A stretch of DNA of 64,000 bases from assembly GCA_026396175.1 (NCBI GenBank), contig JAPLXG010000013.1, positions 65,267 through 129,266 of the forward strand. The letters are read 5' to 3'. A program made the position numbers and the translations under genes. Shown here one piece after another: positions 1 through 64,000 of this stretch (position 1 is its first letter; each line of letters begins with the position of its first letter). The stretch is from Candidatus Moraniibacteriota bacterium. Lineage in GTDB: Bacteria > Patescibacteriota > Minisyncoccia > Moranbacterales > UBA2206. Under the pieces are notes generated by a model. It saw only the letters and a program-made list of their open reading frames with translations, was not told the DNA's origin and made no database searches.

Positions 1-328
1 TTGGAATAAGTCCCAATTGTTCTCGCAATGAGGCATTTTGATTTTTTTCTTCTTGCAGGCTAGCCACCTGCGCCACCAAAGAATTATTTTCCCGAGAAAG
101 TTCCGCGTTATCTTTTTTTATTTCGGAAATAGAGGTCAAGAAAGCAGCCGTCTCTCCGATTTTTTGACTCGCTCCATAGAATACTTTTTGAAAAGGAAGC
201 GCGACAGTCAAAAAAATTCCCCGCACGGGATTCATAATCCCGCTGGGATTAAAAAAAATCAAAAGCGCGCAAATAATCATCGTAACGACTAGCTTGACTA
301 TTTTCGATGTAAAATATTTTTTAGGCAT
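1..328 (-). CDS. mreC: rod shape-determining protein MreC (partial; C-terminal part lies beyond window start)
   Basis: Minus-strand ATG at 326-328, 4 nt after the mreB stop. Translation MPKKYFTSKIVKLVVTMIICALLIFF... has an N-terminal TM helix then a coiled-coil-like segment (AELSRENNSLVAQVASLQEEKN) typical of MreC. Position is immediately downstream of mreB. Not in the ORF track because there is no stop inside the window. Confidence 0.6.
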   Translation of the reverse strand, partial: MPKKYFTSKIVKLVVTMIICALLIFFNPSGIMNPVRGIFLTVALPFQKVFYGASQKIGETAAFLTSISEIKKDNAELSRENNSLVAQVASLQEEKNQNASLREQLGLIP

Positions 329-331
329 AAT

Positions 332-1417
332 TTAATCGAACGATTTTTCGTGCTGATTTTCCACTAAAATATCGCGCAAAGCGTCAATATCCTCCAGCAC
401 AATACCTGTCCCGCGCACGACCGCCGTGAGCGGATCTTCCATCATTCGCACCGGAATTTCCGTGTGATTGGCAATTAGCCGATCAATTCCCCGAATCAGG
501 CCACCGCCGCCAGCCAGGATTATGCCTTTTTGCATAATATCTGAAAGTAGTTCCGGTGGCGTTTCTTCCACGGCTGTTTTGATGTTGTTGATGATAATGC
601 GAATCGAGCGTGACAGCGCTTCGCGCGCTTGATCATCAGTGATGGTCACTTCTTTCGGCAGTCCCGTCACCAAGTCCCGGCCACGCACCTGCATTTGCCT
701 TTTTTCTTTCTGCACGCACGCGCTGCCAATCGCAATTTTCACGTCTTCCGCCGTTTTCTCTCCAATGAGCAGATTAAATTCATCCCGACAATAACGCACA
801 ATATCTTCATTCATTTCATCGCCGGCAATGCGCAAATTGCGTGAAACTACAATTCCGCCCAAAGAAATAACTGCGATATCAGTCGTTCCTCCGCCAATGT
901 CCACTACCATATTACCAGAAGCTTCTTGCACCGGCAGACGCGCGCCAATCGCCGCCGCCATCGGTTCATCGATCAGATAGGCCTCACGCGCACCAGCATT
1001 GAGTGTCGCATCAATCACCGCTCTTTTTTCCACCTCAGTCACGTCCGATGGAATGCCCACAATCACGCGCGGACGGGGAAAGAGCGTAAAACTGCCGCGA
1101 TGCACTTTGTCGATAAAATATTTGAGCATCTGCTGAGTAATTTCAAAATCACTTACCACGCCGTCTACCAGCGGTCGGACTGCCACGATATGTCCGGGAG
1201 TTTTTCCCACCATTTTTTTGGCTTCTTTCCCAATAGCTAAAATTTGTCCGGTTTTTTTATTAAGCGCTACCACGGAAGGCTCGTTAATCACAATTCCCCG
1301 CCCCTTCACATAGACCAAGGTATTTGCTGTTCCCAAATCAATTCCAATATCTTTGGAAAATCCTCCAAAGAGATCACCCGATATTTTTCTCGATAGATTT
1401 TTGAGTTTCTTTAGCAT
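332..1417 (-). CDS. mreB: rod shape-determining protein MreB (actin-like ATPase)
   Basis: 361 aa. Motifs DLGTANTLVYV, VVDIGGGTTDIAV and the phosphate/adenosine motifs of the actin/Hsp70 fold are present, matching MreB along the full length. Confidence 0.95.
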   Translation of the reverse strand: MLKKLKNLSRKISGDLFGGFSKDIGIDLGTANTLVYVKGRGIVINEPSVVALNKKTGQILAIGKEAKKMVGKTPGHIVAVRPLVDGVVSDFEITQQMLKYFIDKVHRGSFTLFPRPRVIVGIPSDVTEVEKRAVIDATLNAGAREAYLIDEPMAAAIGARLPVQEASGNMVVDIGGGTTDIAVISLGGIVVSRNLRIAGDEMNEDIVRYCRDEFNLLIGEKTAEDVKIAIGSACVQKEKRQMQVRGRDLVTGLPKEVTITDDQAREALSRSIRIIINNIKTAVEETPPELLSDIMQKGIILAGGGGLIRGIDRLIANHTEIPVRMMEDPLTAVVRGTGIVLEDIDALRDILVENQHEKSFD

Positions 1418-1439
1418 AAATAATAACAGTTAATCTGAT

Positions 1440-2759
1440 TTAGAAAAGCTTAGCAATATCTTTATACGTCACCGCAAGCATAAGCAGCATAAGTAGCGCA
1501 AAAAAGAAAGTATGAAAAGCCTGCTCCACTTTTGGACTGACCGGCGAGCCTTTTATTGTTTCGATAAGCACAAATAAAATTCTTCCGCCGTCCAGTGCCG
1601 GAATTGGCAAGATATTGATGATGCCCAAATTGATACTAAGAATTGCCGCGAATTGGATGATATACACCAAGCCGAGATTGGCCACTTCTCTGGTGAGAAT
1701 GGCAATTCCCACTGGCCCAGAAACATCCGCTGAAGATCCGTGCCCAGCAAAGAGCATTTTAATGAGACCAAATAGTCCGACAAAAATCATCATTGTCATG
1801 TCCCTTACTGCCAAAAGCCCCTTCCAAATTGCCGCGTACCACGGATATTTAACTAACACTGTTTCCGAAAGCGCGATTCCCAGCGCACCTTGTCCCTGCG
1901 GCGCATCAACTCTCGGTGTGCCCTTCAGCTCCAATTTTTCCTTGCCCCGCAAAATTTCCAAAGTGATTTCTTTTCCTCGGTTAGCATTCACATAATCTTG
2001 CACCTCTTTGACATTTTTTAAATTAATGCTTTCTCCCGCTGGATCTTTTTGCGTCTTGGTAATTTCATCTCCAACTTTGAGCCCCATGAGACCCGCCGGT
2101 GCATCAGCGATTATCCCAGAAATTTGAATCTTGGAGTTGGCATTATTAGTATTTGCATCAGGGCTAATTTCTTCCGGCGCGCCAAGCATAAATGTAACCG
2201 AAAGCAAAATCCACGCGAAAATAAAATTCATCGCCACTCCCGCCGCCAAAATCTTAATCCGCTTCCAAGCGCTTTTGTTGGCAAAGCTATCTTCATCACC
2301 CGCATTTCCGCCATCTTCGCCTTTGATCCGCACAAAACCACCCAAGGGAAACCAATTCAAGGAATAAATCGTTCCGCCGCGAAATTGTTTTTCGTGCGCT
2401 TCTTGCAAATCTTGCCTCTCATTTTCATCATCGCCATCTTTATTGCCCCAAATAATTCTCCATTTTCCCACCGGCACATTTTTTTCCACATTGTGAAATT
2501 TTTCCGTGATGGTTTCTTGGATGATTTCTTCATCGCCAATTTTGATATCAATTTTTTCCCTTTCCACGCTTTCCATCTCGAAAAATTTCTTCTGCTCTTG
2601 ACCACTGATAAATTGGATGCCAACAATTCTTGGTGGAAAACCAAAACCAAATTCCGGCGCCTTCACGCCATTCCGCCGCGCCACCATAAAATGCCCCAAC
2701 TCGTGGACAAAAACGAGGAGCCCTAAAATTATGATGAAAATCAAAATCGCTACGAACAT
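1440..2759 (-). CDS. rseP: RIP site-2 zinc metalloprotease RseP/YaeL family
   Basis: 439 aa. HELGH zinc motif at the N-terminus, an internal PDZ-like segment, and the C-terminal LDGGR motif (PIPALDGGRILF). Confidence 0.9.
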   Translation of the reverse strand: MFVAILIFIIILGLLVFVHELGHFMVARRNGVKAPEFGFGFPPRIVGIQFISGQEQKKFFEMESVEREKIDIKIGDEEIIQETITEKFHNVEKNVPVGKWRIIWGNKDGDDENERQDLQEAHEKQFRGGTIYSLNWFPLGGFVRIKGEDGGNAGDEDSFANKSAWKRIKILAAGVAMNFIFAWILLSVTFMLGAPEEISPDANTNNANSKIQISGIIADAPAGLMGLKVGDEITKTQKDPAGESINLKNVKEVQDYVNANRGKEITLEILRGKEKLELKGTPRVDAPQGQGALGIALSETVLVKYPWYAAIWKGLLAVRDMTMMIFVGLFGLIKMLFAGHGSSADVSGPVGIAILTREVANLGLVYIIQFAAILSINLGIINILPIPALDGGRILFVLIETIKGSPVSPKVEQAFHTFFFALLMLLMLAVTYKDIAKLF

Positions 2760-2981
2760 AGTAGTTTATATTAAAAAATTATTTTATTTTTTGTTTTCAC
2801 CTTCGCAGGTTCAGCTTTCCTCGCCCTTGCAAGTTCGGGTATCTTCGCCCTTGCAGGTTCAGGCGTCCTCGCCTGAACCACATATTCCTGGGAGAGCTTA
2901 CTATTTTTAAATAGCCTTGCCAGAACTAGGTGGTTCAATCGAGACGATTAAACCTGCTTGAAAAGAATATTTTATCTAACC

Positions 2982-3527
2982 TCAAACCTGCATAATCTCC
3001 GCTTCTTTTTTCTTTCTAATCTCTTCAATCATCGCGTTATATTCTTCCACCACTTTTTGCAATTTTTCCTTGCCCTGAAACTTATCATCGTCCCCAATCG
3101 CAAGTGCCTGAATTTCATCCGAAATATCTTCACGCAATTTCCGCACGGCGACGCGCGCACCTTCTGCTTCAAGATTTAGAATCTTCACAAATTCTTTGCG
3201 TCGCTCTTCGGTCAGTGCCGGGATATTGATTCGGATTAATATTCCATCATTCATCGGATTGAGTCCCAAATCAGATTCCTTGATCGCTTTTTCGATGAGC
3301 GCCAAAGTACTTTTGTCCCAAGGAGAAATCACAATCGTGCGCGGTTCCGGGACAGACACGCTCGCCACCTGCTTCAGTGGGGATTTCGCGCCGTAATAAT
3401 CCACCGTCAAGTCGTCCACGAGTGCAGTTGAAGCTCTCCCTGTCCGTACCTTCCCCAAATTATCCTTGAAGTGCGCAATAGTTTTTTCAAAATTAACTTT
3501 GCTTTTTTCAATTAGTTCTTTGTACAT
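2982..3527 (-). CDS. frr: ribosome recycling factor
   Basis: The ORF extends to 3578, but conserved RRF sequence starts at the internal Met (MYKELIEKSK...). Matches include KVRTGRASTALVD, VPEPRTIVISPWD and LTEERRKE. Confidence 0.9.
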   Translation of the reverse strand: MYKELIEKSKVNFEKTIAHFKDNLGKVRTGRASTALVDDLTVDYYGAKSPLKQVASVSVPEPRTIVISPWDKSTLALIEKAIKESDLGLNPMNDGILIRINIPALTEERRKEFVKILNLEAEGARVAVRKLREDISDEIQALAIGDDDKFQGKEKLQKVVEEYNAMIEEIRKKKEAEIMQV

Positions 3528-3544
3528 AGTTTTTAAAAAAATTA

Positions 3545-3770
3545 TCTTAGGACTTATGCGCTTGAATAGATTTGTCATCCTGAGCGGAGTCCGTACTCGG
3601 ACGCAGTCGAAGCCTGCCTGCCGGTAGGCAGGGATCTACCGACTATTATCGCTGGCTTAGTGATACATAGTAAGACCTAGGATTATCACAAGCAGATCCT
3701 TCGACTCCGCTACGCTTCGCTCAGGATGACATGGTTTGGTTATTTTTTTTGCAAATGCGTAAGTCCTAAA
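3545..3770. repeat. MITE-like long hairpin element, family A (copy 1)
   Basis: Terminal inverted repeats ttaggacttatgcg...tgtcatcctgagcg // cgctcaggatgaca...gcgtaagtcctaa. The interior contains the REP palindrome cctgcctgccggtaggcagg. Three more copies sit at 38633, 45219 and 62901. Confidence 0.6.
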
Positions 3771-3783
3771 AAATAAATTATTT

Positions 3784-4860
3784 TTATTTGGCACTAAACC
3801 CAGCATAAATGATGCTTGGATTCAGTGGATTATATTCCAAAATATTTATCGGCTTTGGGACATCAAATTGTGCCGGTGTCCAAGTCTTGCCTTCATCAAT
3901 CGATTTATAGGTTGCTTGCATAGCGCCATACATAATTTCTCGTGAATTTTGCGGATTAATCGCGAGCGCTCCCACTGGCGAGTTTTGCGGATTATTCAAA
4001 GTCAAAATAGATTCCCATTTATCTCCCGCGTCCTTACTGCGAATGATGCCCGTTTTTCCTCCCAGATAGACCCATTTGCCGTTAGTGGGATCTGTTTCCA
4101 AAACACCGAAACCTGATCCAGCTGAAACAGTCACCACAATCTTTGCGGTCAAGCTTTCAAATTTATCCCCGCCATTAGAACTGACAAAAGCTTCGCCATT
4201 TTGCGTCAGCAGATAGACTAAATTGCCGTCTCGCGCATCAACGGCAATTTTCACTACCGGAGATTGCGCCTGAAGCAGACTGCGCCAAGAAATTCCTCCA
4301 TCCGCACTTTTCAGTACTTGATTATCGCTCGTCGCCGCATAGAGTGTCTGTGGATTTTTCTTGTCCACTGTCATTTGCACCACCAATGGTCCATTCGTCG
4401 CCGCGGTATAGATTTCCGTCCAAGAGTCTGTCGCTCCAGCGGCGGAATTTTTGAATATTTTTCCTCGTCCGGCAATGACAGTGCTGGCATAAATTGTTTG
4501 TGAATTATTTGGATCAACCGCCAACCCATAGATCTTGTCTGATTTAAACGTCAAAAATTCCCAACCATCCCCGCCACTGGTCGTCTTCATAATTCCCCCA
4601 CTGCGTAATCCAACATAAGCAATGTTTTGATTATTCGGATCCATCGCCAAACTGAGCGGATTGATGTCCGTCACTGTCGGCTTATTGGTCGCCACACTGG
4701 AATCCTTCCAACTCTTTCCGCCGTCACGGGAAATCCAGATGCTTTTGGAAATAGGATACGTCTGAACTGCTCCTGGAGTGGAAGCCACGGGCGTCAAAGC
4801 ACACCCGGTTAAAGCCAGGGTAAACGTAGCACAAGCTAGGATAACGACACCTTTTTTCAT
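3784..4860 (-). CDS. lipoprotein with BNR/Ycf48-like beta-propeller repeats
   Basis: Probable start MKKGVVILACATFTLALTGC with a lipobox (LTGC). Repeated S-x-D-G-G-x-S/T-W motifs (SRDGGKSW, SADGGISW, SNGGDKFE, SIDEGKTW) are typical of BNR/sialidase-like propellers. Confidence 0.65.
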   Translation of the reverse strand: MKKGVVILACATFTLALTGCALTPVASTPGAVQTYPISKSIWISRDGGKSWKDSSVATNKPTVTDINPLSLAMDPNNQNIAYVGLRSGGIMKTTSGGDGWEFLTFKSDKIYGLAVDPNNSQTIYASTVIAGRGKIFKNSAAGATDSWTEIYTAATNGPLVVQMTVDKKNPQTLYAATSDNQVLKSADGGISWRSLLQAQSPVVKIAVDARDGNLVYLLTQNGEAFVSSNGGDKFESLTAKIVVTVSAGSGFGVLETDPTNGKWVYLGGKTGIIRSKDAGDKWESILTLNNPQNSPVGALAINPQNSREIMYGAMQATYKSIDEGKTWTPAQFDVPKPINILEYNPLNPSIIYAGFSAK

Positions 4861-4917
4861 TTTTCCATTATACAACACAAAACAAAAAAAATCCAATATT
4901 GGATTTTTTTGCTTTTA

Positions 4918-5095
4918 GTGCGCCCACCAGGATTTCCGCCAGTGGGCGGATGACCGTTTGCTTAAAAGTCCGCCGGCTGGCGGATCTACCAGCGAGTTTT
5001 TTATTTGTGCGCCCACCAGGATTTCCGCCAGTGGGCGGATGACCGTTTGCTTAAAAGTCCGCCGGCTGGCGGATCTACCAGCGAGTTTTTTATTT
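4918..5095. repeat. two tandem units of about 89 bp that are degenerate tRNA-Lys copies disrupted by palindromic inserts
   Basis: The units at 4918-5006 and 5007-5095 share tgcgcccaccagga... and ...ccgtttgcttaaaag... with the authentic tRNA-Lys next door. The T-arm and anticodon-arm segments are replaced by the palindromes tccgccagtgggcgga and tccgccggctggcgga. Confidence 0.6.
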
Positions 5096-5096
5096 G

Positions 5097-5170
5097 TGCG
5101 CCCACCAGGATTCGAACCTGGGACCGTTTGCTTAAAAGGCAACTGCTCTACCAGACTGAGCTATAGGCGC
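5097..5170 (-). tRNA. tRNA-Lys (anticodon TTT)
   Basis: The minus-strand sequence gcgcctatagctcagtctggtagagcagttgccttttaagcaaacggtcccaggttcgaatcctggtgggcgca folds as a cloverleaf (7-bp acceptor, D-arm agctcagtctggtagagc, anticodon loop cttttaa, T-arm ccaggttcgaatcctgg). It is close to canonical bacterial tRNA-Lys. There is no encoded CCA. Confidence 0.8.
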
Positions 5171-5183
5171 ATGGTTTAAATTT

Positions 5184-5232
5184 AAGACCGTTTACTTAAT
5201 AGTCCGCCAGCCGGCGAATCTACCAGACTGAA
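5184..5232. repeat. tRNA-Lys-derived fragment with palindromic insert (left direct repeat flanking the GIY-YIG gene)
   Basis: ccgtttacttaatagtccgccagccggcgaatctaccagactgaactaacg is about 85% identical to the right-hand copy at 5519-5580. Confidence 0.5.
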
Positions 5233-5511
5233 CTAACGACATAAATTATTATTTTCTATTAAATTTTTTACAAACATTCTTCCTTGACAGCTTTTTAATT
5301 CCTTTTCTCTTTTCATTGCTTCACCCCTACTTCCAAAACTTTCCTCGTAAATCAACTTCCAGCATCCACTATTCTTACTCGTAAACGATGTCTTCTTATT
5401 TTTTAATACTCCATTATGTCTCAACAACCTATTTTCTAAATCAGCAGTCTGTCCAATATAGATCGCGTCTTTTTCTTTATTGTAAATTACGTAAGCTTTA
5501 AACATACTCAC
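5233..5511 (-). CDS. GIY-YIG nuclease domain protein (small, Slx1/YhbQ-like)
   Basis: 92 aa. The N-terminus AYVIYNKEKDAIYIGQTADLENRLLRH carries the GIY...YIG...R motif, followed by the conserved E (EAMKREKELK). Confidence 0.8.
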   Translation of the reverse strand: MSMFKAYVIYNKEKDAIYIGQTADLENRLLRHNGVLKNKKTSFTSKNSGCWKLIYEESFGSRGEAMKREKELKSCQGRMFVKNLIENNNLCR

Positions 5512-5518
5512 TTCCTAG

Positions 5519-5580
5519 GACCTTTTGCTTAATAGTCCGCCGGCTGGCGGATCTACCAGACTGAGCTATAGGCGCATAAT
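5519..5580. repeat. tRNA-Lys-derived fragment with palindromic insert (right direct repeat flanking the GIY-YIG gene)
   Basis: ccttttgcttaatagtccgccggctggcggatctaccagactgagctataggcgca ends with an exact copy of the 5' end of tRNA-Lys. Confidence 0.5.
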
Positions 5581-5729
5581 TCGATTTTATGACAACTTTG
5601 CCAGTATAAACACTAAAAAACTTTCCGTCAAGGAGTTTTTCGCTTCAGTTATTCGCTGCGCGAACCCCCGCTACGAATGGGGGACATGCGAATTGTTATT
5701 TTTTGAAAAATTATATGCTAAAATCTGCC

Positions 5730-6251
5730 TTATCTGAGAATTCTTTTGTGGATCAGAAACATAAACACCAGCGGAGCCAGCATCCAAAAAAAAGCGAAAT
5801 TGGGCGAAACTAGATAATCATAGGAGCTGGGAGAAACATAGCCTAGGGCGATTTTTTTCGGCATAATAGTTAGCGCCACACTGAGCAGTAGCATCACTTC
5901 CAGAAAACTCATCACAAACACTCGCCAGAGAAAACCTTTGCCGGAACCAGAAAGTTGAATCTCAAACATTTTCTTTCCCAGCACGGTGAGTAAAATTATT
6001 ATGCCAAAAAATAGCATCAAGCTATAGGTATAGTCAGGGAGAATCCCCTTGGGAAAAACGCCCAGGAGCGCGACAGAAACATAGATATTGATAAGCACCG
6101 TGATTAACTTGAAGCGGCCAATCGACATCCCGAACACAAAACTAATGAGCGCGATGGCTAGAAATAGCATCACGTCCTGAGATGTTTTTGAGGAAAGTCC
6201 CAATTGAGAAAAAATCAAACTAAGATTCATTTTGGTTTTATCCCCCACCAC
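5730..6251 (-). CDS. hypothetical polytopic membrane protein
   Basis: 173 aa with four or five hydrophobic helices and no recognisable motif. Confidence 0.45.
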   Translation of the reverse strand: MVGDKTKMNLSLIFSQLGLSSKTSQDVMLFLAIALISFVFGMSIGRFKLITVLINIYVSVALLGVFPKGILPDYTYSLMLFFGIIILLTVLGKKMFEIQLSGSGKGFLWRVFVMSFLEVMLLLSVALTIMPKKIALGYVSPSSYDYLVSPNFAFFWMLAPLVFMFLIHKRILR

Positions 6252-6513
6252 TTTTTTGCTCGCACTTATTAAGTGAACAGGGAATGTTTTGTTAGTTTTT
6301 TTATTAGTTTATCAAAATAATTCTGCAGATAAATAAAACTCCCAAAGCAAAAAAGTGGTAAGGGATGAATTATTTTTATACTCTTATCTTACTCTCTTTT
6401 TATTTTTTTGTCACGAAGAAAAATTACATCAAGAGGCAGGCAAACTCGAACCTGCAAAAGCTTCAAAATTGAGCCCTTCCTGTTCACTGATTCCTGTTCA
6501 TTGTTCACTGTTT

Positions 6514-7629
6514 TTACTCCCCCAACTGGCCCAACTCCTCAAGCAATCTTTTTTGCTCACGGTTTAGACGTTTCGGAATCCGCACAATCACTTTCACGAT
6601 CTGATTGCCACGCGATCCCGAATGCAGATTGGGTACACCCTTGCCTTTGACGCGAAACTGCTCGCCCGACTGCGTCCCGGAAGGAATTTTCAAAGTTAAG
6701 CGACCATCAATCGTTTCAATGATCGTCTCGCCACCCAGCGCCGCGACCGAAAAAGGAATTTCCACTGAACTCAAAATATCCTGTCCATTTCTTTTAAATT
6801 CCTTATGCGCCCGGACATGGACATTAATATATAAATCACCAGGAACTCCACCAACTCCGCCCGCTTCTCCCGCGCCTTGCATCGAAAGCGTCTGCCCATC
6901 AGCAATTCCCGCCGGAATCTCAATGTCTAATTTATTCTCTGCCATCACCCGACCATCCCCTCTGCACTTAGAGCATTTCTTTGAGATAATTTTGCCAACA
7001 CCGTGACAATCCGGACACTCTGCCACTTGCGAAAAACTGCCGAAAAAACTACGACTGATTTTTTGCACGCGCCCCGCTCCACCGCAAGTCGCACAAGTCT
7101 TGAGTTCACTGCCTTTTTCACCGCCAGCACCATCACAACGATCACAAATTGTGCTTTTGCGTAAATTGATTTGTCGCTTTGCGCCACTGACCATTTCAGC
7201 AAAATCTATTTCCACATCCACTTGAATATCTTTTCCGCGCTTGCGGCGAGTTGTACTGCCGCCGCGACCACCACTAAAAATTGAAGAAAAAATATCTTCA
7301 AAGTCTCCTCCATCAAAACCGAAGCCCTGACTCGAAAAGTCCCAGCCCGAGGCGGGTCCGCCTTGGGAGGAAAAGCCACCAAAACCTTGTCCACCGCCCG
7401 CACCTGACCTCCCCGCTTGATCAAATGTCTGACCATATTGGTCATATTGCGAACGTTTAGATTTGTCGGAAAGCACCTGATAGGCCTCGTTAATTTCCTT
7501 GAACTTCGCCTCGTCACCACCAGTCTTATCTGGATGATGCTTGTGCGCCAACTTGCGATAAGCTTTTTTGATCTCATCGTCGCTGGCGCCTTTGGAAACG
7601 CCTAAAATATTATAGTAATCGTTAGACAT
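6514..7629 (-). CDS. dnaJ: chaperone DnaJ
   Basis: J-domain YYNILGV...HPDK. G/F-rich region. Four CxxCxGxG zinc-finger repeats ([32 protein letters not shown]). C-terminal domains present. Confidence 0.95.
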
Positions 7630-7687
7630 AAAAATAGTTTAAATTAGAGAAAAATCACACTCCAAATATTAGCATGAATTAAAAAAA

Positions 7688-7714
7688 TTAGCAATCCCCT
7701 GCGGTGAGTGCTAA
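7688..7714. promoter_or_regulatory. CIRCE-like HrcA operator upstream of dnaJ
   Basis: TTAGCAATC-N9-GAGTGCTAA differs at one position from the consensus TTAGCACTC-N9-GAGTGCTAA. It lies 70-100 nt upstream of the dnaJ start. Confidence 0.7.
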
Positions 7715-7734
7715 TTTGCCTTTTTAGGCCCCCT

Positions 7735-8736
7735 CTATTCAATCACTTCCATTTCCACCGGGACCTTTTTTATCGTCACGATGTTCGTGGAAAGAAAAAT
7801 CCAAAAGATAAGACTGATCAAATGCACCAAAATTCGAAGCAAAAATGCCCCCAGTGAAAGTACGGTTAAAAACAAGATCAGTGCCATCCCAAGAGGAACA
7901 GCCGGGAAACCTTCATTGGCATAATCCGGCGAAGCAAAGCTTTGAATTTTTTGATTCATAATTTCCGTGAGAACAGTGGATACTTTTTCCGTTCCATTCA
8001 GTTTCTGATTAGCCATTTTCCCCATCTGTTCCCTGCCCGCTTCTAGGATTTTTTGTTTTTGCAGCTCTTGCACTTTTTGCAGATTAACCGCAGAAATCGC
8101 CTGATTATCTTGAGCTAAATTAAGCAAATCTGCTTCCCCACTACCAACTTGGCTTTCCTCGTAATTTTGCAAAATCATCTGATCAACCGTCAAATTTTTA
8201 TCATTCAATTTTTGTAAATCGGGATTAATTTTATAGAGAAATTCTTGCGCCAATTTATTATCCACAATCACGCCCGCATCAAAAGCCGGCAGCTTTAAAA
8301 GCCCCACCGCTGCCGCTTCGAAATAGTATTGGCTAGAAATAACGAGCGCCAGTGCGAAGATGAAAGAAACCTTTCCCATCCGCAAAGTTTTTGGCAGATG
8401 CAATTTCACGTTCATTCCCAGGTCACTTCTGATTTGCCGGAAAGAAACATAAACCAGCCCCGAAGCTAAAAGCAAAATCAAAAAATGCCAAACGTTGGGC
8501 GCAAAAATTAGACTCAAAAAAATTCCCAGCCCGATAGAAAGATTGATCAGTATTTTTTCTTTGACCAGAATAAATTTCAAAGAATAGACAACATACAAAA
8601 GGGAAAGCCACAGCATCGGCACGAGCCAAACGCTCGACCCAGAAACAGTAATCGCAGAACTCACTGAAAACCAAGTAAAGAAGGCCGCGATAAGTGAAAG
8701 AAAAAAGAGCGAAAACTTAAGAATATTTTTTTGCAT
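7735..8736 (-). CDS. hypothetical membrane protein
   Basis: 333 aa. N- and C-terminal clusters of TM helices flank a central soluble, Q/N/E-rich segment. No recognisable motif. Confidence 0.45.
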   Translation of the reverse strand: MQKNILKFSLFFLSLIAAFFTWFSVSSAITVSGSSVWLVPMLWLSLLYVVYSLKFILVKEKILINLSIGLGIFLSLIFAPNVWHFLILLLASGLVYVSFRQIRSDLGMNVKLHLPKTLRMGKVSFIFALALVISSQYYFEAAAVGLLKLPAFDAGVIVDNKLAQEFLYKINPDLQKLNDKNLTVDQMILQNYEESQVGSGEADLLNLAQDNQAISAVNLQKVQELQKQKILEAGREQMGKMANQKLNGTEKVSTVLTEIMNQKIQSFASPDYANEGFPAVPLGMALILFLTVLSLGAFLLRILVHLISLIFWIFLSTNIVTIKKVPVEMEVIE

Positions 8737-8877
8737 TTTTTAGTTTTGGAAAGTTATGCTTTTATTTTAGCAAAAATTAGCAAATTAAGAAAGACCTTGC
8801 CAAAAGAAGCCTCCCGTGCTAATAATGATGCAGATAGAAAAATGTATTTTCTAAAAACCATCCTGAAAGGAGGAAGT

Positions 8878-9192
8878 ATGGCGAAGCCAAACATTGAAAA
8901 ATGGTGTGAGAATGTGCTTGGGGGTACTTTTTGCTATAAAACACTCCCCCTGCAGACAGCCATAGGAAACGGAATGGATTTGAACATCTTCAGGGAATAC
9001 CTGACTTGCCTGGAAAGGGGCGAGGATGGAATACGGTGCTCCTCCATATTGATGCAGAAATACAAGTTCAAAACGGTATTTCTGTGGGTTGCTTTCAGAA
9101 ACGGAAGGGACATTGTCAATATACTCCGAAAATATATTGACCTCTTGGAAGCTGAGATGTCTAACAATAGAAAGATGGAGGAACGTTCATGA
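8878..9192 (+). CDS. hypothetical small Cys-containing protein (cassette gene A)
   Basis: 104 aa from the ATG preceded by the SD-like run GGAGGAAGT. The track ORF begins earlier at a TTG. The region is GC-rich compared with its flanks. The stop overlaps the next start (ATGA). Confidence 0.5.
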   Translation: MAKPNIEKWCENVLGGTFCYKTLPLQTAIGNGMDLNIFREYLTCLERGEDGIRCSSILMQKYKFKTVFLWVAFRNGRDIVNILRKYIDLLEAEMSNNRKMEERS

Positions 9193-9413
9193 AAAAAAGC
9201 GTAATCGTTTTTCTGGTGGTGGTATTTTTTGTCGCTACCGCCACGACTGAAGTACTGGCCTGCTACCATCCAGTGGTAATCGCACTCCATCGCCCGAAAA
9301 CGGTATGTTTCGGGTTCGTCCGCCACTTTGTCAGAGTGCGCGGAGTGGATAATATTTTACGTTATCGCATTGTAGAAGTCCTAGAGGAGCTTCCCTGCCC
9401 ACCAAAAAAGTAG
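9189..9413 (+). CDS. hypothetical small secreted protein with signal peptide (cassette gene B)
   Basis: 74 aa. MKKSVIVFLVVVFFVATATT looks like a signal peptide. The mature part is Cys/Arg/Val-rich. GGAGGAACGTTC precedes the ATG, and the start is coupled to gene A by an ATGA overlap. Confidence 0.5.
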   Translation: MKKSVIVFLVVVFFVATATTEVLACYHPVVIALHRPKTVCFGFVRHFVRVRGVDNILRYRIVEVLEELPCPPKK

Positions 9414-9495
9414 CACCAATGACGGATCCTGGAATTCTCCCGGGTCCGTTGTATTATTTTCTAAGATAATTCAGCTTCTCGGTTTTTTTCGGAGC

Positions 9496-9524
9496 TTGAC
9501 AAAAAGCCGGATTAAGCGTATAAT
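9496..9524 (+). promoter_or_regulatory. perfect consensus sigma70-type promoter (TTGACA-N17-TATAAT)
   Basis: ttgaca at 9496-9501, a 17-nt spacer, tataat at 9519-9524, about 65 nt upstream of gene C. Immediately upstream are GGATCC (9424-29), GAATTC (9432-37) and CCCGGG (9439-44). Confidence 0.55.
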
Positions 9525-9591
9525 TAAGAGTTAGTGGATGTTGAAAATTCAATCAAAAACAGCCCTGAATCTAGGGCAAAAGGAGGAAATC

Positions 9592-9849
9592 ATGTTTTTT
9601 AAAAAACCTATCGCCGTAATGGCGATACTATGTTTGTACGTTGTGTTCTGCGGCCATGGGGGCTGCGGACATATGGCAGTTCCCTTGGTAGTGGGCGCGA
9701 TAGTCGGTGGAATTCTCTTGGCTCCTCCTCCACCTTGTTACTTTCGGTACCCGCCACCAGGTTATTATGCACCCCCACCAACGTATTACCCTGGTGGCGA
9801 ATGGCGGCATGATTATTATGGCCGCCTCTATTGGCATGCATACTACTGA
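9592..9849 (+). CDS. hypothetical small membrane protein with Pro/Tyr-rich tail (cassette gene C)
   Basis: 85 aa from the ATG preceded by AAGGAGGAAATC. Two hydrophobic segments are followed by PPPPCYFRYPPPGYYAPPPTYYPGGEWRHDYYGRLYWHAYY. The track ORF starts at 9538, which falls inside the predicted -10/5'UTR. Confidence 0.55.
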   Translation: MFFKKPIAVMAILCLYVVFCGHGGCGHMAVPLVVGAIVGGILLAPPPPCYFRYPPPGYYAPPPTYYPGGEWRHDYYGRLYWHAYY

Positions 9850-9878
9850 CCATAAAGAGCGCTATATCGATAGTCCAA

Positions 9879-9930
9879 CCCACGGCAAGCTCAAGGATTT
9901 CTCTTGAGCATCTGCCGTGGTTTTTTTATT
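9879..9930 (+). terminator. intrinsic terminator
   Basis: Hairpin ccacggcaagctcaagg...cttgagcatctgccgtgg followed by a T-run (ttttttt), immediately after gene C. It sits between convergent genes and could act in both directions. Confidence 0.6.
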
Positions 9931-9932
9931 TT

Positions 9933-10505
9933 CTAAATTTCCTCCAAATGCTTCACGCAATTTTCCAAAATAATCTTTCCTTTCACTCCATCTTTTAATT
10001 CATAGATATACACCGAAGTATTTTTCGGTTTCTCCACTTCAGAAAAACGATCTACTGGAATTCCCAGTATAATAGCATGAAGGACTCGGCCAAACCCACC
10101 ATGAGAGATAATAAGCACATTTTCCTGCGGATGCTTTTTATAAATCTCGCCCACCGCGCGAGCGACTCTTTCATATAACTGCGCGATTGTTTCCACGTCT
10201 GCTGGAAGATTGTCCCAATCGACCTCACTCGCTATCTTTCCTTGATAGCTTCCCAGGTTTCTTTCCCGCAGATTTTCCTTAAAATATATCGGAGCCTCGT
10301 GATGGACAATTATTTTTTCCGCCGTATCCACCACTCTTTTAAGATCACTGCTATAGATGACGTCAAACTTGATGTCTTTCAATCTTTCGGCCACTTTTTC
10401 CGCCTGACGCAAACCCTCTTTTGAAAGTTTGCCTGGACGATGACCCTGCAGGATAAACTTAGCATTATCGACTGTCCGTCCATGTCGCACGATGTATAAT
10501 TTCAT
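9933..10505 (-). CDS. histidine phosphatase family protein (phosphoglycerate mutase-like)
   Basis: Probable start MKLYIVRHGRT carries the RHG catalytic motif. ISHGG is present downstream. The track ORF extends upstream to 10610. Confidence 0.75.
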   Translation of the reverse strand: MKLYIVRHGRTVDNAKFILQGHRPGKLSKEGLRQAEKVAERLKDIKFDVIYSSDLKRVVDTAEKIIVHHEAPIYFKENLRERNLGSYQGKIASEVDWDNLPADVETIAQLYERVARAVGEIYKKHPQENVLIISHGGFGRVLHAIILGIPVDRFSEVEKPKNTSVYIYELKDGVKGKIILENCVKHLEEI

Positions 10506-10519
10506 AGTTTTAAAAAAAA

Positions 10520-10885
10520 TTAATCCACCCGCTCCAACATCAAAATTCTTTTCCGAAATCCGCCTCTTTTCTCCGCTTTTTCTTTTTGCACTTTTTTGAC
10601 TGTTTCCCAATCCAGTCCGCTAAACTCAAGAATGGTGTCAAGTAGTTCCGTCACGTCACTCATCTCTTCGATCAAATGCTCCTTGTCCGTTGTGTTGGCC
10701 AGCTCATTGGCTTCTTCTTCGACTTTATGCAACAGATATTGCAAATATTCCTTATCGTCTTCGAGGATTCTCGTTTTCACTTTCTGGCCTTTTAATTTTT
10801 CCACAATCTCAGGAATATTATCCCGCACAAGTTTGGGATATTCATTTTCTTTTTTTAGGTCTGTTTCAAAGTGTTTGAAATTCAT
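10520..10885 (-). CDS. MazG-like nucleotide pyrophosphohydrolase (HisE-like all-alpha NTP-PPase)
   Basis: 121 aa. YPKLVRDNIPEI, EEANEL, EEMSDV and LEFSGLDWE match the MazG/PRA-PH helical fold motifs. Confidence 0.7.
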   Translation of the reverse strand: MNFKHFETDLKKENEYPKLVRDNIPEIVEKLKGQKVKTRILEDDKEYLQYLLHKVEEEANELANTTDKEHLIEEMSDVTELLDTILEFSGLDWETVKKVQKEKAEKRGGFRKRILMLERVD

Positions 10886-10948
10886 AGAATTTGTCTCAAA
10901 AGATTAAACCATTGACAATAGAGCCAAAGTAGCCTACTTTAAATTTTA

Positions 10949-11081
10949 CAGGATTAAGGATAAAAATACGAGAGCCACAAAACACCGAGGAATCGTTGGT
11001 ACAATCAAACTTGCTATGCTTTTGAGGCAAGGGCGAACCAACTCGACGGGTGCCAGAGTATAACCTTAATCCTGTTTTTTT
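10949..11081 (+). ncRNA. candidate structured small RNA (unknown family)
   Basis: A long-range closing stem (caggattaagga...taaccttaatcctg) around a central region of about 100 nt, followed directly by a T-run (ttttttta). It lies in a 245-bp gap with no ORF. Confidence 0.25.
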
Positions 11082-11130
11082 ATTGGCTTATTCTCACTTT
11101 GCATAATACAAGTTTATGCGGTTTTATCAT

Positions 11131-11774
11131 TATCCAGAATAATTTTTTCTTTTATTATACAACCTTTCTGTAAATCCACCTTGCTGTAAGAAGTCTTGAC
11201 TAAGTTTTTTTAGTTGTTGATCCAGCAAGTAATTCGTTTGATGAATAAGACAGATTAGCGCATTAGCAGCCGTTTCTGCATTTTTCAAATAAGTCTCATA
11301 CGTCCTATACGACCTATCTTGACTATAAGCAAGATTACGAACTGTTTTCGCTTCTTGCGAATCCTTGACCCATATTCACAACCTACCCTGCCGCAAGAAA
11401 TCTTCATAATCAATTAGCAATTCCTCCAAACTCGCCCGAGCCACACTGGTCAATTTTATTTCCGTCTTTTTTGAAGTTCCAGAGGCCTGGCTTCCTTCGG
11501 CAATATTTTGTCGACCGCTTCTCGCCGCTTGCACCATTTGATCATGCGTCCTATTTGTCCCATATGTCCTATCGATGAATTTTTTGCAAAAATCCACCGT
11601 TAAGTCATAGACCAAAGTAGCCATTTGGTATGATTTTAGATTGCGGTATCCTCCATGCTTAAAGAGCAACTCGTTTCTATCAGACAGATCGGACCCATTG
11701 GACATATTTTTGAGATAATCGCCCATGATTTGCCAAGAAACAGCGAGGAGAAAAATCCCCTCGCTGTTTATCAA
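11131..11774 (-). pseudogene. four-helix-bundle protein (PF05635-like) with apparent frameshift
   Basis: ORF 11376-11774 encodes the core (SYQMATLVYDL...NIAEGSQASG...LEELLIDYEDFLRQ). The family's usual C-terminal continuation (WVKDSQEAKTVRNLAYSQ...ANALICLIHQTNYLLDQQLKKLSQDFLQQGGFTERL) is readable in another frame at 11131-11375. Confidence 0.55.
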
Positions 11775-11777
11775 AAT

Positions 11778-13700
11778 TTATTCTTTTTTACCTTCTTCTT
11801 TTGACTCATCCTTCGTCTCCGCATCTTTCACCCCGTCCGCCGATGAGGCGGGTTCGCCTTCCTTTGGTTGTTCCCCAGCTGGTGGCGTCTGCGCCTCCTG
11901 CGCAGCCTTATACAACTTCTCCCCAATCTTCTGCGCTTCTTGAGAAAGCTCTTCAGTCGCTTTTTTGATCGCTTCAGAGTCATCGCCGTCCTTTACTTTT
12001 TTCAAAGCCTCAATTTTTTCTTCGACTGGTTTTTTCTCGTCGGCAGTTATTTTGTCTCCGGCGTCGCGAAGGGCTTTTTCAGTTGTATAGACCAGCGTGT
12101 CGGCCATATTCTTGGCTTCGATGGCTTCTTTCTTTTTTTTGTCTTCTTCCGCGTGGACTTCGGCGTCTTTTTTCATCTTCTCGATTTCTTCCTTGGAAAG
12201 TCCCGTGGAAGCTTCGATGCGGATTGATTGTTCTTTATTCGTGGCTTTGTCTTTCGCTTTGACGTTTAGGATTCCATTGGCATCGATGTCAAAAGTCACT
12301 TCGACTTGCGGAATGCCCCGAGGTGAAGGTGGAATGCCATCGAGAATGAACCGTCCTAAAGTTTTATTGTCAGCAGCCATTTCTCTTTCGCCTTGCAGAA
12401 CATGAATTTCCACGGATGGTTGATTGTCAGCGGCGGTTGAAAAGACTTGAGATTTGGATGTTGGGATTGTCGTGTTTCGGTCGATGAGCGGTGTGCGCAC
12501 GCCTCCCATTGTTTCAATTCCAAATGTCAGTGGTGTCACGTCAAGAAGCAAAACATCTTTCACATCTCCTTGCAAAACTCCACCTTGAATGGCGGCGCCG
12601 AGCGCAACCACCTCATCAGGGTTCACGGTGATATTTGGTTTTTTGCCAAAGAATTTTTCCACGGTCGTTAGCACGAGTGGCATTCTGGTCATTCCTCCAA
12701 CCAAGACCACTTCGTTGATGTCAGTTACAGAAAGTTTTGCATCAGCCAAAGCTTTTTTGGTTGGCTCAAGTGTTTTTTGGATCAAATCCCCTACCAATTC
12801 TTCCAATTTGGAACGAGTCAGTTTCATCACCAGATGCTTTGGACCATTGGCGTCCGTTGTAATGAAGGGCTGATTAATTTCTGATTCCATCGCCGTGGAA
12901 AGTTCAATCTTAGCTTTTTCCGCTGCTTCTTTGATTCTCTGCAAGGCCAATGAATCCTTGGAAAGATCAATTGCTTCTTGTTTTTTGAATTCGGAAATGA
13001 TCCAGTTGATGATGATTTGATCAAAGTCGTCTCCTCCAAGGTGCGTGTCACCATTGGTTGATTTCACTTCCACTGTGTCTTCCGACACTTCCAAAATGGA
13101 AATGTCAAAAGTTCCCCCGCCTAAATCATAGACAGCAATTTTCTCGTCTTTCTTTTTGTTGAAACCATAGGCCAAAGCAGCCGCTGTTGGTTCATTGATA
13201 ATTCGGCGCACATTGAGGCCGGCAATTTCACCGGCTTCTTTGGTCGCTTTTCTTTGCGCGTCGTCAAAGTAGGCTGGAACAGTAATCACGGCTTCAGTAA
13301 TTTTCTCACCCAACTTTTCCTCCGCATCCGCTTTCAGTTTTGCCAAAATCATCGCCGAAATTTCTTGTGGAGTATATTCTTTATCGCCCATCACTACTTT
13401 CACGCCACCATTGGCTTTCACAATTTTATAGGGAAGCAACTTTAAATCACGTTGCACTTCTTCGTCTTCAAACTTTCGTCCAATCAATCGCTTGATGGAA
13501 TAGAGCGTATTGCCCGGATTGGTCACAGCTTGGCGCTTAGCCAAAAGCCCGACCAATCTTTCATTGGACTTGGAAATCGCCACCATCGACGGTGTTGTGC
13601 GATTTCCCTCCTTGTTTTCGATAATGCTGGGCGAACCACCTTCCACGACTGCCATGGCAGAGTTGGTCGTCCCCAAATCGATTCCTAATATTTTACTCAT
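11778..13700 (-). CDS. dnaK: chaperone DnaK (Hsp70)
   Basis: 640 aa. [16 protein letters not shown] and the other Hsp70 signatures run along the full length, ending in an acidic C-terminus. Confidence 0.97.
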
Positions 13701-13916
13701 ACATATTGGTTAGCGATACTTTGCATCATTTATGTCGATGCCTAGCACGCCTTACTTTAAATAATTTTATTATAATTCTAAATTTTAAATTAGTCCTCAA
13801 AGGATAAGCTTGGGGCAAAAAATTTTAAACCAATATCAAATGCTAAATTTTTAAATCATTAAAACATTTAATAATTTAGCCTTCATTTCAAATTTTAAAT
13901 TGCAAATTTCAAATTT

Positions 13917-14543
13917 TCACTCCACGATTACCCGCGCCGCCCGGATTACCTTTCCCCCGAGCTTATAACCTCTTAAAACAACTTTTTTAATTTTATTCTC
14001 CAATTCCTCATTATTGTTCGTAGATTCAGATACGTTTCGTAGTTTCGAATCGGTGACAGCTTCATGCAAATTCGGATCAAACTCATCCCCCACTTTGACA
14101 TCCATTTCGGTCACTCCATTTTCCTTGAGCACATCTTCCAATTGTTTTTGGATATATATAATGCCCACTACCCATGGCACGTTTTTTTGCTCTTCCGGAA
14201 TATGCTCAGTTGCGCTGTGAAAGTTATCAATCACCGGAATAATCTGAAGCATAAAATCTTCTTTCACATATTCTCCAAGACTTTTCTGATTCTCCTGTTG
14301 ACGCTTTTTATAGTTTTCGAAATCCGCCATGCATCTCCGCCAACCAAGTAGATACGTGTCCGCCAAAGCTTTCTCGTCCGCCGTAGCTTTAGCAGAGGAG
14401 GAAGCGTCGGAGGATTCTTCTTCTTTACTCTCCTTCTTTACTGCTTTTTTAAAAATACTCTTTTTTACATCTTTTATTTCTCCCCTGCCTGCATCGCTAT
14501 GCGAAGCATTGCAGGCAGGTTCAATTTTTTTTTCATCCGTCAT
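13917..14543 (-). CDS. grpE: nucleotide exchange factor GrpE
   Basis: 208 aa. Contains LLGWRRCMADFENYKKR and a C-terminal beta-domain. The N-terminal region carries a REP palindrome inserted in frame, and the C-terminal region carries a TTCGTA-type repeat in frame. Confidence 0.85.
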   Translation of the reverse strand: MTDEKKIEPACNASHSDAGRGEIKDVKKSIFKKAVKKESKEEESSDASSSAKATADEKALADTYLLGWRRCMADFENYKKRQQENQKSLGEYVKEDFMLQIIPVIDNFHSATEHIPEEQKNVPWVVGIIYIQKQLEDVLKENGVTEMDVKVGDEFDPNLHEAVTDSKLRNVSESTNNNEELENKIKKVVLRGYKLGGKVIRAARVIVE

Positions 14544-14546
14544 ATT

Positions 14547-15284
14547 TTAGATAAAATTTATAACAATTAAAAGCACTGCACTCGAACTTAAAAACTTTTT
14601 CATATATTCCATCAAGGATTTGTTTTTGGCATATTTCATCCGCTTTGGTCCGATGATCGCAAGCAGTCCTTTTTCGCCTTCCTGCGTTTCATAGGGCGAA
14701 ACAATCATTGAACAGTTGGAAATGCCTTTGATGGGGTTTTCTTTACCGATAAAAATCTTCGTTTCTCCCAGTTTGATTTTTTTTAAAATTGCATCCACAT
14801 TTTCGTCGATATAGTCCAGGGCTTCTGCCACTTTGCAAAACTCGTCAATTTCTTGGAATTCTGGATTTTCCAAAAGTTCCTTCATTCCAAAATCATAGAA
14901 TTGTTTTTCAAAGCCAGTCACCGCGAGACTACCGCTGAGCGAAGAAAGAAGTTTCGCAGTCGCCCGCGAAAGTCGATTGTTTTGTGCTTTCATTTTCAAA
15001 AGTTCCACTTGCATCTTTTTCTGTTCCGCGAGGCTCAGCTCTTGCTCAGCCATTATCTCTTCGACAAAATAGCGATAACCCTTGTCAGTGGGAATGCGAC
15101 CGGCTGAAGTATGCGGTTGATAGAGATAGCCAGCTTTTTCCAGCTCGGCCATATCGTTTCTGATTGTCGCCGAACTCAAACCAAGCGCATATTTTTCCGC
15201 CAAAACCTTTGAACCGACCGCCACGGCTGTTGCGGTATATTCTTCCACCACGGCCGCCAAAATTTTTTGTTGTCTTTCTTCCAT
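14547..15284 (-). CDS. hrcA: heat-inducible transcription repressor HrcA
   Basis: N-terminal winged-helix region (QQKILAAVVEEYTATAVAVGSKVLAEKY...SSATIRNDMAELEKAGYL...HTSAGRIPTDKGYRYFV), directly upstream of grpE-dnaK. Confidence 0.85.
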   Translation of the reverse strand: MEERQQKILAAVVEEYTATAVAVGSKVLAEKYALGLSSATIRNDMAELEKAGYLYQPHTSAGRIPTDKGYRYFVEEIMAEQELSLAEQKKMQVELLKMKAQNNRLSRATAKLLSSLSGSLAVTGFEKQFYDFGMKELLENPEFQEIDEFCKVAEALDYIDENVDAILKKIKLGETKIFIGKENPIKGISNCSMIVSPYETQEGEKGLLAIIGPKRMKYAKNKSLMEYMKKFLSSSAVLLIVINFI

Positions 15285-15301
15285 AGTTCTATTCTAAATC
15301 A

Positions 15302-15328
15302 TTAGCACTCGAGTGTCAAGAGTGCTAA
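15302..15328. promoter_or_regulatory. CIRCE operator (perfect) upstream of hrcA
   Basis: TTAGCACTC-GAGTGTCAA-GAGTGCTAA, 18 nt upstream of the hrcA start codon. Confidence 0.85.
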
Positions 15329-15442
15329 ATCTAATTTTACACGGATTATTTTTGCTGTCAATAGCTTAGAATATTTGGCTTAATTTAAGACAAAAAACCC
15401 ATGCTATTTCCGCCTTCATTTTCACGAGAATAAACTCTAATG

Positions 15443-15600
15443 TGTCATTCCCGCGAAGGCGGGAATCCAGGTTCCGCTAGCCATAGACTCTGAAAAATCG
15501 AATTATAAATCCCCCAACTTTTATTTTCTAACAAGCAAATCTCGCTTTTCTTTTTTTATAGCCTGAGGCGCCTGGATCCCCGCCTCCGCGGGGATGACAC
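15443..15600. repeat. MITE-like element, family B (gtcattcccgcgaaggcgggaatccag TIRs)
   Basis: Left end gtcattcccgcgaaggcgggaatccag, right end ctggatccccgcctccgcggggatgac. The same termini flank an 87-bp in-frame insert in elp3 (52504-52590). Confidence 0.55.
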
Positions 15601-15763
15601 GATGCAAAAAAACGAGCGCGTGGCCCGTTTTTATAAAGTTAGCTGTTCAGGATTTGAAGGTTCAATTCAGGAGAATTGAACCGACATCGACTTCTATGGG
15701 AAATTCTTGTTTCTTGCTCGCCTGCCGAATCCGCCAGCTGGCGGAGTAGGTAGGTTTCTTGTT

Positions 15764-16774
15764 TTACAGCCCCGCCCTTTGCTTGTTCGCCAAATGCTCA
15801 TCATAGGTTTTGGCGTAATAGGTTTTTTTATCTGCGCCGGTTCCCGCGGTGAGAAAATAGGCATAATCAGATTTTTGCGGGCTGACTACCGCCAAGATTG
15901 CCTGCATCCCCGGGTTGGCAATCGGTCCTGGCGGCAGGCCTTTATTGGCATAGGTATTATAGGGCGAAGCTATTTTCGTTTGTTCGATGGTGTGACTAGA
16001 AACTGTGTCGTCCAGGACATAGGAAAGTGTGGCATCGCTTTGCAGTGGCATCCCCGCGTCTAGTCTATTTTCAAAAATTCCCGCCACAATTTTCATATCC
16101 GCCGCCGTCGGCACTTCTTTTTCCACGATGCTAGCAAGAATAATCACCTCATTCAGTTTTTTATTTTGGGTTTTTATCTCCGCAAGTAGCGTATCATCAA
16201 TTCTATTTTCAAAATTATCCAGCATTTTTTTGGCAATACTTTCCGCCGTCAAATCTTTTTTGAAAAAATAGGTATCAGGAAAAAGATAACCTTCGAGACT
16301 ACTGATTTTTGTGTCAGTGAGAAAGGCGTAGCGCGTGCGAAAACTGTCCGGAATATTGTTGACCAGTTGCAAAAATCCAGCGCCGTCAAAATTATTTTTC
16401 TTGAGCAATTCCGCCATATCTTTGGTAGTCAATCCTTCGGGAAAAGTGAGCTTCACCGCCTGCGCTTCAGGATTGGTAATCACGTGCGCGACTTCGGGGA
16501 TACTCAGGTTTCCGCTCAGCATATACACGCCCGGCATAATCTTGTTCAACAGATGGTTGGTATAGATGTAATAATAGAAATAGAATTTATGGGAAATTAT
16601 TTTCTTGCTTTCCAAGTTACTCGCAATTATTGCGTTGCCTTCGCCTTTTTTCACTTCAAAAACAATGACAGCTTTTTCGTTTCCGTGAGAAAAATAGACC
16701 TGATGGCGAAAATAAAAAAATCCACCAAGGAGGAGCAAGATCAAAATTACTAGAAAAAATAAAATTTTCTTCAT
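15764..16774 (-). CDS. mltG: endolytic murein transglycosylase MltG (YceG-like)
   Basis: N-terminal TM helix. YceG signature YNTYANKGLPPGPIANPG is present. Confidence 0.9.
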   Translation of the reverse strand: MKKILFFLVILILLLLGGFFYFRHQVYFSHGNEKAVIVFEVKKGEGNAIIASNLESKKIISHKFYFYYYIYTNHLLNKIMPGVYMLSGNLSIPEVAHVITNPEAQAVKLTFPEGLTTKDMAELLKKNNFDGAGFLQLVNNIPDSFRTRYAFLTDTKISSLEGYLFPDTYFFKKDLTAESIAKKMLDNFENRIDDTLLAEIKTQNKKLNEVIILASIVEKEVPTAADMKIVAGIFENRLDAGMPLQSDATLSYVLDDTVSSHTIEQTKIASPYNTYANKGLPPGPIANPGMQAILAVVSPQKSDYAYFLTAGTGADKKTYYAKTYDEHLANKQRAGL

Positions 16775-16787
16775 TTGTTGTGGTGAC

Positions 16788-17405
16788 TTAGCTTGTAATT
16801 AGGGGCACAAAAGAAAAGCCGGGATATTTCTCTTCGCTAAATTCTTCTTCGCTTTTTTTCTCAAGAAACACTAAGCTATTTCTGACTGGGATGACCATTT
16901 TCCCGCCAACTTTCAATTGCTTTTTCAACTCTTCTGGAATCTCCTCGGCAACGGCAGAAACTAAGATGCGATCAAACGGCGCCTCGGACGGATAGCCTAA
17001 ACTTCCATCTCCCAAAAAAATCTGCACTCGACCATCTTTGATATATTTGAATTTATCCACGTTATACTCACCAATTTTTTTCAACGCTTCTTTCCTTTCG
17101 ATTCCGATTACCTTCCCATTTTCTCCGACGATATAGGCAAAAAGTGCCGTTGTCCAACCCGATCCAACTCCCACATCCAAAATTTTATGCCCTTCTTGTG
17201 GGTCAAGCAGTTCAAACATTAGCGCAACTGTTGATGGCTGAGAAATTGTTTGTCCATAGCCAATTGGGAGCGCCACATCGGCGTCTGCTTGCGCGACAAA
17301 TTCCTCCGGCACAAATTCAATCCGACCTATTTCGGAAAAGGCATCGACTGTCCGGCTTGTTTGTAACGTTCCTATCCTGACTAGTTCGCTTACCAATTTA
17401 CTCAT
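16788..17405 (-). CDS. pcm: protein-L-isoaspartate O-methyltransferase
   Basis: 205 aa. GYGQTISQPSTVALMFELL, the SAM-binding stretch LDVGVGSGWTTALFA, and the PCMT C-terminal motifs are present. Confidence 0.9.
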   Translation of the reverse strand: MSKLVSELVRIGTLQTSRTVDAFSEIGRIEFVPEEFVAQADADVALPIGYGQTISQPSTVALMFELLDPQEGHKILDVGVGSGWTTALFAYIVGENGKVIGIERKEALKKIGEYNVDKFKYIKDGRVQIFLGDGSLGYPSEAPFDRILVSAVAEEIPEELKKQLKVGGKMVIPVRNSLVFLEKKSEEEFSEEKYPGFSFVPLITS

Positions 17406-17472
17406 AAATAAGTTTACCCCCGCATTCGTAAATTAGCTATCCACTTTTAGTCTAAAATTTAGATAAATTTAT

Positions 17473-17616
17473 GGCTTACGCGTTCACCAAAATCAATCTT
17501 TAAAGCGCGGGGTATTTCAGAGTTTGTTTTTTGTTTATTTTAGCCCCCAAAATCATTGGGGTTTTCTCAGCTTAATCTTGGCTATAGAAAAGCTTGCTTT
17601 TGGCAAACGCGTAAGC
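17473..17616. repeat. hairpin element with ggcttacgcgtt / aacgcgtaagcc termini
   Basis: Inverted termini sit about 130 bp apart and enclose an internal hairpin, cccccaaaatcattgggg. The gcgtaag motif also appears in the family A element flanks. Confidence 0.4.
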
Positions 17617-17624
17617 CTTGAAAT

Positions 17625-18065
17625 CTAAAGTCCCATCACTTGGATGATGATATCGCGCTTTCTCGCGCCGTCCATTTCCGCCACAAAAATATTCTGCTTG
17701 GAAGTAAGGATCATATGCCCTTTTTCCAAGGGAACCGTTTCACTGACTCCCAAAAGCATCACCTTACAATGCGAATGACCGTTGCTCCTCCCATCCGATT
17801 TATTTTTTTTAGCCAGCTCAAAAAGATCATGGGAATAGCGCTCGTCAACCGGCGCCAAGCGATAGAGTACACGGGTAAAGTCTTGCAAAAGCATCGGTTC
17901 GTTGTGATTGACGAAAATTCCAGCCGAAGTATGCGGAGAATAGATCAGCACCGTCCCTTCGCGTACGCCGGAAAGACTGACCACTTCCGCCACCTTGTCG
18001 GTAATGTCAATAATTTCCACACTTGTGGTGCTGGTTATTTCGATTTTTTTGCGGAATATTTTCAT
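17625..18065 (-). CDS. YjbQ/UPF0047 family secondary thiamine-phosphate synthase-like protein
   Basis: 146 aa. Pattern IDITDKV...SPHTSAGIF...HSHCKVMLLG...TSKQ is typical of the YjbQ family. Confidence 0.7.
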   Translation of the reverse strand: MKIFRKKIEITSTTSVEIIDITDKVAEVVSLSGVREGTVLIYSPHTSAGIFVNHNEPMLLQDFTRVLYRLAPVDERYSHDLFELAKKNKSDGRSNGHSHCKVMLLGVSETVPLEKGHMILTSKQNIFVAEMDGARKRDIIIQVMGL

Positions 18066-18175
18066 ATTATTATCCGATACGAAACTACGAATTGAATCCG
18101 AATCTACGAAAAAAATTCAGTAGCATTTCGTAGAGTTCGTAGATTCGCATATATTTCGTTGTTTCGAATCGGTTA

Positions 18176-19300
18176 TTATTTTTTAAACACGCCCGCCACC
18201 TTTTTGACCACGCTTTTATCCAGCGCTCTTGGAATTATTCTATCACGAGTTGGCTTTTTTACCAAACTGGCAATCGCATAGGCGACTTTAATTTTATGCT
18301 CTTCGGTAATTTTTTTAATTTTATTATCCAACACGCCACGAAAAATTCCCGGAAACGCCAAAACATTGTTAATTTGATTGGCAAAGTCCGAGCGGCCAGT
18401 CGCCACAATGCGCGCGCCACCAGCTTTGGCACGGTCCGGCAAAATTTCCGGAATGGGATTAGCCATCGCAAACACAATTGAATTTTTATTCATCTGCGCG
18501 ATATCTTCTTCCGTGAGAATATTGGGCGCTGAAACGCCAATAAACACGTCCGCGAGATGAAGTGCGTCACGCACATTACCTTTGACATTTTCCGGATTCG
18601 TAATTTTGGCAATTTCCATTTTTGATCCATTAAGCCCACCCGCTCTTTCTCGATAGATTATCCCCATCCGATCGAGCATAATGATATTTTTCGCCCCCGC
18701 TTTAATGAGCAATTTGGCAATCGCCACACCCGCCGCGCCTGTCCCGGAAATGACAATTTTAATTTTTGCTAAATCTTTTTTAACCACTTTCAACGCATTG
18801 ATGAGTCCGGCCAGAACCACAATCGCCGTCCCATGTTGGTCATCGTGGAAAACCGGAATATCCAATTCTTTTTTCAAGCGTTCCTCAATCTCAAAACAAC
18901 GCGGCGCGCAAATATCTTCCAGGTTTATTCCGCCAAAAGTTGGCGCCAGTGCTTTTATTATTTTAATAATCTCCTGCGTATCTTGCGTCGCAAGCACAAT
19001 CGGAATCGCATCCACTCCGGCAAGTTCTTTCATCAGCAAAGCTTTGCCTTCCATCACCGGTAGCGCCGCTTCTGGACCAATATTGCCCAGGCCTAGTACC
19101 GCCGAGCCATCAGAAATCACCGCCACAGTATTTTTGCGAATGGTATATTGAAAAGATAATTTTTTATCCTTGGCAATTGCCTTCGACACTTCCGCCACCC
19201 CCGGAGTATACAAAACCGCCAGATTCTTATCTGTTAATTTAACTTTACTGCAAATTTCAATTTTCCCGCCGATTTTTTTGGAAAGCTTAATTGAATTCAT
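18176..19300 (-). CDS. NAD(P)-dependent malic enzyme (short form)
   Basis: 374 aa. LAVLYTPGVAE, NIGPEAALPVMEGKALL, the Rossmann stretch ISGTGAAGVA, and FAMANPIPE are present. Confidence 0.9.
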   Translation of the reverse strand: MNSIKLSKKIGGKIEICSKVKLTDKNLAVLYTPGVAEVSKAIAKDKKLSFQYTIRKNTVAVISDGSAVLGLGNIGPEAALPVMEGKALLMKELAGVDAIPIVLATQDTQEIIKIIKALAPTFGGINLEDICAPRCFEIEERLKKELDIPVFHDDQHGTAIVVLAGLINALKVVKKDLAKIKIVISGTGAAGVAIAKLLIKAGAKNIIMLDRMGIIYRERAGGLNGSKMEIAKITNPENVKGNVRDALHLADVFIGVSAPNILTEEDIAQMNKNSIVFAMANPIPEILPDRAKAGGARIVATGRSDFANQINNVLAFPGIFRGVLDNKIKKITEEHKIKVAYAIASLVKKPTRDRIIPRALDKSVVKKVAGVFKK

Positions 19301-19408
19301 AAATTATTCTAAGTGCTCTAATTGCCCTAATTATTCTAATGACCCTTTTAATTATACGGCGATTCTATCTCAGGTTAATTAGAACAATTAGACTAATTAG
19401 GTCAATTT

Positions 19409-20332
19409 TTATTTTAACTTAAGCATCTTATACGCCCCATTGGCAGCAATTGCGCCTTCAGCAGTGGCCGTAATAATTTGGCGAAATTTGTTTGATCCCG
19501 TGGTGATGTCGCCGGCGGCAAACACGCCGGAAATATTTGTGCTCATATCCGCGCTAACTTTAATGTAGCCCTGTTCATCAATTTCCACTCCCAGTGTCCT
19601 TGCTAATTCCACGCCTGGCTCAGAACCGATTTCTACAAACACGCCGTCCACATCCAGATGGTTTTTGTCTTCATAGGCTTTATCCAAAACCACGTTTTCC
19701 ACTTTTTGTTCACCTTTAATTTCGATAATATTGGTATTTCGAATCACTTCAATTTTTGGATTGGCCGCCACCTTTTCGAGCCAAATTGGTTCAGCTGGCA
19801 AACGATCTCCGCGATAAATTAGATAGACCTTGGACGCAAAATCAGTGAGCCCCAGTGCCGAAGTGACCGCCGCGTTTCCGCCACCCACCACGCAAATCAC
19901 TTTGCCGCGAAAAAACATCGCGTCACAGGTCGCACAATAAGAAACTCCTTTGCCGGTCAGTTCCTTTTCTCCAGGAATATTCATTTTGCGATACTCCGTT
20001 CCCATCGCCATAATGACAGCGCGTGTTTTGTGCGTATTTTTTCCTGTCTCCACTTCAAACAGATTTTCCGCGTTTTTTTTCACCGACACAACTGATTCGC
20101 TTTGCGCGGTCACCCCAAGACTTTTGGCGTGCTCCACGAAGCGCGAAAGTAAGTCATATCCAGAAACTGAAATGTCCCCCGGCCAATTTTCCAGATTTCT
20201 TATTTCATTGATTTGCCCACCGATCGTCGCGCCCAAAAGCAAATGATTCAGCTTATACCGCGAAGCATAAATCGAAGCCGCCAGTCCCGCTGGTCCAGCA
20301 CCGATAATGATTAAGTCATATGTTTCTTGCAT
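19409..20332 (-). CDS. trxB: thioredoxin-disulfide reductase
   Basis: 307 aa. FAD motif IIGAGPAG, redox-active CATCD, and the NADPH-binding GGGNAA motif. Confidence 0.93.
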   Translation of the reverse strand: MQETYDLIIIGAGPAGLAASIYASRYKLNHLLLGATIGGQINEIRNLENWPGDISVSGYDLLSRFVEHAKSLGVTAQSESVVSVKKNAENLFEVETGKNTHKTRAVIMAMGTEYRKMNIPGEKELTGKGVSYCATCDAMFFRGKVICVVGGGNAAVTSALGLTDFASKVYLIYRGDRLPAEPIWLEKVAANPKIEVIRNTNIIEIKGEQKVENVVLDKAYEDKNHLDVDGVFVEIGSEPGVELARTLGVEIDEQGYIKVSADMSTNISGVFAAGDITTGSNKFRQIITATAEGAIAANGAYKMLKLK

Positions 20333-20349
20333 AATAGTTTATTTACTTC

Positions 20350-20480
20350 GCAGGAGCGGGTTTATAACCCGCTCCTTTTAGTTTACAAGCTGGCTAATTC
20401 TTGATTTTAGTTTTATATGCCCGAATTCTTAAATTTAAAGTCAGTGAACTATGCGAAACGGGTTACAAACCCGTTCCTGC
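20350..20480. repeat. bipartite MITE-like element, family C (copy 1)
   Basis: 5' hairpin gcaggagcgggtttataacccgctcct and 3' hairpin cgaaacgggttacaaacccgttcctgc. The outer 13 bp are inverted repeats of each other. A second copy at 56299-56428 has the same architecture. Confidence 0.55.
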
Positions 20481-20496
20481 AAATACACAAACGACA

Positions 20497-20811
20497 TTAC
20501 GCTTTCTCCAACGCATCCTTCAAAACCTCTTTCGCCTGCATTCCCACAAATTCTTGCACGACTTTTCCGCCTTTGAATATTTTTAGCGCGGGAATCGACA
20601 TAATGGCAAAATCTTGCGCTGTTTTGGAATTTTCATCTACATTAATTTTTCCCACCACTGTCTTACCATCAAGTTCCTTGGCCAGTTCTTCAATGATTGG
20701 TCCCATCGCGAGACATGGTCCGCACCAGGGCGCCCAAAAATCCACCAGCACTACTCCGTCATTTTTCAAAACCTCAGCCTCAAAATTTTGATCCGTAAAT
20801 ACTTTTTCCAT
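20497..20811 (-). CDS. trxA: thioredoxin
   Basis: 104 aa with the WAPWCGPC active site. Confidence 0.95.
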   Translation of the reverse strand: MEKVFTDQNFEAEVLKNDGVVLVDFWAPWCGPCLAMGPIIEELAKELDGKTVVGKINVDENSKTAQDFAIMSIPALKIFKGGKVVQEFVGMQAKEVLKDALEKA

Positions 20812-20878
20812 AAATTTAAAAAATTAAAAATTATATTTGTATATTCGTACATTCGTACAAATTCGTAATTCGTAGAGA

Positions 20879-21592
20879 CTAACTACCAAACCGTCTCTGC
20901 CTCCTCGCATACTCCTCCAGCGCTTCTTCAAATTTTTCTGGCGTAAAATCAGGAAATTTTTCGGGAGAAAAAAATAGTTGCGCATCAGCCGTGTCCCACA
21001 TCATAAACCCGGTGCTATTGTGCGGCTCTCCTCCAGTTCTAATCAAATAATCCACAGCGGGAATCCCCGCGGTCATTAAATTTTCTTTAATTATTTCCGT
21101 TGTGATTTTCACCCCTTTTCCACAACTAGCATTAATTTTTTCGATGGCATAGAGCATTTCGTCCGTTCCGCCATAGGCTAACATAAAATTCAAAATTCTT
21201 TTTCGATAATTTTTAGTTTTTTCAATCACCGCGTAAATTATCTGCTTCAAAGAATCAGGAAATTGCTCCTCCCAGCGTCCGATAAAATTCACTTGCACTT
21301 CATTCTCATGGATTTCATTGCCTTCCAGCATTTTGGTGAAATATTTTTTGTAGATTTCCAAAAGGGCTTTTTTTTCTTCCAGTGGTCGTTTGGTCAAATT
21401 ATCAATTGAAGAACCCCAAATCGACAGGCATTTGATCCCTTTTTTGAGCGAGTAACTGATCAGTTTTTCAAAATTTTCCGCTCCCGCCTCATGCCCCTTC
21501 CACGCTGGCAGTCCCCGCTCCCGCGCCCAACGCCGATTAGCATCAGGAATAATCGCGATATGCCCCGGTAAATTTTCCGCCATATTTTCCAT
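20879..21592 (-). CDS. uppS: isoprenyl transferase (undecaprenyl diphosphate synthase)
   Basis: HIAIIPDANRRWA and the cis-prenyltransferase fold motifs are present. Confidence 0.9.
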   Translation of the reverse strand: MENMAENLPGHIAIIPDANRRWARERGLPAWKGHEAGAENFEKLISYSLKKGIKCLSIWGSSIDNLTKRPLEEKKALLEIYKKYFTKMLEGNEIHENEVQVNFIGRWEEQFPDSLKQIIYAVIEKTKNYRKRILNFMLAYGGTDEMLYAIEKINASCGKGVKITTEIIKENLMTAGIPAVDYLIRTGGEPHNSTGFMMWDTADAQLFFSPEKFPDFTPEKFEEALEEYARRQRRFGS

Positions 21593-21611
21593 AATTCCAA
21601 TAATATTTACT

Positions 21612-22703
21612 TTAAACTTCTCTTTTTATGATATACTCCGCGATGCTCTCCAGGAAATTTTTCGCCTCATTGTTTTTAAACTCAATCTTTTCGAGAGCCA
21701 CCAGAGACTCTGCCACAAATCTTCCTGCCAACCCTTGCGAATACTCCAACGAGCCGGTTTCTCTCACAATCCGGCGAAAAGCCTCCGCCTCTTTCTCGGT
21801 CAAATCTTTTTTTCCAAGCAACCGATTTATCTCTTTGATTTGTTCTTTGGTGCCATTTTTGAGGGCTCTAAAGACCAAAAGCGTCTGCTTCCCTTCTATT
21901 ATATCAGCTCCCACGGATTTGCCTAGCTTTTTCTCATTGCCAAAAACTCCCAAAATATCATCACGAATCTGAAAAGCTTTCCCCACCGGCAACGAATAGG
22001 CGGAAAATGCTTCCAAGAGTTTCCCATTTTTTTTCTGCCCGGCGAGCACTGCTCCCAAATGCAACGGCCCTTCAAAAGTATAGCGCGCTGTTTTGCCTTC
22101 ATGCATCCGCGTGATTTCTTTTTCCGTCGCCGAGCCCTTCGCTCCCATCAAAACATCCAGCATTTCTCCGGGAATAGTTCGCGCCACAATTTTTTGCAAT
22201 TCTCTTAGTGCGTCCAAAATTACCTCCGGTTCAAAATCAATGTCATAGAGAATTTCATCAGCCAGCGCGTGCGCGTAATCACCGGTCGTAATTGCCATCG
22301 AATTGCCGAAATGTGTCGCTTCACTATCTCTCAGTCCCAGTTTTTTGCCCCACTTCTCATAATATTTATGCGCTGTTTCGATTCCATGACGCGTATCATC
22401 CCGATCAATAATATCATCATGAATAAGTAGAAATGCATGCGCCAGTTCTATCGCCGTTGAAGCCTTGATAATTTTTTCACTATCGTTTCCTCCGGCTGCC
22501 AAATAACCATAATAAACCAACGCCGGCCGAATCCTTTTTCCTCCGGAAAGCACGAGCTTTTCAATTATTTTAATGGTTTTTACCAGCAGTGGATCAACTT
22601 TTTCCGCTTGAGCAATTTTCCACAAAAAAAACTCTTTCAAATGAGGATCGAGCCGTTTTTTGTAGGCGGTGAGCATTTCAATGGCTTGCAGCTTGTTTTC
22701 CAT
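21612..22703 (-). CDS. polyprenyl diphosphate synthase (trans-IPPS, IspA/GGPPS family)
   Basis: First aspartate-rich motif LIHDDIIDRDDTRHG and second motif FQIRDDILG. Confidence 0.88.
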   Translation of the reverse strand: MENKLQAIEMLTAYKKRLDPHLKEFFLWKIAQAEKVDPLLVKTIKIIEKLVLSGGKRIRPALVYYGYLAAGGNDSEKIIKASTAIELAHAFLLIHDDIIDRDDTRHGIETAHKYYEKWGKKLGLRDSEATHFGNSMAITTGDYAHALADEILYDIDFEPEVILDALRELQKIVARTIPGEMLDVLMGAKGSATEKEITRMHEGKTARYTFEGPLHLGAVLAGQKKNGKLLEAFSAYSLPVGKAFQIRDDILGVFGNEKKLGKSVGADIIEGKQTLLVFRALKNGTKEQIKEINRLLGKKDLTEKEAEAFRRIVRETGSLEYSQGLAGRFVAESLVALEKIEFKNNEAKNFLESIAEYIIKREV

Positions 22704-22872
22704 TCGTTTAGCGCTTAGGTTTATTTTCCAACTTTCATCTTTATAATATACTAAAAAACCAACCGCTTGTCGAGAAGCTGGATTTTATAAAGACTTCCTT
22801 TGCCCCCCCACTATATTCGTAGATTCGCATTCATTCGTAGATTCGCATCGGTCTTTCGTAGTTTCGAATCGG

Positions 22873-23601
22873 TTATCCTAAGTAATGTTCCAAAGTATAA
22901 ATCCAATTTTCATCATTATTCTCCTCTTGATCGCGCGCACGAACTTTTTCGTTCAAAAGCCATTGGAGGTAATTTCGATCCTTCCCCGCAACATCCGCCA
23001 CGCTCATCCCGATATATTTCCCGAAGTTGAATTTTTTGACCAAAACCGGGCGCGCAGAAACATCCAGCATTTCTTGGATTATTATCGCTTCATCCTTCCC
23101 GCCAGTTAACATTTTTTCAAAATAGAAATCAAACAATCTTTCCAAAACGCGGATATCCCCCAACGCGTCATGCGCCTGGGCATTCGGCACTTCCAAGTCA
23201 TGATAGTAGCGCAAATATTGCAGCGCGTATTTGGGAATTTCTCCGGAAGCGTCAAGATATTGCGCCAATTTGAAAGTATCGATCAAATTTTTCGGTTCCA
23301 GTTTTTCGCGCTTGAGCATCTCTGCGTCAAACCCGGCGTTATGCGCAACCAAAATGTGATCACCGGAAAAAATTTCCGCTAACTTTTTATGCATCGCAGA
23401 GTCTAAAAATAATTCTTTATCCGCCACCATTTTATTCGTGATATGCGCCACCGCCATCGCGTCAATACTAATCGGCACCGGCGGCTTAAAAAGCGCTTCG
23501 TTTTCCGCATCTTGAAATTTATAGGCCACTTGGCATAAACGATCATCCGGCCCAATCCCGGTCGTTTCAGTGTCGAGAAATATCAAATGCGATTTGTTCA
23601 T
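22873..23601 (-). CDS. DEDDh 3'-5' exonuclease (DnaQ-like) with C-terminal helical domain
   Basis: Exo I motif FLDTETTG, Exo II HNAGFDAEML, Exo III HDALGDIRVL. Confidence 0.8.
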   Translation of the reverse strand: MNKSHLIFLDTETTGIGPDDRLCQVAYKFQDAENEALFKPPVPISIDAMAVAHITNKMVADKELFLDSAMHKKLAEIFSGDHILVAHNAGFDAEMLKREKLEPKNLIDTFKLAQYLDASGEIPKYALQYLRYYHDLEVPNAQAHDALGDIRVLERLFDFYFEKMLTGGKDEAIIIQEMLDVSARPVLVKKFNFGKYIGMSVADVAGKDRNYLQWLLNEKVRARDQEENNDENWIYTLEHYLG

Positions 23602-23772
23602 TTATTTTTTGAAAGTTATTTTTTAGTCTACAATGTGTTATGTGATGTCATTTTTTTATTCCTTATTGTAATTTTCTCAATCCGCTTTTTTATTCAAATT
23701 GTAAATAAGTTTTTTTGATTTTGGTTTTGGGCAGAGGGGTAGGGGTGAATGCCCAAAATCAAAAACTCCTTG

Positions 23773-24390
23773 CTACTTCTTTTTTAAAATAATTTTTCCT
23801 CTCGTTTTTCTATTCTCATCGTTTCCGTAAAAGCCACTAATCTCTTTTGGCTTACACTCTTCAAAATTAAGAATGGCAAAGCCACAATGTCCCACAAAAC
23901 CAGTATTTGCTAGGTCTGTTTCTGTCGGGTTATTTGTATATTTATAACCCAAAATCCATTCTTCTTTATTGTTTTGATTTTTTTCAAAATAATTAGAGGA
24001 GCTTTTAAATTTTGATTGATCAAAATTGCCAGAGTATATAAAACCGCCATCTGTCTTTTTGATTTCTATTTTGCCGATTCCTTTGGTATTGTATTGTGAA
24101 TTTTCCCAATCATATTTATAAGAACTAGAATATTCCATTTCCCATTTTCCCGTGATGTCTGGATATTCTTGAAATCCAATGAATATAAATATTTTTTTGA
24201 TTAACCAATGCTTATTCCATAAATATTTTTCGTAAATAAAATTTAGAAAATAAAGAATCAAAAAAATTATAGCCGAGACGATGCTGTATTTCCAGAAATT
24301 TAGCCTGGGAAATCTATTGCTTACTGCATAAAATGCAAAAGTCAATAATACAGATATCGAAACAATTTTTTTCAAATCTAATTTTGTCAT
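23773..24390 (-). CDS. 2TM membrane protein with beta-rich C-terminal domain; candidate effector (Cap15-like/SLATT-like) of the adjacent NTase
   Basis: Start MTKLDLKK at 24390 overlaps the upstream stop (ATGA). Two TM helices (IVSISVLLTFAFYAV, IVSAIIFLILYFLNFI) are followed by a soluble Gly/Tyr/Lys-rich domain of about 125 aa. The region is AT-rich. Confidence 0.55.
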   Translation of the reverse strand: MTKLDLKKIVSISVLLTFAFYAVSNRFPRLNFWKYSIVSAIIFLILYFLNFIYEKYLWNKHWLIKKIFIFIGFQEYPDITGKWEMEYSSSYKYDWENSQYNTKGIGKIEIKKTDGGFIYSGNFDQSKFKSSSNYFEKNQNNKEEWILGYKYTNNPTETDLANTGFVGHCGFAILNFEECKPKEISGFYGNDENRKTRGKIILKKK

Positions 24391-25319
24391 AGCTTTTCTA
24401 AAATAAGACCGGCACTTTTTGAGATAAATATTTTTGCATTGTCTAACCCCCATCCATTTTTAGATAAAAACAGTAAGTCTTGACCATTGGCACATTTATA
24501 ATACTGCAATGATCCATTTTCTGAATCGTTAAGTGTATTTTGCAATACATTAATCACGATGCTTTGATAGCTTCCGTTAAATACGGGAGCAGGACAATTA
24601 TAAATCAGATTTTCAATGAAATATGACGGAGCAAGCTTTGCATCCATTTCATTTTTTTCATTTAGTTTTTTTCTGATATTTTTAAAAATTCTTATTGAAT
24701 CTTTAAATTTACCCTCCGTATCGCGATTGAGAGCTTCACAATTTTTTTTATGTTCTTTTGGATAATTTATAATTAAATCATTTGTTTCTGTGTTGTAAAA
24801 TTTTATGCCAGCTACATATTGATCAGTCGTATAAAAAGTAAAACGCCCATACTTTCTGTGATGAAAGGCAGGAATTACATCAGCATTTACGCGTAAAGTA
24901 TTTTTAGGTATTTTTATGCTTTTTCCCCCATACTCAATGGTCGTTCCCGAAAAATATTTTTGCAAAGAAGCATAAACATCTTTTTTGAATTGAGCGAATT
25001 GATATGCGCTTTTATTTGAGTAAAATGAGTGAAAATCTTTCTTTTCTTCTTCTGTTAATTGGTTTATATCATACGAAAATACAGAATTTAATTCAATCAC
25101 CACATCAACATCGCTATCTTCGGTAATATTTGTGCTATTTGCATATGATCCTTGCAGATAAATTTCATAGTTTTCTGCCTTAATTTCATATCCATGATTA
25201 TTTTTTGCAAATTCCGATAAATAAGCCGCCAAAGCTTTTCTAATTTCTTCGTGGGTGTATTTATATTTTGTTGCAGTTGGCGATGAAGCCCATGATTGTA
25301 GTTGTTGCTCCGATATCAT
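24387..25319 (-). CDS. minimal Pol-beta-superfamily nucleotidyltransferase, SMODS/CD-NTase-like
   Basis: 310 aa. GS-x11-DVDVV (LQGSYANSTNITEDSDVDVVIE) is followed by a third acidic strand (VNADVIPAF). The start overlaps the vsr stop (ATGA). The pairing with a downstream 2TM protein fits CBASS-like modules. Confidence 0.6.
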   Translation of the reverse strand: MISEQQLQSWASSPTATKYKYTHEEIRKALAAYLSEFAKNNHGYEIKAENYEIYLQGSYANSTNITEDSDVDVVIELNSVFSYDINQLTEEEKKDFHSFYSNKSAYQFAQFKKDVYASLQKYFSGTTIEYGGKSIKIPKNTLRVNADVIPAFHHRKYGRFTFYTTDQYVAGIKFYNTETNDLIINYPKEHKKNCEALNRDTEGKFKDSIRIFKNIRKKLNEKNEMDAKLAPSYFIENLIYNCPAPVFNGSYQSIVINVLQNTLNDSENGSLQYYKCANGQDLLFLSKNGWGLDNAKIFISKSAGLILEKL

Positions 25320-25726
25320 ATAGCTCCTTTTATAAATAAACTTAATTTTTCAGCACTTTTGTCAATCCTTTTAAGATCATGCTCCCAAATTCTAAAAATT
25401 TTCCAACCTAATTTTTTATATTGTCTATTAACCTCCTTGTCTCGTTCTTTGTTCCTGTCGATTTTTGTTTCCCAAAATTTTTTTCGAGTTTGAGGCATTG
25501 AACCATGCTTTTTGCATCCGTGCCAAAAACAAGAATCTATAAAAATAACGGTTTTGTGTTTGGGCAAAACAATATCAGGCTTCCCGAAATATTTTGTCGA
25601 ATTTTTACGATAACGAAACCCCGCTTTCCATAATTTTTTCCGAAATTCAATTTCTATCTTACTGTCCTTGCTTCGAACTTTTGACATAATCTCACTGCGT
25701 TTCTTTTTGGAAAAAATATCAGTCAT
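25316..25726 (-). CDS. vsr: very short patch repair endonuclease
   Basis: 136 aa. RSEIMSKVRSKDSKIEI, GKPDIVLPKHKTVIFIDSCFWHGC and WE.K match the Vsr family. Confidence 0.85.
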   Translation of the reverse strand: MTDIFSKKKRSEIMSKVRSKDSKIEIEFRKKLWKAGFRYRKNSTKYFGKPDIVLPKHKTVIFIDSCFWHGCKKHGSMPQTRKKFWETKIDRNKERDKEVNRQYKKLGWKIFRIWEHDLKRIDKSAEKLSLFIKGAI

Positions 25727-25734
25727 GACTGTTT

Positions 25735-26823
25735 TTATTTCAGAAATCTGATTTGTAAATTCAACTTGAAAAACAACTTGCCGTTTTCTTCATACAATTC
25801 ACCATAGCCATATCTGGTCGTGCTTGGTGCGTCAAATTTGGTGTTTTCATACAAATAAGAACGAAATTCATCTCGATTATACAAATGGTAGCATACCACA
25901 TCTCCATTTTCTTTTACCACAATATAGCCTCCTTGCGCTTTCGAAAAACCATCCCATGGTTTGCTGGGCACCATGCCGAGCGCAATCGCATCTAAAAAGT
26001 TTTTTATTTTGTATTCGTAATTCGTGAGCGATAATCCGAATTTTTGTTTCATATCCTCATTTTTGGAAAGCTCTTTTGTTAAATCAGCAACGGTTCTGTG
26101 TGTATTCGAGAAAAAATCCAAAAGCATTTGAGCGATAAATTCCGGCAATGCAGTATCAATCATTTTCATATTGAATTCGAATTGTTCATTTGAAACTCCA
26201 GCATATCTGAAAACCCCGCCCTGTTCCGTGATTTTGCTTACACGATCACGAATTTGCGCATTTGTTTGAATCGCATTAACTTTTGAAAGGTCTCCACTGA
26301 ATTCACTGATTTCATAAATGAAATTTGTTGTTTGTCCCGGGTTTAACAACGTAGAAGCTCCGCCAACCATAGACTTGATGGAAAAACCGAGCATCGGCAT
26401 TGTTTTTGAAATTGTGTCATAAATAATTGCCACCAAATCAGCTTTCTTTGCATTGCTGGCTTTAACTTTTGTGCAAAGCAATTCTTTCATTAATTCTTGC
26501 GCTTCGGGAATATTAAAAGAACGACTTCTTTCGTTTTTTATTTTTTCAAATATTTTCAAAGTTTTTTCCTTGAGTGAGTCATTGTTAAATTCTTTTAACA
26601 ATACGCCTTCCTCGTTGGTTATTAAAACCTTGGTTGCCGACTCAGAAATGTCATAAATTTTAGTTGATTCATCTTTTTCTTCTCTGATAATTTTATGAAA
26701 AACAAAAAACTTACCGTCAATTATTTCAAGATTTTTATCGGCAGCAAAAATCTTTCTTTCCTCTAAAATTTTTAGAAAAGCGTAAAATTCCGACCATTCT
26801 CCTTTGTTATTTCCTGTTTCCAT
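25735..26823 (-). CDS. putative type II restriction endonuclease (HpaII-like size and context)
   Basis: 362 aa with no recognisable motif. It sits between the C5 methyltransferase and vsr, overlapping the methyltransferase gene by 17 nt. The M-R-V arrangement mirrors known HpaII-type cassettes. The call rests on context. Confidence 0.4.
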   Translation of the reverse strand: METGNNKGEWSEFYAFLKILEERKIFAADKNLEIIDGKFFVFHKIIREEKDESTKIYDISESATKVLITNEEGVLLKEFNNDSLKEKTLKIFEKIKNERSRSFNIPEAQELMKELLCTKVKASNAKKADLVAIIYDTISKTMPMLGFSIKSMVGGASTLLNPGQTTNFIYEISEFSGDLSKVNAIQTNAQIRDRVSKITEQGGVFRYAGVSNEQFEFNMKMIDTALPEFIAQMLLDFFSNTHRTVADLTKELSKNEDMKQKFGLSLTNYEYKIKNFLDAIALGMVPSKPWDGFSKAQGGYIVVKENGDVVCYHLYNRDEFRSYLYENTKFDAPSTTRYGYGELYEENGKLFFKLNLQIRFLK

Positions 26824-28486
26824 ATTTTTTTAAAGTTTTAACTATTTCTTCAGCCACCGCTTGAATTGCCGGAACGGCAACTGAATTTCCAAGTTGCTTC
26901 ATGGCCTGAACCGATGAAAAATTTGGTGGAAATTCGTACCAATCGGGAAAACCTTGCATTTTTAATCCCTCTTTCGGTCCAAGCTGAACAATCTTTCCAT
27001 TAACTCTGTAAGCGTCCCAATTTCTGCGATCGGTTATTTTGCTTCCGCGCCCACCGACACGCAATGTAAATCCTATTTCCTTGTCGCATTTTCCATTGAA
27101 AATATCTGACAAGGTATATTTCAATTCCTTGATTGGTTCGGGAAATTTAAAATCTATCGAAGTATCCTTAAAACCAACCATGAAAAGACGAGGACGGTGT
27201 TGAGGTAATCCAAAATCAGAGGCTCTGACAATTTGCGGAAAGAAAGAATATCCCAATTCTTTCGTAATAACCCTTTCTATGGTTTTAAATGTTTTTCCAT
27301 CGTCATGACTTAATAGGCCACGCACATTTTCCAGAAAAAATGCCTTTGGCTTTTTTTCTTTAATTATTTTTACAATATCAAAAAACAAAGTTCCACGAGT
27401 TTCGCTAAATCCTTTTTTGAATCCGGCTTGAGAAAATGGCTGACAAGGAAATCCCGCTGTCAAAATATCAAAATCCGGGATATCTTTTGTTTTAATTTTT
27501 GTAATATCGCCAATGAAATTTCCAGAATCAAACATTTCAGGAGAAATTTTATAAAGATTGTGTCTGTATGTTTTTTGAGCGGGTCCGTCCCATTCTGATA
27601 CGAAGACACATTCCGCTCCTGCATTATGAAATGCAATATGGAAACCGCCAATACCTGCGAATAAATCTATAAATCGCAAATTGTCACTCTTCTTTTTGTT
27701 TTTTGCCATTGAGTTATTATAAAAATATAATTGATTTGCATCTACCAGCAAATCAAACAGGGAGGCTTGCGAGCCTTCCGCCACATATTCCGTGTTTGTT
27801 AATTCCACATTCTTCAAGTCACCAAGTATGCTATGCACCCCGTTTTTTGCAACAATTAAAAAATCGATAACATTTACGCCCATTAATTGCCCGGCTTCAA
27901 TTATCCTTTTTGCGACCTGCTTGTCCTGCTCACTTGGTTTCGGATCACCTGATGGGTGATTGTGAATAAGAATTACACCCGCTGCGTGCATTTCCAATCC
28001 GGGGGCAAAAATTTCTCGCGGGTGAATAATGCTTTTGTCCAATGTTCCGATTGAAATGGTTTCTTTTTTTATCAGAGCGTTACGTGCGTTCAAATAAAGA
28101 CAAATGAGATGTTCTTGTTTCTTGTCTTTTAAGTCCAAAACAAGATTAATGGCGTCTTGTGCTGACAAAATTAAATTATCCAAAGAATTTTGTTTGTTAA
28201 AAATTCTTCCGGTTAATGCGAGTGCTGATGAAATCTGCAACGCCTTCGCTTGTCCTATTCCTGAAATTTTCATTAAATCAGCAACTGAAACATTTAATAA
28301 ATTATCTCCAAATTTTTTGATAATCTTTTGTGATAATACTTTTACATTAGTGCCTTTAATCCCACTGCCAAGCAAAATAGCCAAAAGCTCGCTATCAGTT
28401 AAAGCATCCGGTCCTTTTTCCAGAAATTTTTCTCTGGGGCGATCAAATTTTGGTATATCTTTAATTTTAGGCATATTTGATGACAT
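26807..28486 (-). CDS. RadC-like JAB/MPN domain fused to DNA cytosine-5 methyltransferase (Dcm)
   Basis: N-terminal part of about 230 aa: HhH region (LMKISGIGQAKA), then JAMM motif HNHPSGDPKPSEQD. C-terminal part of about 320 aa: motif I FIDLFAGIGGF, motif IV GFPCQPFSQAG, motif VI ENV, and C-terminal motifs. The reading frame is continuous. Confidence 0.75.
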   Translation of the reverse strand: MSSNMPKIKDIPKFDRPREKFLEKGPDALTDSELLAILLGSGIKGTNVKVLSQKIIKKFGDNLLNVSVADLMKISGIGQAKALQISSALALTGRIFNKQNSLDNLILSAQDAINLVLDLKDKKQEHLICLYLNARNALIKKETISIGTLDKSIIHPREIFAPGLEMHAAGVILIHNHPSGDPKPSEQDKQVAKRIIEAGQLMGVNVIDFLIVAKNGVHSILGDLKNVELTNTEYVAEGSQASLFDLLVDANQLYFYNNSMAKNKKKSDNLRFIDLFAGIGGFHIAFHNAGAECVFVSEWDGPAQKTYRHNLYKISPEMFDSGNFIGDITKIKTKDIPDFDILTAGFPCQPFSQAGFKKGFSETRGTLFFDIVKIIKEKKPKAFFLENVRGLLSHDDGKTFKTIERVITKELGYSFFPQIVRASDFGLPQHRPRLFMVGFKDTSIDFKFPEPIKELKYTLSDIFNGKCDKEIGFTLRVGGRGSKITDRRNWDAYRVNGKIVQLGPKEGLKMQGFPDWYEFPPNFSSVQAMKQLGNSVAVPAIQAVAEEIVKTLKKYGNRK

Positions 28487-28725
28487 AAAACTTAACTGCC
28501 TGTATTATACCTTAAATAAATATAAAATAAAAATCGCTTTTTCTGCGCCTTTCAATAGCAGAAAAACACCCTAAACCACTCATAAAAGATAAAAAAACTT
28601 ATTTTTCCTTATTATAAAAAAGCGGATTGATAAAAAATATAAAAAGTAAAAAAAATATTTATCCGCAGTTCTATTATGGCACATTATTTTTTTGTGGTAA
28701 ATAAACAATCTAAAAACTCCCCTCT

Positions 28726-29367
28726 CTATTCTTCTTTATCCGTAAACACCACCAATCGCTGGGGATAACTTTTGGCGTCTTTATTCCAAGCTCCTTCGCA
28801 AGTGATGAGATTGAGGTGCGCTTTCCCATCACTTGAACTAAATATCTCCGAAGCGTCTGCGCCCGGTTCATAGCTTCGACTTTCACGCACCACAAAAGAA
28901 ATACTCGCGCCATCAGCATCTTCGATAGATAATTTATCGCCTTTGCTCAATTTATGCAGATTATCAAACACAGATCCTTTTCCATTTTTCCATGTTCCAT
29001 AATGGCCAGCGATAACCGCGCTGCCATTTTCCCCGGGACGAGTCCCCAGCTTGAACCATCCCACCTCATCCGGACCTTTTGGCGTATCCATTGCTCCGGC
29101 AGAAGTGAGGCCCAGAGATTCAACAGCGGAGTCAACGCCAATCCCGGAGATTTTGAGCCGCACCGGCACACCGACACTTCCTTGTTCTTGTTTTGGAAGA
29201 GTATTGATATTTTCGAGAGGCAACGCTAAACTATTTTGAACCCGTCTATCCCCGAGCGGCCGAATAAAGTAAAACAAAAATACGGCAAACAATACCGCTC
29301 CCGCGAAATTAACTGCTAACAATATTCGTCCAGTTAAGTTTTTTGATGAATACATAAATAATCTCAA
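28726..29367 (-). CDS. sortase family transpeptidase (class E/F-like)
   Basis: N-terminal TM anchor, catalytic His region (IAGHYGTW), the TLxTC-type motif LNLITCEG, and a conserved Arg near the C-terminus. Confidence 0.75.
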   Translation of the reverse strand: MRLFMYSSKNLTGRILLAVNFAGAVLFAVFLFYFIRPLGDRRVQNSLALPLENINTLPKQEQGSVGVPVRLKISGIGVDSAVESLGLTSAGAMDTPKGPDEVGWFKLGTRPGENGSAVIAGHYGTWKNGKGSVFDNLHKLSKGDKLSIEDADGASISFVVRESRSYEPGADASEIFSSSDGKAHLNLITCEGAWNKDAKSYPQRLVVFTDKEE

Positions 29368-29485
29368 AAAAAGTCAAACCAGCTTCGGTCCGACTTTTTT
29401 TGTTTACTAGAAAATCAAGTAGGCAAAAATTTTTAATTTCTCCCAGATCTCAGGCTAAAACAAAAACCGCTTTTATTCTTTTAAG

Positions 29486-30745
29486 CTAATTGGCGAAGGA
29501 ATTAAAAAACGAAGACACTTTTTGGATAACGGTTTCCCATAGACTGCTATTTTCTTCATCCGGACCAATTCCAGCATTTGGAAGACCAGGAACAGAAACG
29601 GTGACAGTCGCTTTCGCAGTATCTTTCACCTCCTTGCCATTGGTTCCGCGAACGGTCGCTGTATTTGTCTCAGTTTGAGAAACTATTTTAGTGCAAGTGT
29701 ATCGCCATCTTTCATTAGTATCCAGTTTTGAATCATGATCACCATCGCCGGAAACAAATTTTACCGGGCTGCATTTATCATCTTTGATTGATACAAACTT
29801 CAACGCATTATCACCCTCATTTCTCACGTCATATGTATAGGTAACCAGTCCGGGACCGGAATATAGGGCTGAGGGAGTGGCTCTTTTTCGAACGCTTATA
29901 TCAACGTGGTTACTATCATTGTCCTTATTATCATTTGATGAATCATCCGGAGCTTTGCACACTGCATTGGTAATCGTGTTGTGATCCAGCGTAACATTGC
30001 CATCGCGGGCTAACAGACTTCCATCAACTCTTGCGCCATTTGCCACCGTGATTGAGTTAAGAGCCAGAATGTTTCCCACAAACACCGCAGTTGTATTAAT
30101 AGTGGCTGTATTCACTCGCCAAAAAACATTGCAAGCCTGGGCACTGCCTATTAATTCCACTTCAGCACCATTCGGTCCGACAGTCAGTCCGGTTCCATCA
30201 AAACCCATCTCAAAAATAAACACAGCGTTGGAATCGCCTTGTCCATCAAGAATCAGATGACCTGCTCCTTCCGTAATCTGAAACCTGGTATTGGCAGAGG
30301 AATATACGCCTGGGCTCAATGTCTGACCACCCAATTCGGTGGGAATAATTGTCCCCGGCCCTTGCCCGCTTGCATCGTCATATGCAGTTTCTAAGTCAGT
30401 TTTCGCCTTGTCTACCAAGGTTTTATCTGGTGCGGTACCCTTAAAACATGATGTGTCAATACCATCACCTACGTATGCCGAATTAACGCCGTATATTGTA
30501 CTCACACCGCTCATTTGTGAACACCATAGTCCGATACCAGCAGCGGTAGCCGGGCTCAACCCGACATTTCCAGTAATAGCAGAAGCATGACCGGCATCAG
30601 TAATATTAGGGGTCCCGGCCAATATCGCAAAATCATCGGCTGTGCCAAGATCCACCTGCGTCGCGGCATTAACTTTTCCGGAGAAACCAAGCGCAGTCGC
30701 AAAAGCTAATACAACGACCATTGCAATCCAATTAAATTTTTTCAT
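29486..30745 (-). CDS. secreted surface protein with DUF3494 (ice-binding-like) and DUF11 domains
   Basis: Signal peptide. LGTADDFAILAGTPNITDAGHASAITGNVGLSP matches the DUF3494 N-terminal signature. A C-terminal DUF11-like repeat (TYTYDVRNEGDNAL...RWRYTC) follows, and then LPNAG near the end, a possible sortase signal. Confidence 0.65.
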   Translation of the reverse strand: MKKFNWIAMVVVLAFATALGFSGKVNAATQVDLGTADDFAILAGTPNITDAGHASAITGNVGLSPATAAGIGLWCSQMSGVSTIYGVNSAYVGDGIDTSCFKGTAPDKTLVDKAKTDLETAYDDASGQGPGTIIPTELGGQTLSPGVYSSANTRFQITEGAGHLILDGQGDSNAVFIFEMGFDGTGLTVGPNGAEVELIGSAQACNVFWRVNTATINTTAVFVGNILALNSITVANGARVDGSLLARDGNVTLDHNTITNAVCKAPDDSSNDNKDNDSNHVDISVRKRATPSALYSGPGLVTYTYDVRNEGDNALKFVSIKDDKCSPVKFVSGDGDHDSKLDTNERWRYTCTKIVSQTETNTATVRGTNGKEVKDTAKATVTVSVPGLPNAGIGPDEENSSLWETVIQKVSSFFNSFAN

Positions 30746-30871
30746 ATATTTGTTTTATTTATTATTCATTTTTAAAGACAATCTCACTAGGTAAACTATA
30801 CCACAAGAGTAAAGAGTTGACAACACGCTTCTGGCAAAACTGTCAAGTACTGCCACGATACTTTAATAAAA

Positions 30872-30908
30872 ATAAAAACTACTGACTTATGTCAGTAGTT
30901 TTTATTTT
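30872..30908. terminator. bidirectional intrinsic terminator
   Basis: Perfect 8-bp stem ctactgac-ttat-gtcagtag, flanked by an A-run upstream and a T-run downstream. It lies just downstream of the minus-strand tRNA at 30916-30987. Confidence 0.6.
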
Positions 30909-30915
30909 CTTGTGG

Positions 30916-30987
30916 TAGCCCCAAGGAGAGTCGGACTCCTCTTTCCAGGATGAGAACCTGACGTCCTAACCGATAGACGATGGGGCC
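30916..30987 (-). tRNA. tRNA-Glu (anticodon CTC) with non-canonical T-loop
   Basis: The minus-strand sequence ggccccatcgtctatcggttaggacgtcaggttctcatcctggaaagaggagtccgactctccttggggcta folds as a cloverleaf (7-bp acceptor, D-loop with GG, anticodon loop ttctcat, T-stem aggag/ctcct). The T-loop reads tccgact instead of TTCRANY. Confidence 0.5.
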
Positions 30988-31179
30988 ATAAATTGGTACT
31001 AAGGTGAGAACTCACTATTTTTTAATAATAGCTAGGCCCTGTCCGCATCGCTACGCGAAGCGTTGCGGGCGGGCAAAATATCCAAAACGTAGCTTATCAG
31101 CAAATGAAAAAATTATCAAGCATTGATTACCCAGACGAGTCCGCCGGCTGGCGGACTCGTCTCTACCATTTTTACCACG

Positions 31180-32835
31180 TTACCGCACCGACATCACATA
31201 AAAAACATATTTACTATCATTAAATGTGTATTTGTCTGTGATGAGATTGGGACATTTTCCGCGATATTGATCTCTGAGCCACTGATCGGATTCCTGAAAA
31301 ACAATTTGCACGTCGTCGCAATTGATATTGTTCAGTCCATCCAGCGGACGAGAAAAAAGATAGTTTTTTATTTTTGGGTAAGCAATATATTCTGTTGTTT
31401 TCAAACTGGAAGTTTTGCTATTCTGATAGATGGCTGTGTTGTAGGCGGTAATCACATAATTATTCCGATGCACATCCAAATCTTTGATGAGCATCCCCAT
31501 CAGATAGATTTTTCTTTCAAATCCTCCGGCCGTGCGCAAATCGCTTGCCCAAAGTCCGAAATAGACATACATCTGCAAAAAACCACTGACCACGATAACC
31601 GCCACCAGTCCCAACATAAAAGTCAAGGTCAAGTTTGTGCCTCTCGTGCGCAGAGCGATGTCAGTCGAATCACGCATCTTGCGATAAATCTTCAAGATAT
31701 ATTCCAGCGGAAAAACACAAAAAAGGAAGACGCCGGGAATCGTCCCGATGATACGCAAAGAATGCGGAATGCCTTCGATGCTCAAAATTCCAGGCACAAG
31801 CATTACCCAAAAAATACTTTGCGCGAGAATTGAAGGATAAAATAGCCCGGAAAATTTAAAACTTTTTTCCACTTCGGCAATTTTTCTGAATTTTATCTTG
31901 CCCCAAATATTTTCCCCTATTTCTTTCAGACTGATGATAAAACCAATCACGAAAAAGGCCACCCAACCGGCCGGAATTAGTGGTTGATTGTTATAGTTAT
32001 GCCGCGGATTGTTGTCTCCATGCACAAAAAAAGCTTGCAAATGGACGCCTAAACTGGTGAAGAGTGCTTGACCGGTCGTCAATTTGGCAGAATTAAACAC
32101 CGAAACGGCTTGGCTTCGCGCCCAAAAATCACCAAAATGCGTCGAAAAATAAATCAAAATCGGCAAGGCACAAATAATGGAAGCAGTCATAAAAATAGTG
32201 ATGATTTTCCAATTTTTCAAGAAACCTTTTTTTTCAAAAAACAAATAGGCACAGCCGAAAATGATAAAAATGAGAGGCGCAATGCGAAAAGCGATATAGG
32301 AATAAAAACCTAAGCCCAAAAATAACCCAGCCAGAAGGAAAGACCAAAAAACTTTTTTGCTGTTTAAGCCCCGCAAGAAAAAATAAAGCGCCCAAATAAG
32401 ACAAAGTGGAACCATAATTGCCCGAAAGGCCGTGCGGGAAAAATCCAAATGCCAAAAGGAAAAGGCCAGCATAAATACGCCCAAAAGCACCGACAGACGC
32501 GAAAGTTTCAGCTCGCGAAGCAAAAAATAGAAACCGATAAGAGTGAGCGAACCCCACATCGCATTCGCCAGGCGAAGCGATAGACTACTTACACCGAAAA
32601 GTTTAATAAAAATAGCGATAACATTAATATGCAAACCTTCCCGACCGGTGTTTTCCGGATAAAATAATCTATAATCCCCCGTCTCATTGGCGTGAATCGC
32701 ATCAAGTCCGTTATAAGCTTCGTCGTATTGAATGCCCGGTGGAATTGAATCCAATTTCCAAAAACGCAAAAAAATTCCCGCAGCGAGAACTAAGATGACG
32801 AGAAAGTAAAAAATTTTTGAATCTTTTTTTAGCAT
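31180..32835 (-). CDS. GT-C family glycosyltransferase (ArnT/PMT, GT39-like)
   Basis: 551 aa and polytopic. The first periplasmic loop carries YDEAYNGLDA, the DE motif of ArnT/PMT enzymes. Confidence 0.75.
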   Translation of the reverse strand: MLKKDSKIFYFLVILVLAAGIFLRFWKLDSIPPGIQYDEAYNGLDAIHANETGDYRLFYPENTGREGLHINVIAIFIKLFGVSSLSLRLANAMWGSLTLIGFYFLLRELKLSRLSVLLGVFMLAFSFWHLDFSRTAFRAIMVPLCLIWALYFFLRGLNSKKVFWSFLLAGLFLGLGFYSYIAFRIAPLIFIIFGCAYLFFEKKGFLKNWKIITIFMTASIICALPILIYFSTHFGDFWARSQAVSVFNSAKLTTGQALFTSLGVHLQAFFVHGDNNPRHNYNNQPLIPAGWVAFFVIGFIISLKEIGENIWGKIKFRKIAEVEKSFKFSGLFYPSILAQSIFWVMLVPGILSIEGIPHSLRIIGTIPGVFLFCVFPLEYILKIYRKMRDSTDIALRTRGTNLTLTFMLGLVAVIVVSGFLQMYVYFGLWASDLRTAGGFERKIYLMGMLIKDLDVHRNNYVITAYNTAIYQNSKTSSLKTTEYIAYPKIKNYLFSRPLDGLNNINCDDVQIVFQESDQWLRDQYRGKCPNLITDKYTFNDSKYVFYVMSVR

Positions 32836-32862
32836 AAGATCATTACTGAACCCAACAAAGAA

Positions 32863-33306
32863 TTACCGCGGACTTTGCTCAAGACGTTTATATGTTTCGT
32901 AGGGATTTAAACCAAGTTTTGCGGCATCCATAAAAAGATTATTATAGATACTTTTTGCTTTTTTAACATCTTTTCCAACTGAAATGACTTGATCTGGCAC
33001 GGCCGGATCTTTTTGCTCGTTGCCGATTTTAATATCAGGAAAATAAATAACGTATTCATTGTGAACAGAATCCCAACTCAAAATCATATCAAATTTCCCT
33101 TCGTGCCCGTAAATAGTTTCTCGCTCATGATAGCGAGCCTGTTTTTCTTCTCTCAAAGAATGAGCTTCCTCCAATTGATCATTGGTGATTTCCAATCTTC
33201 CATCTGCCAGCTCTACCGCACCACCAGCCTTCAAAATATCATCATTAGCCTCTCGCGTTTTAATTATTTTTTCTTTCCGAGTCCGCTCGGGCATTTCCAT
33301 GCTCAT
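32863..33306 (-). CDS. hypothetical protein
   Basis: 147 aa, soluble and charged. No recognisable motif. Confidence 0.4.
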   Translation of the reverse strand: MSMEMPERTRKEKIIKTREANDDILKAGGAVELADGRLEITNDQLEEAHSLREEKQARYHERETIYGHEGKFDMILSWDSVHNEYVIYFPDIKIGNEQKDPAVPDQVISVGKDVKKAKSIYNNLFMDAAKLGLNPYETYKRLEQSPR

Positions 33307-33317
33307 ATTTTTTAATT

Positions 33318-35693
33318 TTACCGGATTATCTTACCACCCTTTCCAACCTGATCAATTTTCACTGAAAGCAATTTTGACATTCCGTCTTCTCCCATGGTAA
33401 CGCCATACAGTAGTGAAGCTTGGCGCATTGTTTCGCGATTATGCGTGATGATCACAAATTGCGTTGAATCGGAAAGATCTTGAATAATGCGACCGAAACG
33501 CTTCGAATTTGCTTCATCGAGCGCCGCTTCCACTTCATCTAGGATAGAAAATGGTGGCGGATTGTGCGCAATAATGGCGAAAAGTAGCGCAAGGGAAGTG
33601 AGTGAGCGTTCTCCACCAGAAAGCATCGCGAGACTGGCAATTTTTTTGCCGGCCGGACAGGCAGAAATGTCTATCCCGATTTCGTCCTTATCATCTTCTC
33701 CATCAGCTGGCGGATTCAACTCGCCTTCTTCCGTTTCATTCCCTTGCTCAGTTGCCTCACTTTCCAAAATTTCGTCTTTCGTCCGGCGCGTTTTTATTTT
33801 CACCTTAGTCAAATGCGCGTCCCCACCGCCAAAAATAATGCGGAAATATTTGGAAAATTCTTTGTTAATCTCATCAAAAGTTTCATGAAATTTTTCATTC
33901 ACCTTTTTCTCCATTTCTTTGATTACTTCACGAAGTGAAACAAGGGCGTTTTCCAAATCAGCCGATTCTGTCGTTAAAAATTGAAAACGTTTTTCCGTCT
34001 CATTATATTCCGTCAGAACCAGTGGATCGATGCCACCAATTTGCTCCATCTGGAATTTCAATTTGGCAATTTCTCGTTCCAAGGAAAATTGATCAACTGT
34101 TTCTAATTTTTTGTCCAGAAGCTCCGCTTCCATCTTCAGCTCTTCCAAAATCCGCGCCCGCAAATCTTCTTCACGCACCTCGATTTTTGCCAAAGAAATT
34201 TTAAAATCGTTATATTTATCCTTGAAAGAATTCGTCTCGTCCTGCTTCAAGCGTAATTCGCGCTCAACTTGAAAAAATTGCTGACGCTTTTCGCGATCCA
34301 AGGCAATTTCCGCTTGAATCTCTTTGGCAATTTTTTGTAAATCTTCTTCCAGTGTCCTTATCTCCGCGCGAACTTGGAAAGATTTAGCTCTCAAATCAAT
34401 AATCGCTTGAGAATCTGCTTGAACAACAACTTCAATCGGCTTCGCCTCAACTTTTTTCGCCGGCATAGAAGTTTCCTTTTTGCCTGCCTGCCGGTAGGCA
34501 TGGCCATTTTCAATATCCCCTCGCAATTCCGTCAATTTTTGCTGAATCCTGCGCGCCAATTCTCGCACCGCTTCAATATCTTTCAAATCTTTGGCAACGT
34601 TCAGTTTTTGCACTAAAATTTCCTGGTCGCGCCGAATCTCTTCCAGATTACCTTTGACGTAACTCAAATCTACCGGCTGGCTTTGAATTTTTATCTCTTC
34701 GATGATTTGGATGCTTTTTTGTTTTTCTTTTTCCAGCTCGATCCGTCCTTCGGAAATGATCAGCTCCCGCTCCAAATCATTGAGGCGGGTGCGTTTTTCT
34801 CTTTGGCTTTTTTCCAACTCCTGCAAAGTCTCATTGGTTTTTTCTTCCTTGGAACGTCGATTGACTTCGTCCATCAATTTGTCCGCTTCCCGCTGAATAT
34901 TATTCATCTTTGCGCCTAACGTATCTTTTTCTTCGTTTAATTTCAGCTTGTCCTCATTGAACTTATTCCACAGATAGGTATAGAGCTTAGTTTGTTTTTC
35001 TTTCAAGTCCTTCGCCACAATTTCACTCTGCGCCGCTTTTTCCGCTTGACGCTTGAGCACCCGAAGATGCGGCCTAATTTCTTCGATTAGCTCGGAAGCG
35101 CGCACTAAATTCGCTTTAGTCGTTTCCAGTTTGCGCAGTGATCGTTCTTTTTTGATCTGATATTGCTTCACTCCCGCCGCTTCCTCAATCACAAACCGCC
35201 GTTCCAGTGGCGTGGCGCTAAGAATCGAATCAGCCATTCCCTGATTGATGATCGCATAGCTTTCTTTGCCCACTCCCGCTTTCGCTAGGATGTCCACAAT
35301 ATCTTGCAGTCTCACTCGCGAACCATTGACCAAATATTCACTTTCCCCACTGCGAAAAATTTTGCGACAAATTGCCACTTCAGAAAAATCCAGGGGCAAT
35401 CGTTTTTCACTATTATCAAAATAGAGCGTCACTTGCGCGCTACCCAATTTGGCTTTTTTTCCTGATCCGGCAAAAATAATATCCTCCGATTTTTTGCTAC
35501 GCAAATTTTTCATCGACTGTTCTCCGATCACCCAACGCATCGCATCGGCAATATTGGATTTTCCCGAACCATTCGGTCCAACAATTGCCGTTATTCCCTG
35601 AGCTCCGCCATCTTTCGGTGACGTCGAAAAATCCAACACCGTTTTCGCTGCGAAAGATTTAAACCCATTGATTTCCAGTTTTTTCAAAAACAT
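33318..35693 (-). CDS. smc: SMC-family chromosome segregation ATPase (short form)
   Basis: Probable start MFLKKLEINGFKSF. Walker A GPNGSGKSN, long coiled coils, C-terminal signature LSGGERSLTSLALLFA, and Walker B/D-loop ILDEVEAALD. A REP palindrome is inserted in frame within the coiled-coil region. The track ORF extends upstream to 35729. Confidence 0.85.
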   Translation of the reverse strand: MFLKKLEINGFKSFAAKTVLDFSTSPKDGGAQGITAIVGPNGSGKSNIADAMRWVIGEQSMKNLRSKKSEDIIFAGSGKKAKLGSAQVTLYFDNSEKRLPLDFSEVAICRKIFRSGESEYLVNGSRVRLQDIVDILAKAGVGKESYAIINQGMADSILSATPLERRFVIEEAAGVKQYQIKKERSLRKLETTKANLVRASELIEEIRPHLRVLKRQAEKAAQSEIVAKDLKEKQTKLYTYLWNKFNEDKLKLNEEKDTLGAKMNNIQREADKLMDEVNRRSKEEKTNETLQELEKSQREKRTRLNDLERELIISEGRIELEKEKQKSIQIIEEIKIQSQPVDLSYVKGNLEEIRRDQEILVQKLNVAKDLKDIEAVRELARRIQQKLTELRGDIENGHAYRQAGKKETSMPAKKVEAKPIEVVVQADSQAIIDLRAKSFQVRAEIRTLEEDLQKIAKEIQAEIALDREKRQQFFQVERELRLKQDETNSFKDKYNDFKISLAKIEVREEDLRARILEELKMEAELLDKKLETVDQFSLEREIAKLKFQMEQIGGIDPLVLTEYNETEKRFQFLTTESADLENALVSLREVIKEMEKKVNEKFHETFDEINKEFSKYFRIIFGGGDAHLTKVKIKTRRTKDEILESEATEQGNETEEGELNPPADGEDDKDEIGIDISACPAGKKIASLAMLSGGERSLTSLALLFAIIAHNPPPFSILDEVEAALDEANSKRFGRIIQDLSDSTQFVIITHNRETMRQASLLYGVTMGEDGMSKLLSVKIDQVGKGGKIIR

Positions 35694-36118
35694 AACATCA
35701 TGAAACATGAAGCATGAAACATGAAACAAAAAAGCTTACGCCTAATTTGTCTTATGCTTCATGCCTGCCTGCCAGTAGGCAGGTTATATGCTATATGTTA
35801 TATGTGTTTTTATTCTACTACACTTTAAAAAATTGGACAACGCCGTTTTTGCTGATATAATTAAAATACGCTTACGCGCAATGAATTTTCTCCGCCAGCT
35901 GGCGGATTAAATTTGAAATCAAGATCAAGTGACTAAATGCTTAAATGATAATTTAAAAATAAACTTCCTCACAGCAAACTAATAAGGCATTAGGGAATCT
36001 ACTTTACCCATTATGTAGCAACCTGCTGGGAATCAAACCCCTGAGTAATTAAAAATTTAATAATTTAGATTTGATTTTAAATTTATAATTTTAAATTTCA
36101 AATTTTTATTGCACTCCT

Positions 36119-37024
36119 ATGCAAGAAATAAAAACCGAAAAATTTAGTTGGATCGATTTCGCGGAACCGAATGCCGATGACATCTTGAAAATCCAAAAAA
36201 GATTCAACCTCCATCCGCTCGTTGTGGAAGAATTTTCCACCCCGACGCTCCGGCCGAAAGCGGCAGAGTATGACAATTGCGTCTATCTGGCAATTCATAT
36301 TCCACTCTATGATAGCGAGAATAAAACCACCTACCCGGGAGAATTAGATATCGTGATTTGTGAAAACACACTAATTACCTCACACGATGTGGAAATTTAT
36401 CAGTTGACTGAATTTTTTAATGAACTCAAGAAAAACAAACAGAAGCGTGAACTCTATATGAACCAAAGCCCGGGAGCGCTCCTGCGCTATCTCTTGGAAA
36501 TGCTTTTAGAATCTTGTTTTCCCCGCTTGGATCATATTTCCAAAAAATTAGACAATATTGAAAAAGAAATTTTTGCCCAACACGAAAAAGAAATGGTCTT
36601 TGAAATTTCCCTCGTCAAAAGAGATATTCTCAATTTCCGTCGCACAATGAAACCGCAACGCACCGTCTTTGAATCACTGACGCAAGAGCACAAGTTTATT
36701 GAAAAAGAATTGCGCCCCTACTTTCAAGATCTGATCGGAACAAACATCCGCATCTGGAATATGCTCGAGAGCGCCAAAGAAACCATCGAGTCGCTGGAAG
36801 CCACCAATAATTCCCTGCTCTCCAACCAACTCGATATGACCATGAAGGTGCTCACGATTTTTTCCGCCATCCTCTTGCCTCTCACGGTTTATTCCAATAT
36901 TATGTCGATGAGCACCAACATCCCCTTCCACACCAGCCCCCTGGCTTTTTGGTTCCACGTTTCAATTATGCTCGCGCTGGCTGTTTTCACATTTATTATT
37001 TTTAAGTTGAAGAAATGGCTGTAA
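36119..37024 (+). CDS. corA: CorA-family divalent cation transporter-like protein
   Basis: 301 aa. Cytoplasmic alpha/beta domain plus two C-terminal TM helices, LPLTVYSNIMSM in place of the canonical YGMN, and a KK tail. Confidence 0.65.
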   Translation: MQEIKTEKFSWIDFAEPNADDILKIQKRFNLHPLVVEEFSTPTLRPKAAEYDNCVYLAIHIPLYDSENKTTYPGELDIVICENTLITSHDVEIYQLTEFFNELKKNKQKRELYMNQSPGALLRYLLEMLLESCFPRLDHISKKLDNIEKEIFAQHEKEMVFEISLVKRDILNFRRTMKPQRTVFESLTQEHKFIEKELRPYFQDLIGTNIRIWNMLESAKETIESLEATNNSLLSNQLDMTMKVLTIFSAILLPLTVYSNIMSMSTNIPFHTSPLAFWFHVSIMLALAVFTFIIFKLKKWL

Positions 37025-37026
37025 TA

Positions 37027-37160
37027 CTACGAATTACGAACAAATACGAATGTACGAATAAATGCGAAATACTTTAAGAAAAATTAGGCTCAGTTTAAAT
37101 TATATTCGTACATTCGTACAAATTCGTAATTCGTAGAGAAAACCGTAATTCGTAGAGAAA
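37027..37160. repeat. TTCGTA/TACGAA hexamer-rich repeat array just upstream of cysS
   Basis: tatattcgtacattcgtacaaattcgtaattcgtagag recurs nearly identically at 20838-20877. Related arrays are at 18076-18175, 22813-22876 and 61160-61200. Confidence 0.5.
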
Positions 37161-37165
37161 ATCAT

Positions 37166-38629
37166 ATGCTGAAACTATACAACACCCTCACCCGCACAAA
37201 AGAAGAATTTAAACCAATAAACCCCGGAAAGGTTGGTTTTTATACTTGCGGGCCAACCGTCTATGATCATTGCCATATCGGACATGCTCGCGGGTATGTT
37301 TCGATGGATGTGATTAGGAAGTACTTGGAATATTCCGGCTACGAGGTGAGATTTATTATGAACTACACTGACGTCGGCCATATGGTTGATGACGCCGAAG
37401 TTGGCGAGGATAAGATTCAAAAAAAGGCCAAGTTAGAAAAAATTGATCCACTAGAAGTGGTGGAAAAATATATTGAATCGGCCAAAGAAGATTTTGAGGC
37501 TTTGAATATCAAACCGGCTAATTTCAATCCCCGACCAACCCAATACATTGCTCAAATAATTAAATTTATCGAAGATCTGATTCAAAAAGGCTACGCATAT
37601 GAAGTTAACGGCTCAGTTTATTTTTCCGTGGAAAAATTTCCCGAATATGGAAAACTTTCCGGCCGAAAAATAGATGAGCTGATCGAGGGAGCGCGCGTGG
37701 AGATTAATCCGGAGAAAAAAAATCCGATGGACTTTGCGCTTTGGATCAAGGCAGAAGATATTCATATCTTGAAATGGAAAAGCCCCTGGAGTTTGGGTTA
37801 CCCCGGCTGGCATATTGAATGTTCCGTGATGTCGTCTGACCTCCTTGGTCAAGACACTTTTGACATTCATGGCGGAGGCAATGAAAATATTTTTCCCCAC
37901 AATGAAAATGAAATTGCTCAAAGCGAAGCCAGTCTTGGCAAAAAAATGGCCAACTATTGGACGCTCTGGAGTATGGTCAACATCAACGGCGAGAAAATGT
38001 CCAAATCCAAAAACAACCATACAACAGTCAAAACAATCCTGGCCAATTATGACCCGATGGTCGCACGGCTTTGGATTATCAGCTCTCACTATCGCAGCAT
38101 CATTGACTATACTGAAAGTTCTCTCTCTCAAGCCAAAACTAATCTGAAAAAAATCACCGACTGGGTCAATAATTTACAAAGTATCGCCACAGACGCTTCT
38201 GATGAAAAGTCTGAGATTAGTTTTACCCATATCTACCAAAAACGTTTCGAAGAAGCGATGGACGACGACCTCAATACTCCGCTGGCGCTGAGTGTGATTT
38301 ATGAATTGATTACAGAAACCAATAAGCTCCTTTCGGAAAATAAATTATCCCCCGCCACCGCCAAAGAAATTCTTTCTTTTTGGAATCGGATCAATAAAGT
38401 ATTAGGATTGAAATTAAAAATGACTCAATACGTGTATTCCAGCCTCACCTTAAACCGTACTATTGAAAACAATATCCCGGAAGAAATAATTTCTCTCGCT
38501 GAAAAAAGAAAAAATGCCAAATTAGATAAAGATTTTAAAAAATCAGATGAATTAAGAAAAGAAATAGAAAAATTAGGCTATGTGATAGAAGACTTAAAGG
38601 AAAATAATTATTCAATTAAAAAATTATAA
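37166..38629 (+). CDS. cysS: cysteine--tRNA ligase
   Basis: 487 aa. HIGH-type motif CHIGHARGY, zinc-binding Cys residues, and KMSKS. Confidence 0.95.
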   Translation: MLKLYNTLTRTKEEFKPINPGKVGFYTCGPTVYDHCHIGHARGYVSMDVIRKYLEYSGYEVRFIMNYTDVGHMVDDAEVGEDKIQKKAKLEKIDPLEVVEKYIESAKEDFEALNIKPANFNPRPTQYIAQIIKFIEDLIQKGYAYEVNGSVYFSVEKFPEYGKLSGRKIDELIEGARVEINPEKKNPMDFALWIKAEDIHILKWKSPWSLGYPGWHIECSVMSSDLLGQDTFDIHGGGNENIFPHNENEIAQSEASLGKKMANYWTLWSMVNINGEKMSKSKNNHTTVKTILANYDPMVARLWIISSHYRSIIDYTESSLSQAKTNLKKITDWVNNLQSIATDASDEKSEISFTHIYQKRFEEAMDDDLNTPLALSVIYELITETNKLLSENKLSPATAKEILSFWNRINKVLGLKLKMTQYVYSSLTLNRTIENNIPEEIISLAEKRKNAKLDKDFKKSDELRKEIEKLGYVIEDLKENNYSIKKL

Positions 38630-38632
38630 ATA

Positions 38633-38848
38633 CAGGACTTGCGCGTTTAAATTAAATTTGTCATCCTGAGCGGAGTCCTGTAATCAGGACGCAGTCGAAG
38701 GATCTGCTAACCGTAACCCATAGCTTTCTATTCGATATTAGGGCTTACGATAATGGAAAGTAGATCCCTGCCTACCGGCAGGCAGGCTTCGGCTTCGCTC
38801 AGGATGACATGGTTTAGTTGTTTTTAAACAAACGCGTAAATCCTAAAA
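38633..38848. repeat. MITE-like long hairpin element, family A (copy 2)
   Basis: aggacttgcgcg...tgtcatcctgagcg // cgctcaggatgaca...acgcgtaaatcct. The interior contains the REP palindrome. Confidence 0.6.
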
Positions 38849-38853
38849 ACACT

Positions 38854-39129
38854 ATGGATGATTTTTGCGATTGCTCAAGTTGCCCGCACCATTGCGGTGG
38901 AGATGATGAAATAGATACTCCGGCCGATGATAAGCTGGGAACAACAACTCCAAACTCAGACGAATCCGGCGAAGCTTCTGATGACGAAGACGCCGCCAAG
39001 GTTTCGGCTGTCGAATCCGCCGACGCTAAAGCTATGGCGGACAAGAAAGTAGATCATCTCAAAAAAGACATCATTGAGCTTGGTTTTAAGTTGGAAGATA
39101 CTGAGGATGGGATTAGAGTGATGATGTAA
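38854..39129 (+). CDS. hypothetical small acidic protein
   Basis: Starts at the internal ATG (MDDFCDCSSCPHHCGGDDE...). Cys/His cluster, then an acidic tail. Confidence 0.4.
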   Translation: MDDFCDCSSCPHHCGGDDEIDTPADDKLGTTTPNSDESGEASDDEDAAKVSAVESADAKAMADKKVDHLKKDIIELGFKLEDTEDGIRVMM

Positions 39130-39339
39130 TAAATATTTTATCCCACAATCATTCTCTGTAAAATGAGAATTGAGCAGCAAAAGCATGGCTCATTAACCAT
39201 GAGTTTAGTTGTTGGCAACATAGGTCATTGGCAGTAAGACTAGTTATAAGTTTTTGGTCTTAAGATTTTTCTAAAGACTTATAGCTGAAGACCTATCTTA
39301 TTGCCAACGACCATTGTTACTTACGACCATTATCTTTAT

Positions 39340-40365
39340 ATGAATAATTTTTGGTCAAAAATACCACGCCCAATCCTCGCCCTCGCTCCAATGGCCGGAA
39401 TTACCGACAGTGCTTTTCGGCAGATTTGCCGCAAGCACGGCGCTGATGTGACCTATTCCGAAATGGCGAGCGTGAGCGCGCTGTTTTATAAACCCGCCAA
39501 AACTCTGGAATTAGTGCGATTTAATAAAAAAGAACGACCCTATGTCGTGCAATTGTTTGGCAATAAGCCGGAGCATTTTGCTGTGGCCACGAAGATTATT
39601 ACAGAAAAAGTAAAGCCTGACGGGATTGATATTAACTTCGGCTGTCCGGCCAAGAAAGTTTTCAAACACGGCTCTGGTTGCGCGCTCATGCCGCAAATCG
39701 AACTGGCGCGTGAAATTATTTCGGCCGTTTGTGATAATACCAAACTTCCTGTGTCTATAAAAATTCGAGCAGGCGTTTCCGAGAGCTCAGCTCTCGGTTC
39801 TCCGAGAGCTGAGCTCTCGGATGCTAGAAATATATCCGCCCTAGAATTCATCGAAAAAACCAAAGACCTTCCCTACTCGGCTGTGATGGTGCACGGCCGC
39901 ACCTACGAAGGCGGATTTTCCGGCAATGTCGACTGGGAAATAATTTCGCAGATCAAGAAAATTATTCCCGAAAAAATCGTCCTGGGCAACGGCGGAATCA
40001 CCACGCCTGAAGGCGCTTTGGAAATTTTGCAAAAATACCCCAACATCGACGGCCTCGGCATCGCCCGCGGCGCGTGGGGTAAGCCCTATCTTTTTGAACA
40101 AATTAAAAAATACGCCCATACCGTAGGGGCGGTTCATGAACCGCCCCTACAAAAACAACCACCCCTACCGCCGGATTTTTCCAAAATAAAAAAAATAATG
40201 ATCGACCACGCCGAACTGATTTTCAAAGATAAAAAATCTTTCGGTCTTTTTGAAATCAGAAAACACCTCGTCTGGTACATTAAAGGTTTTCCCGGCGCCG
40301 CGGAACTGCGCCAAAAATTAGTGAGAGCTGAAAGTGTCGAAGAAATCAAGGAAATATTGAAATAA
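39340..40365 (+). CDS. dus: tRNA-dihydrouridine synthase
   Basis: Probable start MNNFWSK. LAPMAGITDSAFRQICRKHGADVTYSEM and the catalytic Cys region NFGCPAKKV are present. A 42-bp perfect palindrome is inserted in frame at 39779-39820. The track ORF starts at 39301. Confidence 0.85.
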   Translation: MNNFWSKIPRPILALAPMAGITDSAFRQICRKHGADVTYSEMASVSALFYKPAKTLELVRFNKKERPYVVQLFGNKPEHFAVATKIITEKVKPDGIDINFGCPAKKVFKHGSGCALMPQIELAREIISAVCDNTKLPVSIKIRAGVSESSALGSPRAELSDARNISALEFIEKTKDLPYSAVMVHGRTYEGGFSGNVDWEIISQIKKIIPEKIVLGNGGITTPEGALEILQKYPNIDGLGIARGAWGKPYLFEQIKKYAHTVGAVHEPPLQKQPPLPPDFSKIKKIMIDHAELIFKDKKSFGLFEIRKHLVWYIKGFPGAAELRQKLVRAESVEEIKEILK

Positions 40366-40440
40366 AAAACAGGAGCAACAATCATTTTCGGTTTTTACCA
40401 AAAACAAACATCGCTCCCTTGTTTTGCCCCGCACCCAAGC

Positions 40441-40944
40441 TTAGACGAAATCCTCCCAATAACTTCCCTGTCTCCGAATATAATCAATCACAACCTGGGG
40501 AGGTTGCGGGCAATCCAATCCACGCCCCTCTCGATACATTACTTCGTCAGCAATTGCAATGAGTTGTTCTTTGGGCTCCAGTTTTTTAATCCTCTCGAGC
40601 ACTGGCGCGCCAAAAAAATCAATTTTTTTAGCATAATCCATCAATTCATCCGAAAGATTTCTAATCGGTTGATTGATTGCCGGCGGAGTTTGAATACCAT
40701 CGACTTCCCCGCAATATTTATTGTATTCCTCCGGAGAAAATCTTTCGCCCGTAAAAACGACCGAATCCCCATTCATAAACCGAAGAATGATTTGCTGATG
40801 AGGTCCGCAAGGTATGGAACGACAACTAGCAAGCATTCCGTCACCTGCAGTTTTGATTATTAACTCCACTTTTTCTGCCATAAACTTTTCCTCCTTTTCG
40901 CTTGTCATTTGTCCAATAGTAGCGACTAGATAGATCTTTATCAC
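40441..40944 (-). CDS. hypothetical protein (GC-rich two-gene cassette, gene 2)
   Basis: 167 aa in the ORF, with an alternative start at MAEKVELIIK. The start overlaps the upstream gene's stop by 4 nt. Confidence 0.4.
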   Translation of the reverse strand: MIKIYLVATIGQMTSEKEEKFMAEKVELIIKTAGDGMLASCRSIPCGPHQQIILRFMNGDSVVFTGERFSPEEYNKYCGEVDGIQTPPAINQPIRNLSDELMDYAKKIDFFGAPVLERIKKLEPKEQLIAIADEVMYREGRGLDCPQPPQVVIDYIRRQGSYWEDFV

Positions 40945-41222
40945 GGAAGCCGTATCCCCAGATGTCGATACTCTCGATAGACAAGCTCAACAACTTGCTT
41001 GCACTCTTCAATATTAGTGGAACAAAGATGTTTCATCTTATCTCTCCGCGCACAATGAAGTTCCCTCCATTTTTCCAAAAAAACTTCAGCTTCCTTGGTT
41101 TTGAGCTTTTTTATTTTTTTTACAATTCTCCCGGTAGCTTTTTTATTTAGAACTTCTATAAGCGCAATCATATATCTAAACACTGCGCGATCGGGCAATG
41201 GCCACTCTCTTGATTTTGCCAT
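40941..41222 (-). CDS. hypothetical small basic protein (GC-rich two-gene cassette, gene 1)
   Basis: 93 aa, Lys/Arg-rich. Antisense to the flanking dus and dnaB genes. Confidence 0.4.
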   Translation of the reverse strand: MAKSREWPLPDRAVFRYMIALIEVLNKKATGRIVKKIKKLKTKEAEVFLEKWRELHCARRDKMKHLCSTNIEECKQVVELVYREYRHLGIRLP

Positions 41223-41368
41223 AAAAATACTCCTTTCAGCCCAGATTTGGACTTATTCCTCTATTGTTAAAGAAAAGTTCATTGTTTCTCCTTGTGCACA
41301 ATCATTGCATAAACTGGGCAAAAGTGCAAGTTGCCGACTTTCTTTCCTCCTGCTAGAATAGATTAGCT

Positions 41369-42730
41369 ATGGCTACGACTGAAACTAAAGACCTCAAATT
41401 ACCACCCCAAAACATCGACGCGGAAAAATCCGTGCTCGGTGCTTTAATGTTGGATAAAGATGCCATTATCCGTGTGGCCAATCTCATCCGCCAGGGTGAT
41501 TTCTATAAAGACATCCACAACCTCATTTATGAAACGATGCTTGACCTCTATGAAAAACGTGAGCCAATTGATGTACTCAGTCTTTCCAATCGCTTGGAAG
41601 AAAAAGGCCAGCTTGATGCGATTGGCGGATCAAGTTATCTCGCGACACTCGTCAACACTGTTCCATCCAGTTCCAATGTTTCGCATTATGCGAAAGTCGT
41701 TCAGAAAAAATCCACCTTGCGAAAATTAATCGAAACGGCCAGTGAAATTGTCGAACTCGGTTATCACGAAGAAGAAGACGTGGACAAACTGCTTGATGAA
41801 GCGGAGCAAAAATTATTCGCTGTTTCGCAAAAATATATCAAACAAGATTTCGTGCCAATCCGCTCGATTTTGGAAGCGGCTTTCAATCGCATCGATGAAC
41901 TGCACAAGGGCGATCATCAATTGCGCGGAATCCCCACTGGCTACACTGATCTCAATAACATCCTCGCCGGTTTCCAAAAATCCGACCTCATTATTCTCGC
42001 CGCCAGGCCAAGTATCGGAAAAACAACACTAGCCTTGGATTTTGCCCGCAAGATTGCCATCAAAGAAAAAATTCCGGTGGGAATCTTTTCTTTGGAAATG
42101 GGCTCTGATCAGTTGATCGATAGGATGCTCGCCGCCGAGTCTGGCGTTGATTTGTGGCGTTTGCGCACCGGCCGACTAAAAACAGAAGAGGGCGATAATG
42201 ACTTTCAAAAAATCGGCGAAGCAATGGGAGTCCTTTCCGAAGCCCCAATTTTCATTGATGACGCCGGCTCGGCTAATATTATGGAGATTCGCACGATGGC
42301 ACGACGGCTGCAAATGGAACATAATGTCGGCCTCATCATTATCGACTATTTGCAACTAATGGAAGGCCGCTCAACCGGCGGTGATAACCGCGTCAATGAA
42401 ATTTCCGAAATTTCAAGATCCCTAAAACAACTGGCTCGTGAACTAAATATTCCTGTCATTGCCCTTTCCCAGCTTTCGCGTAACGTGGAATCCCGCAGCC
42501 CACAAATCCCAAAACTCTCCGACCTGCGTGAATCCGGTTCGATCGAGCAAGACGCTGACATCGTGATGTTCCTCTATCGTGAAGACCGCGAAAAACCGGA
42601 CACGCCAAACAAAAATATCGTCGAAGTCCACATCGCCAAACATAGAAACGGCCCAGTCGGAAAAATGTCCCTCTACTTCGACGAAGCCTCGACAACGTTT
42701 AAGTCACTAGAGAGAGTGCACACGGAATGA
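41369..42730 (+). CDS. dnaB: replicative DNA helicase DnaB
   Basis: 453 aa. N-terminal primase-interaction domain, Walker A ARPSIGKTTLAL, the H2/H3/H4 motifs, and SQLSR. Confidence 0.95.
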   Translation: MATTETKDLKLPPQNIDAEKSVLGALMLDKDAIIRVANLIRQGDFYKDIHNLIYETMLDLYEKREPIDVLSLSNRLEEKGQLDAIGGSSYLATLVNTVPSSSNVSHYAKVVQKKSTLRKLIETASEIVELGYHEEEDVDKLLDEAEQKLFAVSQKYIKQDFVPIRSILEAAFNRIDELHKGDHQLRGIPTGYTDLNNILAGFQKSDLIILAARPSIGKTTLALDFARKIAIKEKIPVGIFSLEMGSDQLIDRMLAAESGVDLWRLRTGRLKTEEGDNDFQKIGEAMGVLSEAPIFIDDAGSANIMEIRTMARRLQMEHNVGLIIIDYLQLMEGRSTGGDNRVNEISEISRSLKQLARELNIPVIALSQLSRNVESRSPQIPKLSDLRESGSIEQDADIVMFLYREDREKPDTPNKNIVEVHIAKHRNGPVGKMSLYFDEASTTFKSLERVHTE

Positions 42731-42864
42731 AATTTCTAATTTTAAATTTCTAATTTCTAAACAATTCTCAATTTTTTAATGATATAATTTTCTAAACTAA
42801 TTTAAAATTTAGTAATTGGAAATTGTTTGAAAATTGAAAATTAGAAATTGAAAATTTACCCAAA

Positions 42865-43458
42865 ATGTATCCCAAAAGCTTCAAAAAACTCATCGATAAC
42901 TTCGCCGCTCTGCCTTCTGTCGGTCCCAAAATGGCCGAGCGTTTGGTGTTATTTTTATTCAAGGCCGACAATGAAAAATTGTCTGATTTTGCGAGAAGTC
43001 TCGAAGATTTCAAAAAAAATCTCAGGCATTGTAAAAAATGTTGGAACATCAGCGAAGAAGAATTTTGCCAAATTTGCAAAGATAGCTCGCGCGACCAAAA
43101 AACTATCTGCGTCGTGGAAGATACGCTCGATGTTTTTGCGATTGAAAAAACCAAAAAATATACCGGACTCTACCACGTTCTCGGCGGAGTCTTGAGTCCA
43201 CAAAAAACCGTCGGCTCGGAAAATTTGCATTTTAAGGATTTAGATAATAGGATAGAAAAAGAAGGCATTTTGGAAGTTATATTGGCAATGAACCCCACCA
43301 CCGAGGGAGACGCCACAGCTCTTTATATTAATAGAACACTCAAAGACAAGGGTGTAAAAATCACCCGCCTCGCCCGTGGCCTCGCCACTGGCGCCGATAT
43401 TGAACACGCAGACGAGCTGACACTTAGCTCATCGCTTGCCAATAGGAGAGAAGTTTAA
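42865..43458 (+). CDS. recR: recombination protein RecR
   Basis: HhH motif, C4 zinc finger CKKCWNISEEEFCQIC, and a Toprim domain. Confidence 0.92.
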   Translation: MYPKSFKKLIDNFAALPSVGPKMAERLVLFLFKADNEKLSDFARSLEDFKKNLRHCKKCWNISEEEFCQICKDSSRDQKTICVVEDTLDVFAIEKTKKYTGLYHVLGGVLSPQKTVGSENLHFKDLDNRIEKEGILEVILAMNPTTEGDATALYINRTLKDKGVKITRLARGLATGADIEHADELTLSSSLANRREV

Positions 43459-43486
43459 AACTCAAACACACAGGAAAGGAGGCCGT

Positions 43487-43663
43487 TATGTCAAAAGGAG
43501 GAATTGAAAACAGAAGAACAGGTCCAGACGAAATTGCTTTTGAAGCTTGGCAAAGATGGGCCGAAAATGATCCTCAGTGTGAGCTTCTCAGGAGAAAACA
43601 TGCGGAAGAAGAAGCTCGGAAAAATCCAGACCAGACTGATTGGATTAGAAACCAATCCCAATA
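43487..43663 (+). CDS. possible small protein (58 aa), below the ORF-track size cutoff
   Basis: The ATG is preceded by AAGGAGGCCGTT (strong SD). Translation MSKGGIENRRTGPDEIAFEAWQRWAENDPQCELLRRKHAEEEARKNPDQTDWIRNQSQ. It fits the local gap better than the overlapping 81-aa track ORF. Confidence 0.3.
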
Positions 43664-43774
43664 ACGGCCAACGAGCCACAAAAAAGCCCGACAGGAAATA
43701 TCCTGCCGGGCTCGAATTTTTTTTAAGAACATTTTTGTCATTCCAGTAAAATCTATATCCCCTTCTCCATTAGG

Positions 43775-43900
43775 GAGAAGCCTGCCTGCCGGTAGGCAGG
43801 GTGGCCCCGCCGTGGCGGGGATGAGGGAGAAGAGGTATTGAAAGACTATTCCGTAGCCTCACCTGTCACGACGTAACGTCGGGACATCCTCTCCCTAAGT
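43775..43900. repeat. compound palindromic repeat cluster
   Basis: The REP palindrome cctgcctgccggtaggcagg, then ggccccgccgtggcggggatg, then the module gactattccgtagcctcacctgtcacgacgtaacgtcgggacatcctctccc. The same module recurs at 53870-53910. Confidence 0.5.
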
Positions 43901-43991
43901 ACGAGAAGAATATTAAGCCACAAAAAACCCGAACCATTCCAGTCCGGGATTTTTTTATTCAAACAATACCAGATACTTTATACTAAATACC

Positions 43992-44300
43992 TTATACTAT
44001 CTTGCTGATTTCCACTTCCGTAAAAATTTGGCGATGTCCGAATTTCACCTTATATCTTTTCTTGGCTTTGAATTTGATACCAGTCACTTTGTCGCCTTGC
44101 TCGGTGCGAAGAATTTTGCCTTCCACTTTCGCTTCAGTGAGAAACGGCGTGCCGACTTTGATGGCTTTTTCATCGCCCACAAAAAGCACTTCCGGAAAGA
44201 CGATTGTGCTTCCAACCGCGTCTTCCAGTTTTTCAACCTTGATTTTGTCCCCGACTTTGACCTTGTATTGCTTGCCGCCGGTTTTGATAATTGCCAACAT
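43992..44300 (-). CDS. rplU: 50S ribosomal protein L21
   Basis: 102 aa. MLAIIKTGGKQYKV...FKAKKRYK match L21. Confidence 0.93.
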   Translation of the reverse strand: MLAIIKTGGKQYKVKVGDKIKVEKLEDAVGSTIVFPEVLFVGDEKAIKVGTPFLTEAKVEGKILRTEQGDKVTGIKFKAKKRYKVKFGHRQIFTEVEISKIV

Positions 44301-44453
44301 AATAGTAAATTCGCTATCTAATTAAAAAGCTTTAACTTAGCCATTGTACCGTACTTTTTAGCTCCTGTCAACCCCGTAAAATCGCTACGCTCACACGGGG
44401 CAGGCCCCAGTCCAAAAGCTAGTTCGCCTTGGACAAAAAACATACTGAAATCC

Positions 44454-45185
44454 CTAAATTTCTGGCCTGTCGATGCCGATGCTTACAAGGAGCTCCAGCT
44501 GCTCCGGGCCTTCAATTTCGCGGTATTCCCGCGTTTTCAGGCCGCCAAGGTGTATATTCATGATCCGCACACGCTTGAGCTCAGTGACGTGTCTTTCTAA
44601 TTTTTCACACATCCTTCGGATTTGTCTTTTCTTGCCTTCCGTGAGCACAATGGAAAAAGCTAACTCATTGATTTTTTTCACTTCGCAGTTTCTAGTCCGA
44701 TATCCATCATCCAAGACGACTCCCTCAGTCATATTTTTCAAAAACCCCGGACTAATCGTACGATCAACTTTAACTACATATTCTTTTTCGTGATAGTGAT
44801 CGGGATTAAGCAGGCGATCCGTCACCCGACCATCATTAGTAAGCAGAATTAGTCCGTGCGAATCTTTGTCGAGCCTTCCTACCGGAAAAACTTTTTGCGA
44901 ATAGTTGAAAATATCCTCAATGCTTCTCTCGCCTTTTTGCGGACTGTGCGTTACAATGCCTGCCGGTTTATTGTAGGCTAAATAGACCAACTTTTTGTTG
45001 CGCCGAATATCTTTGTCAATCGTCACCTCATCAGTTTCATTAACTTTAGCACCAAGCACGGCCACATTGCCATTGATTTTTACCCGACCGGATTTGATGA
45101 TTTCATCCGCCGCTCGGCGCGTGCAAAAATTATTGTAAGCCAGATACTTATTGATCCTGATGGGAAAAATTATTTCTTTTTTCAT
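44454..45185 (-). CDS. pseudouridine synthase, RsuA/RluB family
   Basis: N-terminal S4-like domain. Catalytic motif VGRLDKDSHGLILLTNDG. Confidence 0.85.
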   Translation of the reverse strand: MKKEIIFPIRINKYLAYNNFCTRRAADEIIKSGRVKINGNVAVLGAKVNETDEVTIDKDIRRNKKLVYLAYNKPAGIVTHSPQKGERSIEDIFNYSQKVFPVGRLDKDSHGLILLTNDGRVTDRLLNPDHYHEKEYVVKVDRTISPGFLKNMTEGVVLDDGYRTRNCEVKKINELAFSIVLTEGKKRQIRRMCEKLERHVTELKRVRIMNIHLGGLKTREYREIEGPEQLELLVSIGIDRPEI

Positions 45186-45218
45186 TTAATTTGAAGTTAC
45201 CAGACTTTTAAATTTAAA

Positions 45219-45427
45219 ATGTCATCCTGAGCAAAGTCCGTACTCGGACGAAGCCGACCGCGTGCCGCCTTAGCTTTAGCGGTGGAGCAAGGATCTGCCA
45301 TCCACTACCGCAAGTTTTCTGTAATATAGTAAAACTTACGACAACCTATAGCAGATTCTTCGACTCCGCTGCGCTACGCTCAGAATGACAAGAGTTGTTT
45401 ATTTTTTCATGCAAATGCGTAAGTTTT
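45219..45427. repeat. MITE-like long hairpin element, family A (copy 3)
   Basis: atgtcatcctgagcaaagtccgtactcggacg ... cgctcagaatgacaagag...gcaaatgcgtaagtt. Confidence 0.55.
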
Positions 45428-45430
45428 ATT

Positions 45431-46267
45431 CTAGCACATTTCTTTTATCTTGTCCACCACTTCATCAATCAAAAACTGCGCGGTGGAGGCACCGGCGGCT
45501 ACGCCAACTTTTTGAACATTTTCAAACCATTCCGGTTGCAGCTCTCCGGCAGTTTCAATGTGTTTGGTCGGCGTTTTCTGCGCTTCGCTCAGTTGCACCA
45601 ATTTTCCCGTATTACTAGAATTTTTTCCCCCAATCACAATCATCAAGTCAACCTCTTTTGCTAGAGCAGAAACCTCTGCCTGCTTGGTCGAACTATCAAG
45701 ACAAATCGTGTTTTCCACGGCTAGCTTTTTTGTTTTCTTTGAAAGTTCCGCCACGACATTATCCAACAACTCTTTTTTTTGGGTCGTCTGGCTCAAAACG
45801 CCGACCGTGCCTTTGAAATTCAAGTTTTTGACTTCGTTGGCATTATGGATTATTTTTGCGGAATTTCCAGCCCACGCGTTAATCCCAACCACTTCCGCGT
45901 GCGCAGGATCTCCGCAAATAACAACGTCACATCCATCATCATAAAATTTTTTCGCGACAAGTTGCGCGCGTCGCACAAACGGACAAGTGGCGTCCAAAAT
46001 TTCCCCGCCTCGCGCGACAATCTCTTCCACAATGCCCGGATCAATCCCATGACTACGCACAAGAAAAACACTTCCCGCCGGAATTTCCGCCGAATCCCTG
46101 ACTGTCACAAGACCTTTTTGCTCCAGTTTTTCAATCACCTGCTGATTGTGAATGAGGGAACCCAGACAATAGACCCTGTGTCCACCCTCCAGCGCTTTTT
46201 CCGCCATATCCACGGCTCGCCTGACTCCGAAGCAAAATCCAGCGTGTCGTGCAATTTTTATTTCCAT
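45431..46267 (-). CDS. ispH: 4-hydroxy-3-methylbut-2-enyl diphosphate reductase
   Basis: 278 aa. Three conserved Cys (GFCFGV, ATCPFV, NTIC) and the LytB fold motifs. Confidence 0.92.
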   Translation of the reverse strand: MEIKIARHAGFCFGVRRAVDMAEKALEGGHRVYCLGSLIHNQQVIEKLEQKGLVTVRDSAEIPAGSVFLVRSHGIDPGIVEEIVARGGEILDATCPFVRRAQLVAKKFYDDGCDVVICGDPAHAEVVGINAWAGNSAKIIHNANEVKNLNFKGTVGVLSQTTQKKELLDNVVAELSKKTKKLAVENTICLDSSTKQAEVSALAKEVDLMIVIGGKNSSNTGKLVQLSEAQKTPTKHIETAGELQPEWFENVQKVGVAAGASTAQFLIDEVVDKIKEMC

Positions 46268-46337
46268 AGTTATTCGCTTCGCGAACCGGCATTACGAATG
46301 CCGGACATGCGAATTATTAGCATGCTGGTATTCCCGC

Positions 46338-46410
46338 GCAAAGTTCCGAGGCTAGGACTCGAACCTAGATTAACAGAGTCAGAGTCTGTTGTCCTATTCA
46401 TCCCGCACCA
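46338..46410 (-). pseudogene. tRNA-like fragment (anticodon-arm plus T-arm, no matching acceptor 5' strand)
   Basis: The minus-strand read shows an anticodon arm acaga-ctctgac-tctgt and a T-arm ctagg-ttcgagt-cctag, but no complementary acceptor 5' strand. The motif tggtgcggga is shared with an inverted partial copy at 46509-46545 on the other side of tRNA-Gln. Confidence 0.35.
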
Positions 46411-46422
46411 TTTTTTAATCTG

Positions 46423-46494
46423 TTGGGTCGGTAGGATTCGAACCTACGCATGATGGGATCAGAACCCATTGCCTTACCGCTTGGCTACGACCCA
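46423..46494 (-). tRNA. tRNA-Gln (anticodon CTG)
   Basis: The minus-strand sequence tgggtcgtagccaagcggtaaggcaatgggttctgatcccatcatgcgtaggttcgaatcctaccgaccca has a U1:A72 pair and GCCAAGCGGTAAGGC D-arm as in bacterial tRNA-Gln, anticodon loop ttctgat, and T-arm gtaggttcgaatcctac. Confidence 0.8.
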
Positions 46495-46508
46495 GTTTGT
46501 TTTTAAAA

Positions 46509-46634
46509 AATGGTGCGGGACAAATTAGACGATCTCGGAACTTTAAGCGGGATAAACGCCACCCATTGCCCTACCGGCTCCGCCTGCCTACCCTGCCTAC
46601 CGGCAGGCAGGCGGCAGGCAGAGCTACGACCCAA
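46509..46634. repeat. degenerate tRNA-derived and REP composite
   Basis: The inverted partial copy of the 46338-46410 fragment (tggtgcgggacaaattagacgatctcggaacttt) is followed by a degenerate tRNA-Gln 5' half (cccattgccctaccggc ... agctacgacccaat). That half is split by tandem REP palindromes (tccgcctgcctaccctgcctaccggcaggcaggcggcaggcag). Confidence 0.5.
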
Positions 46635-46725
46635 TATGACTTCTAAATCATATTACAAAACACTCGCTTTGGCAAAAAAATTCAGGCCGGAGAGGCCTGA
46701 ATTCTAAGACTTATCAAAAATTTGC

Positions 46726-47949
46726 CTATTTACCCATTTTGCGCCGGATGAAGGCTGGGATTTCCAATTCATCGTCGTCATCTTCATCACTCAGCTCTTT
46801 ATCTTTTTGAATGAAAGCCGAGGTTCTTTGAATTTTTGGTGGAACTTTTTCTTCAATAATCATTTTCGGTTCATCTCTCACTGAAAAAGTATTACTAAAA
46901 TCTTCTTCCGGTTCATCGACAGAGATTTCCGGTTCTACTAATTTATTTCTCGTCAATCTTTCCATTGGAGACATCCGCGCCTCACTGACTCTTTCTTCAT
47001 CAAAGCCAGTCGCCACAACCGTAATTTGCACTTCGCCTTTTTTGAGCGTCTCATCCACAACAGCTCCAAAAATCACTTTCGCATTCGGATCAATCGCTTC
47101 CGTGATGATGTTGGCTGCTTCATTGATTTCAAGCATTGTGAGATCAGACGATCCGGAAACATTAAATAGCACGCCCTTCGCTCCATCGATGGAAAGTTCC
47201 AAAAGCGGACTGTTGATAGCGGCCTTGGCGGCTTCGGCGGCGCGATTTTCTCCCGTGCCGATTCCAATTCCCATCAGAGCTGAACCACTATTACTCATAA
47301 TCGCTCGCACATCAGCAAAGTCAACATTAACAATACCCGGCTTCGTGATTAAATCAGAAATTCCTTGCACGCCTTGCCTAAGCACGTCATCCACAATTTT
47401 GAAAGAATTTATGAGCGTCGTTTTTTTATCAATAATTTGCAAAAGTTTATCATTAGGAATCGTGATCAAAGTATCCACGCGTTCGCGCAAATTCGCCAAA
47501 CCTTCTTCGGCAATCGCGCGTCTTTGGGCGCCTTCAAAACTGAAAGGTTTTGTGACCACCGCCACAGTCAAAGCTCCCAGTTCTTTGGCCGCTTCTGCCA
47601 CAATCGGAGCAGCGCCTGTTCCGGTTCCACCACCCAACCCGCAAGTTACAAAAACCATATCAGCCCCTTTCAATACCTCTTGAATTTCGTCCCGATTTTC
47701 TTCCGCTGCTTGACGTCCGATATCCGGATTCATTCCCGCACCAAGACCTTTGGTTAAGTTTTTTCCGATGTGCACTTTTTCCGCTGCTTTATTGTGATGC
47801 AAATCTTGCGCGTCTGTGTTAACTGCCACAAATTCCACGCCTTTAATTTTCGTTTCGATCATGCGACTGATTCCATGTCCTCCTGATCCGCCGACACCAA
47901 CAACGATGATGCGCGCAAAAGTTTCTACTGGTGGTTTTATTTCTGCCAT
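46726..47949 (-). CDS. ftsZ: cell division protein FtsZ
   Basis: Tubulin signature GGGTGTG, the T7 loop, and a C-terminal tail ending with a conserved peptide. Confidence 0.96.
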   Translation of the reverse strand: MAEIKPPVETFARIIVVGVGGSGGHGISRMIETKIKGVEFVAVNTDAQDLHHNKAAEKVHIGKNLTKGLGAGMNPDIGRQAAEENRDEIQEVLKGADMVFVTCGLGGGTGTGAAPIVAEAAKELGALTVAVVTKPFSFEGAQRRAIAEEGLANLRERVDTLITIPNDKLLQIIDKKTTLINSFKIVDDVLRQGVQGISDLITKPGIVNVDFADVRAIMSNSGSALMGIGIGTGENRAAEAAKAAINSPLLELSIDGAKGVLFNVSGSSDLTMLEINEAANIITEAIDPNAKVIFGAVVDETLKKGEVQITVVATGFDEERVSEARMSPMERLTRNKLVEPEISVDEPEEDFSNTFSVRDEPKMIIEEKVPPKIQRTSAFIQKDKELSDEDDDDELEIPAFIRRKMGK

Positions 47950-48161
47950 ATATTTTTTAGGGATTAATAGAAAAATTTAAATAAACAAAAACAGAGATTT
48001 ATGAAAATCTATTCTTAAGGTTTTGTTTTTTATTTTGGTTTTACTGGCTACCAATCGGCATCGGCATTCAGCCTCTTTTTCATTAGTTAAATCTAGCATA
48101 ATAGGACAATGAATGTCAAACAGAGAATTAAAAACTCCTGAAAGTAGCTTTTATGGCTATT

Positions 48162-49427
48162 TTAAGGCAAAAATTTCCCGAACCACTTCTTCATTCCATC
48201 CATCTTTCCGCCCATTTCTGAAATTACGCCACCAACCATCTTATTCCCAAAACCGCTTCCGCCTCTTTTCTGGCCCTGATTCTCCTCCTGTCCCCATAGA
48301 ACTAAACCAATCACTGTGGCAAAAGCTGGATCATCAATTTTGTCGACGAGTCCCCCTAGCGGAACAGGAAAACCGGTTTGCGAGGGAAGCGCTAAAATAT
48401 TTTTTGCCAAATCCACGCAACCCGGTAGTTTTGCTGTGCCACCGGTAATCACTGCTCCGGCCGGAAGCAAACGTTCTTTCCCAATCAGTTTCAATTCCTT
48501 GTTTACCATCGTAAAAATTTCTTCCAAACGCGCCTCAATTATTTCCGCCACGTGATGGCGAGAAACAATCCCTTCTTCGCTCGAATCTAACTGAGACAGA
48601 TCAATATTTTCTTTTTTATTAATTTCTTTCGGACTGGCATTGCCAAATTCCAACTTAACTTTTTCCGCCACATCAATCGAAGTGCGTAGCCCGATGGCGA
48701 TATCGTTCGTTATATGGTTCCCCCCGATCGGAATCACCGAGACGCGCAACAAATCATTTTCTTCAAATACTGCCACTGAGGTTGAACCGCCACCAATGTC
48801 GACAAGCACGACGCCGAGTTCTTTTTGCCGCTTGGAAAGCACTGCTTTGGCCGCCGCGAGAGGTGAAAGCACAAAACTTTCCGCCGCAACGCCAGATTCT
48901 TCAATGCATTTATTCAGATTTTTGATGTGTGGAGTTGAGCCTTCGATAATCATCGCATCGACTTCCAGACGCACGCCGCTCATCCCTAATGGATCGCGGA
49001 TGCTTTTTTGATCGTCCAGGGAATAGCTTTTAGGAATAATATGGATGATCTCCTTGTTGGCGGGAATGGAAATGGCTTGAGCGGCGTTAATCACGCGAGA
49101 AATGTCATCTAGCACAACCTCACCATCCGCCCGACCGACCGCGATCACGCCCTTGGAATATTGCGAAGAAATGTGATTGCCGCCGATGCCAGAAATCACA
49201 TATTTGACTTCCACGCCAGCAGTTCTTTCGGCTAGAGCAATGGACTCATTGATTGATTTGATAATTTCCTCCAAATCAACAATAATTCCGCGTCTCACGC
49301 CAAAAGATGGAGCCATTCCCACGCCAATCACTCGCAAATTTTCATCAGAGGGAATAATCTGCGCAATCACCGTTCGAACATATGAGGAGCCAATATCTAA
49401 GCCCACGATAATCTCTTTTTTAGCCAT
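48162..49427 (-). CDS. ftsA: cell division protein FtsA
   Basis: 421 aa actin-fold protein (GLDIGSS, VDIGGGST) positioned directly upstream of ftsZ. Confidence 0.93.
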   Translation of the reverse strand: MAKKEIIVGLDIGSSYVRTVIAQIIPSDENLRVIGVGMAPSFGVRRGIIVDLEEIIKSINESIALAERTAGVEVKYVISGIGGNHISSQYSKGVIAVGRADGEVVLDDISRVINAAQAISIPANKEIIHIIPKSYSLDDQKSIRDPLGMSGVRLEVDAMIIEGSTPHIKNLNKCIEESGVAAESFVLSPLAAAKAVLSKRQKELGVVLVDIGGGSTSVAVFEENDLLRVSVIPIGGNHITNDIAIGLRTSIDVAEKVKLEFGNASPKEINKKENIDLSQLDSSEEGIVSRHHVAEIIEARLEEIFTMVNKELKLIGKERLLPAGAVITGGTAKLPGCVDLAKNILALPSQTGFPVPLGGLVDKIDDPAFATVIGLVLWGQEENQGQKRGGSGFGNKMVGGVISEMGGKMDGMKKWFGKFLP

Positions 49428-49590
49428 GCTTTCTTTTTATTTTTTAACTCGTATTTTAGATTATATTACATTTTAAGCCAACCGACAACTTCCTCGTCAC
49501 ACCGTAGCTTTTTTAGACTAAGCTCGCCTTCGCGTATCCACGGCAGACTGCGTCACGCCGTAGCTACGCTTTGGGCGTAGCGCAGGCGGA

Positions 49591-49962
49591 TCAAAATTTT
49601 ATCAGCGCAAAAATATAGGGCAGGAAAATAATCAATCCGATAATCACCGCAAAAATGGCCGAGATCAGCACAATCGCCGCCATCAAGTCTTTGATGAGGC
49701 GCGCATAGGGATGAATCCGAGGTTTCAAAATGTCCACCACTCTTTCCACGACCGTATTCAGAAGCTCCATAATCAAAACTCCAGCAATCACGAGAACCAG
49801 GGCGACTGTTTCTGTCCGGGTGACATCAAAATAGACCATCGCAATAATCACTATAAAAGCTATAGCTAACTCATTTTGGAAATTTTTTTCGTTCTTGAGC
49901 ACATGCACAAGTCCGCGCATCGCGCAAGTTAGGCTTTTAGCAAATTGATTAATTCGGTTCAT
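49591..49962 (-). CDS. dgkA: diacylglycerol kinase family (undecaprenol kinase-like)
   Basis: 123 aa. Three TM helices and the ELLNTVVE..VD motif of prokaryotic DAGK. Confidence 0.85.
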   Translation of the reverse strand: MNRINQFAKSLTCAMRGLVHVLKNEKNFQNELAIAFIVIIAMVYFDVTRTETVALVLVIAGVLIMELLNTVVERVVDILKPRIHPYARLIKDLMAAIVLISAIFAVIIGLIIFLPYIFALIKF

Positions 49963-50474
49963 TTTTTTGTTTTATAGAAAAAATTAAAATTCTTCTTCGT
50001 CATGCCGTAGTCCCGCCGAGGCGGGACGAAGGCGGATGCCACCTCATCCTGAATGGCAAACATTTTTTTGCCATGAGAAAAGCCGAGCAAATGCAAAACG
50101 CCGTGGGCAATAATTTTTGCCAGTTCTTTTTGCAATTCAGTTTCCGAGGTACAGTCTTGCGCAGATTCTTTGATATAATTATAGCACAAAATCAATTCTC
50201 CGAGAAATAAATCCGATTCGGATGACTTTTTCAACCGCCCCGCGTCTTCAAATTCACAAAAAGACAAGACATCCGTTGCCTTGTCCTTTTTGCGATACTG
50301 CTTATTGATTTTTTTTATCTCAACCTCAGAAACCCAAGCCAGGCTTAAATTAAGCCTTTTTTTAGCTAATTCCAAGTAGCCGCTTTTTTCCAGCGTCCTT
50401 GCGACCACTTTTTTGATAAAAGCTTTTTTCACCGGGCTTTTGTCGGTGTTGTTGATTTCGACGGTTAGTTTCAT
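49959..50474 (-). CDS. ybeY: rRNA maturation endoribonuclease YbeY
   Basis: HGVLHLLGFSH zinc motif. The C-terminus (VASAFVPPRRDYGMTKKNFNFFYKTKK) extends past the usual YbeY end, through a palindromic repeat at 49997-50036. Confidence 0.88.
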   Translation of the reverse strand: MKLTVEINNTDKSPVKKAFIKKVVARTLEKSGYLELAKKRLNLSLAWVSEVEIKKINKQYRKKDKATDVLSFCEFEDAGRLKKSSESDLFLGELILCYNYIKESAQDCTSETELQKELAKIIAHGVLHLLGFSHGKKMFAIQDEVASAFVPPRRDYGMTKKNFNFFYKTKK

Positions 50475-50477
50475 AAT

Positions 50478-51044
50478 TTATAGCAATTTCCTAGGTTTAA
50501 ATAATATTCCAAAAAAGGAAACCAGGGAAAGTAGCGACATTAAGATAAATAAGGTTTCGAATCCATAATTATTTACTATAATTCCTCCTGCGATTATTCC
50601 CGCCGCAGACGTCAAGTTAGCAATCAATAACCACTCGGAATATTCTTTTACGTGTCTATTTTTATCTAAATGATCCGCAAAAAGCACATTGAAAGATGGA
50701 CTACCAAGCGATTCACCTAGACCTAGGAAAACTTGAACCAATACCAACGCTGCCAAGCTATGAACAAAAATTAACAAGAGCCAGCTTATTATTCTTACCA
50801 AATAACCGGCAAGCAAAAGATACTCTCTTTCTTTTACCTGATCGCCCTTCTTGGAAACAACATACGTGAAAAATGACGTGGAAATTAAAAATGCTGCCCA
50901 TGAAATACTCACAGCGATTACCCCGTCCACAAATCTTACAACATAAATCGCATATAGTGGTCCGAGCATTGCAGCTGCCATCACAAATATTCCATTGTAT
51001 ATAAACAGCGCTTTTAAGGCATTATTTTTAAACTGTGCTTTCAT
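50478..51044 (-). CDS. membrane protein resembling one half of an MFS transporter (possibly a truncated remnant)
   Basis: 188 aa with about six TM helices. Only 28 bp separate it from the upstream gene, so the other MFS half is absent. Confidence 0.35.
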   Translation of the reverse strand: MKAQFKNNALKALFIYNGIFVMAAAMLGPLYAIYVVRFVDGVIAVSISWAAFLISTSFFTYVVSKKGDQVKEREYLLLAGYLVRIISWLLLIFVHSLAALVLVQVFLGLGESLGSPSFNVLFADHLDKNRHVKEYSEWLLIANLTSAAGIIAGGIIVNNYGFETLFILMSLLSLVSFFGILFKPRKLL

Positions 51045-51072
51045 TGTTTATAAAATTAAAACGGCTCGCTAT

Positions 51073-51783
51073 CTATTTTTTTCTTGCGACCAAGACAATA
51101 TTCTTCCCATTCGCTAAATAGCATTTTTCAATTTCAAATCCGGCTGATTGAAAAACAGCGGAGAGGCTGCTTTTAGTATACACCCGATGATAGCGCTTGA
51201 AAACATTTCCTTCGTTATTACGAAATGGGATTAAAACATCGCCAAGACCATACCCATGATATGCTCCAGTTTGAAAAATTTTTCCCAGAATAGCCGAAAA
51301 ATTGAAAATATTTTTGCGTCTTTTTTTCTGCCAAAGGTTCCAAGCCGTGATAACCACTGTTCCGCCAGGCTTAGTTATGCGACATAGTTCCCGCGCCATC
51401 TCCGTAGCATATTTTTCGGGAAAGTGATGAAAAACCGCCACGGAAATAATTCTGTTGAAAAAATCAGCCGGAAATGCTAGACTAGTTTGACCGGTGATCT
51501 TTTGAAAAGACTGACTGTACTTGGGATATTTTGCCTTCGCCAGATCGATCAGTTTTTGGGAAATATCCACACCAACATATTCGATTTTTTTATCTTTCAG
51601 AATTTCCAAAAGCCGACCGTTGCCACAACCATAATCCAGAATTTTGTCCCCATCAGTTATATAATCAGCGATAAAAGCCAAATCACCCCAGAAATTTTTT
51701 CGGGTGTGGGAGAATTTATCGGCCATTTGGTCGTAGCCAGATTCAGTCTCATACAATATTCGGTTAATTATCTCTTTTCGCAT
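51073..51783 (-). CDS. class I SAM-dependent methyltransferase
   Basis: Motif I ILDYGCGNGRL, an acidic post-I residue, and the Rossmann-fold pattern. Confidence 0.8.
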   Translation of the reverse strand: MRKEIINRILYETESGYDQMADKFSHTRKNFWGDLAFIADYITDGDKILDYGCGNGRLLEILKDKKIEYVGVDISQKLIDLAKAKYPKYSQSFQKITGQTSLAFPADFFNRIISVAVFHHFPEKYATEMARELCRITKPGGTVVITAWNLWQKKRRKNIFNFSAILGKIFQTGAYHGYGLGDVLIPFRNNEGNVFKRYHRVYTKSSLSAVFQSAGFEIEKCYLANGKNIVLVARKK

Positions 51784-51957
51784 AAATCAACTACTTTCTG
51801 CTATTGCTCGAAAAATAATTTGAAATTTTCAATTCTAAATTTTAATTCAAAACTAAATTTATAAATTTTAAATAAATCTCTCACTTGCCTCCATTTAATC
51901 ATTTAGTCATTTAGACTTGATTTTAAATTGAAAATTGAAAATTGAAAATTTAGCCCC

Positions 51958-53667
51958 ATGCTTAAAGCTTACGACAATTTCGTTAAACTGGCAATGAAAG
52001 AACCCGTCGCCACTTCCGGCGAATTTTTGCGCGTTAAAAAAAATGTTTCCAAGATTTTGCAACTTCCCGTGCCGACCAACGCTGATTTGCGCGAGGCTTA
52101 TGAAAAATTAGTTGCGGGGAAAAAGATCAAAAGAAACCCAGCTTTCGAAAAAATTCTCATCAGCAAAAAAATCCGTACCCGCTCCGGCGTGGCCGTCGTC
52201 GCCGTTCTCACCAAGCCCTATCCTTGCCCCGGAAAGTGTCTCTATTGTCCGAGCGAAGCCAAGATGCCCAAGAGCTATCTCAAGAATGAGCCGGCAGTTA
52301 TGCGCGCCATTTCTGTGAAATTTAGCCCTTACAAACAAGTGCAAAAACGTCTCCACGCACTGGAATTGAACGGTCACAAAACCGACAAAATCGAGCTGAT
52401 TGTGATGGGTGGCACTTTTTCCTATTTTCCCAAAACCTATCAAAATTGGTTTATCACGGAATGTTTTCGGGCGGTGAATGAATATGGCAAAAAAATCAAA
52501 AGTCCCTTTCTTTGTCATTCCCGCGAAGGCGGGAATCCAGTGTGTAAACTTAAAGATGCGAGACTAGATTCCCGCCTTCGCGGGAATGACATTAACTGTG
52601 CGGTTCCTAAATCGATTATTAAAAATTTAAAAAAGGACCTTTTAACCGAACAGAAAAAAAATGAAACTGCCAAGCGCCGGATTATCGGCTTAACCTTGGA
52701 AACCCGCCCGGATTACATTTCCGAAAAAGAAATTTTGAATTTTCGCACGCTTGGATGCACGAGAGTGGAGCTTGGCGTGCAAAGTGTTTTTGATGACGTG
52801 CTCAAAAAAAATAATCGCGGGCATAACGTGGCCGAAACAATTCGCGCCACAAAACTCTTGAAAAACGCCGGCTTTAAAATCAACTACCATATTATGCCGG
52901 GACTTTATGGCTCAGATGCTTTGAAAGATTACCAGATGTTCAAAACTCTTTTTTCCTCACCAGACTTCCAGCCAGATATGCTCAAAATTTATCCCACAGT
53001 CGTTCTTCGCGATAGCGCACTCTACTCGGCGTGGAAAAAGGGAAAGTATCAGGCCTTGGATGATAAGCAATTTGAAAAATTTATTCTGCGCGTGAAAAAA
53101 AATCTCATCCCGCCCTATGTCCGCATTGCGCGCCTGGTGCGTGATGTCCCCGCCGAATCAATCATCGCTGGACCACTCGTCTCAAACTTACGTCAAATGA
53201 TTGCCGAAAAATCCCAGTGCCTGTGCATCCGTTGCCGAGAGGTGGGGGGGGATTTTAGCCCAAATGAAGGCATCGTTCTAAACCGCATAGATTATGATGC
53301 ATCAGATGGAAAAGAGATATTTTTAGAATACGCGACAAAAGACACAAAAAAACTATTTGCTCTTTTGCGCCTACGTATAAATCCGCTTGAATTAGAAAAT
53401 CGGAAAACCACAGTTCCCGCCCTCAAAAACTCCGCCATCATCCGCGAGGTGCATACTTATGGAACGATGACGCAAATTGATAAGAAAAATAGTAAATCAC
53501 CGCAACATATCGGCCTCGGAAAAAAACTAATCGCCGAAGCCCAAAAAATCGCCAAGCAGGAATTCGGTCTCCAAAAAATCGCCATCATTTCCGGCGTTGG
53601 CGCCCGCGAGTATTACCGAAAACTAGGTTATCGCTTGAAGGATAGTTATATGGTAAAATGTATTTAG
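51958..53667 (+). CDS. Elp3-like radical SAM / GNAT acetyltransferase (tRNA U34 carboxymethyltransferase homologue)
   Basis: 569 aa. Radical-SAM cluster CPGKCLYCPS, a C-terminal GNAT fold, and an 87-bp family B palindromic element inserted in frame (residues ...SREGGNPVCKLKDARLDSRLRGNDI...). Confidence 0.85.
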   Translation: MLKAYDNFVKLAMKEPVATSGEFLRVKKNVSKILQLPVPTNADLREAYEKLVAGKKIKRNPAFEKILISKKIRTRSGVAVVAVLTKPYPCPGKCLYCPSEAKMPKSYLKNEPAVMRAISVKFSPYKQVQKRLHALELNGHKTDKIELIVMGGTFSYFPKTYQNWFITECFRAVNEYGKKIKSPFLCHSREGGNPVCKLKDARLDSRLRGNDINCAVPKSIIKNLKKDLLTEQKKNETAKRRIIGLTLETRPDYISEKEILNFRTLGCTRVELGVQSVFDDVLKKNNRGHNVAETIRATKLLKNAGFKINYHIMPGLYGSDALKDYQMFKTLFSSPDFQPDMLKIYPTVVLRDSALYSAWKKGKYQALDDKQFEKFILRVKKNLIPPYVRIARLVRDVPAESIIAGPLVSNLRQMIAEKSQCLCIRCREVGGDFSPNEGIVLNRIDYDASDGKEIFLEYATKDTKKLFALLRLRINPLELENRKTTVPALKNSAIIREVHTYGTMTQIDKKNSKSPQHIGLGKKLIAEAQKIAKQEFGLQKIAIISGVGAREYYRKLGYRLKDSYMVKCI

Positions 53668-53689
53668 TCTAATACGACATTTAACTTTT

Positions 53690-53960
53690 GCGGAAATCTT
53701 TACTAATATCCTCTTCGCCCTCCGGGAGAAGGTGCCCGAAGGGCGGATGAGGGAAAGGGTTCAATATTAGGCAAAAACCAAATTAACTTAGATCATTCCC
53801 AACTTATAGCCCTTGCCCTCACCTGTCATGAGTACATGACATCCTCTCCCGAGGGGAGAAGAGGAATTAAAGGGACTATTCCATAGCCTCACCTGTCCTC
53901 CGGACATCCCTGCCTACCGGCAGGCAGGCTCTCCCGAGGGGAGAGGAGGATATTCCTAAG
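53690..53960. repeat. compound palindromic repeat cluster
   Basis: Contains gccctccgggagaaggtgcccgaagggcgg, two copies of the cctcacctgtc...gacatcc module, the REP palindrome ccctgcctaccggcaggcagg, and ctcccgaggggagag hairpins. Confidence 0.5.
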
Positions 53961-53997
53961 CTGAAAAAATAAATTTAATTCTTTTACTAAAAATCAT

Positions 53998-54408
53998 ATG
54001 CCAAAAATCATCATCGCCTCCGGTCCGGTTATTGTGGAAGATAACAAAGTTCTCCTGAATCAACATGGGGATACTGAATTTTGGAAATTTTGTGGCGGGA
54101 AAGTCGAAAATTACGAAACAACTTTAATTGAAAATGCCAAGCGAGAAGTTATGGAAGAAATGGGAATCGAAATCGAAATTCTCGATGAAAAACCATTTCT
54201 AATACACACAACAAAAGAAACTGCGGATGGAACGATTGATGTAATTTTAGTTCACTATTTGGCAAAACGAATTGGCGAAATCACACCAGGCGCAGATATC
54301 CGCGAGTGGAAATGGATTCCACTTTCCGAGTTGGAAAAAGAAAATTTAGCGCCGAATATTCTTCCGACGCTAAAGCACTTTGGATTTATAACAACAAAAA
54401 ACTTATGA
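53998..54408 (+). CDS. NUDIX hydrolase
   Basis: Nudix box GGKVENYETTLIENAKREVMEEMGI. Confidence 0.88.
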   Translation: MPKIIIASGPVIVEDNKVLLNQHGDTEFWKFCGGKVENYETTLIENAKREVMEEMGIEIEILDEKPFLIHTTKETADGTIDVILVHYLAKRIGEITPGADIREWKWIPLSELEKENLAPNILPTLKHFGFITTKNL

Positions 54409-54890
54409 ACGAGTGGCCGAAGCAGAAAAAAAATACGCAAGAAAACAATCAATCTTCGCTAGAATTAGAACAATCAATCATAGCCAGTGGGGAGAAATTA
54501 CTAAAAGAAGACCCCGCTAAATGGCCCGGTTTTTTGAATAATTTCCATATGTTCGTTCTCCCTGAAGAAAATAAACGATGGCGAACAAAAAGAGAACAGG
54601 CAAGAAAGCTTGGCTATTGGGATAAGAAAAATAAAGAAACCACAGATAATCCGGAAAAACACTCTGCCTTATGGCTAGAACAAACATCGGAAGAATTTTT
54701 TGAAACTATAGATAGAGTAATTGCCGAATTGGATACGGATGGAGAAATAAAGCAAGCAATAGACAGATTTTGTAATGTTACCAATTATAACGAACGAGTT
54801 TTGGCACAAAACAAGCTCGATGAAAAACTTATTCTGATTTTTGCACGACTGGTAGCTATGGGATACACCATGCGAGAATTAAGGGGTTGA
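54405..54890 (+). CDS. hypothetical protein
   Basis: Start at the internal ATG (MNEWPKQKKN...), overlapping the NUDIX stop. Charged and helical, with no recognisable motif. Confidence 0.4.
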   Translation: MNEWPKQKKNTQENNQSSLELEQSIIASGEKLLKEDPAKWPGFLNNFHMFVLPEENKRWRTKREQARKLGYWDKKNKETTDNPEKHSALWLEQTSEEFFETIDRVIAELDTDGEIKQAIDRFCNVTNYNERVLAQNKLDEKLILIFARLVAMGYTMRELRG

Positions 54891-54928
54891 AGCGGATTTA
54901 ACGAGCTTTCTTCCCAGCCCATCCCGCA

Positions 54929-55225
54929 CTAACTTTTGCTTAAAGATTTTTTCATTCTTCTTTTTAGCTGTCCTAACGCTTGCCCATATTGTTTTAGCTG
55001 TTTTTCTCTTTCCCAAGCATCCTCCTCTGCAAAATACGCCTCATAATAAACAAGGCGCCATTTATGTCCTTTTGTAAATTTAGAATCATTGTTATTGTGC
55101 TGAAAAAATCTTTTTTTCAAATCATCAGTACAGCCATAATACAATTCTTCATCTTCATTTTTTAGAACATACACATATTGCATACTCGTAAAAGCAAAAG
55201 TTAGTGCGGGACAAGCTGCCCGCAA
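54929..55225 (-). CDS. GIY-YIG nuclease domain protein (second copy)
   Basis: YVYVLKNEDEELYYGCTDDLKKR gives the GIY/YIG/R motifs, with EREKQLK downstream. It overlaps the rlmN start by 25 nt. Confidence 0.75.
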   Translation of the reverse strand: MRAACPALTFAFTSMQYVYVLKNEDEELYYGCTDDLKKRFFQHNNNDSKFTKGHKWRLVYYEAYFAEEDAWEREKQLKQYGQALGQLKRRMKKSLSKS

Positions 55226-56286
55226 GCGCCTTGGACCTCTTGCCCAAGACTTTTCCGAATCGTCACACTCATCCCGCCTTTTTTCAAATAGTTTTTGAAT
55301 AAATGCGTTTTATTGCCAGAAGACGACTTAAATTCTTTGCCGGTTTCATTGTAGGCGATTAAGTTAATATGCAAAAGTTGGCGATTGCCGATGGATTTTA
55401 GATAGGTCGAAAGCGCATAGGCGTCTTCTTCGCTATCGTTTATGCCTGCGAGCATCACGTATTCCACGAAAACTTGCCGATTGGTTTTGGAAAAATAATC
55501 CTTGAGCGCTTTTTTTAATTCTTCTAGATTATATTTTTTGTTGATCGGCATATATTCATTTCTTTTGACGTCACTCGCGAAATGCAGAGAAATAGCCAAG
55601 TTGATTTGCGGAAATTCCTGGGCGAGAGACTTTATCCCTTCGGGAATTCCAGCGGTCGAAACAGAAATTGAGCGCGAACCAAAAGCAAATAAATTCTTGT
55701 CGGTCAAATCTTTGAGACTTTTTTTCACTTCCTCCCAATTCAAAAACGGCTCCCCCATACCCATATAGACAATGTTATTCACATTGTAATTTTTAATTTT
55801 TAATTTTTCCGCCCAAGGCGGACCAGCCTGGGGCTGGTAATTTTTAAACAAATTAGAATTTTTTTGCAGGTGCTGTTTCCAAAATAAAACCTGATCGCTG
55901 ATTTCTTCAGCCGTTAAATTCCGTTGAAATCCGTTTTTTCCCGTTGCGCAAAAAGCACAATTCAAAGGGCAGCCGACTTGCGAAGAGATACAAACCGACC
56001 ACTTCCCCGCAATCGGAGAAAGTAACACAGATTCAATTTTATTCCCATCGGCCAATTTCAAAAGAGCTTTCAAGGAATTTTTATCCTTCGATACTAAAAC
56101 TTTTTCCACATCAAAGGAAAGGATTTTTATTTCTTTTTCCAAGTGTTCGCGCAAGTTTTTAGAAATAGTTGAAATTTCTGAAAAATCAGAAACGCCATCT
56201 TGATAGATGGCTTTTTGAATTTGGCTCAAGCGAAATTTCGGTTCGCCACTTTCAGTGAGAATTTTTTTTAGTTTTTCGATTTGCAT
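55201..56286 (-). CDS. rlmN: 23S rRNA (adenine2503-C2)-methyltransferase / tRNA m2A37 methyltransferase RlmN
   Basis: Radical-SAM motif SQVGCPLNCAFCATG. The C-terminal catalytic Cys region and full-length similarity in layout match RlmN. Confidence 0.9.
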   Translation of the reverse strand: MQIEKLKKILTESGEPKFRLSQIQKAIYQDGVSDFSEISTISKNLREHLEKEIKILSFDVEKVLVSKDKNSLKALLKLADGNKIESVLLSPIAGKWSVCISSQVGCPLNCAFCATGKNGFQRNLTAEEISDQVLFWKQHLQKNSNLFKNYQPQAGPPWAEKLKIKNYNVNNIVYMGMGEPFLNWEEVKKSLKDLTDKNLFAFGSRSISVSTAGIPEGIKSLAQEFPQINLAISLHFASDVKRNEYMPINKKYNLEELKKALKDYFSKTNRQVFVEYVMLAGINDSEEDAYALSTYLKSIGNRQLLHINLIAYNETGKEFKSSSGNKTHLFKNYLKKGGMSVTIRKSLGQEVQGACGQLVPH

Positions 56287-56298
56287 ATTTTTTTATTA

Positions 56299-56428
56299 GC
56301 AGGAGCGGGTTTGCAACCCGCTCCTCTTAGTTTACTATCTATACAATTATACAGATTTATATCCAAACACTTATCGTAAATTAGTAAATTAGTAAAATAT
56401 GCGAAACGGGTTAAAAACCCGTTCCTGC
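56299..56428. repeat. bipartite MITE-like element, family C (copy 2)
   Basis: gcaggagcgggtttgcaacccgctcct ... cgaaacgggttaaaaacccgttcctgc. Same architecture as 20350-20480, with a different interior. Confidence 0.55.
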
Positions 56429-56438
56429 AAAATACGGA

Positions 56439-56771
56439 TTATTTCCCAAAAACAAACAATTTCTTCTCAAAATCCACCACTTTCCCGTCCTTTACTTTTA
56501 CCTCTTCTTTGGCCAAAAGTCCAGCCTTAGCCCGAGTGCCATATACAAAACCACCGATTTCTCCATTGGACTTGACTACTCGGTGGCATGGTACGACCGG
56601 CACATAGGGATTGCAATTGAGCGCATTACCCACTGCCCGCGAAGCTTTCGACTTACCGATCGCCTTGGCAATCTGACCATACGTCGTCACACGACCACGT
56701 GGAACCAGTTTAGTTTTGGCATAAACTAAATCAGAAAATGCTTGGGAAATATTTTTAGAAAGACGCTTCAT
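56439..56771 (-). CDS. ogt: methylated-DNA--protein-cysteine methyltransferase (DNA-binding/active-site domain)
   Basis: Active-site PCHRVV. Start at the internal Met (MKRLSKN) avoids overlap with porB. The track ORF extends to 56813. Confidence 0.8.
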   Translation of the reverse strand: MKRLSKNISQAFSDLVYAKTKLVPRGRVTTYGQIAKAIGKSKASRAVGNALNCNPYVPVVPCHRVVKSNGEIGGFVYGTRAKAGLLAKEEVKVKDGKVVDFEKKLFVFGK

Positions 56772-56772
56772 C

Positions 56773-57777
56773 CTAAAGTTCGCATAAATTAGCCAGCCGT
56801 GCAAATTCATCATTCACAATTTTTTGCACTTGAGCGAGGACTAGTTTATTTTTCTCCGAAAAAAGATGCTTGAACCGTCCTTGAGTTTTTAGAAATTCCG
56901 TCACCGGCTTCAATGTTTTCGGTTCCCAATTCAGTTTATATTTCCCATTTTCAATTTCATAGAGCGGCCAGAAATTTGTCTCTGTCGCCAATTTGGCGAT
57001 GGCGACATATTGCGAGGTGGGAAATTTCCAATTATTTGTGCACGGCGAAAAAACCGTGAGAAAACTTGGCCCATCGACAGCCAAAGCTTTTTTCGCTTTC
57101 ATTTTGAGATCAGCAAGGTTGGCAATATTAGCTTGTGCGACATAAGCAATATTATGCGCTGCCACAATTCCCATCAAATTTTTGCGCAGCTCGACTTTGC
57201 CAAAAGATTCTTTTCCGATTGGTGTCGTTTCCGTCGCGGCGCCATAGGGCGTGGCGGAAGATCTTTGATTGCCGGTGTTCATGTACCCCCCATTATCATA
57301 GACCACATAGAGAAAATTATGCCCGCGTTCAAATGCGCCAGAAAGCGCTTGGAGTCCGATGTCATAGGTCCCGCCGTCTCCACCAAAGGCTACGAACTTG
57401 ATTTTTTTCGGCAAATCTAATTTGCCGCCCTGAGCTTGTCGAAGGGTCCCGTCCTGAGCTTGTCGAAGGGTCCCGTCCTGAGCTTGTCGAAGGGTCCCGT
57501 CCTGAGCTTGTCGAAGGGTTTTTTTCCGTAAAGCAAGATAGGCTCGCTCCACACCAGAAATAGTCGCTGCCGCATTTTCAAAGGCGCTGTGAATATATGG
57601 CACGTTCCATGCGGTGTAGGGATAGATGGTCGAAGTCACTTCAAGACATCCCGTCGCATTGGAAATGACCACCGGAGTCGCCGCCTCACCCAAAATTGTC
57701 CTAACAATCGAAGGAAACGCGCATCCCGCGCAAGCACTGTGACCGGGAGCTAGGTTTTTTGATAAATTTTCGTTCAT
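56773..57777 (-). CDS. porB: pyruvate:ferredoxin oxidoreductase, beta (TPP-binding) subunit
   Basis: Cys cluster GHSACAGC and TPP motif GGDGGTYDIG. It contains an in-frame 24-bp tandem repeat encoding (TLRQAQDG) x4. Confidence 0.9.
   Translation of the reverse strand: MNENLSKNLAPGHSACAGCAFPSIVRTILGEAATPVVISNATGCLEVTSTIYPYTAWNVPYIHSAFENAAATISGVERAYLALRKKTLRQAQDGTLRQAQDGTLRQAQDGTLRQAQGGKLDLPKKIKFVAFGGDGGTYDIGLQALSGAFERGHNFLYVVYDNGGYMNTGNQRSSATPYGAATETTPIGKESFGKVELRKNLMGIVAAHNIAYVAQANIANLADLKMKAKKALAVDGPSFLTVFSPCTNNWKFPTSQYVAIAKLATETNFWPLYEIENGKYKLNWEPKTLKPVTEFLKTQGRFKHLFSEKNKLVLAQVQKIVNDEFARLANLCEL
57429..57520. repeat. 24-bp tandem repeat (about 3.8 copies) inside porB
   Basis: cctgagcttgtcgaagggtcccgt repeats head to tail. 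The unit contains the cctgagc / gtcgaagg motifs seen in the family A MITE termini. Confidence 0.8.
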
Positions 57778-57831
57778 AAATGAAATTTTTAATTTTTGAA
57801 TTTTTACAATTTTTGAAATAATTTCTAAATC

Positions 57832-58182
57832 TTAATTTTTATCAGTGCAATTTCTTGATATTTTAGCGAAAATCAATGTCAATTCATGTGCTTCTTTCCA
57901 CAACTCCCTGCACTTTTCTTTTTTATCGGGAACGGCAATAGAAATCATTCTCGACCAATGATTTGATTCATTTGACTCCTTTTGACAAATCCTAATTTTA
58001 TTTTTAAAGTCTTTCCTGGAGCTAGCCTGATTAGCTTCCATATAATTAGCTCCCACGCTGGTAGCCGCCCGAACAAATTGATTGATCAATGGTTTTGTTA
58101 TTTGATTAACCGAAACTGACATGCAAAACAAAATTACATTCTCTCCAAATTTAGCCACTCTCTCTTCCAAGTCGTAGTCCAT
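57832..58182 (-). CDS. four-helix-bundle protein (PF05635-like), inserted between porB and porA
   Basis: 116 aa. QFVRAATSVGANYMEANQASSRKDF matches the 23S rRNA-IVS / four-helix-bundle family core. Confidence 0.7.
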   Translation of the reverse strand: MDYDLEERVAKFGENVILFCMSVSVNQITKPLINQFVRAATSVGANYMEANQASSRKDFKNKIRICQKESNESNHWSRMISIAVPDKKEKCRELWKEAHELTLIFAKISRNCTDKN

Positions 58183-58237
58183 TTGAAAATTAAAAATTAA
58201 GTCTTATTTAAAAATTACAAAATTAAAAATCCAAAAA

Positions 58238-59422
58238 TTATTGCAAGTATTTTTCCTTAAACTTCCCTCCCAAAATCTGCTCAATCTGTTTTTTGAAAAC
58301 ATCTCTCCCGCCCAAGCCATAGACAATGCTTTGTATTTGGTATTTAGTATCTGGCCCGCCTGCCGACGAGGCAGGTATTTGGTATAGGGAATTAATTATC
58401 TCAGAATACAAAGGTGGATGAGAGCCAATTGATTGCGCGCGATCCATCACAATTATTTCTTTGGCCTTTTTTAATGCACCGGCAATTTCCGCAAACGGAA
58501 ACGGCCGAAATAATTCAATTTTAATAAGCCCGACTTTCATGTTTCTCTTTTTTAATTCATCAACCGCATCCTTGGCTGTGCCTGCAACTGACCCGATCAA
58601 CACTAAAACTTTTTCCGCGTCTTTTACGTTGTATTCTTCAAATAAACCATATTTTCTGCCACTAATTTTCTCATATTCTTCTGTGACTTTTCTGTACTCT
58701 TCTGTGACCTTTTCTGTGGCCAATTCTTGATCAATCTTGAATTCAAAATAGGATTCTTGCAGGGCGACTGGACCATAGGTCACCGGGTTTTCAATGTCGA
58801 GCAGCGAATGTTCCGGAAGATAGTCTCCGATAAATTTTTTGACAATTTCGGCATCCAAAATTTCTAAATTTTCCACACTGTGCGAAGTATTAAATCCGTC
58901 CATAATCACCATTACCGGCAACCCAACGCGTTCGGCCAGTTTCATTCCGATGATTGTTTTGTCATAGACTTCCTGTGGATTTTCACAAAAAATTTGAATC
59001 CAGCCAGAGTCACGAGAACCCATCACATCACTGTGATCACCGTGAATGCTAAGCGGTGCTGAGAGCGCACGCGCCGCTACAACCATCAGAATCGGCAAAC
59101 GCATACCCGAGGCGATATAGAGCATTTCGTGCATATACGCCAAGCCCTGTGAGCTTGTGGCCGTCACTGTGCGCGCTCCGGCCGCTGAAGCGCCAATCGC
59201 CGCGCTCATCGCGCTATGCTCCGATTCCACTTCAATCATTTCCGTCTCCACCTCGCCGTCCGCCACAAATTTGGCATACGTTTCAATGATCGGTGTCTGT
59301 GGAGTAATCGGATAGACAGGCATCACATCCGGCTCAATTTGCTTCAAAGCGTACGCTGCTGCGTACCCACCAGTCAATGCTCTTCTGGTATTTGGTATTT
59401 TGTATTTAGTATTTGGTATCAT
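58238..59422 (-). CDS. porA: pyruvate:ferredoxin oxidoreductase, alpha subunit
   Basis: 394 aa. Matches the layout of the 2-oxoacid:ferredoxin oxidoreductase alpha domain. A REP palindrome is inserted in frame near the C-terminus (IPASSAGGPDTKY). Confidence 0.9.
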   Translation of the reverse strand: MIPNTKYKIPNTRRALTGGYAAAYALKQIEPDVMPVYPITPQTPIIETYAKFVADGEVETEMIEVESEHSAMSAAIGASAAGARTVTATSSQGLAYMHEMLYIASGMRLPILMVVAARALSAPLSIHGDHSDVMGSRDSGWIQIFCENPQEVYDKTIIGMKLAERVGLPVMVIMDGFNTSHSVENLEILDAEIVKKFIGDYLPEHSLLDIENPVTYGPVALQESYFEFKIDQELATEKVTEEYRKVTEEYEKISGRKYGLFEEYNVKDAEKVLVLIGSVAGTAKDAVDELKKRNMKVGLIKIELFRPFPFAEIAGALKKAKEIIVMDRAQSIGSHPPLYSEIINSLYQIPASSAGGPDTKYQIQSIVYGLGGRDVFKKQIEQILGGKFKEKYLQ

Positions 59423-59802
59423 GAATTTTTAATTCTCTTTAGGCCACTTATGAGCTTTGCTACTCTTATGCTTTGTGCCGCCAGTTTATCAAACTCTTCT
59501 TTTTTTAGATACTTTGTATCTCTTGCGATTATCAGTTGATTTTGAAGTTCGGTCAATGAGCCATGCGCCATACAATAAAATTGATATTTATCTTTCGAAG
59601 TATTCCTGCTGAAACCTTCTGCGATATTAGAAGTGATAGAAACAGCCGCTCTGCGCATTTGATTTGTCAATCCGAATATCTCTTTACTTGGAAATTTTTC
59701 GGTTACTTTATAAACTATCAAAACAAATTTATGCCCTTCCTGCCAAGCAACCAAATCTGTAAAGGATCTTATTTTTATTTTTTGTTCCATACTATATACC
59801 AA
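59419..59802 (-). CDS. four-helix-bundle protein (PF05635-like), inserted between porA and porD
   Basis: SFTDLVAWQEGHKFVLIVYKVTEKFPSKEIFGLTNQMRRAAVSITSNIAEGFSR is the canonical family core. Confidence 0.8.
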   Translation of the reverse strand: MVYSMEQKIKIRSFTDLVAWQEGHKFVLIVYKVTEKFPSKEIFGLTNQMRRAAVSITSNIAEGFSRNTSKDKYQFYCMAHGSLTELQNQLIIARDTKYLKKEEFDKLAAQSIRVAKLISGLKRIKNS

Positions 59803-59805
59803 ATA

Positions 59806-60117
59806 CTATCTACCAGATACCATTTTAATTGCGCGGGCGGGGCAAACCTGAGCGCAAACTCCGCATCCTTTGCAAAATTCATAATCTATTTCCGCAATGC
59901 CTTTTTTATTCTTACTATTCACTGACTTCTGCTTGCCTGCCGAAGCCTTAGTGTAGGCAGGCTCACTGCTCATTGTTATCGAAGCATCGGGACAAAACGG
60001 CACGCAAGTCGCGCAACCGATGCATTTATCTTTGTCCACTTCCGGCTTCATATACCGCCAAGAACCAGTCCGGGGAGATTTTTTGATATCGTGTTTGATG
60101 ATTGCACCGTGCTCCAT
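59806..60117 (-). CDS. porD: pyruvate:ferredoxin oxidoreductase, delta (2x[4Fe-4S] ferredoxin) subunit
   Basis: CIGCATCVPFCPD and CKGCGVCAQVCPA. A REP-like insert (EPAYTKASAGKQKS) lies between the two cluster motifs. Confidence 0.88.
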   Translation of the reverse strand: MEHGAIIKHDIKKSPRTGSWRYMKPEVDKDKCIGCATCVPFCPDASITMSSEPAYTKASAGKQKSVNSKNKKGIAEIDYEFCKGCGVCAQVCPARAIKMVSGR

Positions 60118-60165
60118 GTGAGTTCTTTACTAATTACGAATAGCTTACTAATATACTAATTTTTG

Positions 60166-60570
60166 CTATTTAATATTTACAATTCTTTTATATCTAATTC
60201 CGTCGTTGGTAAAATAAACCAAGATTCCTAACTTTAAATTCACTGCTTTGAGATAAGAATATAGTTGCTCTATATCTTTCTTGGAAAAATAATTCTTCTG
60301 TTTTAATTCGATAACAATCCTATCTAGAACCAAAAAGTCAAAAAGATAGTATCCAATTTCTTTGCCTTTAAACTTTACTCTTGCTTTTAACTGCTCCTTG
60401 AGGGTTATGCCGTTTTCAGTAAAAATATTAGCAACTGCTTTTTGATAAAACTTTTCTTTATGTCCGTAACCAACATTATTAAAAACCTCAAAAATAAGCC
60501 CGATAATTTTATAACACTCCTCTTTATAAATTAACTCCTCCCTTGCTCTCATTAGTATATTCGTACACAA
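60166..60570 (-). CDS. GxxExxY family protein (PD-(D/E)XK-like), inserted between porD and porG
   Basis: ECYKIIGLIFEVFNNVGYGHKEKFYQKAV...YLFDFLVLDRIVIELK matches the GxxExxY family pattern. Confidence 0.7.
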   Translation of the reverse strand: MCTNILMRAREELIYKEECYKIIGLIFEVFNNVGYGHKEKFYQKAVANIFTENGITLKEQLKARVKFKGKEIGYYLFDFLVLDRIVIELKQKNYFSKKDIEQLYSYLKAVNLKLGILVYFTNDGIRYKRIVNIK

Positions 60571-60587
60571 TTAGTAATTCGTAAAGA

Positions 60588-61157
60588 CTACACTACATCA
60601 TATGCCTTCTCAATCGCCAAAATATTCTTTTCACAATTTTCTTTCCCAATCTTATCTTCAAAAATCTTGCGGAATTCTTCGAGGATACTTTCCAGCTTCA
60701 CCACTTCGGTCACTTTGATGATTTTGCCCAAAATCACTGTGTTTGGCCTTGGTTGACCAACGATGGCCATGGAAATTCCATTGGCATCCACGGCGTGAAT
60801 TTTTCCATCAAAACGAATAATGTCCCTGATTTCATGCGGGTGCTTGGTGGAATTGATAATCAACGCTTCATTTTTGTCCAAGCCTTCCGTCACCTTCTGA
60901 CTATCGAGCAGTGTGTCGTCGAGTACAACAACCACATCCGGATCAACCACCGGCTCCTTGGTACGAATAGCCTTGTTCGAGATGCGCAAATAGGTCTTGG
61001 TCGGCGCACCGCTCCGTTCCGGACCGAAGTTAGGAAAAGTTTGCACAAAATTCCCTTCAAGCACCGCCGCCTGCGCAATAATTTCCGCGGCCGTCTTTGC
61101 CCCTTGCCCGCCCCGCGCAAAAAAGATAATTTCCATTGTGTCCTTGTGATACTTCAT
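60588..61157 (-). CDS. porG: pyruvate:ferredoxin oxidoreductase, gamma subunit
   Basis: FFARGGQGAKTAAEI matches the POR gamma N-terminus. An alternative start at MEIIFF is possible. Confidence 0.88.
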   Translation of the reverse strand: MKYHKDTMEIIFFARGGQGAKTAAEIIAQAAVLEGNFVQTFPNFGPERSGAPTKTYLRISNKAIRTKEPVVDPDVVVVLDDTLLDSQKVTEGLDKNEALIINSTKHPHEIRDIIRFDGKIHAVDANGISMAIVGQPRPNTVILGKIIKVTEVVKLESILEEFRKIFEDKIGKENCEKNILAIEKAYDVV

Positions 61158-61342
61158 GTAGTCTCTACGAATTACGAATTTATACGAATATACGAATTCA
61201 GTAAATTAAAAACAACATTTACTTACTAAGATAAGTATAGCACAAAAAGACACACAAAAATAGAGCTGAAATAAAAAAGCTGTTCCGAGTCATTCCGACC
61301 AAGAACAGCTCGATTATACCCGCAGCATCTACACCGGCGTAG

Positions 61343-61690
61343 TTACTCCGTAGGCATGGTTACCACCCTACCATTCTGCAAAAATGTTTTACAGTTAAAA
61401 ACGGGAGAAGAAAAAACAACCTCTACCTCATCCCCTTCTCCCATTCCCAGTGCAGCAAAGGCGAACGCTGCAGCCTTGTGATCACCACCAGCATCACGGC
61501 AAGATGGTGTAATTTTGATGAAATCTCCCCTGTTTTCACTGCCGGCGAACCGATCCGCCTCGGGATAGAAAGAGACAACGACCTTCGGTCTTTCAGGGAA
61601 GGACACTTTCATCGAATTAACAATAAAAGACCGGATTGCCTTTTTGCGCTTTTTAATCTTTCCCTTAAAACCATGAACCTCAATTTCCAT
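61343..61690 (-). CDS. hypothetical protein
   Basis: 115 aa. No recognisable motif. Locally GC-richer than its neighbours. Confidence 0.4.
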   Translation of the reverse strand: MEIEVHGFKGKIKKRKKAIRSFIVNSMKVSFPERPKVVVSFYPEADRFAGSENRGDFIKITPSCRDAGGDHKAAAFAFAALGMGEGDEVEVVFSSPVFNCKTFLQNGRVVTMPTE

Positions 61691-61799
61691 AGCATACCTC
61701 CTTCATTAGAAAAATGTGCACTGCAACCTTCCACTGCCAGATACTTCGTTGAAGTATTTTGGCGCTCTAGAATATACGAACACTGCCAAATAAACAAAT

Positions 61800-62852
61800 C
61801 TATTTACTCAATTCCCCATCAATCGCTGTTTTCAGTTGATCATAGGAAACCGCGCCCTCTTGGAATTGGTCGTTGACAAATACTCCCGGAGTTCCGGAAA
61901 CGCCGAAGCTGTCGGCTTCTGATTTATCGCTGTCGATCTTAGCTTGATATTTTTTGCTATCCAAACATTGATTGAATTTGGCGGCGTCGAGTCTCAAGGT
62001 TCTGGCATATTCTTTGAATTTATTGGTGTCTTTGGCTGCGCCCCAGACTGTTTGGTCGGCATAAAGCTTGTCAGCATATTCCCAGAATTTTCCTTGCTCC
62101 AGTGCGCAATTCGCCGCGAGAGCCGCGCCGTTGGCTTGCAGATGAGATTCTAGTGGCAAGAATTTATAATCAAACGCAACTTTGTCGCCATAATTTTTCA
62201 TCGCATCGCGCATTGCTTTGTGAAAAAGCTTGCAATAAGGACATTGAAAATCGGAGAAAACCACAACCTTGACTCTCGCGTCTTTTGCTCCCGCCACGGC
62301 ATCGCCATCATTTATGCCGGGAGTCGCAAGATACTTTCCCACTGGGATGCCAATATCTTGCGTCCGCAAAGAATACTGGGTATCTTTTTGATCAAAGAGC
62401 GTCTGCGCTTGAGTATAGAAATCGGTCTTAGTGACAGCCGCGTCAAAAACAAAAGCGGGCAAAGTTTTGATGCCAAATTTATCAATCAACGCCTTTCCCG
62501 CATCTGAATTGTATTCCACTTTTTCCGTGGAAACGGTCGGCACAATGCGTCGGAGCCACACCAAAACATCATCGACATTGCATTTATCACAAGCGCTATC
62601 ATTGATCACGGAAACTGTCACGGCTGGCTCACTATAAGCCACCCAGGTTTTTCCGCTGGCTTCAAAGATGTCGGATTTGCCAAGATTCTTGGCGGAAAAA
62701 CCACTTTTTTGAATGAGCTGAGCGGTGTCGATAAACAGACTGCCCACAAACATTCCCGCGAGTAAAATGATGACGGAAATTAAATTTTGCATTTTTTTCT
62801 TTTGCTCGGCTTTTTCCTCGGCCTCAATTTCTTTGAAAATATCTTCTTCCAT
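61800..62852 (-). CDS. DsbA-family thiol:disulfide oxidoreductase, membrane-anchored
   Basis: N-terminal TM helix. Thioredoxin-fold active site CPYC in the C-terminal domain. A degenerate N-terminal thioredoxin-like domain has a CDKC site. Confidence 0.8.
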   Translation of the reverse strand: MEEDIFKEIEAEEKAEQKKKMQNLISVIILLAGMFVGSLFIDTAQLIQKSGFSAKNLGKSDIFEASGKTWVAYSEPAVTVSVINDSACDKCNVDDVLVWLRRIVPTVSTEKVEYNSDAGKALIDKFGIKTLPAFVFDAAVTKTDFYTQAQTLFDQKDTQYSLRTQDIGIPVGKYLATPGINDGDAVAGAKDARVKVVVFSDFQCPYCKLFHKAMRDAMKNYGDKVAFDYKFLPLESHLQANGAALAANCALEQGKFWEYADKLYADQTVWGAAKDTNKFKEYARTLRLDAAKFNQCLDSKKYQAKIDSDKSEADSFGVSGTPGVFVNDQFQEGAVSYDQLKTAIDGELSK

Positions 62853-62900
62853 AAAATTAGTTTAAATTTATTATTATGACTTAAGCATTTAAATTAAAAT

Positions 62901-63076
62901 TGTCATCCTGAGCGAAGCGAAGCGAAGTCGAAGGATCTACTTTCCATTATCGTAAGCTCTGTTGTTAAGTAGAAAGCCCTGGGTTACGGTTAGCAGATCC
63001 TTCGACTGCGTCCCGAGTACGGGACTTCGCTCAGGATGACAGAACTGTGTTGTTTTCCGGAAAATGTGTAAGTCCT
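62901..63076. repeat. MITE-like long hairpin element, family A (copy 4)
   Basis: ttgtcatcctgagcgaagcgaagcgaagtcgaaggatct ... gatccttcgactgcgtcccgagtacgggacttcgctcaggatgaca. Its central segment is the reverse complement of the central segment of copy 2. Confidence 0.6.
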
Positions 63077-63091
63077 GATTTATACTAAGCT

Positions 63092-63553
63092 TTAATTTTG
63101 TACTTGATTAGTTGCCCCTCCCGAGCTGCTCTGTCCGCTATCTGGCACCGGGGCGCTGCCTGAATCAGTTGCACCGCCCGAATCAGTCGCATTTCCCGAA
63201 GTAACATCCCCGCTCTGATTCGCGGCCGCGGCCTGCGCTTGCTTTTGCAAGTTGGTCTGAATATCATTGATATTATAGCTCTGCGATTTTATCTTCATCA
63301 GATAGTCATCATAACCGATAGTAATTTTCTTGAGCGCTTCAGTTTTCACCGCAATACCGATCAGCAGTCCTAGAATAAAAGTCAAAATCAAGCGGGAACG
63401 AAATTCCGCTTTCATTTTTTTGGCCAGCGCTTCCCGATCAAGTTCAGCGTCAGCGGTCATAACTTCTTCCGTCTTTTCTTTTTGCGGTTCTTCAGAAGCA
63501 ACATCCTGAGAAATTTCCGCATCTTGAATCTTGTTTTCTTCGTTGGTTTCCAT
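63092..63553 (-). CDS. hypothetical membrane-anchored protein
   Basis: 153 aa. Acidic N-terminus, one TM helix, and a Ser/Gly/Ala/Thr-rich low-complexity C-terminus. Confidence 0.4.
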   Translation of the reverse strand: METNEENKIQDAEISQDVASEEPQKEKTEEVMTADAELDREALAKKMKAEFRSRLILTFILGLLIGIAVKTEALKKITIGYDDYLMKIKSQSYNINDIQTNLQKQAQAAAANQSGDVTSGNATDSGGATDSGSAPVPDSGQSSSGGATNQVQN

Positions 63554-63657
63554 GTAGTTGCAAGGTTATTGCTTAAGTTCCTTTTCAAGCAGTCTACCAC
63601 AAACAAAAAAGCGCTACAACTTGCGCTTTTTGGGATTTATTGTGTAATTTTTATGCC

Positions 63658-64000
63658 CTAATCTTTTCTGAGTGCTTCCATCGGACTTAACCGCGAAGCC
63701 GCGCGAGCTGGGTAATAGCCGAAGATGACTCCGGTTGCCACGGAAAAACCCACGGCGAGGCTAATCGCATTTACGCTAAGACCAAAATTTATCGGAAAAC
63801 CAAAAGAAGCGGCAGCGTAAGAAAGCACGAGTAGCAAGAGATAGCCTAAAATTATTCCCACCATTCCGCCAAAAAAAGTGATGAAGATCGCTTCCCAGAG
63901 AAACTGGCGCAAAATATTTTTGGCTTTAGCACCAACCGCTTTTCGCAGACCAATCTCAAATGTCCGCTCAGCGACCGCCACATACATCACATTCATAATC
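63658..64000 (-). CDS. ABC transporter permease, FtsX-like (C-terminal part; the gene's 5' end lies beyond the window end)
   Basis: Final two TM helices and a conserved FtsX/MacB-type C-terminal end (...ARAASRLSPMEALRKD). Confidence 0.7.
   Translation of the reverse strand, partial: IMNVMYVAVAERTFEIGLRKAVGAKAKNILRQFLWEAIFITFFGGMVGIILGYLLLLVLSYAAASFGFPINFGLSVNAISLAVGFSVATGVIFGYYPARAASRLSPMEALRKD

Follow-up and report, generated by a model that had tools for sequence, protein, structure and literature searches.

A CdnE–Cap15 gene pair as the 3' part of a restriction-modification cassette framed by inverted repeats in a Candidatus Moranbacteria genome

In the 64,000-nucleotide stretch of DNA analysed here (the window), a five-gene operon ends with genes for a CD-NTase of clade E (CdnE) and a Cap15 effector; both ride as passengers on a restriction-modification (R-M) cassette framed by inverted repeats, at its 3' end (Table 1). 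Very probably the two proteins form a type I CBASS, that is, an abortive-infection system with a two-gene core in which a nucleotide-activated Cap15 disrupts the membrane. The pair itself is an ordinary minimal CBASS and, taken as such, contributes little that is new: type I CdnE–Cap15 systems are a common architecture, already known from genetic, biochemical and structural work. What is less ordinary is its membership of an R-M operon within a cassette that is bounded by repeats and probably mobile. The locus also provides a clean and intact example of CBASS in an ultrasmall, uncultured CPR bacterium (Candidatus Moranbacteria); a high density of defence systems per Mb has been reported for CPR bacteria, and no experimentally studied CBASS from them was found in the literature searched. 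Abortive infection in an obligate episymbiont raises the question of who benefits, and the repeat-bounded cassette offers a testable handle on the movement and combination of defence genes in genomes with few recognisable mobile elements.

Table 1. Features of the operon and its borders, in window positions.
Feature	Coordinates	Strand	Description	Evidence
DOWN terminal module	23635..23771	-	9-bp hairpin UUUUGGGCA/UGCCCAAAA, left inverted-repeat arm (23652-23716), terminal motif	
Terminal motif in DOWN module	23637-23645	+	GTTATGTGA	
cap15	23773..24390	-	205-aa effector	Pfam, PADLOC, fold, alignment, hydropathy
cdnE	24387..25319	-	310-aa clade-E CD-NTase (cyclic dinucleotide synthase)	PADLOC, PDB sequence and fold matches
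vsr	25316..25726	-	very-short-patch repair endonuclease	Pfam Vsr 1e-29; TIGR00632 131.8 bits vs cutoff 97.85
R.HpaII	25735..26823	-	R.HpaII-family type II restriction endonuclease	Pfam RE_HpaII 9.6e-110, full length; PADLOC REase_II 3e-91
RadC-methyltransferase	26807..28486	-	RadC(JAB)-C5 cytosine DNA methyltransferase fusion	Pfam UPF0758_N, RadC, DNA_methylase; NF000642 RadC 220 bits vs 180
UP terminal module	28587..28660	-	contains right inverted-repeat arm (28591-28655)	

A clade E cyclase and its Cap15 partner

An earlier note on this DNA had proposed a 310-aa nucleotidyltransferase (NTase) coupled to a 205-aa protein with two transmembrane (TM) helices, and both open reading frames are present on the minus strand at the positions given above. 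By sequence and by fold, the 310-aa protein is a CD-NTase of clade E. Three PADLOC cyclase models match it over residues 2-301 (1.6e-88 for PDLC00788, then 8e-66 and 1e-50), and its sequence matches in the PDB are RmCdnE (6e0k, 1e-46), EmCdnE (6e0m, 2e-31) and EfCdnE (7x4c, 2e-27). For its AF2 model (pLDDT 94) the best Foldseek matches were 6e0k/6e0l (E 7e-26, TM 0.84/0.88); PDB matches 1-14 are all CdnE (Rm, Ef, Cl, Lp, Em and a STING-associated CdnE), and they are followed by CdnD, CdnC, cGAS, CdnG and a cGAS-like receptor. Precomputed Pfam annotation also places PF26305 (CD_NTase_C) on the protein and on all the homologues listed. The label SMODS-like, which the protein had first been given, is weaker than this evidence: Pfam SMODS falls just short of its cutoff (24.9 vs 26.5), while the matches to CD-NTase models and to CdnE structures are strong. 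Neither NF053871 (DS2_2 anti-phage nucleotidyltransferase, 262.8 vs cutoff 350) nor NF041117 (CBASS_cyclase_b, 49.7 vs cutoff 200) of NCBIfam was reached, and the enzyme stands outside these narrow equivalogs, though related to them, with its CD-NTase membership unaffected.

The Pol-beta NTase signature and the later acidic strand that had been read in this protein were confirmed. The motif GSYANSTNITEDSDVDVV corresponds to G57-S58-x11-D70-V-D72-V and NADVIPAF contains D147; across 38 CdnE homologues of 37-90% identity S58, D70, D72 and D147 are invariant (38/38 each) and G57 is kept in 37/38, and these residues align with the catalytic ones of RmCdnE. In viral contigs the homologues are distant only (<=36% identity).

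The 205-aa protein, for which both a SLATT-type and a Cap15-type identity had been considered, is a Cap15 (S-2TM-beta) effector and does not belong to an unrelated membrane family. PF18153 (Cap15_CD_rec) matches it over profile positions 2-122 of 122 (9e-11, 42.6 bits vs cutoff 31.2), the PADLOC 2TM effector models match at 7e-21, and the top three Foldseek matches are the YaCap15 structures 7n34/7n35 (E 5e-6, TM 0.84-0.86 normalised to the target, rmsd 2.5 A). The SLATT alternative was dropped, since no SLATT family matched at E <= 0.1 in Pfam, where Cap15_CD_rec is the sole match. A phmmer search of PDB sequences gave nothing meaningful for this protein, and among PDB entries Cap15 was recovered by the fold search only. 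The expected layout of two N-terminal TM helices and a C-terminal domain of about 125 aa was borne out, and the domain is beta: in the AF2 model (pLDDT 84) residues ~6-25 and 33-57 form the TM helices and 62-71 a linker helix, an 8-stranded beta-barrel predicted to be the cyclic-dinucleotide receptor domain spans 81-204, and the hydrophobic segments lie at ~4-27 and 30-58 (above 1.4, with Kyte-Doolittle 19-residue means <=2.07). The homologue alignment also shows an invariant C-terminal motif, E192-x-R194-K195-T196-R197-G198. In the ORF list a 226-aa version of cap15 begins at 24453, within the NTase gene; homologues begin at the MTKL... methionine, which supports the 205-aa version. The Cap15 of Yersinia aleksiciae (7N34/7N35; Duncan-Lowey et al. 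2021) likewise combines a 2TM N-terminus with a cyclic-dinucleotide beta-barrel, although the two barrels share only 16-17% sequence identity.

A Cap15-like ORF adjoins the NTase in 64/85 loci (59/80 genome loci), the pairing is kept across phyla, and the ATGA coupling of the two genes recurs in a different gene neighbourhood. When the operon and its surroundings were scanned with Pfam, PADLOC and NCBIfam, only R-M, Vsr and housekeeping genes were found, and none of the 31 annotated ORFs between ~6.5 and 42.7 kb of the window encodes Cap2 (E1/E2), Cap3, HORMA/TRIP13 or a type IV accessory protein. The pair is therefore of type I, in line with the minimal, type I-like system that the earlier note had envisaged. 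The RadC half of the methylase fusion was considered as a Cap3 and rejected, for it matches RadC equivalogs and its PADLOC JAB matches are weak and partial (best 7.6e-6). Cyclases of clades D, E and F are those most often paired with 2- or 4-TM effectors in type I operons.

Predicted signal and mode of action

The residues lining the active site allow a prediction of the signal. Lid-1 N185 (37/38 homologues), which stands in an NYPKxH motif, is the equivalent of N166 in RmCdnE, and by the known specificity rules it would place uracil at the acceptor position of the product. Lid-2 H190 is kept in 38/38. The donor pocket contains C276 (29/38) and N288-G289-W290 (W290 in 37/38), without the (R/Q)xW and acidic-partner gate of di-pyrimidine synthases. 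Our best guess for the product is 3'3'-cUMP-AMP, because the pocket is predicted to be open and RmCdnE-like, with Cys276 and Asn288-x-Trp290. This prediction draws on two or three residues and on a template of 36% identity. Across the homologues the R/Q position is occupied by K, N or E, and K, present in 13/38, could act like R.

The closest solved relative, RmCdnE of Rhodothermus marinus (PDB 6E0K/6E0L), is a 3'3'-cUMP-AMP synthase. The two enzymes have in common GS/DxD/D, the lid-1 Asn in NYPKxH, the donor-pocket Cys (C252 = C276) and, ahead of the conserved Trp, a residue other than R/Q, but 64% of their residues differ and the insert that follows helix 2 (~35-46) is longer in the present enzyme. 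ClCdnE, EfCdnE and LpCdnE, cyclic di-pyrimidine CdnEs whose type I operons also encode Cap15 (Yang et al. 2023, PMC10442399), resemble the present enzyme in operon type, in the retained lid-1 Asn and in fold (TM 0.81-0.85); however, they close the donor pocket to purines with (R/Q)xW and an acidic partner, and the N288-G-W290 and C276 found here depart from this di-pyrimidine rule. A further comparison is offered by the type I-B CBASS of Staphylococcus schleiferi, Ssc-CdnE03 with Cap15, a two-gene operon that defends staphylococci and whose cyclase product activates Cap15 (Banh et al. 2023, PMC10686824). Both loci have a clade E CD-NTase followed by a two-TM Cap15, an R-M neighbour and no Cap2, Cap3 or HORMA gene. 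The product of Ssc-CdnE03 is 3',2'-cGAMP and its activator a phage cabRNA (PMC10686824), whereas the lid-1 Asn in the enzyme described here predicts a uracil-containing product. In addition, the pair in the window is translationally fused into its R-M operon, while that of S. schleiferi is merely flanked by an R-M system, and the host of the present pair is a CPR bacterium.

Such characterised relatives are the source of the signal polarity, the membrane disruption and the anti-phage function proposed here. CdnE would be produced along with the HpaII-type R-M enzymes and Vsr encoded upstream, and phage infection would activate it to cyclise two NTPs into a cyclic dinucleotide. Binding of this molecule to the beta-barrel, on the cytoplasmic side of the membrane-anchored Cap15, would make the effector oligomerise and disrupt the cell membrane, so that the infected cell dies before phage are released. 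By analogy, activation could come from a structured RNA of the phage or from a cue late in virion assembly. Expression of R-M and CBASS from one transcription unit would provide a layered defence.

The sign of the signal is only inferred, because S-2TM-beta effectors can run on inverted logic, as with OptE in Panoptes. In an arrangement of that kind, a constitutive CdnE would make a decoy dinucleotide that holds the Cap15-like effector off, and depletion of the decoy by a phage sponge or nuclease would release killing. OptE is itself an S-2TM-beta protein and a Cap15 homologue of opposite polarity, other minimal cyclases are reported as co-opted guards, and a synthase that is always active would go well with constitutive co-transcription alongside R-M genes. 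However, the synthases of Panoptes are mCpol (minimal CRISPR polymerase, Palm/GGDEF-like) and not CD-NTases, whereas the one described here is a Pol-beta-fold CdnE; the CD-NTase–Cap15 pairs described in the literature examined signal positively, and the best matches of the effector are Cap15_CD_rec in Pfam and the YaCap15 structure. We regard inverse signalling as unlikely on these grounds.

Even less probable is that the two genes have lost their function and are decaying, as passive travellers on a mobile R-M cassette. Such decay would fit with the low-GC import that the island represents and with the upstream terminal repeat, which has diverged at its outer end (the outermost ~10 nt of the UP module, compared with the family terminus), but not with two full-length ORFs in which all catalytic and conserved residues are intact and translational coupling is kept. 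Moreover, dN/dS against the closest relative, locus L006, is 0.04 for cdnE and 0.02 for cap15, and 0.06-0.18 against the more distant relatives where dS is estimable (Cap15 of L007, and L003); judged by these ratios, both genes are under strong purifying selection. Finally, we give very little credence to an NTase from a different Pol-beta branch (antibiotic NTase, MntA-type antitoxin or CCA-adding enzyme) acting without a second messenger beside an unrelated membrane protein, since the matches that point to it (generic Pfam NTP_transf_2 at 1.1e-6 and weak MTPAP-like, Polbeta, cca_archaeal and MntA ones) span only the ~40-residue catalytic core and are far under cutoffs (E 0.089 for the MntA and 3.5e-4 for the CCA model), whereas CD-NTase models and CdnE structures match across 300 residues, no antibiotic NTase or CCA enzyme is among the top 50 Foldseek PDB matches, HMM and fold searches alike place the protein among clade E CD-NTases, and its neighbour is a Cap15 by sequence and fold in a pairing that crosses phyla.

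Operon and repeat-bounded cassette

The CdnE–Cap15 pair was initially described as a two-gene unit, and its coupling was verified: the cdnE TGA and the cap15 ATG overlap as ATGA when the junction is read. The pair is not free-standing, however, because the cdnE start also overlaps the stop of the upstream vsr, again as ATGA, in a low-GC operon with the order RadC-M.HpaII, R.HpaII, Vsr, CdnE and Cap15. The RadC-methyltransferase fusion is the first gene and overlaps R.HpaII by 17 nt. Scans for promoters and terminators gave counts not above those of shuffles, and the Rfam scan returned three tRNAs and nothing else.

The island is bounded by imperfect inverted-repeat arms with 48/65 matches, compared with a maximum of 41 in 200 shuffles, and within the 64-kb window their 17-mer core occurs at the two island borders only; a genome-wide motif was thus rejected as an explanation of the arms. 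Two copies of a palindromic terminator were also considered and rejected: the best direct match between the two intergenic regions is 33/65, against a mean of 35/65 for inverted-comparison shuffles, and the DOWN module as a whole shows neither a significant fold (z -0.84) nor a U-run. A phase-variable, invertible operon was considered as well: Logan contigs end near both arms, but 17-nt exact repeats alone would not break a k=31 graph.

None of the five cargo genes, all annotated by Pfam and PADLOC, encodes a transposase or recombinase, and no recombinase was found within ~15 kb of the operon. Neither the ends in the window nor those of L006 carry a direct repeat that would represent a target-site duplication, and an exact look-up of the flanking proteins returned no contig with ExoX beside the sortase without the island, i.e. 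no empty site. Imperfect terminal inverted repeats without a transposase inside also frame L006, L007 and L008, whose DNA homology to the present locus begins exactly at the cdnE ATG, and the UP module has an exact 37-mer in common with that of L006. For the 137-nt DOWN module, identity is 94-99% with L111, L114 and L119 and 78-89% with other loci; L111 is the same cassette minus only vsr-cdnE-cap15. The same modules frame ~15 other cassettes of 2-4.6 kb in metagenomes, mostly with R-M cargo, and across unrelated metagenomes they are >90% conserved around cargos that are many and different, sometimes in tandem. An integron/attC reading of the tandem cassettes was weighed and set aside, as inverted repeat copies stand on both sides, a conserved 5' module belongs to each cassette and no integrase came to light.

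We would advance only tentatively, as a possibility with the odds somewhat against it, that the UP and DOWN modules define an undescribed family of transposase-less mobile defence cassettes in Moranbacteria (CPR), which would shuffle R-M, Abi and CBASS genes and stack them in tandem. In the case described here, the CBASS pair would have been welded by start/stop overlaps to an HpaII R-M–Vsr operon, with restriction and abortive infection expressed, and perhaps mobilised or phase-switched, as one unit. R-M units that resemble transposons in having imperfect inverted repeats on either side have been described before (Furuta, Abe & Kobayashi 2010, PMC2853133). Like those units, the present one is a compact R-M unit with imperfect inverted repeats of comparable size (65 nt here, 60/65 in X. 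oryzae) and no transposase inside or adjacent; unlike them, its arms belong to a recurrent family that frames many cargos, sometimes in tandem, and its cargo includes a CBASS pair.

Identity of the cyclase and its effector

The genes cdnE and cap15 (Table) form a type I CBASS, a well-characterised kind of system whose only unusual features here are the host lineage and the repeat-bounded cassette, linked to restriction–modification (R-M), in which it lies; its interest is accordingly modest. In the Pfam scan CdnE matched the generic NTP_transf_2 family, with SMODS just below threshold (24.9 vs 26.5 bits), and residues 2-301 unambiguously matched PADLOC oligonucleotide-cyclase models (1.6e-88, 8e-66 and 1e-50); CD_NTase_C (PF26305) is the precomputed Pfam annotation of this exact protein and of all its listed homologues. 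All five significant matches among PDB sequences (E <= 6e-23) were clade-E CD-NTases, namely RmCdnE (6E0K, 1e-46), EmCdnE (6E0M, 2e-31), EfCdnE, LpCdnE and ClCdnE, human OAS2 being the sole further match, at a marginal E of 0.036. The AlphaFold2 model, computed with 38 homologues as input, was very confident (pLDDT 94), and CdnE structures fill the first 14 places among its Foldseek hits, with the R. marinus c-UMP-AMP synthase at the top (E 7e-26, TM 0.84/0.88, rmsd 2.4 Å); CdnD, CdnC, cGAS, CdnG and a cGAS-like receptor come next, and neither an antibiotic nucleotidyltransferase nor a CCA-adding enzyme was among the 50 hits listed.

The catalytic motifs quoted in the earlier note, which had proposed a SMODS-like enzyme, are present as G57-S58-x11-D70-V-D72-V and N145-A-D147-V-I-P-A-F. 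S58, D70, D72 and D147 never vary across an alignment of 38 sequences that are 37-90% identical to the query; G57 is kept in 37. That proposal was to fall if the protein grouped with antibiotic or tRNA nucleotidyltransferases, or if these residues varied among homologues; dedicated models, structures and residue conservation settle both points in its favour. CdnE is thus inside the CD-NTase superfamily and outside two narrow NCBIfam equivalogs, whose cutoffs it missed: its best match, NF053871 ('DS2_2_antiphage, anti-phage nucleotidyltransferase'; 262.8 vs 350), and CBASS_cyclase_b (49.7 vs 200). The origin of the name 'DS2_2' was not found in the searchable literature. Distant relatives of this CdnE clade (27-36% identity) are also encoded on 13 viral contigs from IMG/VR.

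For the effector, the automatic ORF list places the start at an ATG at 24453 (226 aa), within cdnE. Since the ATG at 24390 overlaps the cdnE TGA as ATGA and opens the MTK(L/V)(N/D)LKK start conserved in nearly all homologues, the product has 205 aa, as first read. The protein covers the whole profile of the Cap15 cyclic-dinucleotide receptor domain (PF18153, 42.6 bits, cutoff 31.2) and matches eleven PADLOC '2TM' CBASS effector models (best 7e-21), while a PDB sequence search found nothing. Its AlphaFold2 model (pLDDT 84) places helices at residues 6-25 and 33-57 before a linker helix (62-71) and a region of eight strands (81-204), and in the PDB its three best fold matches all come from the Cap15 receptor domain of Yersinia aleksiciae (7N34 and 7N35; E 5e-6 to 9e-5, target-normalised TM 0.84-0.86, rmsd 2.5-3.3 Å). 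Certain aromatic and glycine positions are invariant across twenty Cap15 homologues, which also have a C-terminal E-x-R-K-T-R-G motif in common. The two N-terminal membrane segments foreseen by the earlier note appear both in the model and by hydropathy; of the two effector types it had offered, Cap15 holds by profile and fold, and SLATT, for which no model matched, does not.

Features of the pair and its surroundings, with the cargo of the three closest relatives (coordinates are those of the window)
Feature	Position	Strand	Description
cap15	23773-24390	-	205 aa; ATG at 24390
cdnE	24387-25319	-	310-aa ORF
RadC-methyltransferase fusion	26807-28486	-	N-terminal RadC/JAB and UPF0758_N
Inverted-repeat arms	23652-23716 and 28591-28655		65 nt, imperfect, 48/65 matches; in AT-rich intergenic regions flanking the operon
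Tandem repeats	22815-22869		three copies of the 16-nt unit ATTCGTAGATTCGCAT, spacings 18 and 21 nt
Sortase gene, then secreted protein	28726-30745	-	directly beside the island; secreted protein of 419 aa
L006 cargo			REase_II and N4/N6 methylase
L007 cargo			type II methylase and 363-aa protein
L008 cargo			LexA-like gene, Eco57I-like type IIG enzyme, S subunit

The pair as a type I CBASS and its predicted signal

The two genes form a unit. The same 4-base overlap occurs in an unrelated neighbourhood, where the cyclase is 58% and the effector 70% identical, and a Cap15-like ORF, sought with an HMM built from close effector relatives only, abuts the cyclase 3' end in 64 of the 85 fetched loci (59/80 in named genomes), the CdnE clade being represented in many bacterial and archaeal phyla. 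Against the three closest relatives (L006, L007 and L008), nucleotide homology begins at precisely the cdnE start codon and stops 30-140 nt beyond the cap15 stop. Selection on both genes is strongly purifying, with dN/dS of 0.04 (cdnE) and 0.02 (cap15) against L006, and of 0.06-0.18 against more distant relatives wherever dS could be estimated (L007 Cap15 and the comparison locus L003). A search of the operon and of the 31 annotated ORFs at about 6.5-42.7 kb found neither Cap2, Cap3, HORMA, TRIP13 nor any other accessory gene, and the RadC/JAB domain of the neighbouring methylase fusion is RadC by curated cutoff, its JAB matches being weak and partial. The minimal, type I reading first offered, with no Cap2- or Cap3-like gene, is thereby upheld.

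Type I operons, in which clade D, E or F cyclases with 2- or 4-TM effectors are commonest, protect E. coli against dsDNA phages. In Ssc-CdnE03-Cap15, infection activates the cyclase, whose cyclic dinucleotide acts through Cap15 to disrupt the membrane in abortive infection (PMC10686824); other papers summarise this course for Cap15. By analogy with such characterised relatives, we infer the same pathway at this locus: infection would activate CdnE to make a cyclic dinucleotide, which would in turn activate Cap15, disrupting the membrane and aborting infection. Inverse, Panoptes-like signalling is the main mechanistic rival, since an S-2TM-beta effector may act with either polarity; it is nevertheless very improbable, the Panoptes synthases being mCpol domains, not CD-NTases. 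As for the signal of the proposed abortive pathway, the published rules are that an Asn in lid 1 (N166 of RmCdnE) forms a hydrogen bond to the acceptor uracil, N166S giving a c-di-AMP product, and that di-pyrimidine synthases use an (R/Q)xW motif and its acidic partner to shut purines out of the donor pocket. CdnE has N185 in lid 1, conserved in 37/38 family members, and H190 in lid 2 (38/38), and its donor-pocket C276 and N288-G-W290 resemble C252 and E265-Q-W267 of RmCdnE, unlike the residues of di-pyrimidine CdnE enzymes. Our best guess, from these few residues, is a uracil-purine dinucleotide, e.g., 3'3'-cUMP-AMP.

The R-M operon and its inverted-repeat frame

The window DnaK is 100% identical to a Candidatus Moranbacteria MAG protein, its next relatives being from Moraniibacteriota/Parcubacteria, and among named genomes the nearest cdnE sequences belong to Moraniibacteriota (94%), to a Patescibacteria group bacterium (83%) and to Paceibacter (79%). 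Surveys report a high density of defence systems per Mb in CPR genomes; our literature search found no study specifically of CBASS in CPR bacteria.

RadC-M, R.HpaII, vsr, cdnE and cap15 are a tightly packed, same-strand unit of five genes: the cdnE ATG overlaps the vsr stop as ATGA, and upstream of vsr the HpaII-family endonuclease (9.6e-110) and the RadC-C5-methyltransferase fusion overlap by 17 nt. GC is low over about 23.6-29 kb (0.29-0.38, vs 0.42-0.45 in the flanks). The match between the arms exceeds that in 200 Markov shuffles of the two intergenic regions (mean 35, maximum 41), and their 17-nt exact core is absent elsewhere in the 64 kb. L006, L007 and L008 share the arm-bracketed design with other R-M cargo, and an exact 37-mer of the upstream arm is common to the window and L006 despite differing cargo and chromosomal flanks.

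R-M linkage extends across genomes. In 56 genome loci with enough flank (among L006-L085; PADLOC at 1e-8), the two ORFs upstream of cdnE (108 ORFs) matched 517 PADLOC families and were strongly enriched for R-M methyltransferases and specificity subunits, the type I methyltransferases accounting for 9-11 ORFs and the specificity subunits for 9, vs 110 families for the two ORFs that follow the pair (101 ORFs), where the commonest entry, type I REase, occurred in 2. This distribution suggests that hsdMS and hsdR sometimes enclose the pair. The pair therefore sits habitually within R-M operons or at their 3' end; the Staphylococcus CdnE03-Cap15 system likewise has type I R-M flanks (PMC10686824). 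C5 cytosine methyltransferases with unusual N-terminal fusions adjoin the pair both in the window (RadC/JAB and UPF0758_N) and in the comparison loci L003-L005 (L003 5942-7528, minus strand), where the fused domains are LexA DNA-binding and S24 peptidase.

A recurrent arm family and neighbouring features

When metagenome contigs were scanned for the signature of the arms, 20 loci were returned. Cassettes mapped on them by a 75-nt UP consensus and the 137-nt DOWN module show a recurrent layout of UP, 2-5 co-directional genes and DOWN (2-4.6 kb), in tandem in L111 and L119. The modules are inverted repeats of each other and occur on Moranbacteria-like contigs from many metagenomes; the terminal motif GTTATGTGA lies at both ends of most copies, the upstream end of the window having diverged there. 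Most of the cargo consists of type II R-M systems: the 49 cassette ORFs include 13 DNA-methyltransferase matches, endonucleases (Tsp45I, EcoRV, HinP1I, TdeIII and MutH-like) and Abi_alpha, Schlafen/AlbA_2, DUF6119 and radical-SAM genes, with cdnE or cap15 in none of the cassettes. L111 (9-3091) carries the window's RadC-M/R.HpaII cassette with the same arms (84% nucleotide identity over 2.9 kb, vs 23635-28660), and its R stop codon runs directly into DOWN (98.5% identity). It therefore lacks vsr-cdnE-cap15, and this 1.96-kb segment (window 23772-25733) is an insertion in the window or a deletion in L111. No transposase, target-site duplication, empty site or nearby recombinase was found for the cassettes. 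Structurally the frame is of a known kind, because transposase-less, transposon-like R-M units with imperfect inverted-repeat bounds were described by Furuta et al. 2010 (PMC2853133); the searchable literature appears to lack any description of a recurrent arm family in CPR bacteria whose defence cargo varies.

Two independent Logan assemblies of the same strain, L001 (= window 23743-28567) and L099 (ending near window 23687), break on either side of the island, near both arms, which fits structural heterogeneity (excision, inversion, presence/absence) and equally low coverage of AT-rich DNA. The tandem repeats lie between the genes for a polyprenyl synthase and an ExoX-like exonuclease. The secreted protein beside the island combines an ice-binding-like domain with DUF11/DUF7507 repeats and is probably anchored by sortase at the surface of the episymbiont.

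What the first reader, a model, noticed from the sequence alone, without database searches (positions are those of the whole stretch)
26807..28486. RadC-like JAB domain fused in frame to a Dcm-type C5 cytosine methyltransferase
A single 559-aa ORF contains an N-terminal HhH plus JAMM/MPN segment (HNHPSGDPKPSEQD, the RadC signature) followed without a stop by a complete m5C MTase (FxGxGG motif I, PCQ motif IV, ENV motif VI). RadC-like JAB proteins are common in mobile elements and anti-defence contexts. A translational fusion to the modification enzyme of an RM/Vsr cassette is not a textbook arrangement, and it could couple DNA processing or repair to methylation.
Basis: seen in the sequence. 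Interest (0 to 1): 0.7.

Follow-up and report, generated by a model that had tools for sequence, protein, structure and literature searches.

The report
RadC-capped methylase of a restriction cassette
A complete RadC protein is fused to the protective DNA methylase of a mobile restriction-modification cassette, through a flexible tether carrying a conserved peptide that looks like a sliding-clamp docking site; the same RadC-plus-tether cap sits on the methylases of at least seven different restriction systems, mostly in ultra-small CPR bacteria.

Summary
Window 26807..28486 (minus strand) is one 559-aa ORF, probably starting at Met5 (28474). It contains a full RadC (HhH domain plus a JAB domain with intact JAMM ligands) followed by a complete C5 DNA methylase. 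It is not an assembly artefact: more than 100 protein clusters from independent assemblies have the same architecture. It is the first gene of a ~3.1-kb horizontally moving cassette with an HpaII-family endonuclease and Vsr, inside a low-GC defence island next to a type I CBASS.

New findings:
- The linker holds a 16-residue island, YVAEGxQxSLFDLLVD, conserved as protein and predicted to be flexible.
- RadC plus island is a portable N-terminal cap. One RadC clade carries it onto C5, D12 and N4/N6 methylases of HpaII-, EcoRII-, HaeII-, HinP1I-, NgoFVII- and AlwI-type systems.
- The QxSLF core matches the bacterial beta-clamp-binding consensus QL[S/D]LF.
- A separate family of stand-alone C5 methylases ends in canonical clamp motifs (QLSLF*, QLDLF*, QLELF*) in 82 of 115 members.

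Best reading: a clamp-tethered RM methylase. RadC's catalytic role is unresolved, and self-cleavage is a live rival. I found no publication describing this. Novelty: new variant of a known kind.

The parts
26807..28486 (-). Whole fusion ORF, RadC-linker-C5 methylase. The longest ORF is 559 aa; the likely true start is Met5 at 28474, giving 555 aa.
28241..28465 (-). UPF0758_N / helix-hairpin-helix DNA-binding domain of RadC (aa 8-82)
   Evidence: PF20582 5.4e-24; HHH motif aa 61-85
27827..28165 (-). RadC-type JAB domain (aa 108-220)
   Evidence: PF04002 1.6e-37; PDB 2QLC 2.4e-25; well folded in the AF2 model
27923..27964 (-). JAMM metal-binding motif H175-N-H177-PSGDPKP-S185-EQ-D188
   Evidence: Read from the sequence. 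These residues are invariant in 76 fusions.
27740..27787 (-). Conserved linker island YVAEGSQASLFDLLVD (aa 234-249)
   Evidence: Y234 and F244 in 121/121, Q240 in 119/121, variable flanks; many synonymous codons, so selection acts on the protein; pLDDT 52-62, short helix 243-250
27755..27769 (-). QASLF (aa 240-244), the candidate beta-sliding-clamp-binding core of the island
   Evidence: Q-x-S-L-F in 107/121 fusions; background 7e-5 per residue; consensus QL[S/D]LF; canonical motifs at the C-termini of a related methylase family
27677..27739 (-). Variable, disordered spacer (aa 250-270). This is the recombination joint where different methylases are attached.
   Evidence: high entropy; similarity to cassette-swapped loci ends at 27752-27714; stand-alone MTases start matching at about 27673; pLDDT 32-47
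26810..27676 (-). C5 cytosine DNA methyltransferase domain (aa 271-559). Motif I is FAGIGG, the PCQ catalytic Cys is at 27440-27448, and ENV and motif X (GNSVAVP) are present.
   Evidence: M.HhaI 3.8e-64; PADLOC MTase_II 5e-102
25735..26823 (-). HpaII-family Type II restriction endonuclease. Its start overlaps the methylase stop by 17 nt.
   Evidence: PF09561 9.6e-110, full length; REase_II 3e-91; co-conserved with the fusion in L001-L006 and L032
25316..25726 (-). Vsr very-short-patch T:G mismatch endonuclease, the last gene of the shared cassette
   Evidence: TIGR00632 132 bits against a cut-off of 98; shared DNA block ends at about 25370

Best explanation
SHOWN. This is one real gene. It encodes a complete, catalytically intact RadC (HhH + JAMM-type JAB) joined by a ~50-residue flexible tether to the C5 methylase of a Type II restriction-modification system. 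The partner genes are an HpaII-family endonuclease, so the target is presumably CCGG, and Vsr, which repairs the T:G mismatches that 5-methylcytosine deamination creates. The three genes form a ~3.1-kb unit that moves horizontally, mostly among CPR/Patescibacteria. RadC plus tether is a portable N-terminal cap. A single RadC clade carries it, and recombination in the variable spacer just after a conserved tether motif has placed it on C5, D12 (N6A) and N4/N6 methylases of at least seven different restriction systems.

INFERRED. The methylase and the nuclease change from system to system while the tether motif YVAEGxQxSLFDLL stays constant. Its partner must therefore be constant too: either RadC itself or a universal host factor. 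Its Q-x-S-L-F core matches the beta-sliding-clamp-binding consensus, lies in a disordered segment as such motifs do, and stays with the methylase in two natural variants that lost RadC. I therefore propose that the cap docks the methylase, together with RadC, onto DNA-loaded clamps behind replication or repair forks. Newly made unmethylated or hemimethylated sites would then be modified before the cognate endonuclease can cut them, a bacterial counterpart of DNMT1-PCNA coupling. What the conserved JAMM site of RadC does there (DNA processing, or cutting the tether) is not resolved.
For: Fusion real and recurrent: more than 100 clusters; single ORFs in about 20 genome loci.
Both halves under selection: catalytic residues invariant in 76 fusions.
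RM context.
Mobility: no flank synteny; the shared DNA block runs exactly from the RadC start to the Vsr stop; low-GC island.
Portable cap: the RadC module is 86-91% identical to ours in L010, L012 and L021 while the attached methylase is only 37-45% identical. Partners are PF00145, PF02086 and PF01555. REases are EcoRII, HaeII, NgoFVII-like, AlwI and HinP1I.
Single origin: clade A has 21 leaves, all fused or island-bearing except two entries that stop at the end of the RadC core.
Island: conservation, protein-level selection, flexible in AF2 with pTM 0.54, absent from ordinary RadC and from stand-alone methylases.
Clamp motif: consensus from PMC3716654; Q-x-S-L-F in 107/121 fusions against about 0.0035 expected per 50-residue linker.
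Independent support: the L035-type C5 methylase family ends in QLSLF/QLDLF/QLELF/QLxLxF in 82/115 members against 2/2281 internal windows, while the fused family has 0/114 at its C-terminus. A CPR exonuclease-like ORF ends in QESLF*.
RadC-loss variants L082 and L084 keep the island on the methylase.
Functional precedent: replication-associated plasmid methylases that co-immunoprecipitate with Pol I (PMC7736820).
Against: No binding test was possible.
Position 2 of the motif is A/S/G rather than the consensus L in most members.
The conserved YVAEG half of the island is not explained by clamp binding.
Most RadC-less HpaII-type methylases carry no clamp-like peptide at either end, so tethering is clearly optional.
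The hypothesis does not explain why a whole, catalytically intact RadC is needed. A bare motif suffices in the L035 family.
L015 and L017 keep RadC and the island after losing most of the methylase, so the cap may have a methylase-independent role.
CCGG is not depleted in the window (observed/expected 1.08), so there is no genomic footprint of restriction pressure.
Confidence: 0.5

Rival explanations
1. Self-processing precursor. The RadC JAB domain is a metallopeptidase that cuts its own tether at the conserved island, for example after the near-invariant Gly238. This would release a free RadC and a methylase, possibly exposing QxSLF as an N-terminal clamp motif. The fusion would then serve co-expression, stoichiometry or timed activation rather than permanent tethering.
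For: The JAMM ligands are strictly conserved in all fusions. The island occurs only where RadC is covalently followed by another domain, and is absent from free RadC and free methylases. The YVAEG half is unexplained by clamp binding. Characterised JAMM enzymes cut after Gly (own knowledge). In the two RadC-loss variants, Gly238 is replaced while QxSLF is kept, and L082 starts with Met immediately before the Q. Iyer et al. propose peptidase processing of multi-domain polyvalent proteins (PMC5512222).
Against: Iyer/Aravind argue that RadC-type JAB domains lack the groove that holds a ubiquitin-like tail, and predict nucleic-acid processing instead. No peptidase activity is reported for any RadC in the literature I could search. 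AF2 gives the island low confidence (pLDDT 52-62), so nothing indicates that it docks onto the JAB domain. The site is a single Gly after Glu/Asp, not Gly-Gly. The Gly238 argument rests on two variants only.
Confidence: 0.2
2. DNA-substrate targeting or repair coupling that does not involve the clamp. RadC (HhH + JAB nuclease-like domain) directs the methylase to particular DNA intermediates such as incoming or gapped DNA, nicks or recombination products. The island would bind RadC, DNA or another universal factor such as SSB, RecA or MutL. This is essentially the first reader's idea of coupling DNA processing or repair to methylation.
For: [quoted passage not shown] RadC is predicted to process nucleic acids and is fused elsewhere to ArdC, primase and helicase domains (PMC3239186). 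L015 and L017 keep RadC plus island next to an HNH nuclease without a functional methylase. ParB-methylase fusions are a precedent for a nuclease-like domain joined to a methylase.
Against: There is no direct evidence for any RadC activity. The island's invariant positions coincide with the clamp-motif anchor residues. A related methylase family uses unmistakable clamp motifs. C5 methylases act on duplex DNA, which fits post-replicative rather than uptake-stage action (own knowledge).
Confidence: 0.2
3. Evolutionary by-product. RadC (5' side) and Vsr (3' side) are merely conserved homology arms that let M-R gene pairs be swapped by recombination. The in-frame join would be tolerated but would add nothing to how the methylase works.
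For: L012 and L021 share about 79% identical DNA with the window in RadC plus island and again in vsr, while the genes between differ. The same methylase works without RadC in many genomes (L016, L019).
Against: Every complete member of clade A is fused. The junction stays in frame across three methylase classes, including Vsr-less systems. The island is conserved at protein level with free synonymous change. The JAMM residues are invariant. A neutral read-through would decay.
Confidence: 0.07
4. Artefact. Two adjacent genes (radC and the methylase gene) were merged by a sequencing or assembly error or a recent frameshift.
For: The window's linker contains a TATAAT followed by the ATG of Met259, and a terminator-like hairpin, which superficially resembles an intergenic region.
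Against: More than 100 clusters from NCBI, JGI, ENA and Logan assemblies have the same open junction. The internal Met is present in only 20 of 117 sequences. The hairpin is not conserved and shows no covariation. The linker carries a protein-level conserved motif.
Confidence: 0.01

Closest known systems
Type IIP restriction-modification systems with a C5 methylase and an associated Vsr (HpaII-type, CCGG)
   Same: The gene order M-R-V, an HpaII-family REase (PF09561, full length), a complete ten-motif C5 methylase and Vsr. RadC-less versions of the same cassette exist at 82-89% identity (L016, L019).
   Different: The methylase carries a ~260-residue N-terminal cap: a full RadC plus a tether with a conserved motif. 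Classical HpaII-type enzymes lack this. Specificity was not tested.
RadC / YicR family (UPF0758; PF04002 + PF20582; NCBIfam NF000642)
   Same: The N-terminal 225 aa score above the curated equivalog cut-off and have the HhH domain and the intact E...HxH...S..D JAMM site.
   Different: Ordinary RadC is a free ~220-230-aa protein with no C-terminal island. Here it belongs to a distinct clade (at most 50% identity to any free RadC) that is always fused to a DNA methylase and travels with an RM cassette.
Published RadC fusions and polyvalent proteins of conjugative elements (Iyer, Aravind and co-workers; PMC3239186, PMC5512222)
   Same: RadC-type JAB domains combined in one polypeptide with DNA-acting or counter-restriction domains, and a modular, recombining architecture.
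   Different: Those are ArdC, DnaG-primase or DinG-helicase fusions, or giant multi-domain proteins of plasmids, ICEs and phages. This one is a two-enzyme protein in a chromosomal defence cassette, and no hits were found in the plasmid, phage or viral collections.
Beta-sliding-clamp-binding motif proteins (Pol II QLGLF, UmuC QLNLF, Hda, MutS; consensus QL[S/D]LF)
   Same: The island core Q-x-S-L-F-D matches the anchor residues, sits in a flexible segment, and is internal like the UmuC motif, which is also followed by Asp.
   Different: Position 2 is usually A, S or G rather than L. An extra conserved YVAEG segment precedes the core. Binding is untested. I found no report of a clamp motif on a bacterial DNA methylase.
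Replication-coupled methylases: eukaryotic DNMT1 (PIP box/PCNA; own knowledge) and plasmid M.EcoGIX / M.BceJIII (PMC7736820)
   Same: The concept of a methylase working at the fork. M.EcoGIX co-immunoprecipitates with Pol I, and the authors suggest the clamp as a possible intermediary.
   Different: The lineages and domain organisations differ. M.EcoGIX is a single-strand-specific orphan anti-restriction methylase, whereas this is the duplex-acting methylase of an RM system with a RadC cap.
Other N-terminally extended RM methylases: ParB-methylase (Bce_0392, cited in PMC5512222) and the Vsr-C5 methylase fusions seen here (L033, L036, L037)
   Same: An accessory DNA-acting domain is fused upstream of a methylase through a linker. 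The L033 and L036 linkers also contain a clamp-like EQLSIF.
   Different: The accessory domain is different (ParB nickase, Vsr). None involves RadC.

Membership tests
RadC family (PF04002/PF20582; NCBIfam NF000642, TIGR00608) | Scores above the curated family cut-offs over the full model length | tested here: met
   NF000642 scores 220 bits (cut-off 180) over model positions 1-206 of 212; TIGR00608 scores 212 bits (cut-off 134); PF04002 1.6e-37; PF20582 5.4e-24
RadC family (PF04002/PF20582; NCBIfam NF000642, TIGR00608) | JAMM-type metal site E...H-x-H-x7-S-x2-D | tested here: met
   E158, H175, H177, S185 and D188 are present. The four ligands are invariant and E158 is at least 90% conserved in 76 fusions.
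RadC family (PF04002/PF20582; NCBIfam NF000642, TIGR00608) | Free-standing ~220-aa protein | tested here: not met
   It is fused to a 300-aa methylase. Free RadCs are at most 50% identical and end at about aa 220 of the query.
C5 cytosine DNA methyltransferase (PF00145; TIGR00675) | Conserved motifs I (FxGxG), IV (PCQ with catalytic Cys), VI (ENV) and X (GNSV) | tested here: met
   FAGIGG at 276-281, PCQ at 347-349, ENV at 386-388, GNSVAVP at 533-539. All are invariant in the family. PF00145 2.5e-80; M.HhaI 3.8e-64.
C5 cytosine DNA methyltransferase (PF00145; TIGR00675) | Methylates cytosine C5 in a defined sequence | not testable with these tools
   Needs expression with methylation-sensitive digestion or long-read methylation calling
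HpaII-type Type II RM system (+Vsr) | Cognate REase of the HpaII family adjacent and co-oriented | tested here: met
   PF09561 9.6e-110, profile positions 1-359 of 359; 17-nt overlap with the methylase stop; co-conserved in L001-L006, L014, L016, L019 and L032
HpaII-type Type II RM system (+Vsr) | Recognition of CCGG | not testable with these tools
   Inferred only from REase family membership. CCGG is not depleted in the window (observed/expected 1.08).
Beta-clamp-binding motif (QL[S/D]LF / QLxLxL) | Sequence match to the consensus at the anchor positions | tested here: inconclusive
   Q, S, L and F match in 107/121 members and position 2 varies (A/S/G/T/V). Exact QLSLF occurs in L029 and P0215. 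Consensus taken from PMC3716654.
Beta-clamp-binding motif (QL[S/D]LF / QLxLxL) | Located in a flexible or terminal segment | tested here: met
   AF2 pLDDT is 62, 52, 32 and 47 across aa 231-270, between two well-folded domains
Beta-clamp-binding motif (QL[S/D]LF / QLxLxL) | Physical binding to the DnaN hydrophobic cleft | not testable with these tools
   No dnaN in the window or loci, and no complex prediction is available
Polyvalent proteins of phages and conjugative elements (Iyer et al. 2017) | Encoded by a phage, prophage, plasmid or ICE and delivered during invasion | tested here: not met
   No island-bearing RadC in 72,556 plasmid or 50,697 phage records. The only IMG/VR hit covers the methylase half alone. 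The neighbours are chromosomal housekeeping genes.
JAMM/MPN+ isopeptidases | Ubiquitin-like or defined peptide substrate | not tested
   No Ubl gene was noticed in the cassette. Iyer et al. argue that RadC lacks the tail-binding groove. Self-cleavage at the island remains a hypothesis.

The most novel reading that the evidence does not exclude
Bacterial restriction-modification methylases can be physically coupled to the replisome through beta-clamp-binding motifs. This would happen either through a bare C-terminal QL[SD]LF tail (the L035-type family) or through the RadC-plus-island cap described here. That would make them functional analogues of DNMT1-PCNA maintenance methylation. It would also give the enigmatic, near-universal RadC protein its first concrete molecular context: a clamp-associated, methylation-linked DNA- or tether-processing enzyme.
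Probability: 0.3. Interest if true: 0.85.

Novelty: new variant of a known kind. Interest (0 to 1): 0.7.

Why it matters
RM systems must methylate every new site before their own nuclease finds it. How that race is won after replication, repair or horizontal arrival of the cassette is usually attributed to expression control alone. A methylase tethered to the sliding clamp would be a spatial solution to this problem, and I found no description of one in bacteria.

RadC is one of the most widespread bacterial proteins still without a known function. Its original 'DNA repair' assignment is disputed, and radC is induced during competence yet dispensable for transformation. A Rosetta-stone fusion that is always to a DNA methylase, through a conserved and experimentally tractable 16-residue motif, turns that open question into simple tests: clamp binding, self-cleavage, and methylation kinetics.

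The modular cap also shows how RM cassettes diversify in CPR bacteria. These organisms have tiny genomes and are thought to depend on imported DNA (own knowledge), which puts a premium on defence and self-protection.

Tried and rejected
1. Assembly or frameshift artefact: rejected.
2. Conserved internal restart at Met259 behind the TATAAT: rejected. The Met is present in 20 of 117 sequences.
3. Terminator-like hairpin in the linker (27756..27731) producing RadC-only transcripts: not conserved. RNAalifold finds no structure and pairs break without compensation.
4. The island as a DNA-level recombination or regulatory site: rejected, because invariant residues use 3-8 synonymous codons.
5. A resident chromosomal radC with an RM insertion hot spot downstream: rejected, because no flanking gene is shared with loci whose cassette is 80-93% identical.
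6. Phage, plasmid or anti-defence origin: no support.
7. The island as part of the RadC fold or of the methylase fold: rejected. It is absent from free RadC and from free methylases, and AF2 confidence is low.
8. Clamp-like N-terminal peptides of the RadC-less methylases L016 (QLSLLL) and L019 (QMQMIF): not shared by their relatives, so chance.
9. P0392 as a natural 'split' gene: it is an annotation artefact and the RadC frame is continuous.
10. dN/dS on the truncated L015/L017 derivative, to ask whether RadC survives RM loss: dS is saturated (above 1), so the result is only qualitative. The 'decay' proved to be replacement by an HNH_2 nuclease gene.
11. CCGG avoidance as a footprint of restriction: none.
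13. Ten literature searches found no description of RadC-RM methylase fusions or of clamp motifs on bacterial methylases. The library lacks most subscription journals and REBASE, so absence is not proof.
Full report
**1. The observation**

Window 26807..28486 holds a single 559-aa ORF on the minus strand.
- Pfam finds UPF0758_N (aa 8-82), the RadC JAB domain (aa 108-220, 1.6e-37) and the C5 DNA methylase domain (from aa 270, 2.5e-80).
- NCBIfam places the N-terminal part above the curated RadC equivalog cut-off (220 against 180 bits) and the C-terminal part in dcm/TIGR00675.
- The quoted motifs are all present: HNHPSGDPKPSEQD is the JAMM pattern H-x-H-x7-S-x2-D, and motif I FAGIGG, PCQ and ENV are in place.
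- The likely true start is Met5 (28474). Homologues begin MPKIKD/MAKLKD, and the identical NCBI protein, annotated from a Candidatus Moranbacteria MAG, is 555 aa.

**2. It is not an artefact**

A search of 5.8 billion proteins returned more than 100 clusters (at 90% identity) with the same three Pfam domains. They are 552-596 aa long and 58-100% identical, and come from NCBI, JGI, ENA and Logan assemblies. Named sources include Moranbacteria, Gracilibacteria, Beckwithbacteria, Kerfeldbacteria and Parcubacteria. In a species-level genome collection, about 20 loci contain the uninterrupted fused ORF. Two of these are *Bathymodiolus* symbiont records: L020 is uninterrupted, and L022 stops part-way through the MTase. 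In 76 diverse fusions the JAMM ligands H175, H177, S185 and D188 and the methylase PCQ and ENV residues are invariant.

**3. Context**

The next genes on the same strand are a full-length HpaII-family endonuclease (PF09561, 9.6e-110), whose start overlaps the methylase stop by 17 nt, and Vsr. This is a Type II RM system, presumably recognising CCGG, with its deamination-repair nuclease.

No gene flanking the cassette in the window has a counterpart in loci whose cassette proteins are 80-93% identical. At DNA level the shared block runs from the RadC start codon (about 28475) to just before the Vsr stop (about 25370). The cassette lies in a ~5-kb low-GC island (0.30-0.38 against 0.40-0.48) together with a type I CBASS. 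Ordinary chromosomal genes sit on both sides: an ExoX-like exonuclease, prenyl synthases, sortase, a surface protein and SMC. The unit is horizontally mobile, but it is not found in the phage, plasmid or viral collections.

**4. The linker is not a spacer**

Across 121 fusions, residues 234-249 (YVAEGSQASLFDLLVD) form a conservation island. Y234 and F244 are invariant, A236 is present in 120/121, and G238 and Q240 in 119/121. The segments on both sides (222-233 and 250-271) are variable. The invariant residues are encoded by many synonymous codons, so selection acts on the peptide and not on the DNA. AlphaFold2 folds both halves confidently but gives pTM 0.54, so the model gives no confident overall arrangement of the two halves. 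It gives pLDDT 62, 52, 32 and 47 across aa 231-270, with only a short helix at 243-250. This is the behaviour of a short linear motif in a flexible tether. The internal Met259, the TATAAT in front of it and a terminator-like hairpin are not conserved.

**5. RadC plus island is a portable cap**

- In L010, L012 and L021 the RadC module is 86-91% identical to ours, but the attached C5 methylase is only 37-45% identical.
- In L030 the partner is a D12-class N6-adenine methylase. In L029 and L034 it is an N4/N6 methylase.
- The nucleases that follow are EcoRII plus Vsr, HaeII, NgoFVII-like (twice), a second methylase plus an AlwI-type IIS enzyme, and HinP1I.
- Similarity to the swapped loci ends at aa ~245-257. 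Stand-alone versions of our methylase (L016 at 89%, L019 at 82%) begin to match at aa ~271. The joint is therefore the variable spacer right after the island.
- An exhaustive search of 1.84 billion representatives shows that ordinary free RadCs (37-47% identical, ~220-230 aa) align only to about residue 220 and lack the island.
- In a neighbour-joining tree of RadC cores, the fused and island-bearing sequences form one clean clade of 21 leaves containing all three methylase classes. A second small fused group stands apart.

The cap therefore arose once, perhaps twice, and was then recombined onto many methylases.

**6. What the island might be**

Methylase class and nuclease vary while the island is constant, so its partner must be RadC itself or a universal host factor. 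Its core Q-x-S-L-F-D matches the beta-sliding-clamp-binding consensus QL[S/D]LF. Examples are Pol II QLGLF and the internal UmuC QLNLF, which is followed by Asp residues (PMC3716654). The pattern Q-x-S-L-F is present in 107/121 fusions, and exact QLSLF occurs in some. The pattern Q.[SD]LF occurs at 7e-5 per residue in background ORFs, which is about 0.0035 per 50-residue linker.

Scanning all fetched DNA for the pattern outside RadC fusions gave two telling cases: a PolB-exo/RNase-H-like exonuclease in a Kerfeldbacteria MAG that ends ...HQESLF*, and a stand-alone C5 methylase (L035) that ends ...KKKEPQISLFANEI*. Following up the methylase, 82 of 115 members of its family carry a clamp-type penta- or hexapeptide in the last 16 residues (QLSLF*, QLDLFQ*, QLELF*, QLTLF*, QLELGF*, QLSLSF* and others). 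Only 2 of 2281 internal windows of the same proteins match. The RadC-fused family has none at its C-terminus (0/114).

Related C5 methylases have thus independently acquired textbook clamp motifs in the textbook position. This makes the clamp reading of the island much more credible. Two natural variants that lost RadC point the same way. L084 lost the JAB core by internal deletion, and L082 has no RadC at all and a new Met directly before the island's Q. Both keep Q-x-[ST]-L-F-D-L on the methylase.

**7. What remains unexplained**

- Clamp binding does not explain the conserved YVAEG half of the island, nor why a whole RadC with a strictly conserved active site is attached.
- In the two RadC-loss variants the otherwise near-invariant Gly238 is replaced. 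This fits, on n = 2, the idea that this half serves RadC, possibly as a cleavage site for a JAMM peptidase.
- L015 and L017 keep RadC, the island and a 75-aa methylase stub next to an HNH_2 nuclease that replaced the rest of the system. This hints at a role for the cap beyond the methylase.
- Most RadC-less HpaII-type methylases have no clamp-like peptide at all, so the cap is an optional accessory.

**8. Comparison with what is known**

[quoted passage not shown] The nearest functional precedent is the replication-associated plasmid methylases M.EcoGIX and M.BceJIII. The MTase co-immunoprecipitates with Pol I, and the authors suggest the sliding clamp as a possible intermediary (PMC7736820). 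Ten literature searches found no report of a RadC-RM methylase fusion or of clamp-binding motifs on bacterial methylases. The library lacks REBASE and most subscription journals, so this is absence of evidence only.

**9. Verdict**

The feature is a new variant of a known kind: a Type II RM system whose methylase carries a RadC-plus-motif cap.

| Explanation | Confidence |
|---|---|
| Clamp-tethered methylase, RadC role open | about 0.5 |
| RadC-mediated self-processing of the tether | about 0.2 |
| DNA-substrate targeting independent of the clamp | about 0.2 |
| Neutral recombination by-product | about 0.07 |
| Artefact | about 0.01 |

Interest is 0.7. The architecture is widespread yet I found no description of it. 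It yields a precise, cheap experimental handle on RadC, and it points to replisome-coupled methylation in bacterial RM systems.

Noticed in passing
L035:10010-11092 (+), and proteins P0270-P0389; also L075 (MTase ends ...PIQLELF*): A family of stand-alone ~350-aa C5 DNA methylases has a basic tail after motif X that ends in canonical beta-clamp-binding motifs at the extreme C-terminus (QLSLF*, QLDLFQ*, QLELF*, QLELGF* and others). 82 of 115 members match, against 2 of 2281 internal windows. In L035 the gene sits between vsr and a second C5 methylase. I found no publication describing clamp motifs on bacterial methylases.
   Followed up: partly
window 23773-25319 (-): Directly downstream of vsr lies a two-gene type I CBASS: an oligonucleotide cyclase (24387-25319; PADLOC 1.6e-88; NCBIfam DS2_2 263 bits, below its cut-off of 350) and a Cap15-like 2TM effector (23773-24453). 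The cyclase start overlaps the vsr stop by 4 nt. The pair is not part of the shared RM block in other loci. Together with the RM cassette it forms a ~5-kb low-GC defence island.
   Followed up: partly
L015:10013-11041 and L017:9358-11138: A derivative of the cassette keeps RadC, the island and the first ~75 aa of the methylase (336 aa, both ending KSFSL*). With an ATGA overlap it is followed by a 257-aa HNH_2 endonuclease gene that replaced the rest of the methylase and most of the REase. REase and Vsr remnants remain in L017. The stub looks constrained (dN/dS about 0.07, but dS is saturated).
   Followed up: partly
L033:9368-10984, L036:420-2000, L037:5944-7623: Vsr-C5 methylase translational fusions (527-560 aa) occur in Clostridia and Methanimicrococcus MAGs. 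L033 has an HpaII-family REase downstream. In L033 and L036 the tether between Vsr and the methylase contains a clamp-like EQLSIF.
   Followed up: no
L082:3812-4969 and L084:107-1264: Two natural RadC-loss variants retain the island on the methylase. In L082 a tRNA-Ser is followed by an ORF reading ...DYVANE-MQGTLFDLLVD... with no RadC. In L084 the RadC start and an HhH remnant are joined in frame to NYIANSIQSSLFDLMID and the methylase, with the JAB core deleted. In both, the usually invariant Gly238 is replaced.
   Followed up: partly
L009:6264-7067 (+): A 268-aa RNase_H_2 / PolB-exonuclease-like protein in a Kerfeldbacteria MAG ends exactly in ...HQESLF*. This is a plausible C-terminal clamp-binding motif of the same Q-x-S-L-F flavour as the island.
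   Followed up: no
window 27703-27731 (+): A near-consensus sigma-70-like promoter (TTGCCA-17-TATAAT, 11 of 12 matches) lies antisense to the fusion gene inside the linker-coding region. The total number of promoter-like hits in the region is no higher than in shuffles (17 against 20.4), and conservation was not examined.
   Followed up: no
window 27731-27756 (-): A 9-bp inverted repeat followed by a T-rich run (terminator-like) is encoded by the FDLLVDANQ codons of the linker. All 9 pairs are kept only in a few loci (L003, L017). There is no covariation and no RNAalifold consensus, so it is judged incidental.
   Followed up: yes
L083:3392-5047 (GCA_002778405.1, PFBX01000026.1): The deposited annotation of a Magasanikbacteria MAG calls only a 348-aa 'DNA cytosine methyltransferase' from an internal Met, although the RadC reading frame is continuous upstream. 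Public annotations therefore under-report this fusion. GmrSD_N and HEPN genes follow the cassette there.
   Followed up: yes
window 29486-30745 (-) and 28726-29367 (-): Upstream of the cassette are a sortase and a 419-aa secreted protein with an ice-binding-like domain plus DUF11/DUF7507 repeats, probably a sortase-anchored surface protein. A tRNA-Glu lies at 30913-30987.
   Followed up: no

What the first reader, a model, noticed from the sequence alone, without database searches (positions are those of the whole stretch)
25735..26823. Putative restriction endonuclease of an M-R-V (HpaII-like) cassette with unknown specificity
This 362-aa protein shows no motif I can recognise by eye. It is sandwiched between the m5C MTase and vsr in a translationally coupled arrangement, matching the gene order of HpaII-type systems (MTase, REase, Vsr) and their typical REase size. 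If this is correct, the lineage has an active type II RM system whose recognition site could be inferred from the methylase.
Basis: inference. Interest (0 to 1): 0.55.

Follow-up and report, generated by a model that had tools for sequence, protein, structure and literature searches.

The report
HpaII-family restriction enzyme, already annotated
The 362-aa gene is an intact, ordinary member of the HpaII restriction-endonuclease family and is already labelled as such in GenBank. Its neighbourhood is less ordinary: the partner methylase is fused to RadC, and the whole block looks like a mobile defence cassette.

Summary
The ORF at 25735-26823 (minus strand, 362 aa) is real. It matches Pfam RE_HpaII (PF09561) end to end (E 9.6e-110). 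It keeps every residue that is invariant in an alignment of 100 family members, and it is under strong purifying selection (dN/dS 0.03-0.08). The identical protein is public as MCX6762023.1, [quoted passage not shown].

It is 41% identical over its full length to the Algibacter HpaII enzyme, whose partner methylase was shown to modify CCGG. CCGG is therefore the most likely target, but this is untested.

- **Fused methylase.** The methylase is a single ORF fused behind a full RadC protein. The fusion is conserved in at least 117 database clusters, and GenBank names it only "RadC".
- **Short recognition domain.** The methylase's target-recognition domain is far shorter than that of canonical M.HpaII. 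Reading the site from the methylase is therefore not straightforward.
- **Cassette structure.** RM plus Vsr plus a CBASS pair form a 4.9-kb low-GC block bounded by conserved elements. In related contigs these elements bracket other defence cassettes in integron-like arrays with attC-like sites and a XerA/IntI-like recombinase.

The parts
25735..26823 (-). Restriction endonuclease, HpaII family (362 aa). Candidate catalytic residues are E12, D129 and S148-x-K150.
   Evidence: PF09561 E 9.6e-110, profile 1-359/359. PADLOC REase_II E 3.2e-91. Identical to MCX6762023.1. All family-invariant residues present. dN/dS 0.03-0.08. AF2 pLDDT 95.2.
26807..28486 (-). One ORF of 559 aa: RadC (HhH N-domain plus JAB domain, aa 8-220), a conserved linker (aa ~221-250), and a C5 DNA methylase (aa ~260-559) with a short TRD. 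GenBank starts it at M5 (28474).
   Evidence: PF20582, PF04002 and PF00145 on one protein. NF000642 RadC 220 bits, cut-off 180; TIGR00675 dcm 273.6 bits. No stop between the domains here or in 11 distinct related loci. At least 117 database clusters carry PF04002 plus PF00145. All three parts have dN/dS 0.02-0.05.
26807..27709 (-). Methylase portion of the fusion, counted from the internal ATG (M260) to the stop. Motifs I, IV, VI, VIII and X are present; the TRD is about 30 aa.
   Evidence: Alignment with M.HhaI and with the Algibacter and katablepharid HpaII methylases.
25316..25726 (-). Vsr very-short-patch repair endonuclease (136 aa).
   Evidence: PF03852 E 1.1e-29; TIGR00632 131.8 bits, cut-off 97.85. 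Identical to MCX6762022.1.
24387..25319 (-). CBASS-type oligonucleotide cyclase (CD-NTase, 310 aa). Its ATG overlaps the vsr stop.
   Evidence: PADLOC Cyclase E 1.6e-88. NCBIfam DS2_2_antiphage 262.8 bits, below its cut-off of 350; SMODS weak.
23773..24453 (-). 2TM / Cap15-like CBASS effector (226 aa as listed; the true start is probably further downstream).
   Evidence: PF18153 Cap15_CD_rec E 9.1e-11. PADLOC 2TM Effector E 7.3e-21.
28513..28660 (-). Conserved 5' cassette element ('elemR'). It holds one arm of the inverted repeat (28591-28655) and a TATAAT (28504-28509) just downstream of the element, 18 nt before the ATG.
   Evidence: 77-89% identical copies lie in front of other defence cassettes in L015, L027, L028 and L029.
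23635..23771 (-). Conserved 3' cassette element ('elemL'). It holds a hairpin, the other inverted-repeat arm (23652-23716), and ends in ACATAAC.
   Evidence: 80-99% identical copies follow the last gene of cassettes in L015, L027, L028 and L029. Inverted-repeat score 25 against 9.8 +/- 1.3 in shuffles, 0 of 300 reaching it.

Best explanation
The gene encodes a functional Type II restriction endonuclease of the HpaII family. It is co-transcribed and translationally coupled with its protective m5C methylase (upstream, fused to RadC) and followed by a Vsr endonuclease.

Inferred mechanism:
- The methylase methylates a cytosine in the target, most likely CCGG, on host DNA.
- The REase cuts unmethylated targets on incoming DNA using a Mg2+-dependent PD-(D/E)XK-type site. 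The candidates are D129 and S148-x-K150, with E12 on the first helix. By analogy with HpaII it probably leaves a 2-nt 5' overhang and may need two sites.
- Vsr nicks the T:G mismatches that arise when 5-methylcytosine deaminates, limiting the mutational cost of the methylase.
- Because the REase ATG lies inside the end of the methylase ORF, the methylase is made first.

The operon, together with a CBASS pair, forms one mobile-type defence cassette.

Shown here: family membership, intactness, purifying selection, gene order, conservation of the fusion, and cassette boundaries. Inferred: CCGG specificity, catalytic residues, cleavage geometry, activity in vivo, and any role for RadC.
For: - **Family membership.** PF09561 matches full length at E 9.6e-110. 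More than 6,500 homologues were found, and 1,968 family representatives at 50% clustering. The identical protein is annotated as HpaII family REase.
- **Link to a tested system.** The protein is 41% identical, without large gaps, to Algibacter HpaII. That enzyme was toxic in E. coli, and its partner methylase was shown by bisulfite sequencing to methylate CCGG (PMC8099122).
- **Intactness.** All 11 invariant and 35 near-invariant family positions are kept. The AF2 model has pLDDT 95.2.
- **Fold.** HpaII/PF09561 was assigned to PD-(D/E)XK by Steczkiewicz et al. 2012 (PMC3424549).
- **Selection.** dN/dS is 0.03-0.08 for R and 0.02-0.05 for RadC, linker and M.
- **Gene neighbourhood.** A methylase lies directly upstream of R in 24 of 26 related loci. 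R is present in every locus that has the RadC~M fusion, whereas Vsr is sometimes missing.
- **Methylase and Vsr.** The methylase motifs are intact and Vsr scores above its curated cut-off.
- **Two-site behaviour.** HpaII itself loops DNA (PMC1474071).
Against: - No biochemical data exist for this protein or for any close relative.
- CCGG is not depleted in the window (243 observed, 225 expected) or in about 95 kb of flanks of related cassettes (O/E 0.89).
- The methylase TRD is much shorter than that of the validated CCGG methylases, so identical specificity is not guaranteed.
- Foldseek finds no significant solved structure. The best REase hits are HinP1I and MspI at E 0.37-0.79, so the catalytic-site assignment rests on motif pattern and literature.
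- No Shine-Dalgarno sequence precedes the REase ATG.
Confidence: 0.85

Rival explanations
1. It is an HpaII-family REase, but with a specificity other than plain CCGG, for example a longer or degenerate site containing CG. In this reading it co-evolved with the unusual short-TRD methylase.
For: The cognate methylase lacks roughly 45-65 residues of the TRD found in the validated CCGG methylases. It retains only a 'TL...GGRG...DRRNWD' core. There is no CCGG avoidance in the window or in related flanks. Identity to the nearest enzyme from a tested system is only 41%.
Against: Many polar residues are invariant across the whole family, in members paired with long-TRD and with short-TRD methylases alike. 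This argues for one recognition mode. I know of no characterised PF09561 member with another specificity; this rests on my own knowledge and was not checked against REBASE. HpaII is blocked by methylation of either cytosine (PMC12907096), so a different methylase architecture can still protect CCGG.
Confidence: 0.12
2. The REase is a silenced or decaying passenger, and the locus works mainly as a methylase plus Vsr (epigenetic or selfish remnant), not as an active restriction barrier.
For: One relative (L023) keeps only an REase fragment (aa 95-203) next to vsr. L020 and L025 have frame-shifted REase hits. The window copy of the cassette has lost its attC-like site. There is no CCGG avoidance.
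Against: The ORF here is full length, has every invariant residue, and has dN/dS 0.03-0.08 against four relatives. The start codon is embedded in the methylase ORF, as in relatives.
Confidence: 0.03

Closest known systems
HpaII restriction-modification system of Haemophilus parainfluenzae (R.HpaII / M.HpaII, CCGG), the founder of Pfam PF09561
   Same: Same REase family, with a full-length profile match. Similar size of about 360 aa. A C5 methylase gene sits directly upstream on the same strand. There is an association with a vsr gene; for HpaII itself I recall this from Kulakauskas et al. 1994 and did not verify it here.
   Different: Here the methylase is fused to a complete RadC and has a much shorter TRD. 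Vsr is downstream of R. The host is a Candidate Phyla Radiation bacterium (Moranbacteria). I could not compare directly with the HpaII sequences because they were not available in the tools.
Algibacter and katablepharid-mitochondrial HpaII RM systems (PMC8099122)
   Same: The REase is 41% identical over its full length to Algibacter HpaII. The methylase catalytic core is about 40% identical overall. Both have tandem M-R organisation.
   Different: Those methylases have the long, canonical HpaII-type TRD and unrelated N-terminal extensions. They have no RadC and no Vsr. They were tested experimentally (methylation of the inner C of CCGG; toxicity), whereas this system was not.
HinP1I and MspI, monomeric PD-(D/E)XK REases that leave 2-nt 5' overhangs
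   Same: They are the only restriction enzymes among the top Foldseek hits to the AF2 model (ranks 3, 4 and 8). They have the same type of D...(Q/N/S)xK catalytic motif. MspI also recognises CCGG.
   Different: The hits are not significant (E 0.37-0.79, TM 0.22-0.32). No sequence or profile similarity was found. They belong to different Pfam families.
Integron gene cassettes that carry phage-defence systems (bioRxiv 10.1101/2024.07.02.601719; PMC12614218)
   Same: In relatives (L015, L027, L029) the same RM operon sits in same-orientation cassette arrays. The cassettes are separated by structured attC-like sites (R''/L''...L'/R') in which conservation stops right after GTT. A divergent XerA/IntI-like tyrosine recombinase lies next to the array.
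   Different: - The cassettes are large (2.8-6.5 kb, multi-gene).
- Each has its own conserved promoter-bearing 5' element and a 3' element.
- The recombinase is below the curated integron-integrase cut-off (220-231 bits against 265) and matches that model in two stretches.
- The window copy has neither an attC-like core nor a recombinase.
RadC domain fusions catalogued by Iyer et al. 2011 (PMC3239186): RadC-ArdC, RadC-DnaG and RadC-DinG
   Same: A RadC JAB domain, here with its HhH N-domain, is fused to a DNA-acting enzyme in a conflict or mobile-element context.
   Different: Here the fusion partner is a C5 DNA methylase of an RM system, which that survey does not list. No description of it turned up in my single literature search on the point.

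Membership tests
HpaII restriction endonuclease family (Pfam PF09561) | Full-length match to the family profile above the curated threshold | tested here: met
   367.7 bits against a cut-off of 25, E 9.6e-110, residues 6-360 on profile 1-359/359.
HpaII restriction endonuclease family (Pfam PF09561) | Conservation of the family's invariant residues (putative active site D...SxK and others) | tested here: met
   N6, G8, E12, D129, K150, L159, N161, G283, W290, L324 and R359 are invariant in 100 diverse members and present here. S148 and S151 are near-invariant.
HpaII restriction endonuclease family (Pfam PF09561) | Adjacent cognate C5 cytosine methylase | tested here: met
   A PF00145 domain lies in the ORF immediately upstream and overlaps it by 17 nt. 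The same arrangement is seen in 24 of 26 related loci.
HpaII restriction endonuclease family (Pfam PF09561) | Recognition of CCGG, cleavage C^CGG, blocked by cytosine methylation | not testable with these tools
   Only indirect evidence: 41% identity to Algibacter HpaII. CCGG avoidance is absent.
PD-(D/E)XK nuclease superfamily | alpha-beta-beta-beta-alpha-beta core with acidic residues and a lysine at the canonical positions | tested here: inconclusive
M.HpaII-type C5 DNA methylase | Conserved C5 methylase motifs (I FxGxG, IV PCQ, VI ENV, VIII QxRxR, X GNSV) | tested here: met
   DLFAGIGGF, GFPCQPFS, LENVRG, QHRPRLF and GNSVAVP are all present. TIGR00675 scores 273.6 bits against a cut-off of 100.65.
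M.HpaII-type C5 DNA methylase | HpaII-type target-recognition domain (about 100 aa between motifs VIII and IX) | tested here: not met
   A 36-column gap plus smaller gaps relative to the Algibacter and katablepharid HpaII methylases. Only about 30 aa occupy the region where M.HhaI has about 70.
Vsr very-short-patch repair endonuclease | Match to TIGR00632 / PF03852 above cut-off | tested here: met
   131.8 bits against 97.85; PF03852 102.5 bits against 27.
RadC (UPF0758) family | N-terminal HhH domain plus JAB domain with the HxHx7Sx2D metal motif | tested here: met
   NF000642 equivalog 220.2 bits against 180; PF20582 and PF04002 match. HNHPSGDPKPSEQD is present in the translation.
Integron gene cassette | attC site (R''-L''...L'-R' hairpin) at the 3' end of the cassette | tested here: not met
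   In the window only the R''-like ACATAAC remains after elemL; L'', L' and R' are absent. The feature is met in relatives L015, L027, L028 and L029: six sites, with 9 of 38 pairs carrying compensatory changes.
Integron gene cassette | Integron integrase next to the array | tested here: not met
   No homologue anywhere in the 64-kb window. In L029 and L015 a divergent recombinase passes NF040815 (XerA/integron integrase; 242 and 239 bits against 220) but not TIGR02249 (220 and 231 bits against 265).
CBASS type I (neighbouring genes) | CD-NTase plus 2TM effector pair | tested here: met
   PADLOC Cyclase E 1.6e-88 and 2TM Effector E 7.3e-21. The NCBIfam curated cut-offs were not reached.

The most novel reading that the evidence does not exclude
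The RM operon may be one module of a previously undescribed integron-like platform in Patescibacteria-type genomes. Large, self-promoted defence cassettes would be bounded by conserved 5' and 3' elements and by attC-like hairpin sites, and shuffled by a XerA/IntI-like recombinase. Within that platform, RadC is an obligate, selected N-terminal domain of a minimal-TRD m5C methylase. That would give RadC, whose function has stayed uncertain, a concrete role coupled to DNA methylation and self-protection, for example acting on single-stranded or incoming DNA.
Probability: 0.3. Interest if true: 0.6.

Novelty: new member of a known kind. Interest (0 to 1): 0.25.

Why it matters
The enzyme itself matters little. 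It adds one more uncharacterised HpaII-family REase, and it is already correctly named in GenBank.

The context may matter more:
- **Hidden methylase.** PGAP names the RadC~methylase fusion only "DNA repair protein RadC". RM surveys that rely on product names will therefore miss the methylase and score the REase as an orphan.
- **A clue to RadC.** A conserved, purifying-selected fusion of RadC to an RM methylase is a rare functional clue for RadC.
- **A very small methylase.** The roughly 300-aa methylase with an approximately 30-aa TRD is among the smallest C5 DNA methylases, and could be a useful minimal scaffold if it is active.
- **A cassette platform.** The repeat-bounded cassette arrays suggest how reduced-genome CPR bacteria exchange defence systems.

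Tried and rejected
- **CCGG avoidance as a read-out of specificity.** CCGG is not depleted in the window (O/E 1.08) and only marginally in about 95 kb of related flanks (O/E 0.89). This is uninformative. GGCC, GATC and CATG are the depleted palindromes. A Vsr-type CTGG/CCAG skew is not evident either.
- **Whether the RadC~methylase ORF is an accidental read-through with an independent internal start.** Rejected. Eleven distinct relatives have the same uninterrupted ORF, several have no internal Met, and the linker is conserved at protein level with dN/dS about 0.02.
- **Whether RadC is simply the host's radC with the cassette inserted behind it.** Rejected. The flanks differ between loci while RadC travels with M-R.
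- **The two elements as a plain TIR transposon.** This fits less well than an integron-type cassette, given the attC-like sites and recombinase found in relatives.
- **Rfam.** No match to the elements or the attC-like sites.
- **Viral contigs.** No copy of the attC-like core.
- **Search for an 'empty site'.** The only other contig carrying the flanking exonuclease gene breaks inside elemL. The other flanking protein is not on record.
- **Literature check of the HpaII operon's own gene order.** The Kulakauskas 1994 paper is not in the library.

Full report
**1. The observation**

The ORF at 25735..26823 (minus strand, ATG, 362 aa) is present exactly as described. The ORF upstream on the same strand (26807..28486) contains a C5 cytosine methylase domain. 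The ORF downstream (25316..25726) is a Vsr endonuclease.

The sequence shows how tightly the genes are packed:
- The REase ATG (26821-26823) lies 17 nt inside the end of the methylase ORF.
- The REase stop is 8 nt from the vsr ATG.
- The vsr stop overlaps the ATG of the next gene (ATGA at 25316-25319).

The block from 23.5 to 28.5 kb has 28-39% G+C, against about 42% in the flanks (33.7% against 42.4%).

**2. What the protein is**

Pfam RE_HpaII (PF09561) matches residues 6-360 over the whole 359-position profile, with E 9.6e-110 and 367.7 bits against a cut-off of 25. PADLOC's Type II REase model matches at E 3.2e-91.

More than 6,500 homologues were scored. The closest are 86-98% identical and come from metagenomes. 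Those with names are 'HpaII family restriction endonuclease' from Pacebacteria, Moranbacteria, Magasanikbacteria, Beckwithbacteria and Peribacteria MAGs. An exhaustive HMMER scan found 1,968 cluster representatives at E <= 1e-3.

The exact sequence is public as MCX6762023.1, 'HpaII family restriction endonuclease [Candidatus Moranbacteria bacterium]', on a 144,589-bp contig. Its neighbours there are MCX6762024.1 ('DNA repair protein RadC') and MCX6762022.1 (Vsr).

**3. Is it intact and functional?**

- In an alignment of 100 diverse family members (33-86% identical), 11 columns are invariant: N6, G8, E12, D129, K150, L159, N161, G283, W290, L324 and R359. Another 35 are at least 90% conserved. 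The window protein has all of them.
- AlphaFold2 with this alignment gives a confident model (pLDDT 95.2, pTM 0.91).
- dN/dS against four relatives with usable dS is 0.03-0.08. dS is about 1 or higher, so these values are approximate.
- The methylase has motifs I, IV, VI, VIII and X, and Vsr exceeds its curated threshold.

All of this is consistent with an active system. None of it is a biochemical demonstration.

**4. Fold and catalytic site**

No solved structure is detectable by sequence or by profile. Foldseek of the model against the PDB gave no significant hit. The only restriction enzymes near the top are HinP1I (E 0.37 and 0.51) and MspI (E 0.79), with TM 0.22-0.32.

In the literature, the family was 'unknown superfamily' in 2008. 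R.HpaII was then flagged as a target for crystallography (PMC2441816). It was assigned to PD-(D/E)XK in 2012 (PMC3424549).

The model's secondary structure and the invariant residues fit that assignment. E12 lies on the first helix, D129 at the start of a strand, and S148-I-K150 on the next strand. This is a D...SxK variant. It is an inference, not a test.

**5. Specificity**

The protein is 41% identical over its full length, with only short gaps, to Algibacter HpaII (WP_054724019). In PMC8099122 that enzyme was toxic in E. coli. Its partner methylase was shown by bisulfite sequencing to methylate the second C of CCGG. The conserved polar residues of the family are shared by both proteins. 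I therefore put CCGG at about 0.7.

Two things speak for caution.

First, the cognate methylase is not a canonical M.HpaII. Its catalytic core is closely related to M.HhaI (E 2.7e-65) and to the Algibacter methylase. However, the region between motifs VIII and IX is only about 30 aa, where M.HhaI has about 70, and it lacks a 36-column block present in the validated CCGG methylases.

This short TRD (consensus IGFTLRVGGRGSxIxDRRNWD) is itself strongly conserved. It appears next to HpaII-family REases that are only 30-57% identical to the window protein, in contigs labelled Sulfurimonas, Gracilibacteria, Treponemataceae and Rickettsiales. It is therefore a stable second methylase class paired with this REase family.

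Second, CCGG is not under-represented in the window (243 against 225 expected), and hardly so in flanks of related cassettes (O/E 0.89). That fits recent acquisition but gives no positive support.

**6. The RadC~methylase fusion**

The 559-aa ORF upstream is a complete RadC followed by a linker and the methylase. The RadC part has PF20582 plus PF04002, an NF000642 equivalog score of 220 bits against 180, and an intact metal motif HNHPSGDPKPSEQD.

The same uninterrupted ORF (552-579 aa) occurs in 11 distinct related loci. The linker 'TEYVAEGxQASLFDLLVDANQ' is conserved, and several relatives have no internal Met before motif I, so there the methylase can only be made as a fusion.

RadC, linker and methylase each have dN/dS 0.02-0.05. 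At least 117 of the best 120 database clusters carry PF04002 plus PF00145, at 58-100% identity. Where named, they are called 'DNA repair protein RadC' or 'DNA (cytosine-5)-methyltransferase 1'.

Two close relatives (L007, L012) have the same methylase unfused, as do all the distant ones. Flanking genes differ between loci while RadC stays with M-R, so RadC is part of the mobile module. There is no second RadC in the window.

The survey of RadC fusions by Iyer et al. lists ArdC, DnaG and DinG partners, but not a C5 methylase (PMC3239186). What RadC does here is unknown. A DNA-binding or DNA-processing role coupled to methylation is speculation.

**7. Conservation of the cassette**

A methylase lies directly upstream of the REase in 24 of 26 related loci. 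The REase is present wherever the RadC~M fusion is. Vsr follows in most close relatives, but is absent in L011, L014 and L027 and in all the distant loci. Vsr is the dispensable part.

Decay does occur elsewhere. L023 keeps only an REase fragment next to vsr, and L020 and L025 have frame-shifted hits.

**8. Wider context (beyond the finding)**

After vsr come a CBASS-type cyclase and a 2TM/Cap15-like effector. The five genes are bracketed by a 65-nt imperfect inverted repeat (23652-23716 and 28591-28655). Its exact cores are TCAATCCGCTTTTTTAT and AAATAAGTTTTTTT. It scores 25 against 9.8 +/- 1.3 in shuffles, and the 17-mer occurs nowhere else in the window.

A metagenome scan with the repeat found three contigs. 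Together with L015, they show that the arms belong to two conserved elements. One is about 150 nt and lies 5' of cassettes; a conserved TAnAAT sits just downstream of it, before the first gene. The other is about 137 nt and lies 3' of cassettes.

These elements bracket different defence cassettes:
- RadC~M plus R only, in L027.
- S24 peptidase, C5 methylase, R.HinP1I-family REase and Abi_alpha, in L027.
- N4/N6 methylase plus a MutH-like nuclease, in L028 and L029.
- A Dam-type methylase block, in L029.
- RadC~M-R-V plus an OLD-family ATPase/TOPRIM nuclease, in L015.

In these arrays, each 3' element is followed by a site of about 125 nt: ACATAAC-N2-GGCATATCYGG...CRGATATGCC-N4-5-GTT. Its conservation stops right after GTT. 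Its consensus fold is an R-box, a 12-bp L-box and two inner hairpins. Nine of 38 pairs show compensatory changes between two subtypes.

L029 and L015 carry a divergent tyrosine recombinase. It passes NCBIfam NF040815 ('XerA / integron integrase') but not the integron-integrase model TIGR02249. Four other relatives have a large serine recombinase upstream instead.

This is integron-like, and defence cassettes in integrons are already described (bioRxiv 10.1101/2024.07.02.601719). It also differs from canonical integrons. The cassettes are multi-gene and appear to carry their own promoter. The recombinase is not a canonical IntI. The window's copy has lost the attC-like core and the first ~10 nt of the 5' element, and there is no recombinase within 64 kb. 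The window's copy therefore looks fixed in place.

I followed this only partly. The contigs are short and of uncertain taxonomy.

**9. Verdict**

Interest in the REase itself is low.

Three features could repay experimental work: the RadC-fused methylase with a minimal TRD, its mis-annotation, and the repeat-bounded cassette architecture.

Noticed in passing
window 26807-28486 (-): The methylase is an obligate fusion behind a complete RadC (HhH plus JAB). The fusion is conserved in at least 117 database clusters and is under purifying selection in all three parts. GenBank/PGAP names it only 'DNA repair protein RadC', which hides the methylase.
   Followed up: yes
window 26807-27709 (-), methylase aa ~460-490 of the fusion: The target-recognition domain is only about 30 aa (IGFTLRVGGRGSKITDRRNWD), far shorter than in the validated CCGG methylases or in M.HhaI. 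Yet it is conserved next to HpaII-family REases across distant lineages. The methylase part (about 300 aa) is unusually small.
   Followed up: partly
window 23773-25319 (-): A CBASS type I pair (CD-NTase plus 2TM/Cap15-like effector) follows vsr directly. The vsr stop and the cyclase start overlap (ATGA). None of the 26 related loci has this pair. L015 has an OLD-family ATPase/TOPRIM nuclease in the same slot.
   Followed up: partly
window 23635-23771 and 28513-28660; L015, L027, L028, L029: Conserved 3' and 5' elements with a 65-nt inverted-repeat core bracket the 4.9-kb low-GC block. In other contigs the same elements bracket unrelated RM and defence cassettes arranged in arrays.
   Followed up: partly
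L027:3083-3211, L027:7209-7335, L029:6193-6321, L029:12672-12798, L028:739-868(-), L015:9333-9460: attC-like sites of about 125 nt (ACATAAC...GGCATATCYGG...CRGATATGCC...GTT). They have compensatory base-pair changes, and conservation breaks right after GTT. A XerA/IntI-like tyrosine recombinase lies next to the arrays in L029 (2656-3492) and L015 (2280-3140). This points to integron-like defence-cassette arrays in CPR-type contigs.
   Followed up: partly
L021, L022, L025, L026: In contigs labelled Gracilibacteria, Sulfurimonas and Treponemataceae, the short-TRD methylase and the HpaII-family REase are joined in one reading frame (663-664 aa in L021 and L022). A 717-aa representative (P0269) has the REase domain at residues 362-716. 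These look like single-chain M-R fusions.
   Followed up: no
L006, L009, L011, L012 (upstream of the cassette, opposite strand): A large serine recombinase (about 450-590 aa, 29-51% identical between loci) sits upstream of the M-R cassette in four relatives. One of them (L012) has the methylase unfused.
   Followed up: no
whole window: GGCC (O/E 0.66, z -6.2), GATC (0.72) and CATG (0.67) are the depleted 4-bp palindromes; CCGG is not (1.08). GGCC and GATC are also low in flanks of related cassettes. This hints at long-term exposure to HaeIII-like and MboI/Sau3AI-like systems rather than to this one.
   Followed up: no
L023:1039-1807: Only a fragment of the REase (aa 95-203, 86% identical) remains next to an intact vsr. 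This is an example of REase decay within the same cassette family.
   Followed up: no
window 30913-30987 (-): tRNA-Glu (CTC) lies 2.4 kb upstream of the cassette. No link to the island boundaries was found.
   Followed up: no
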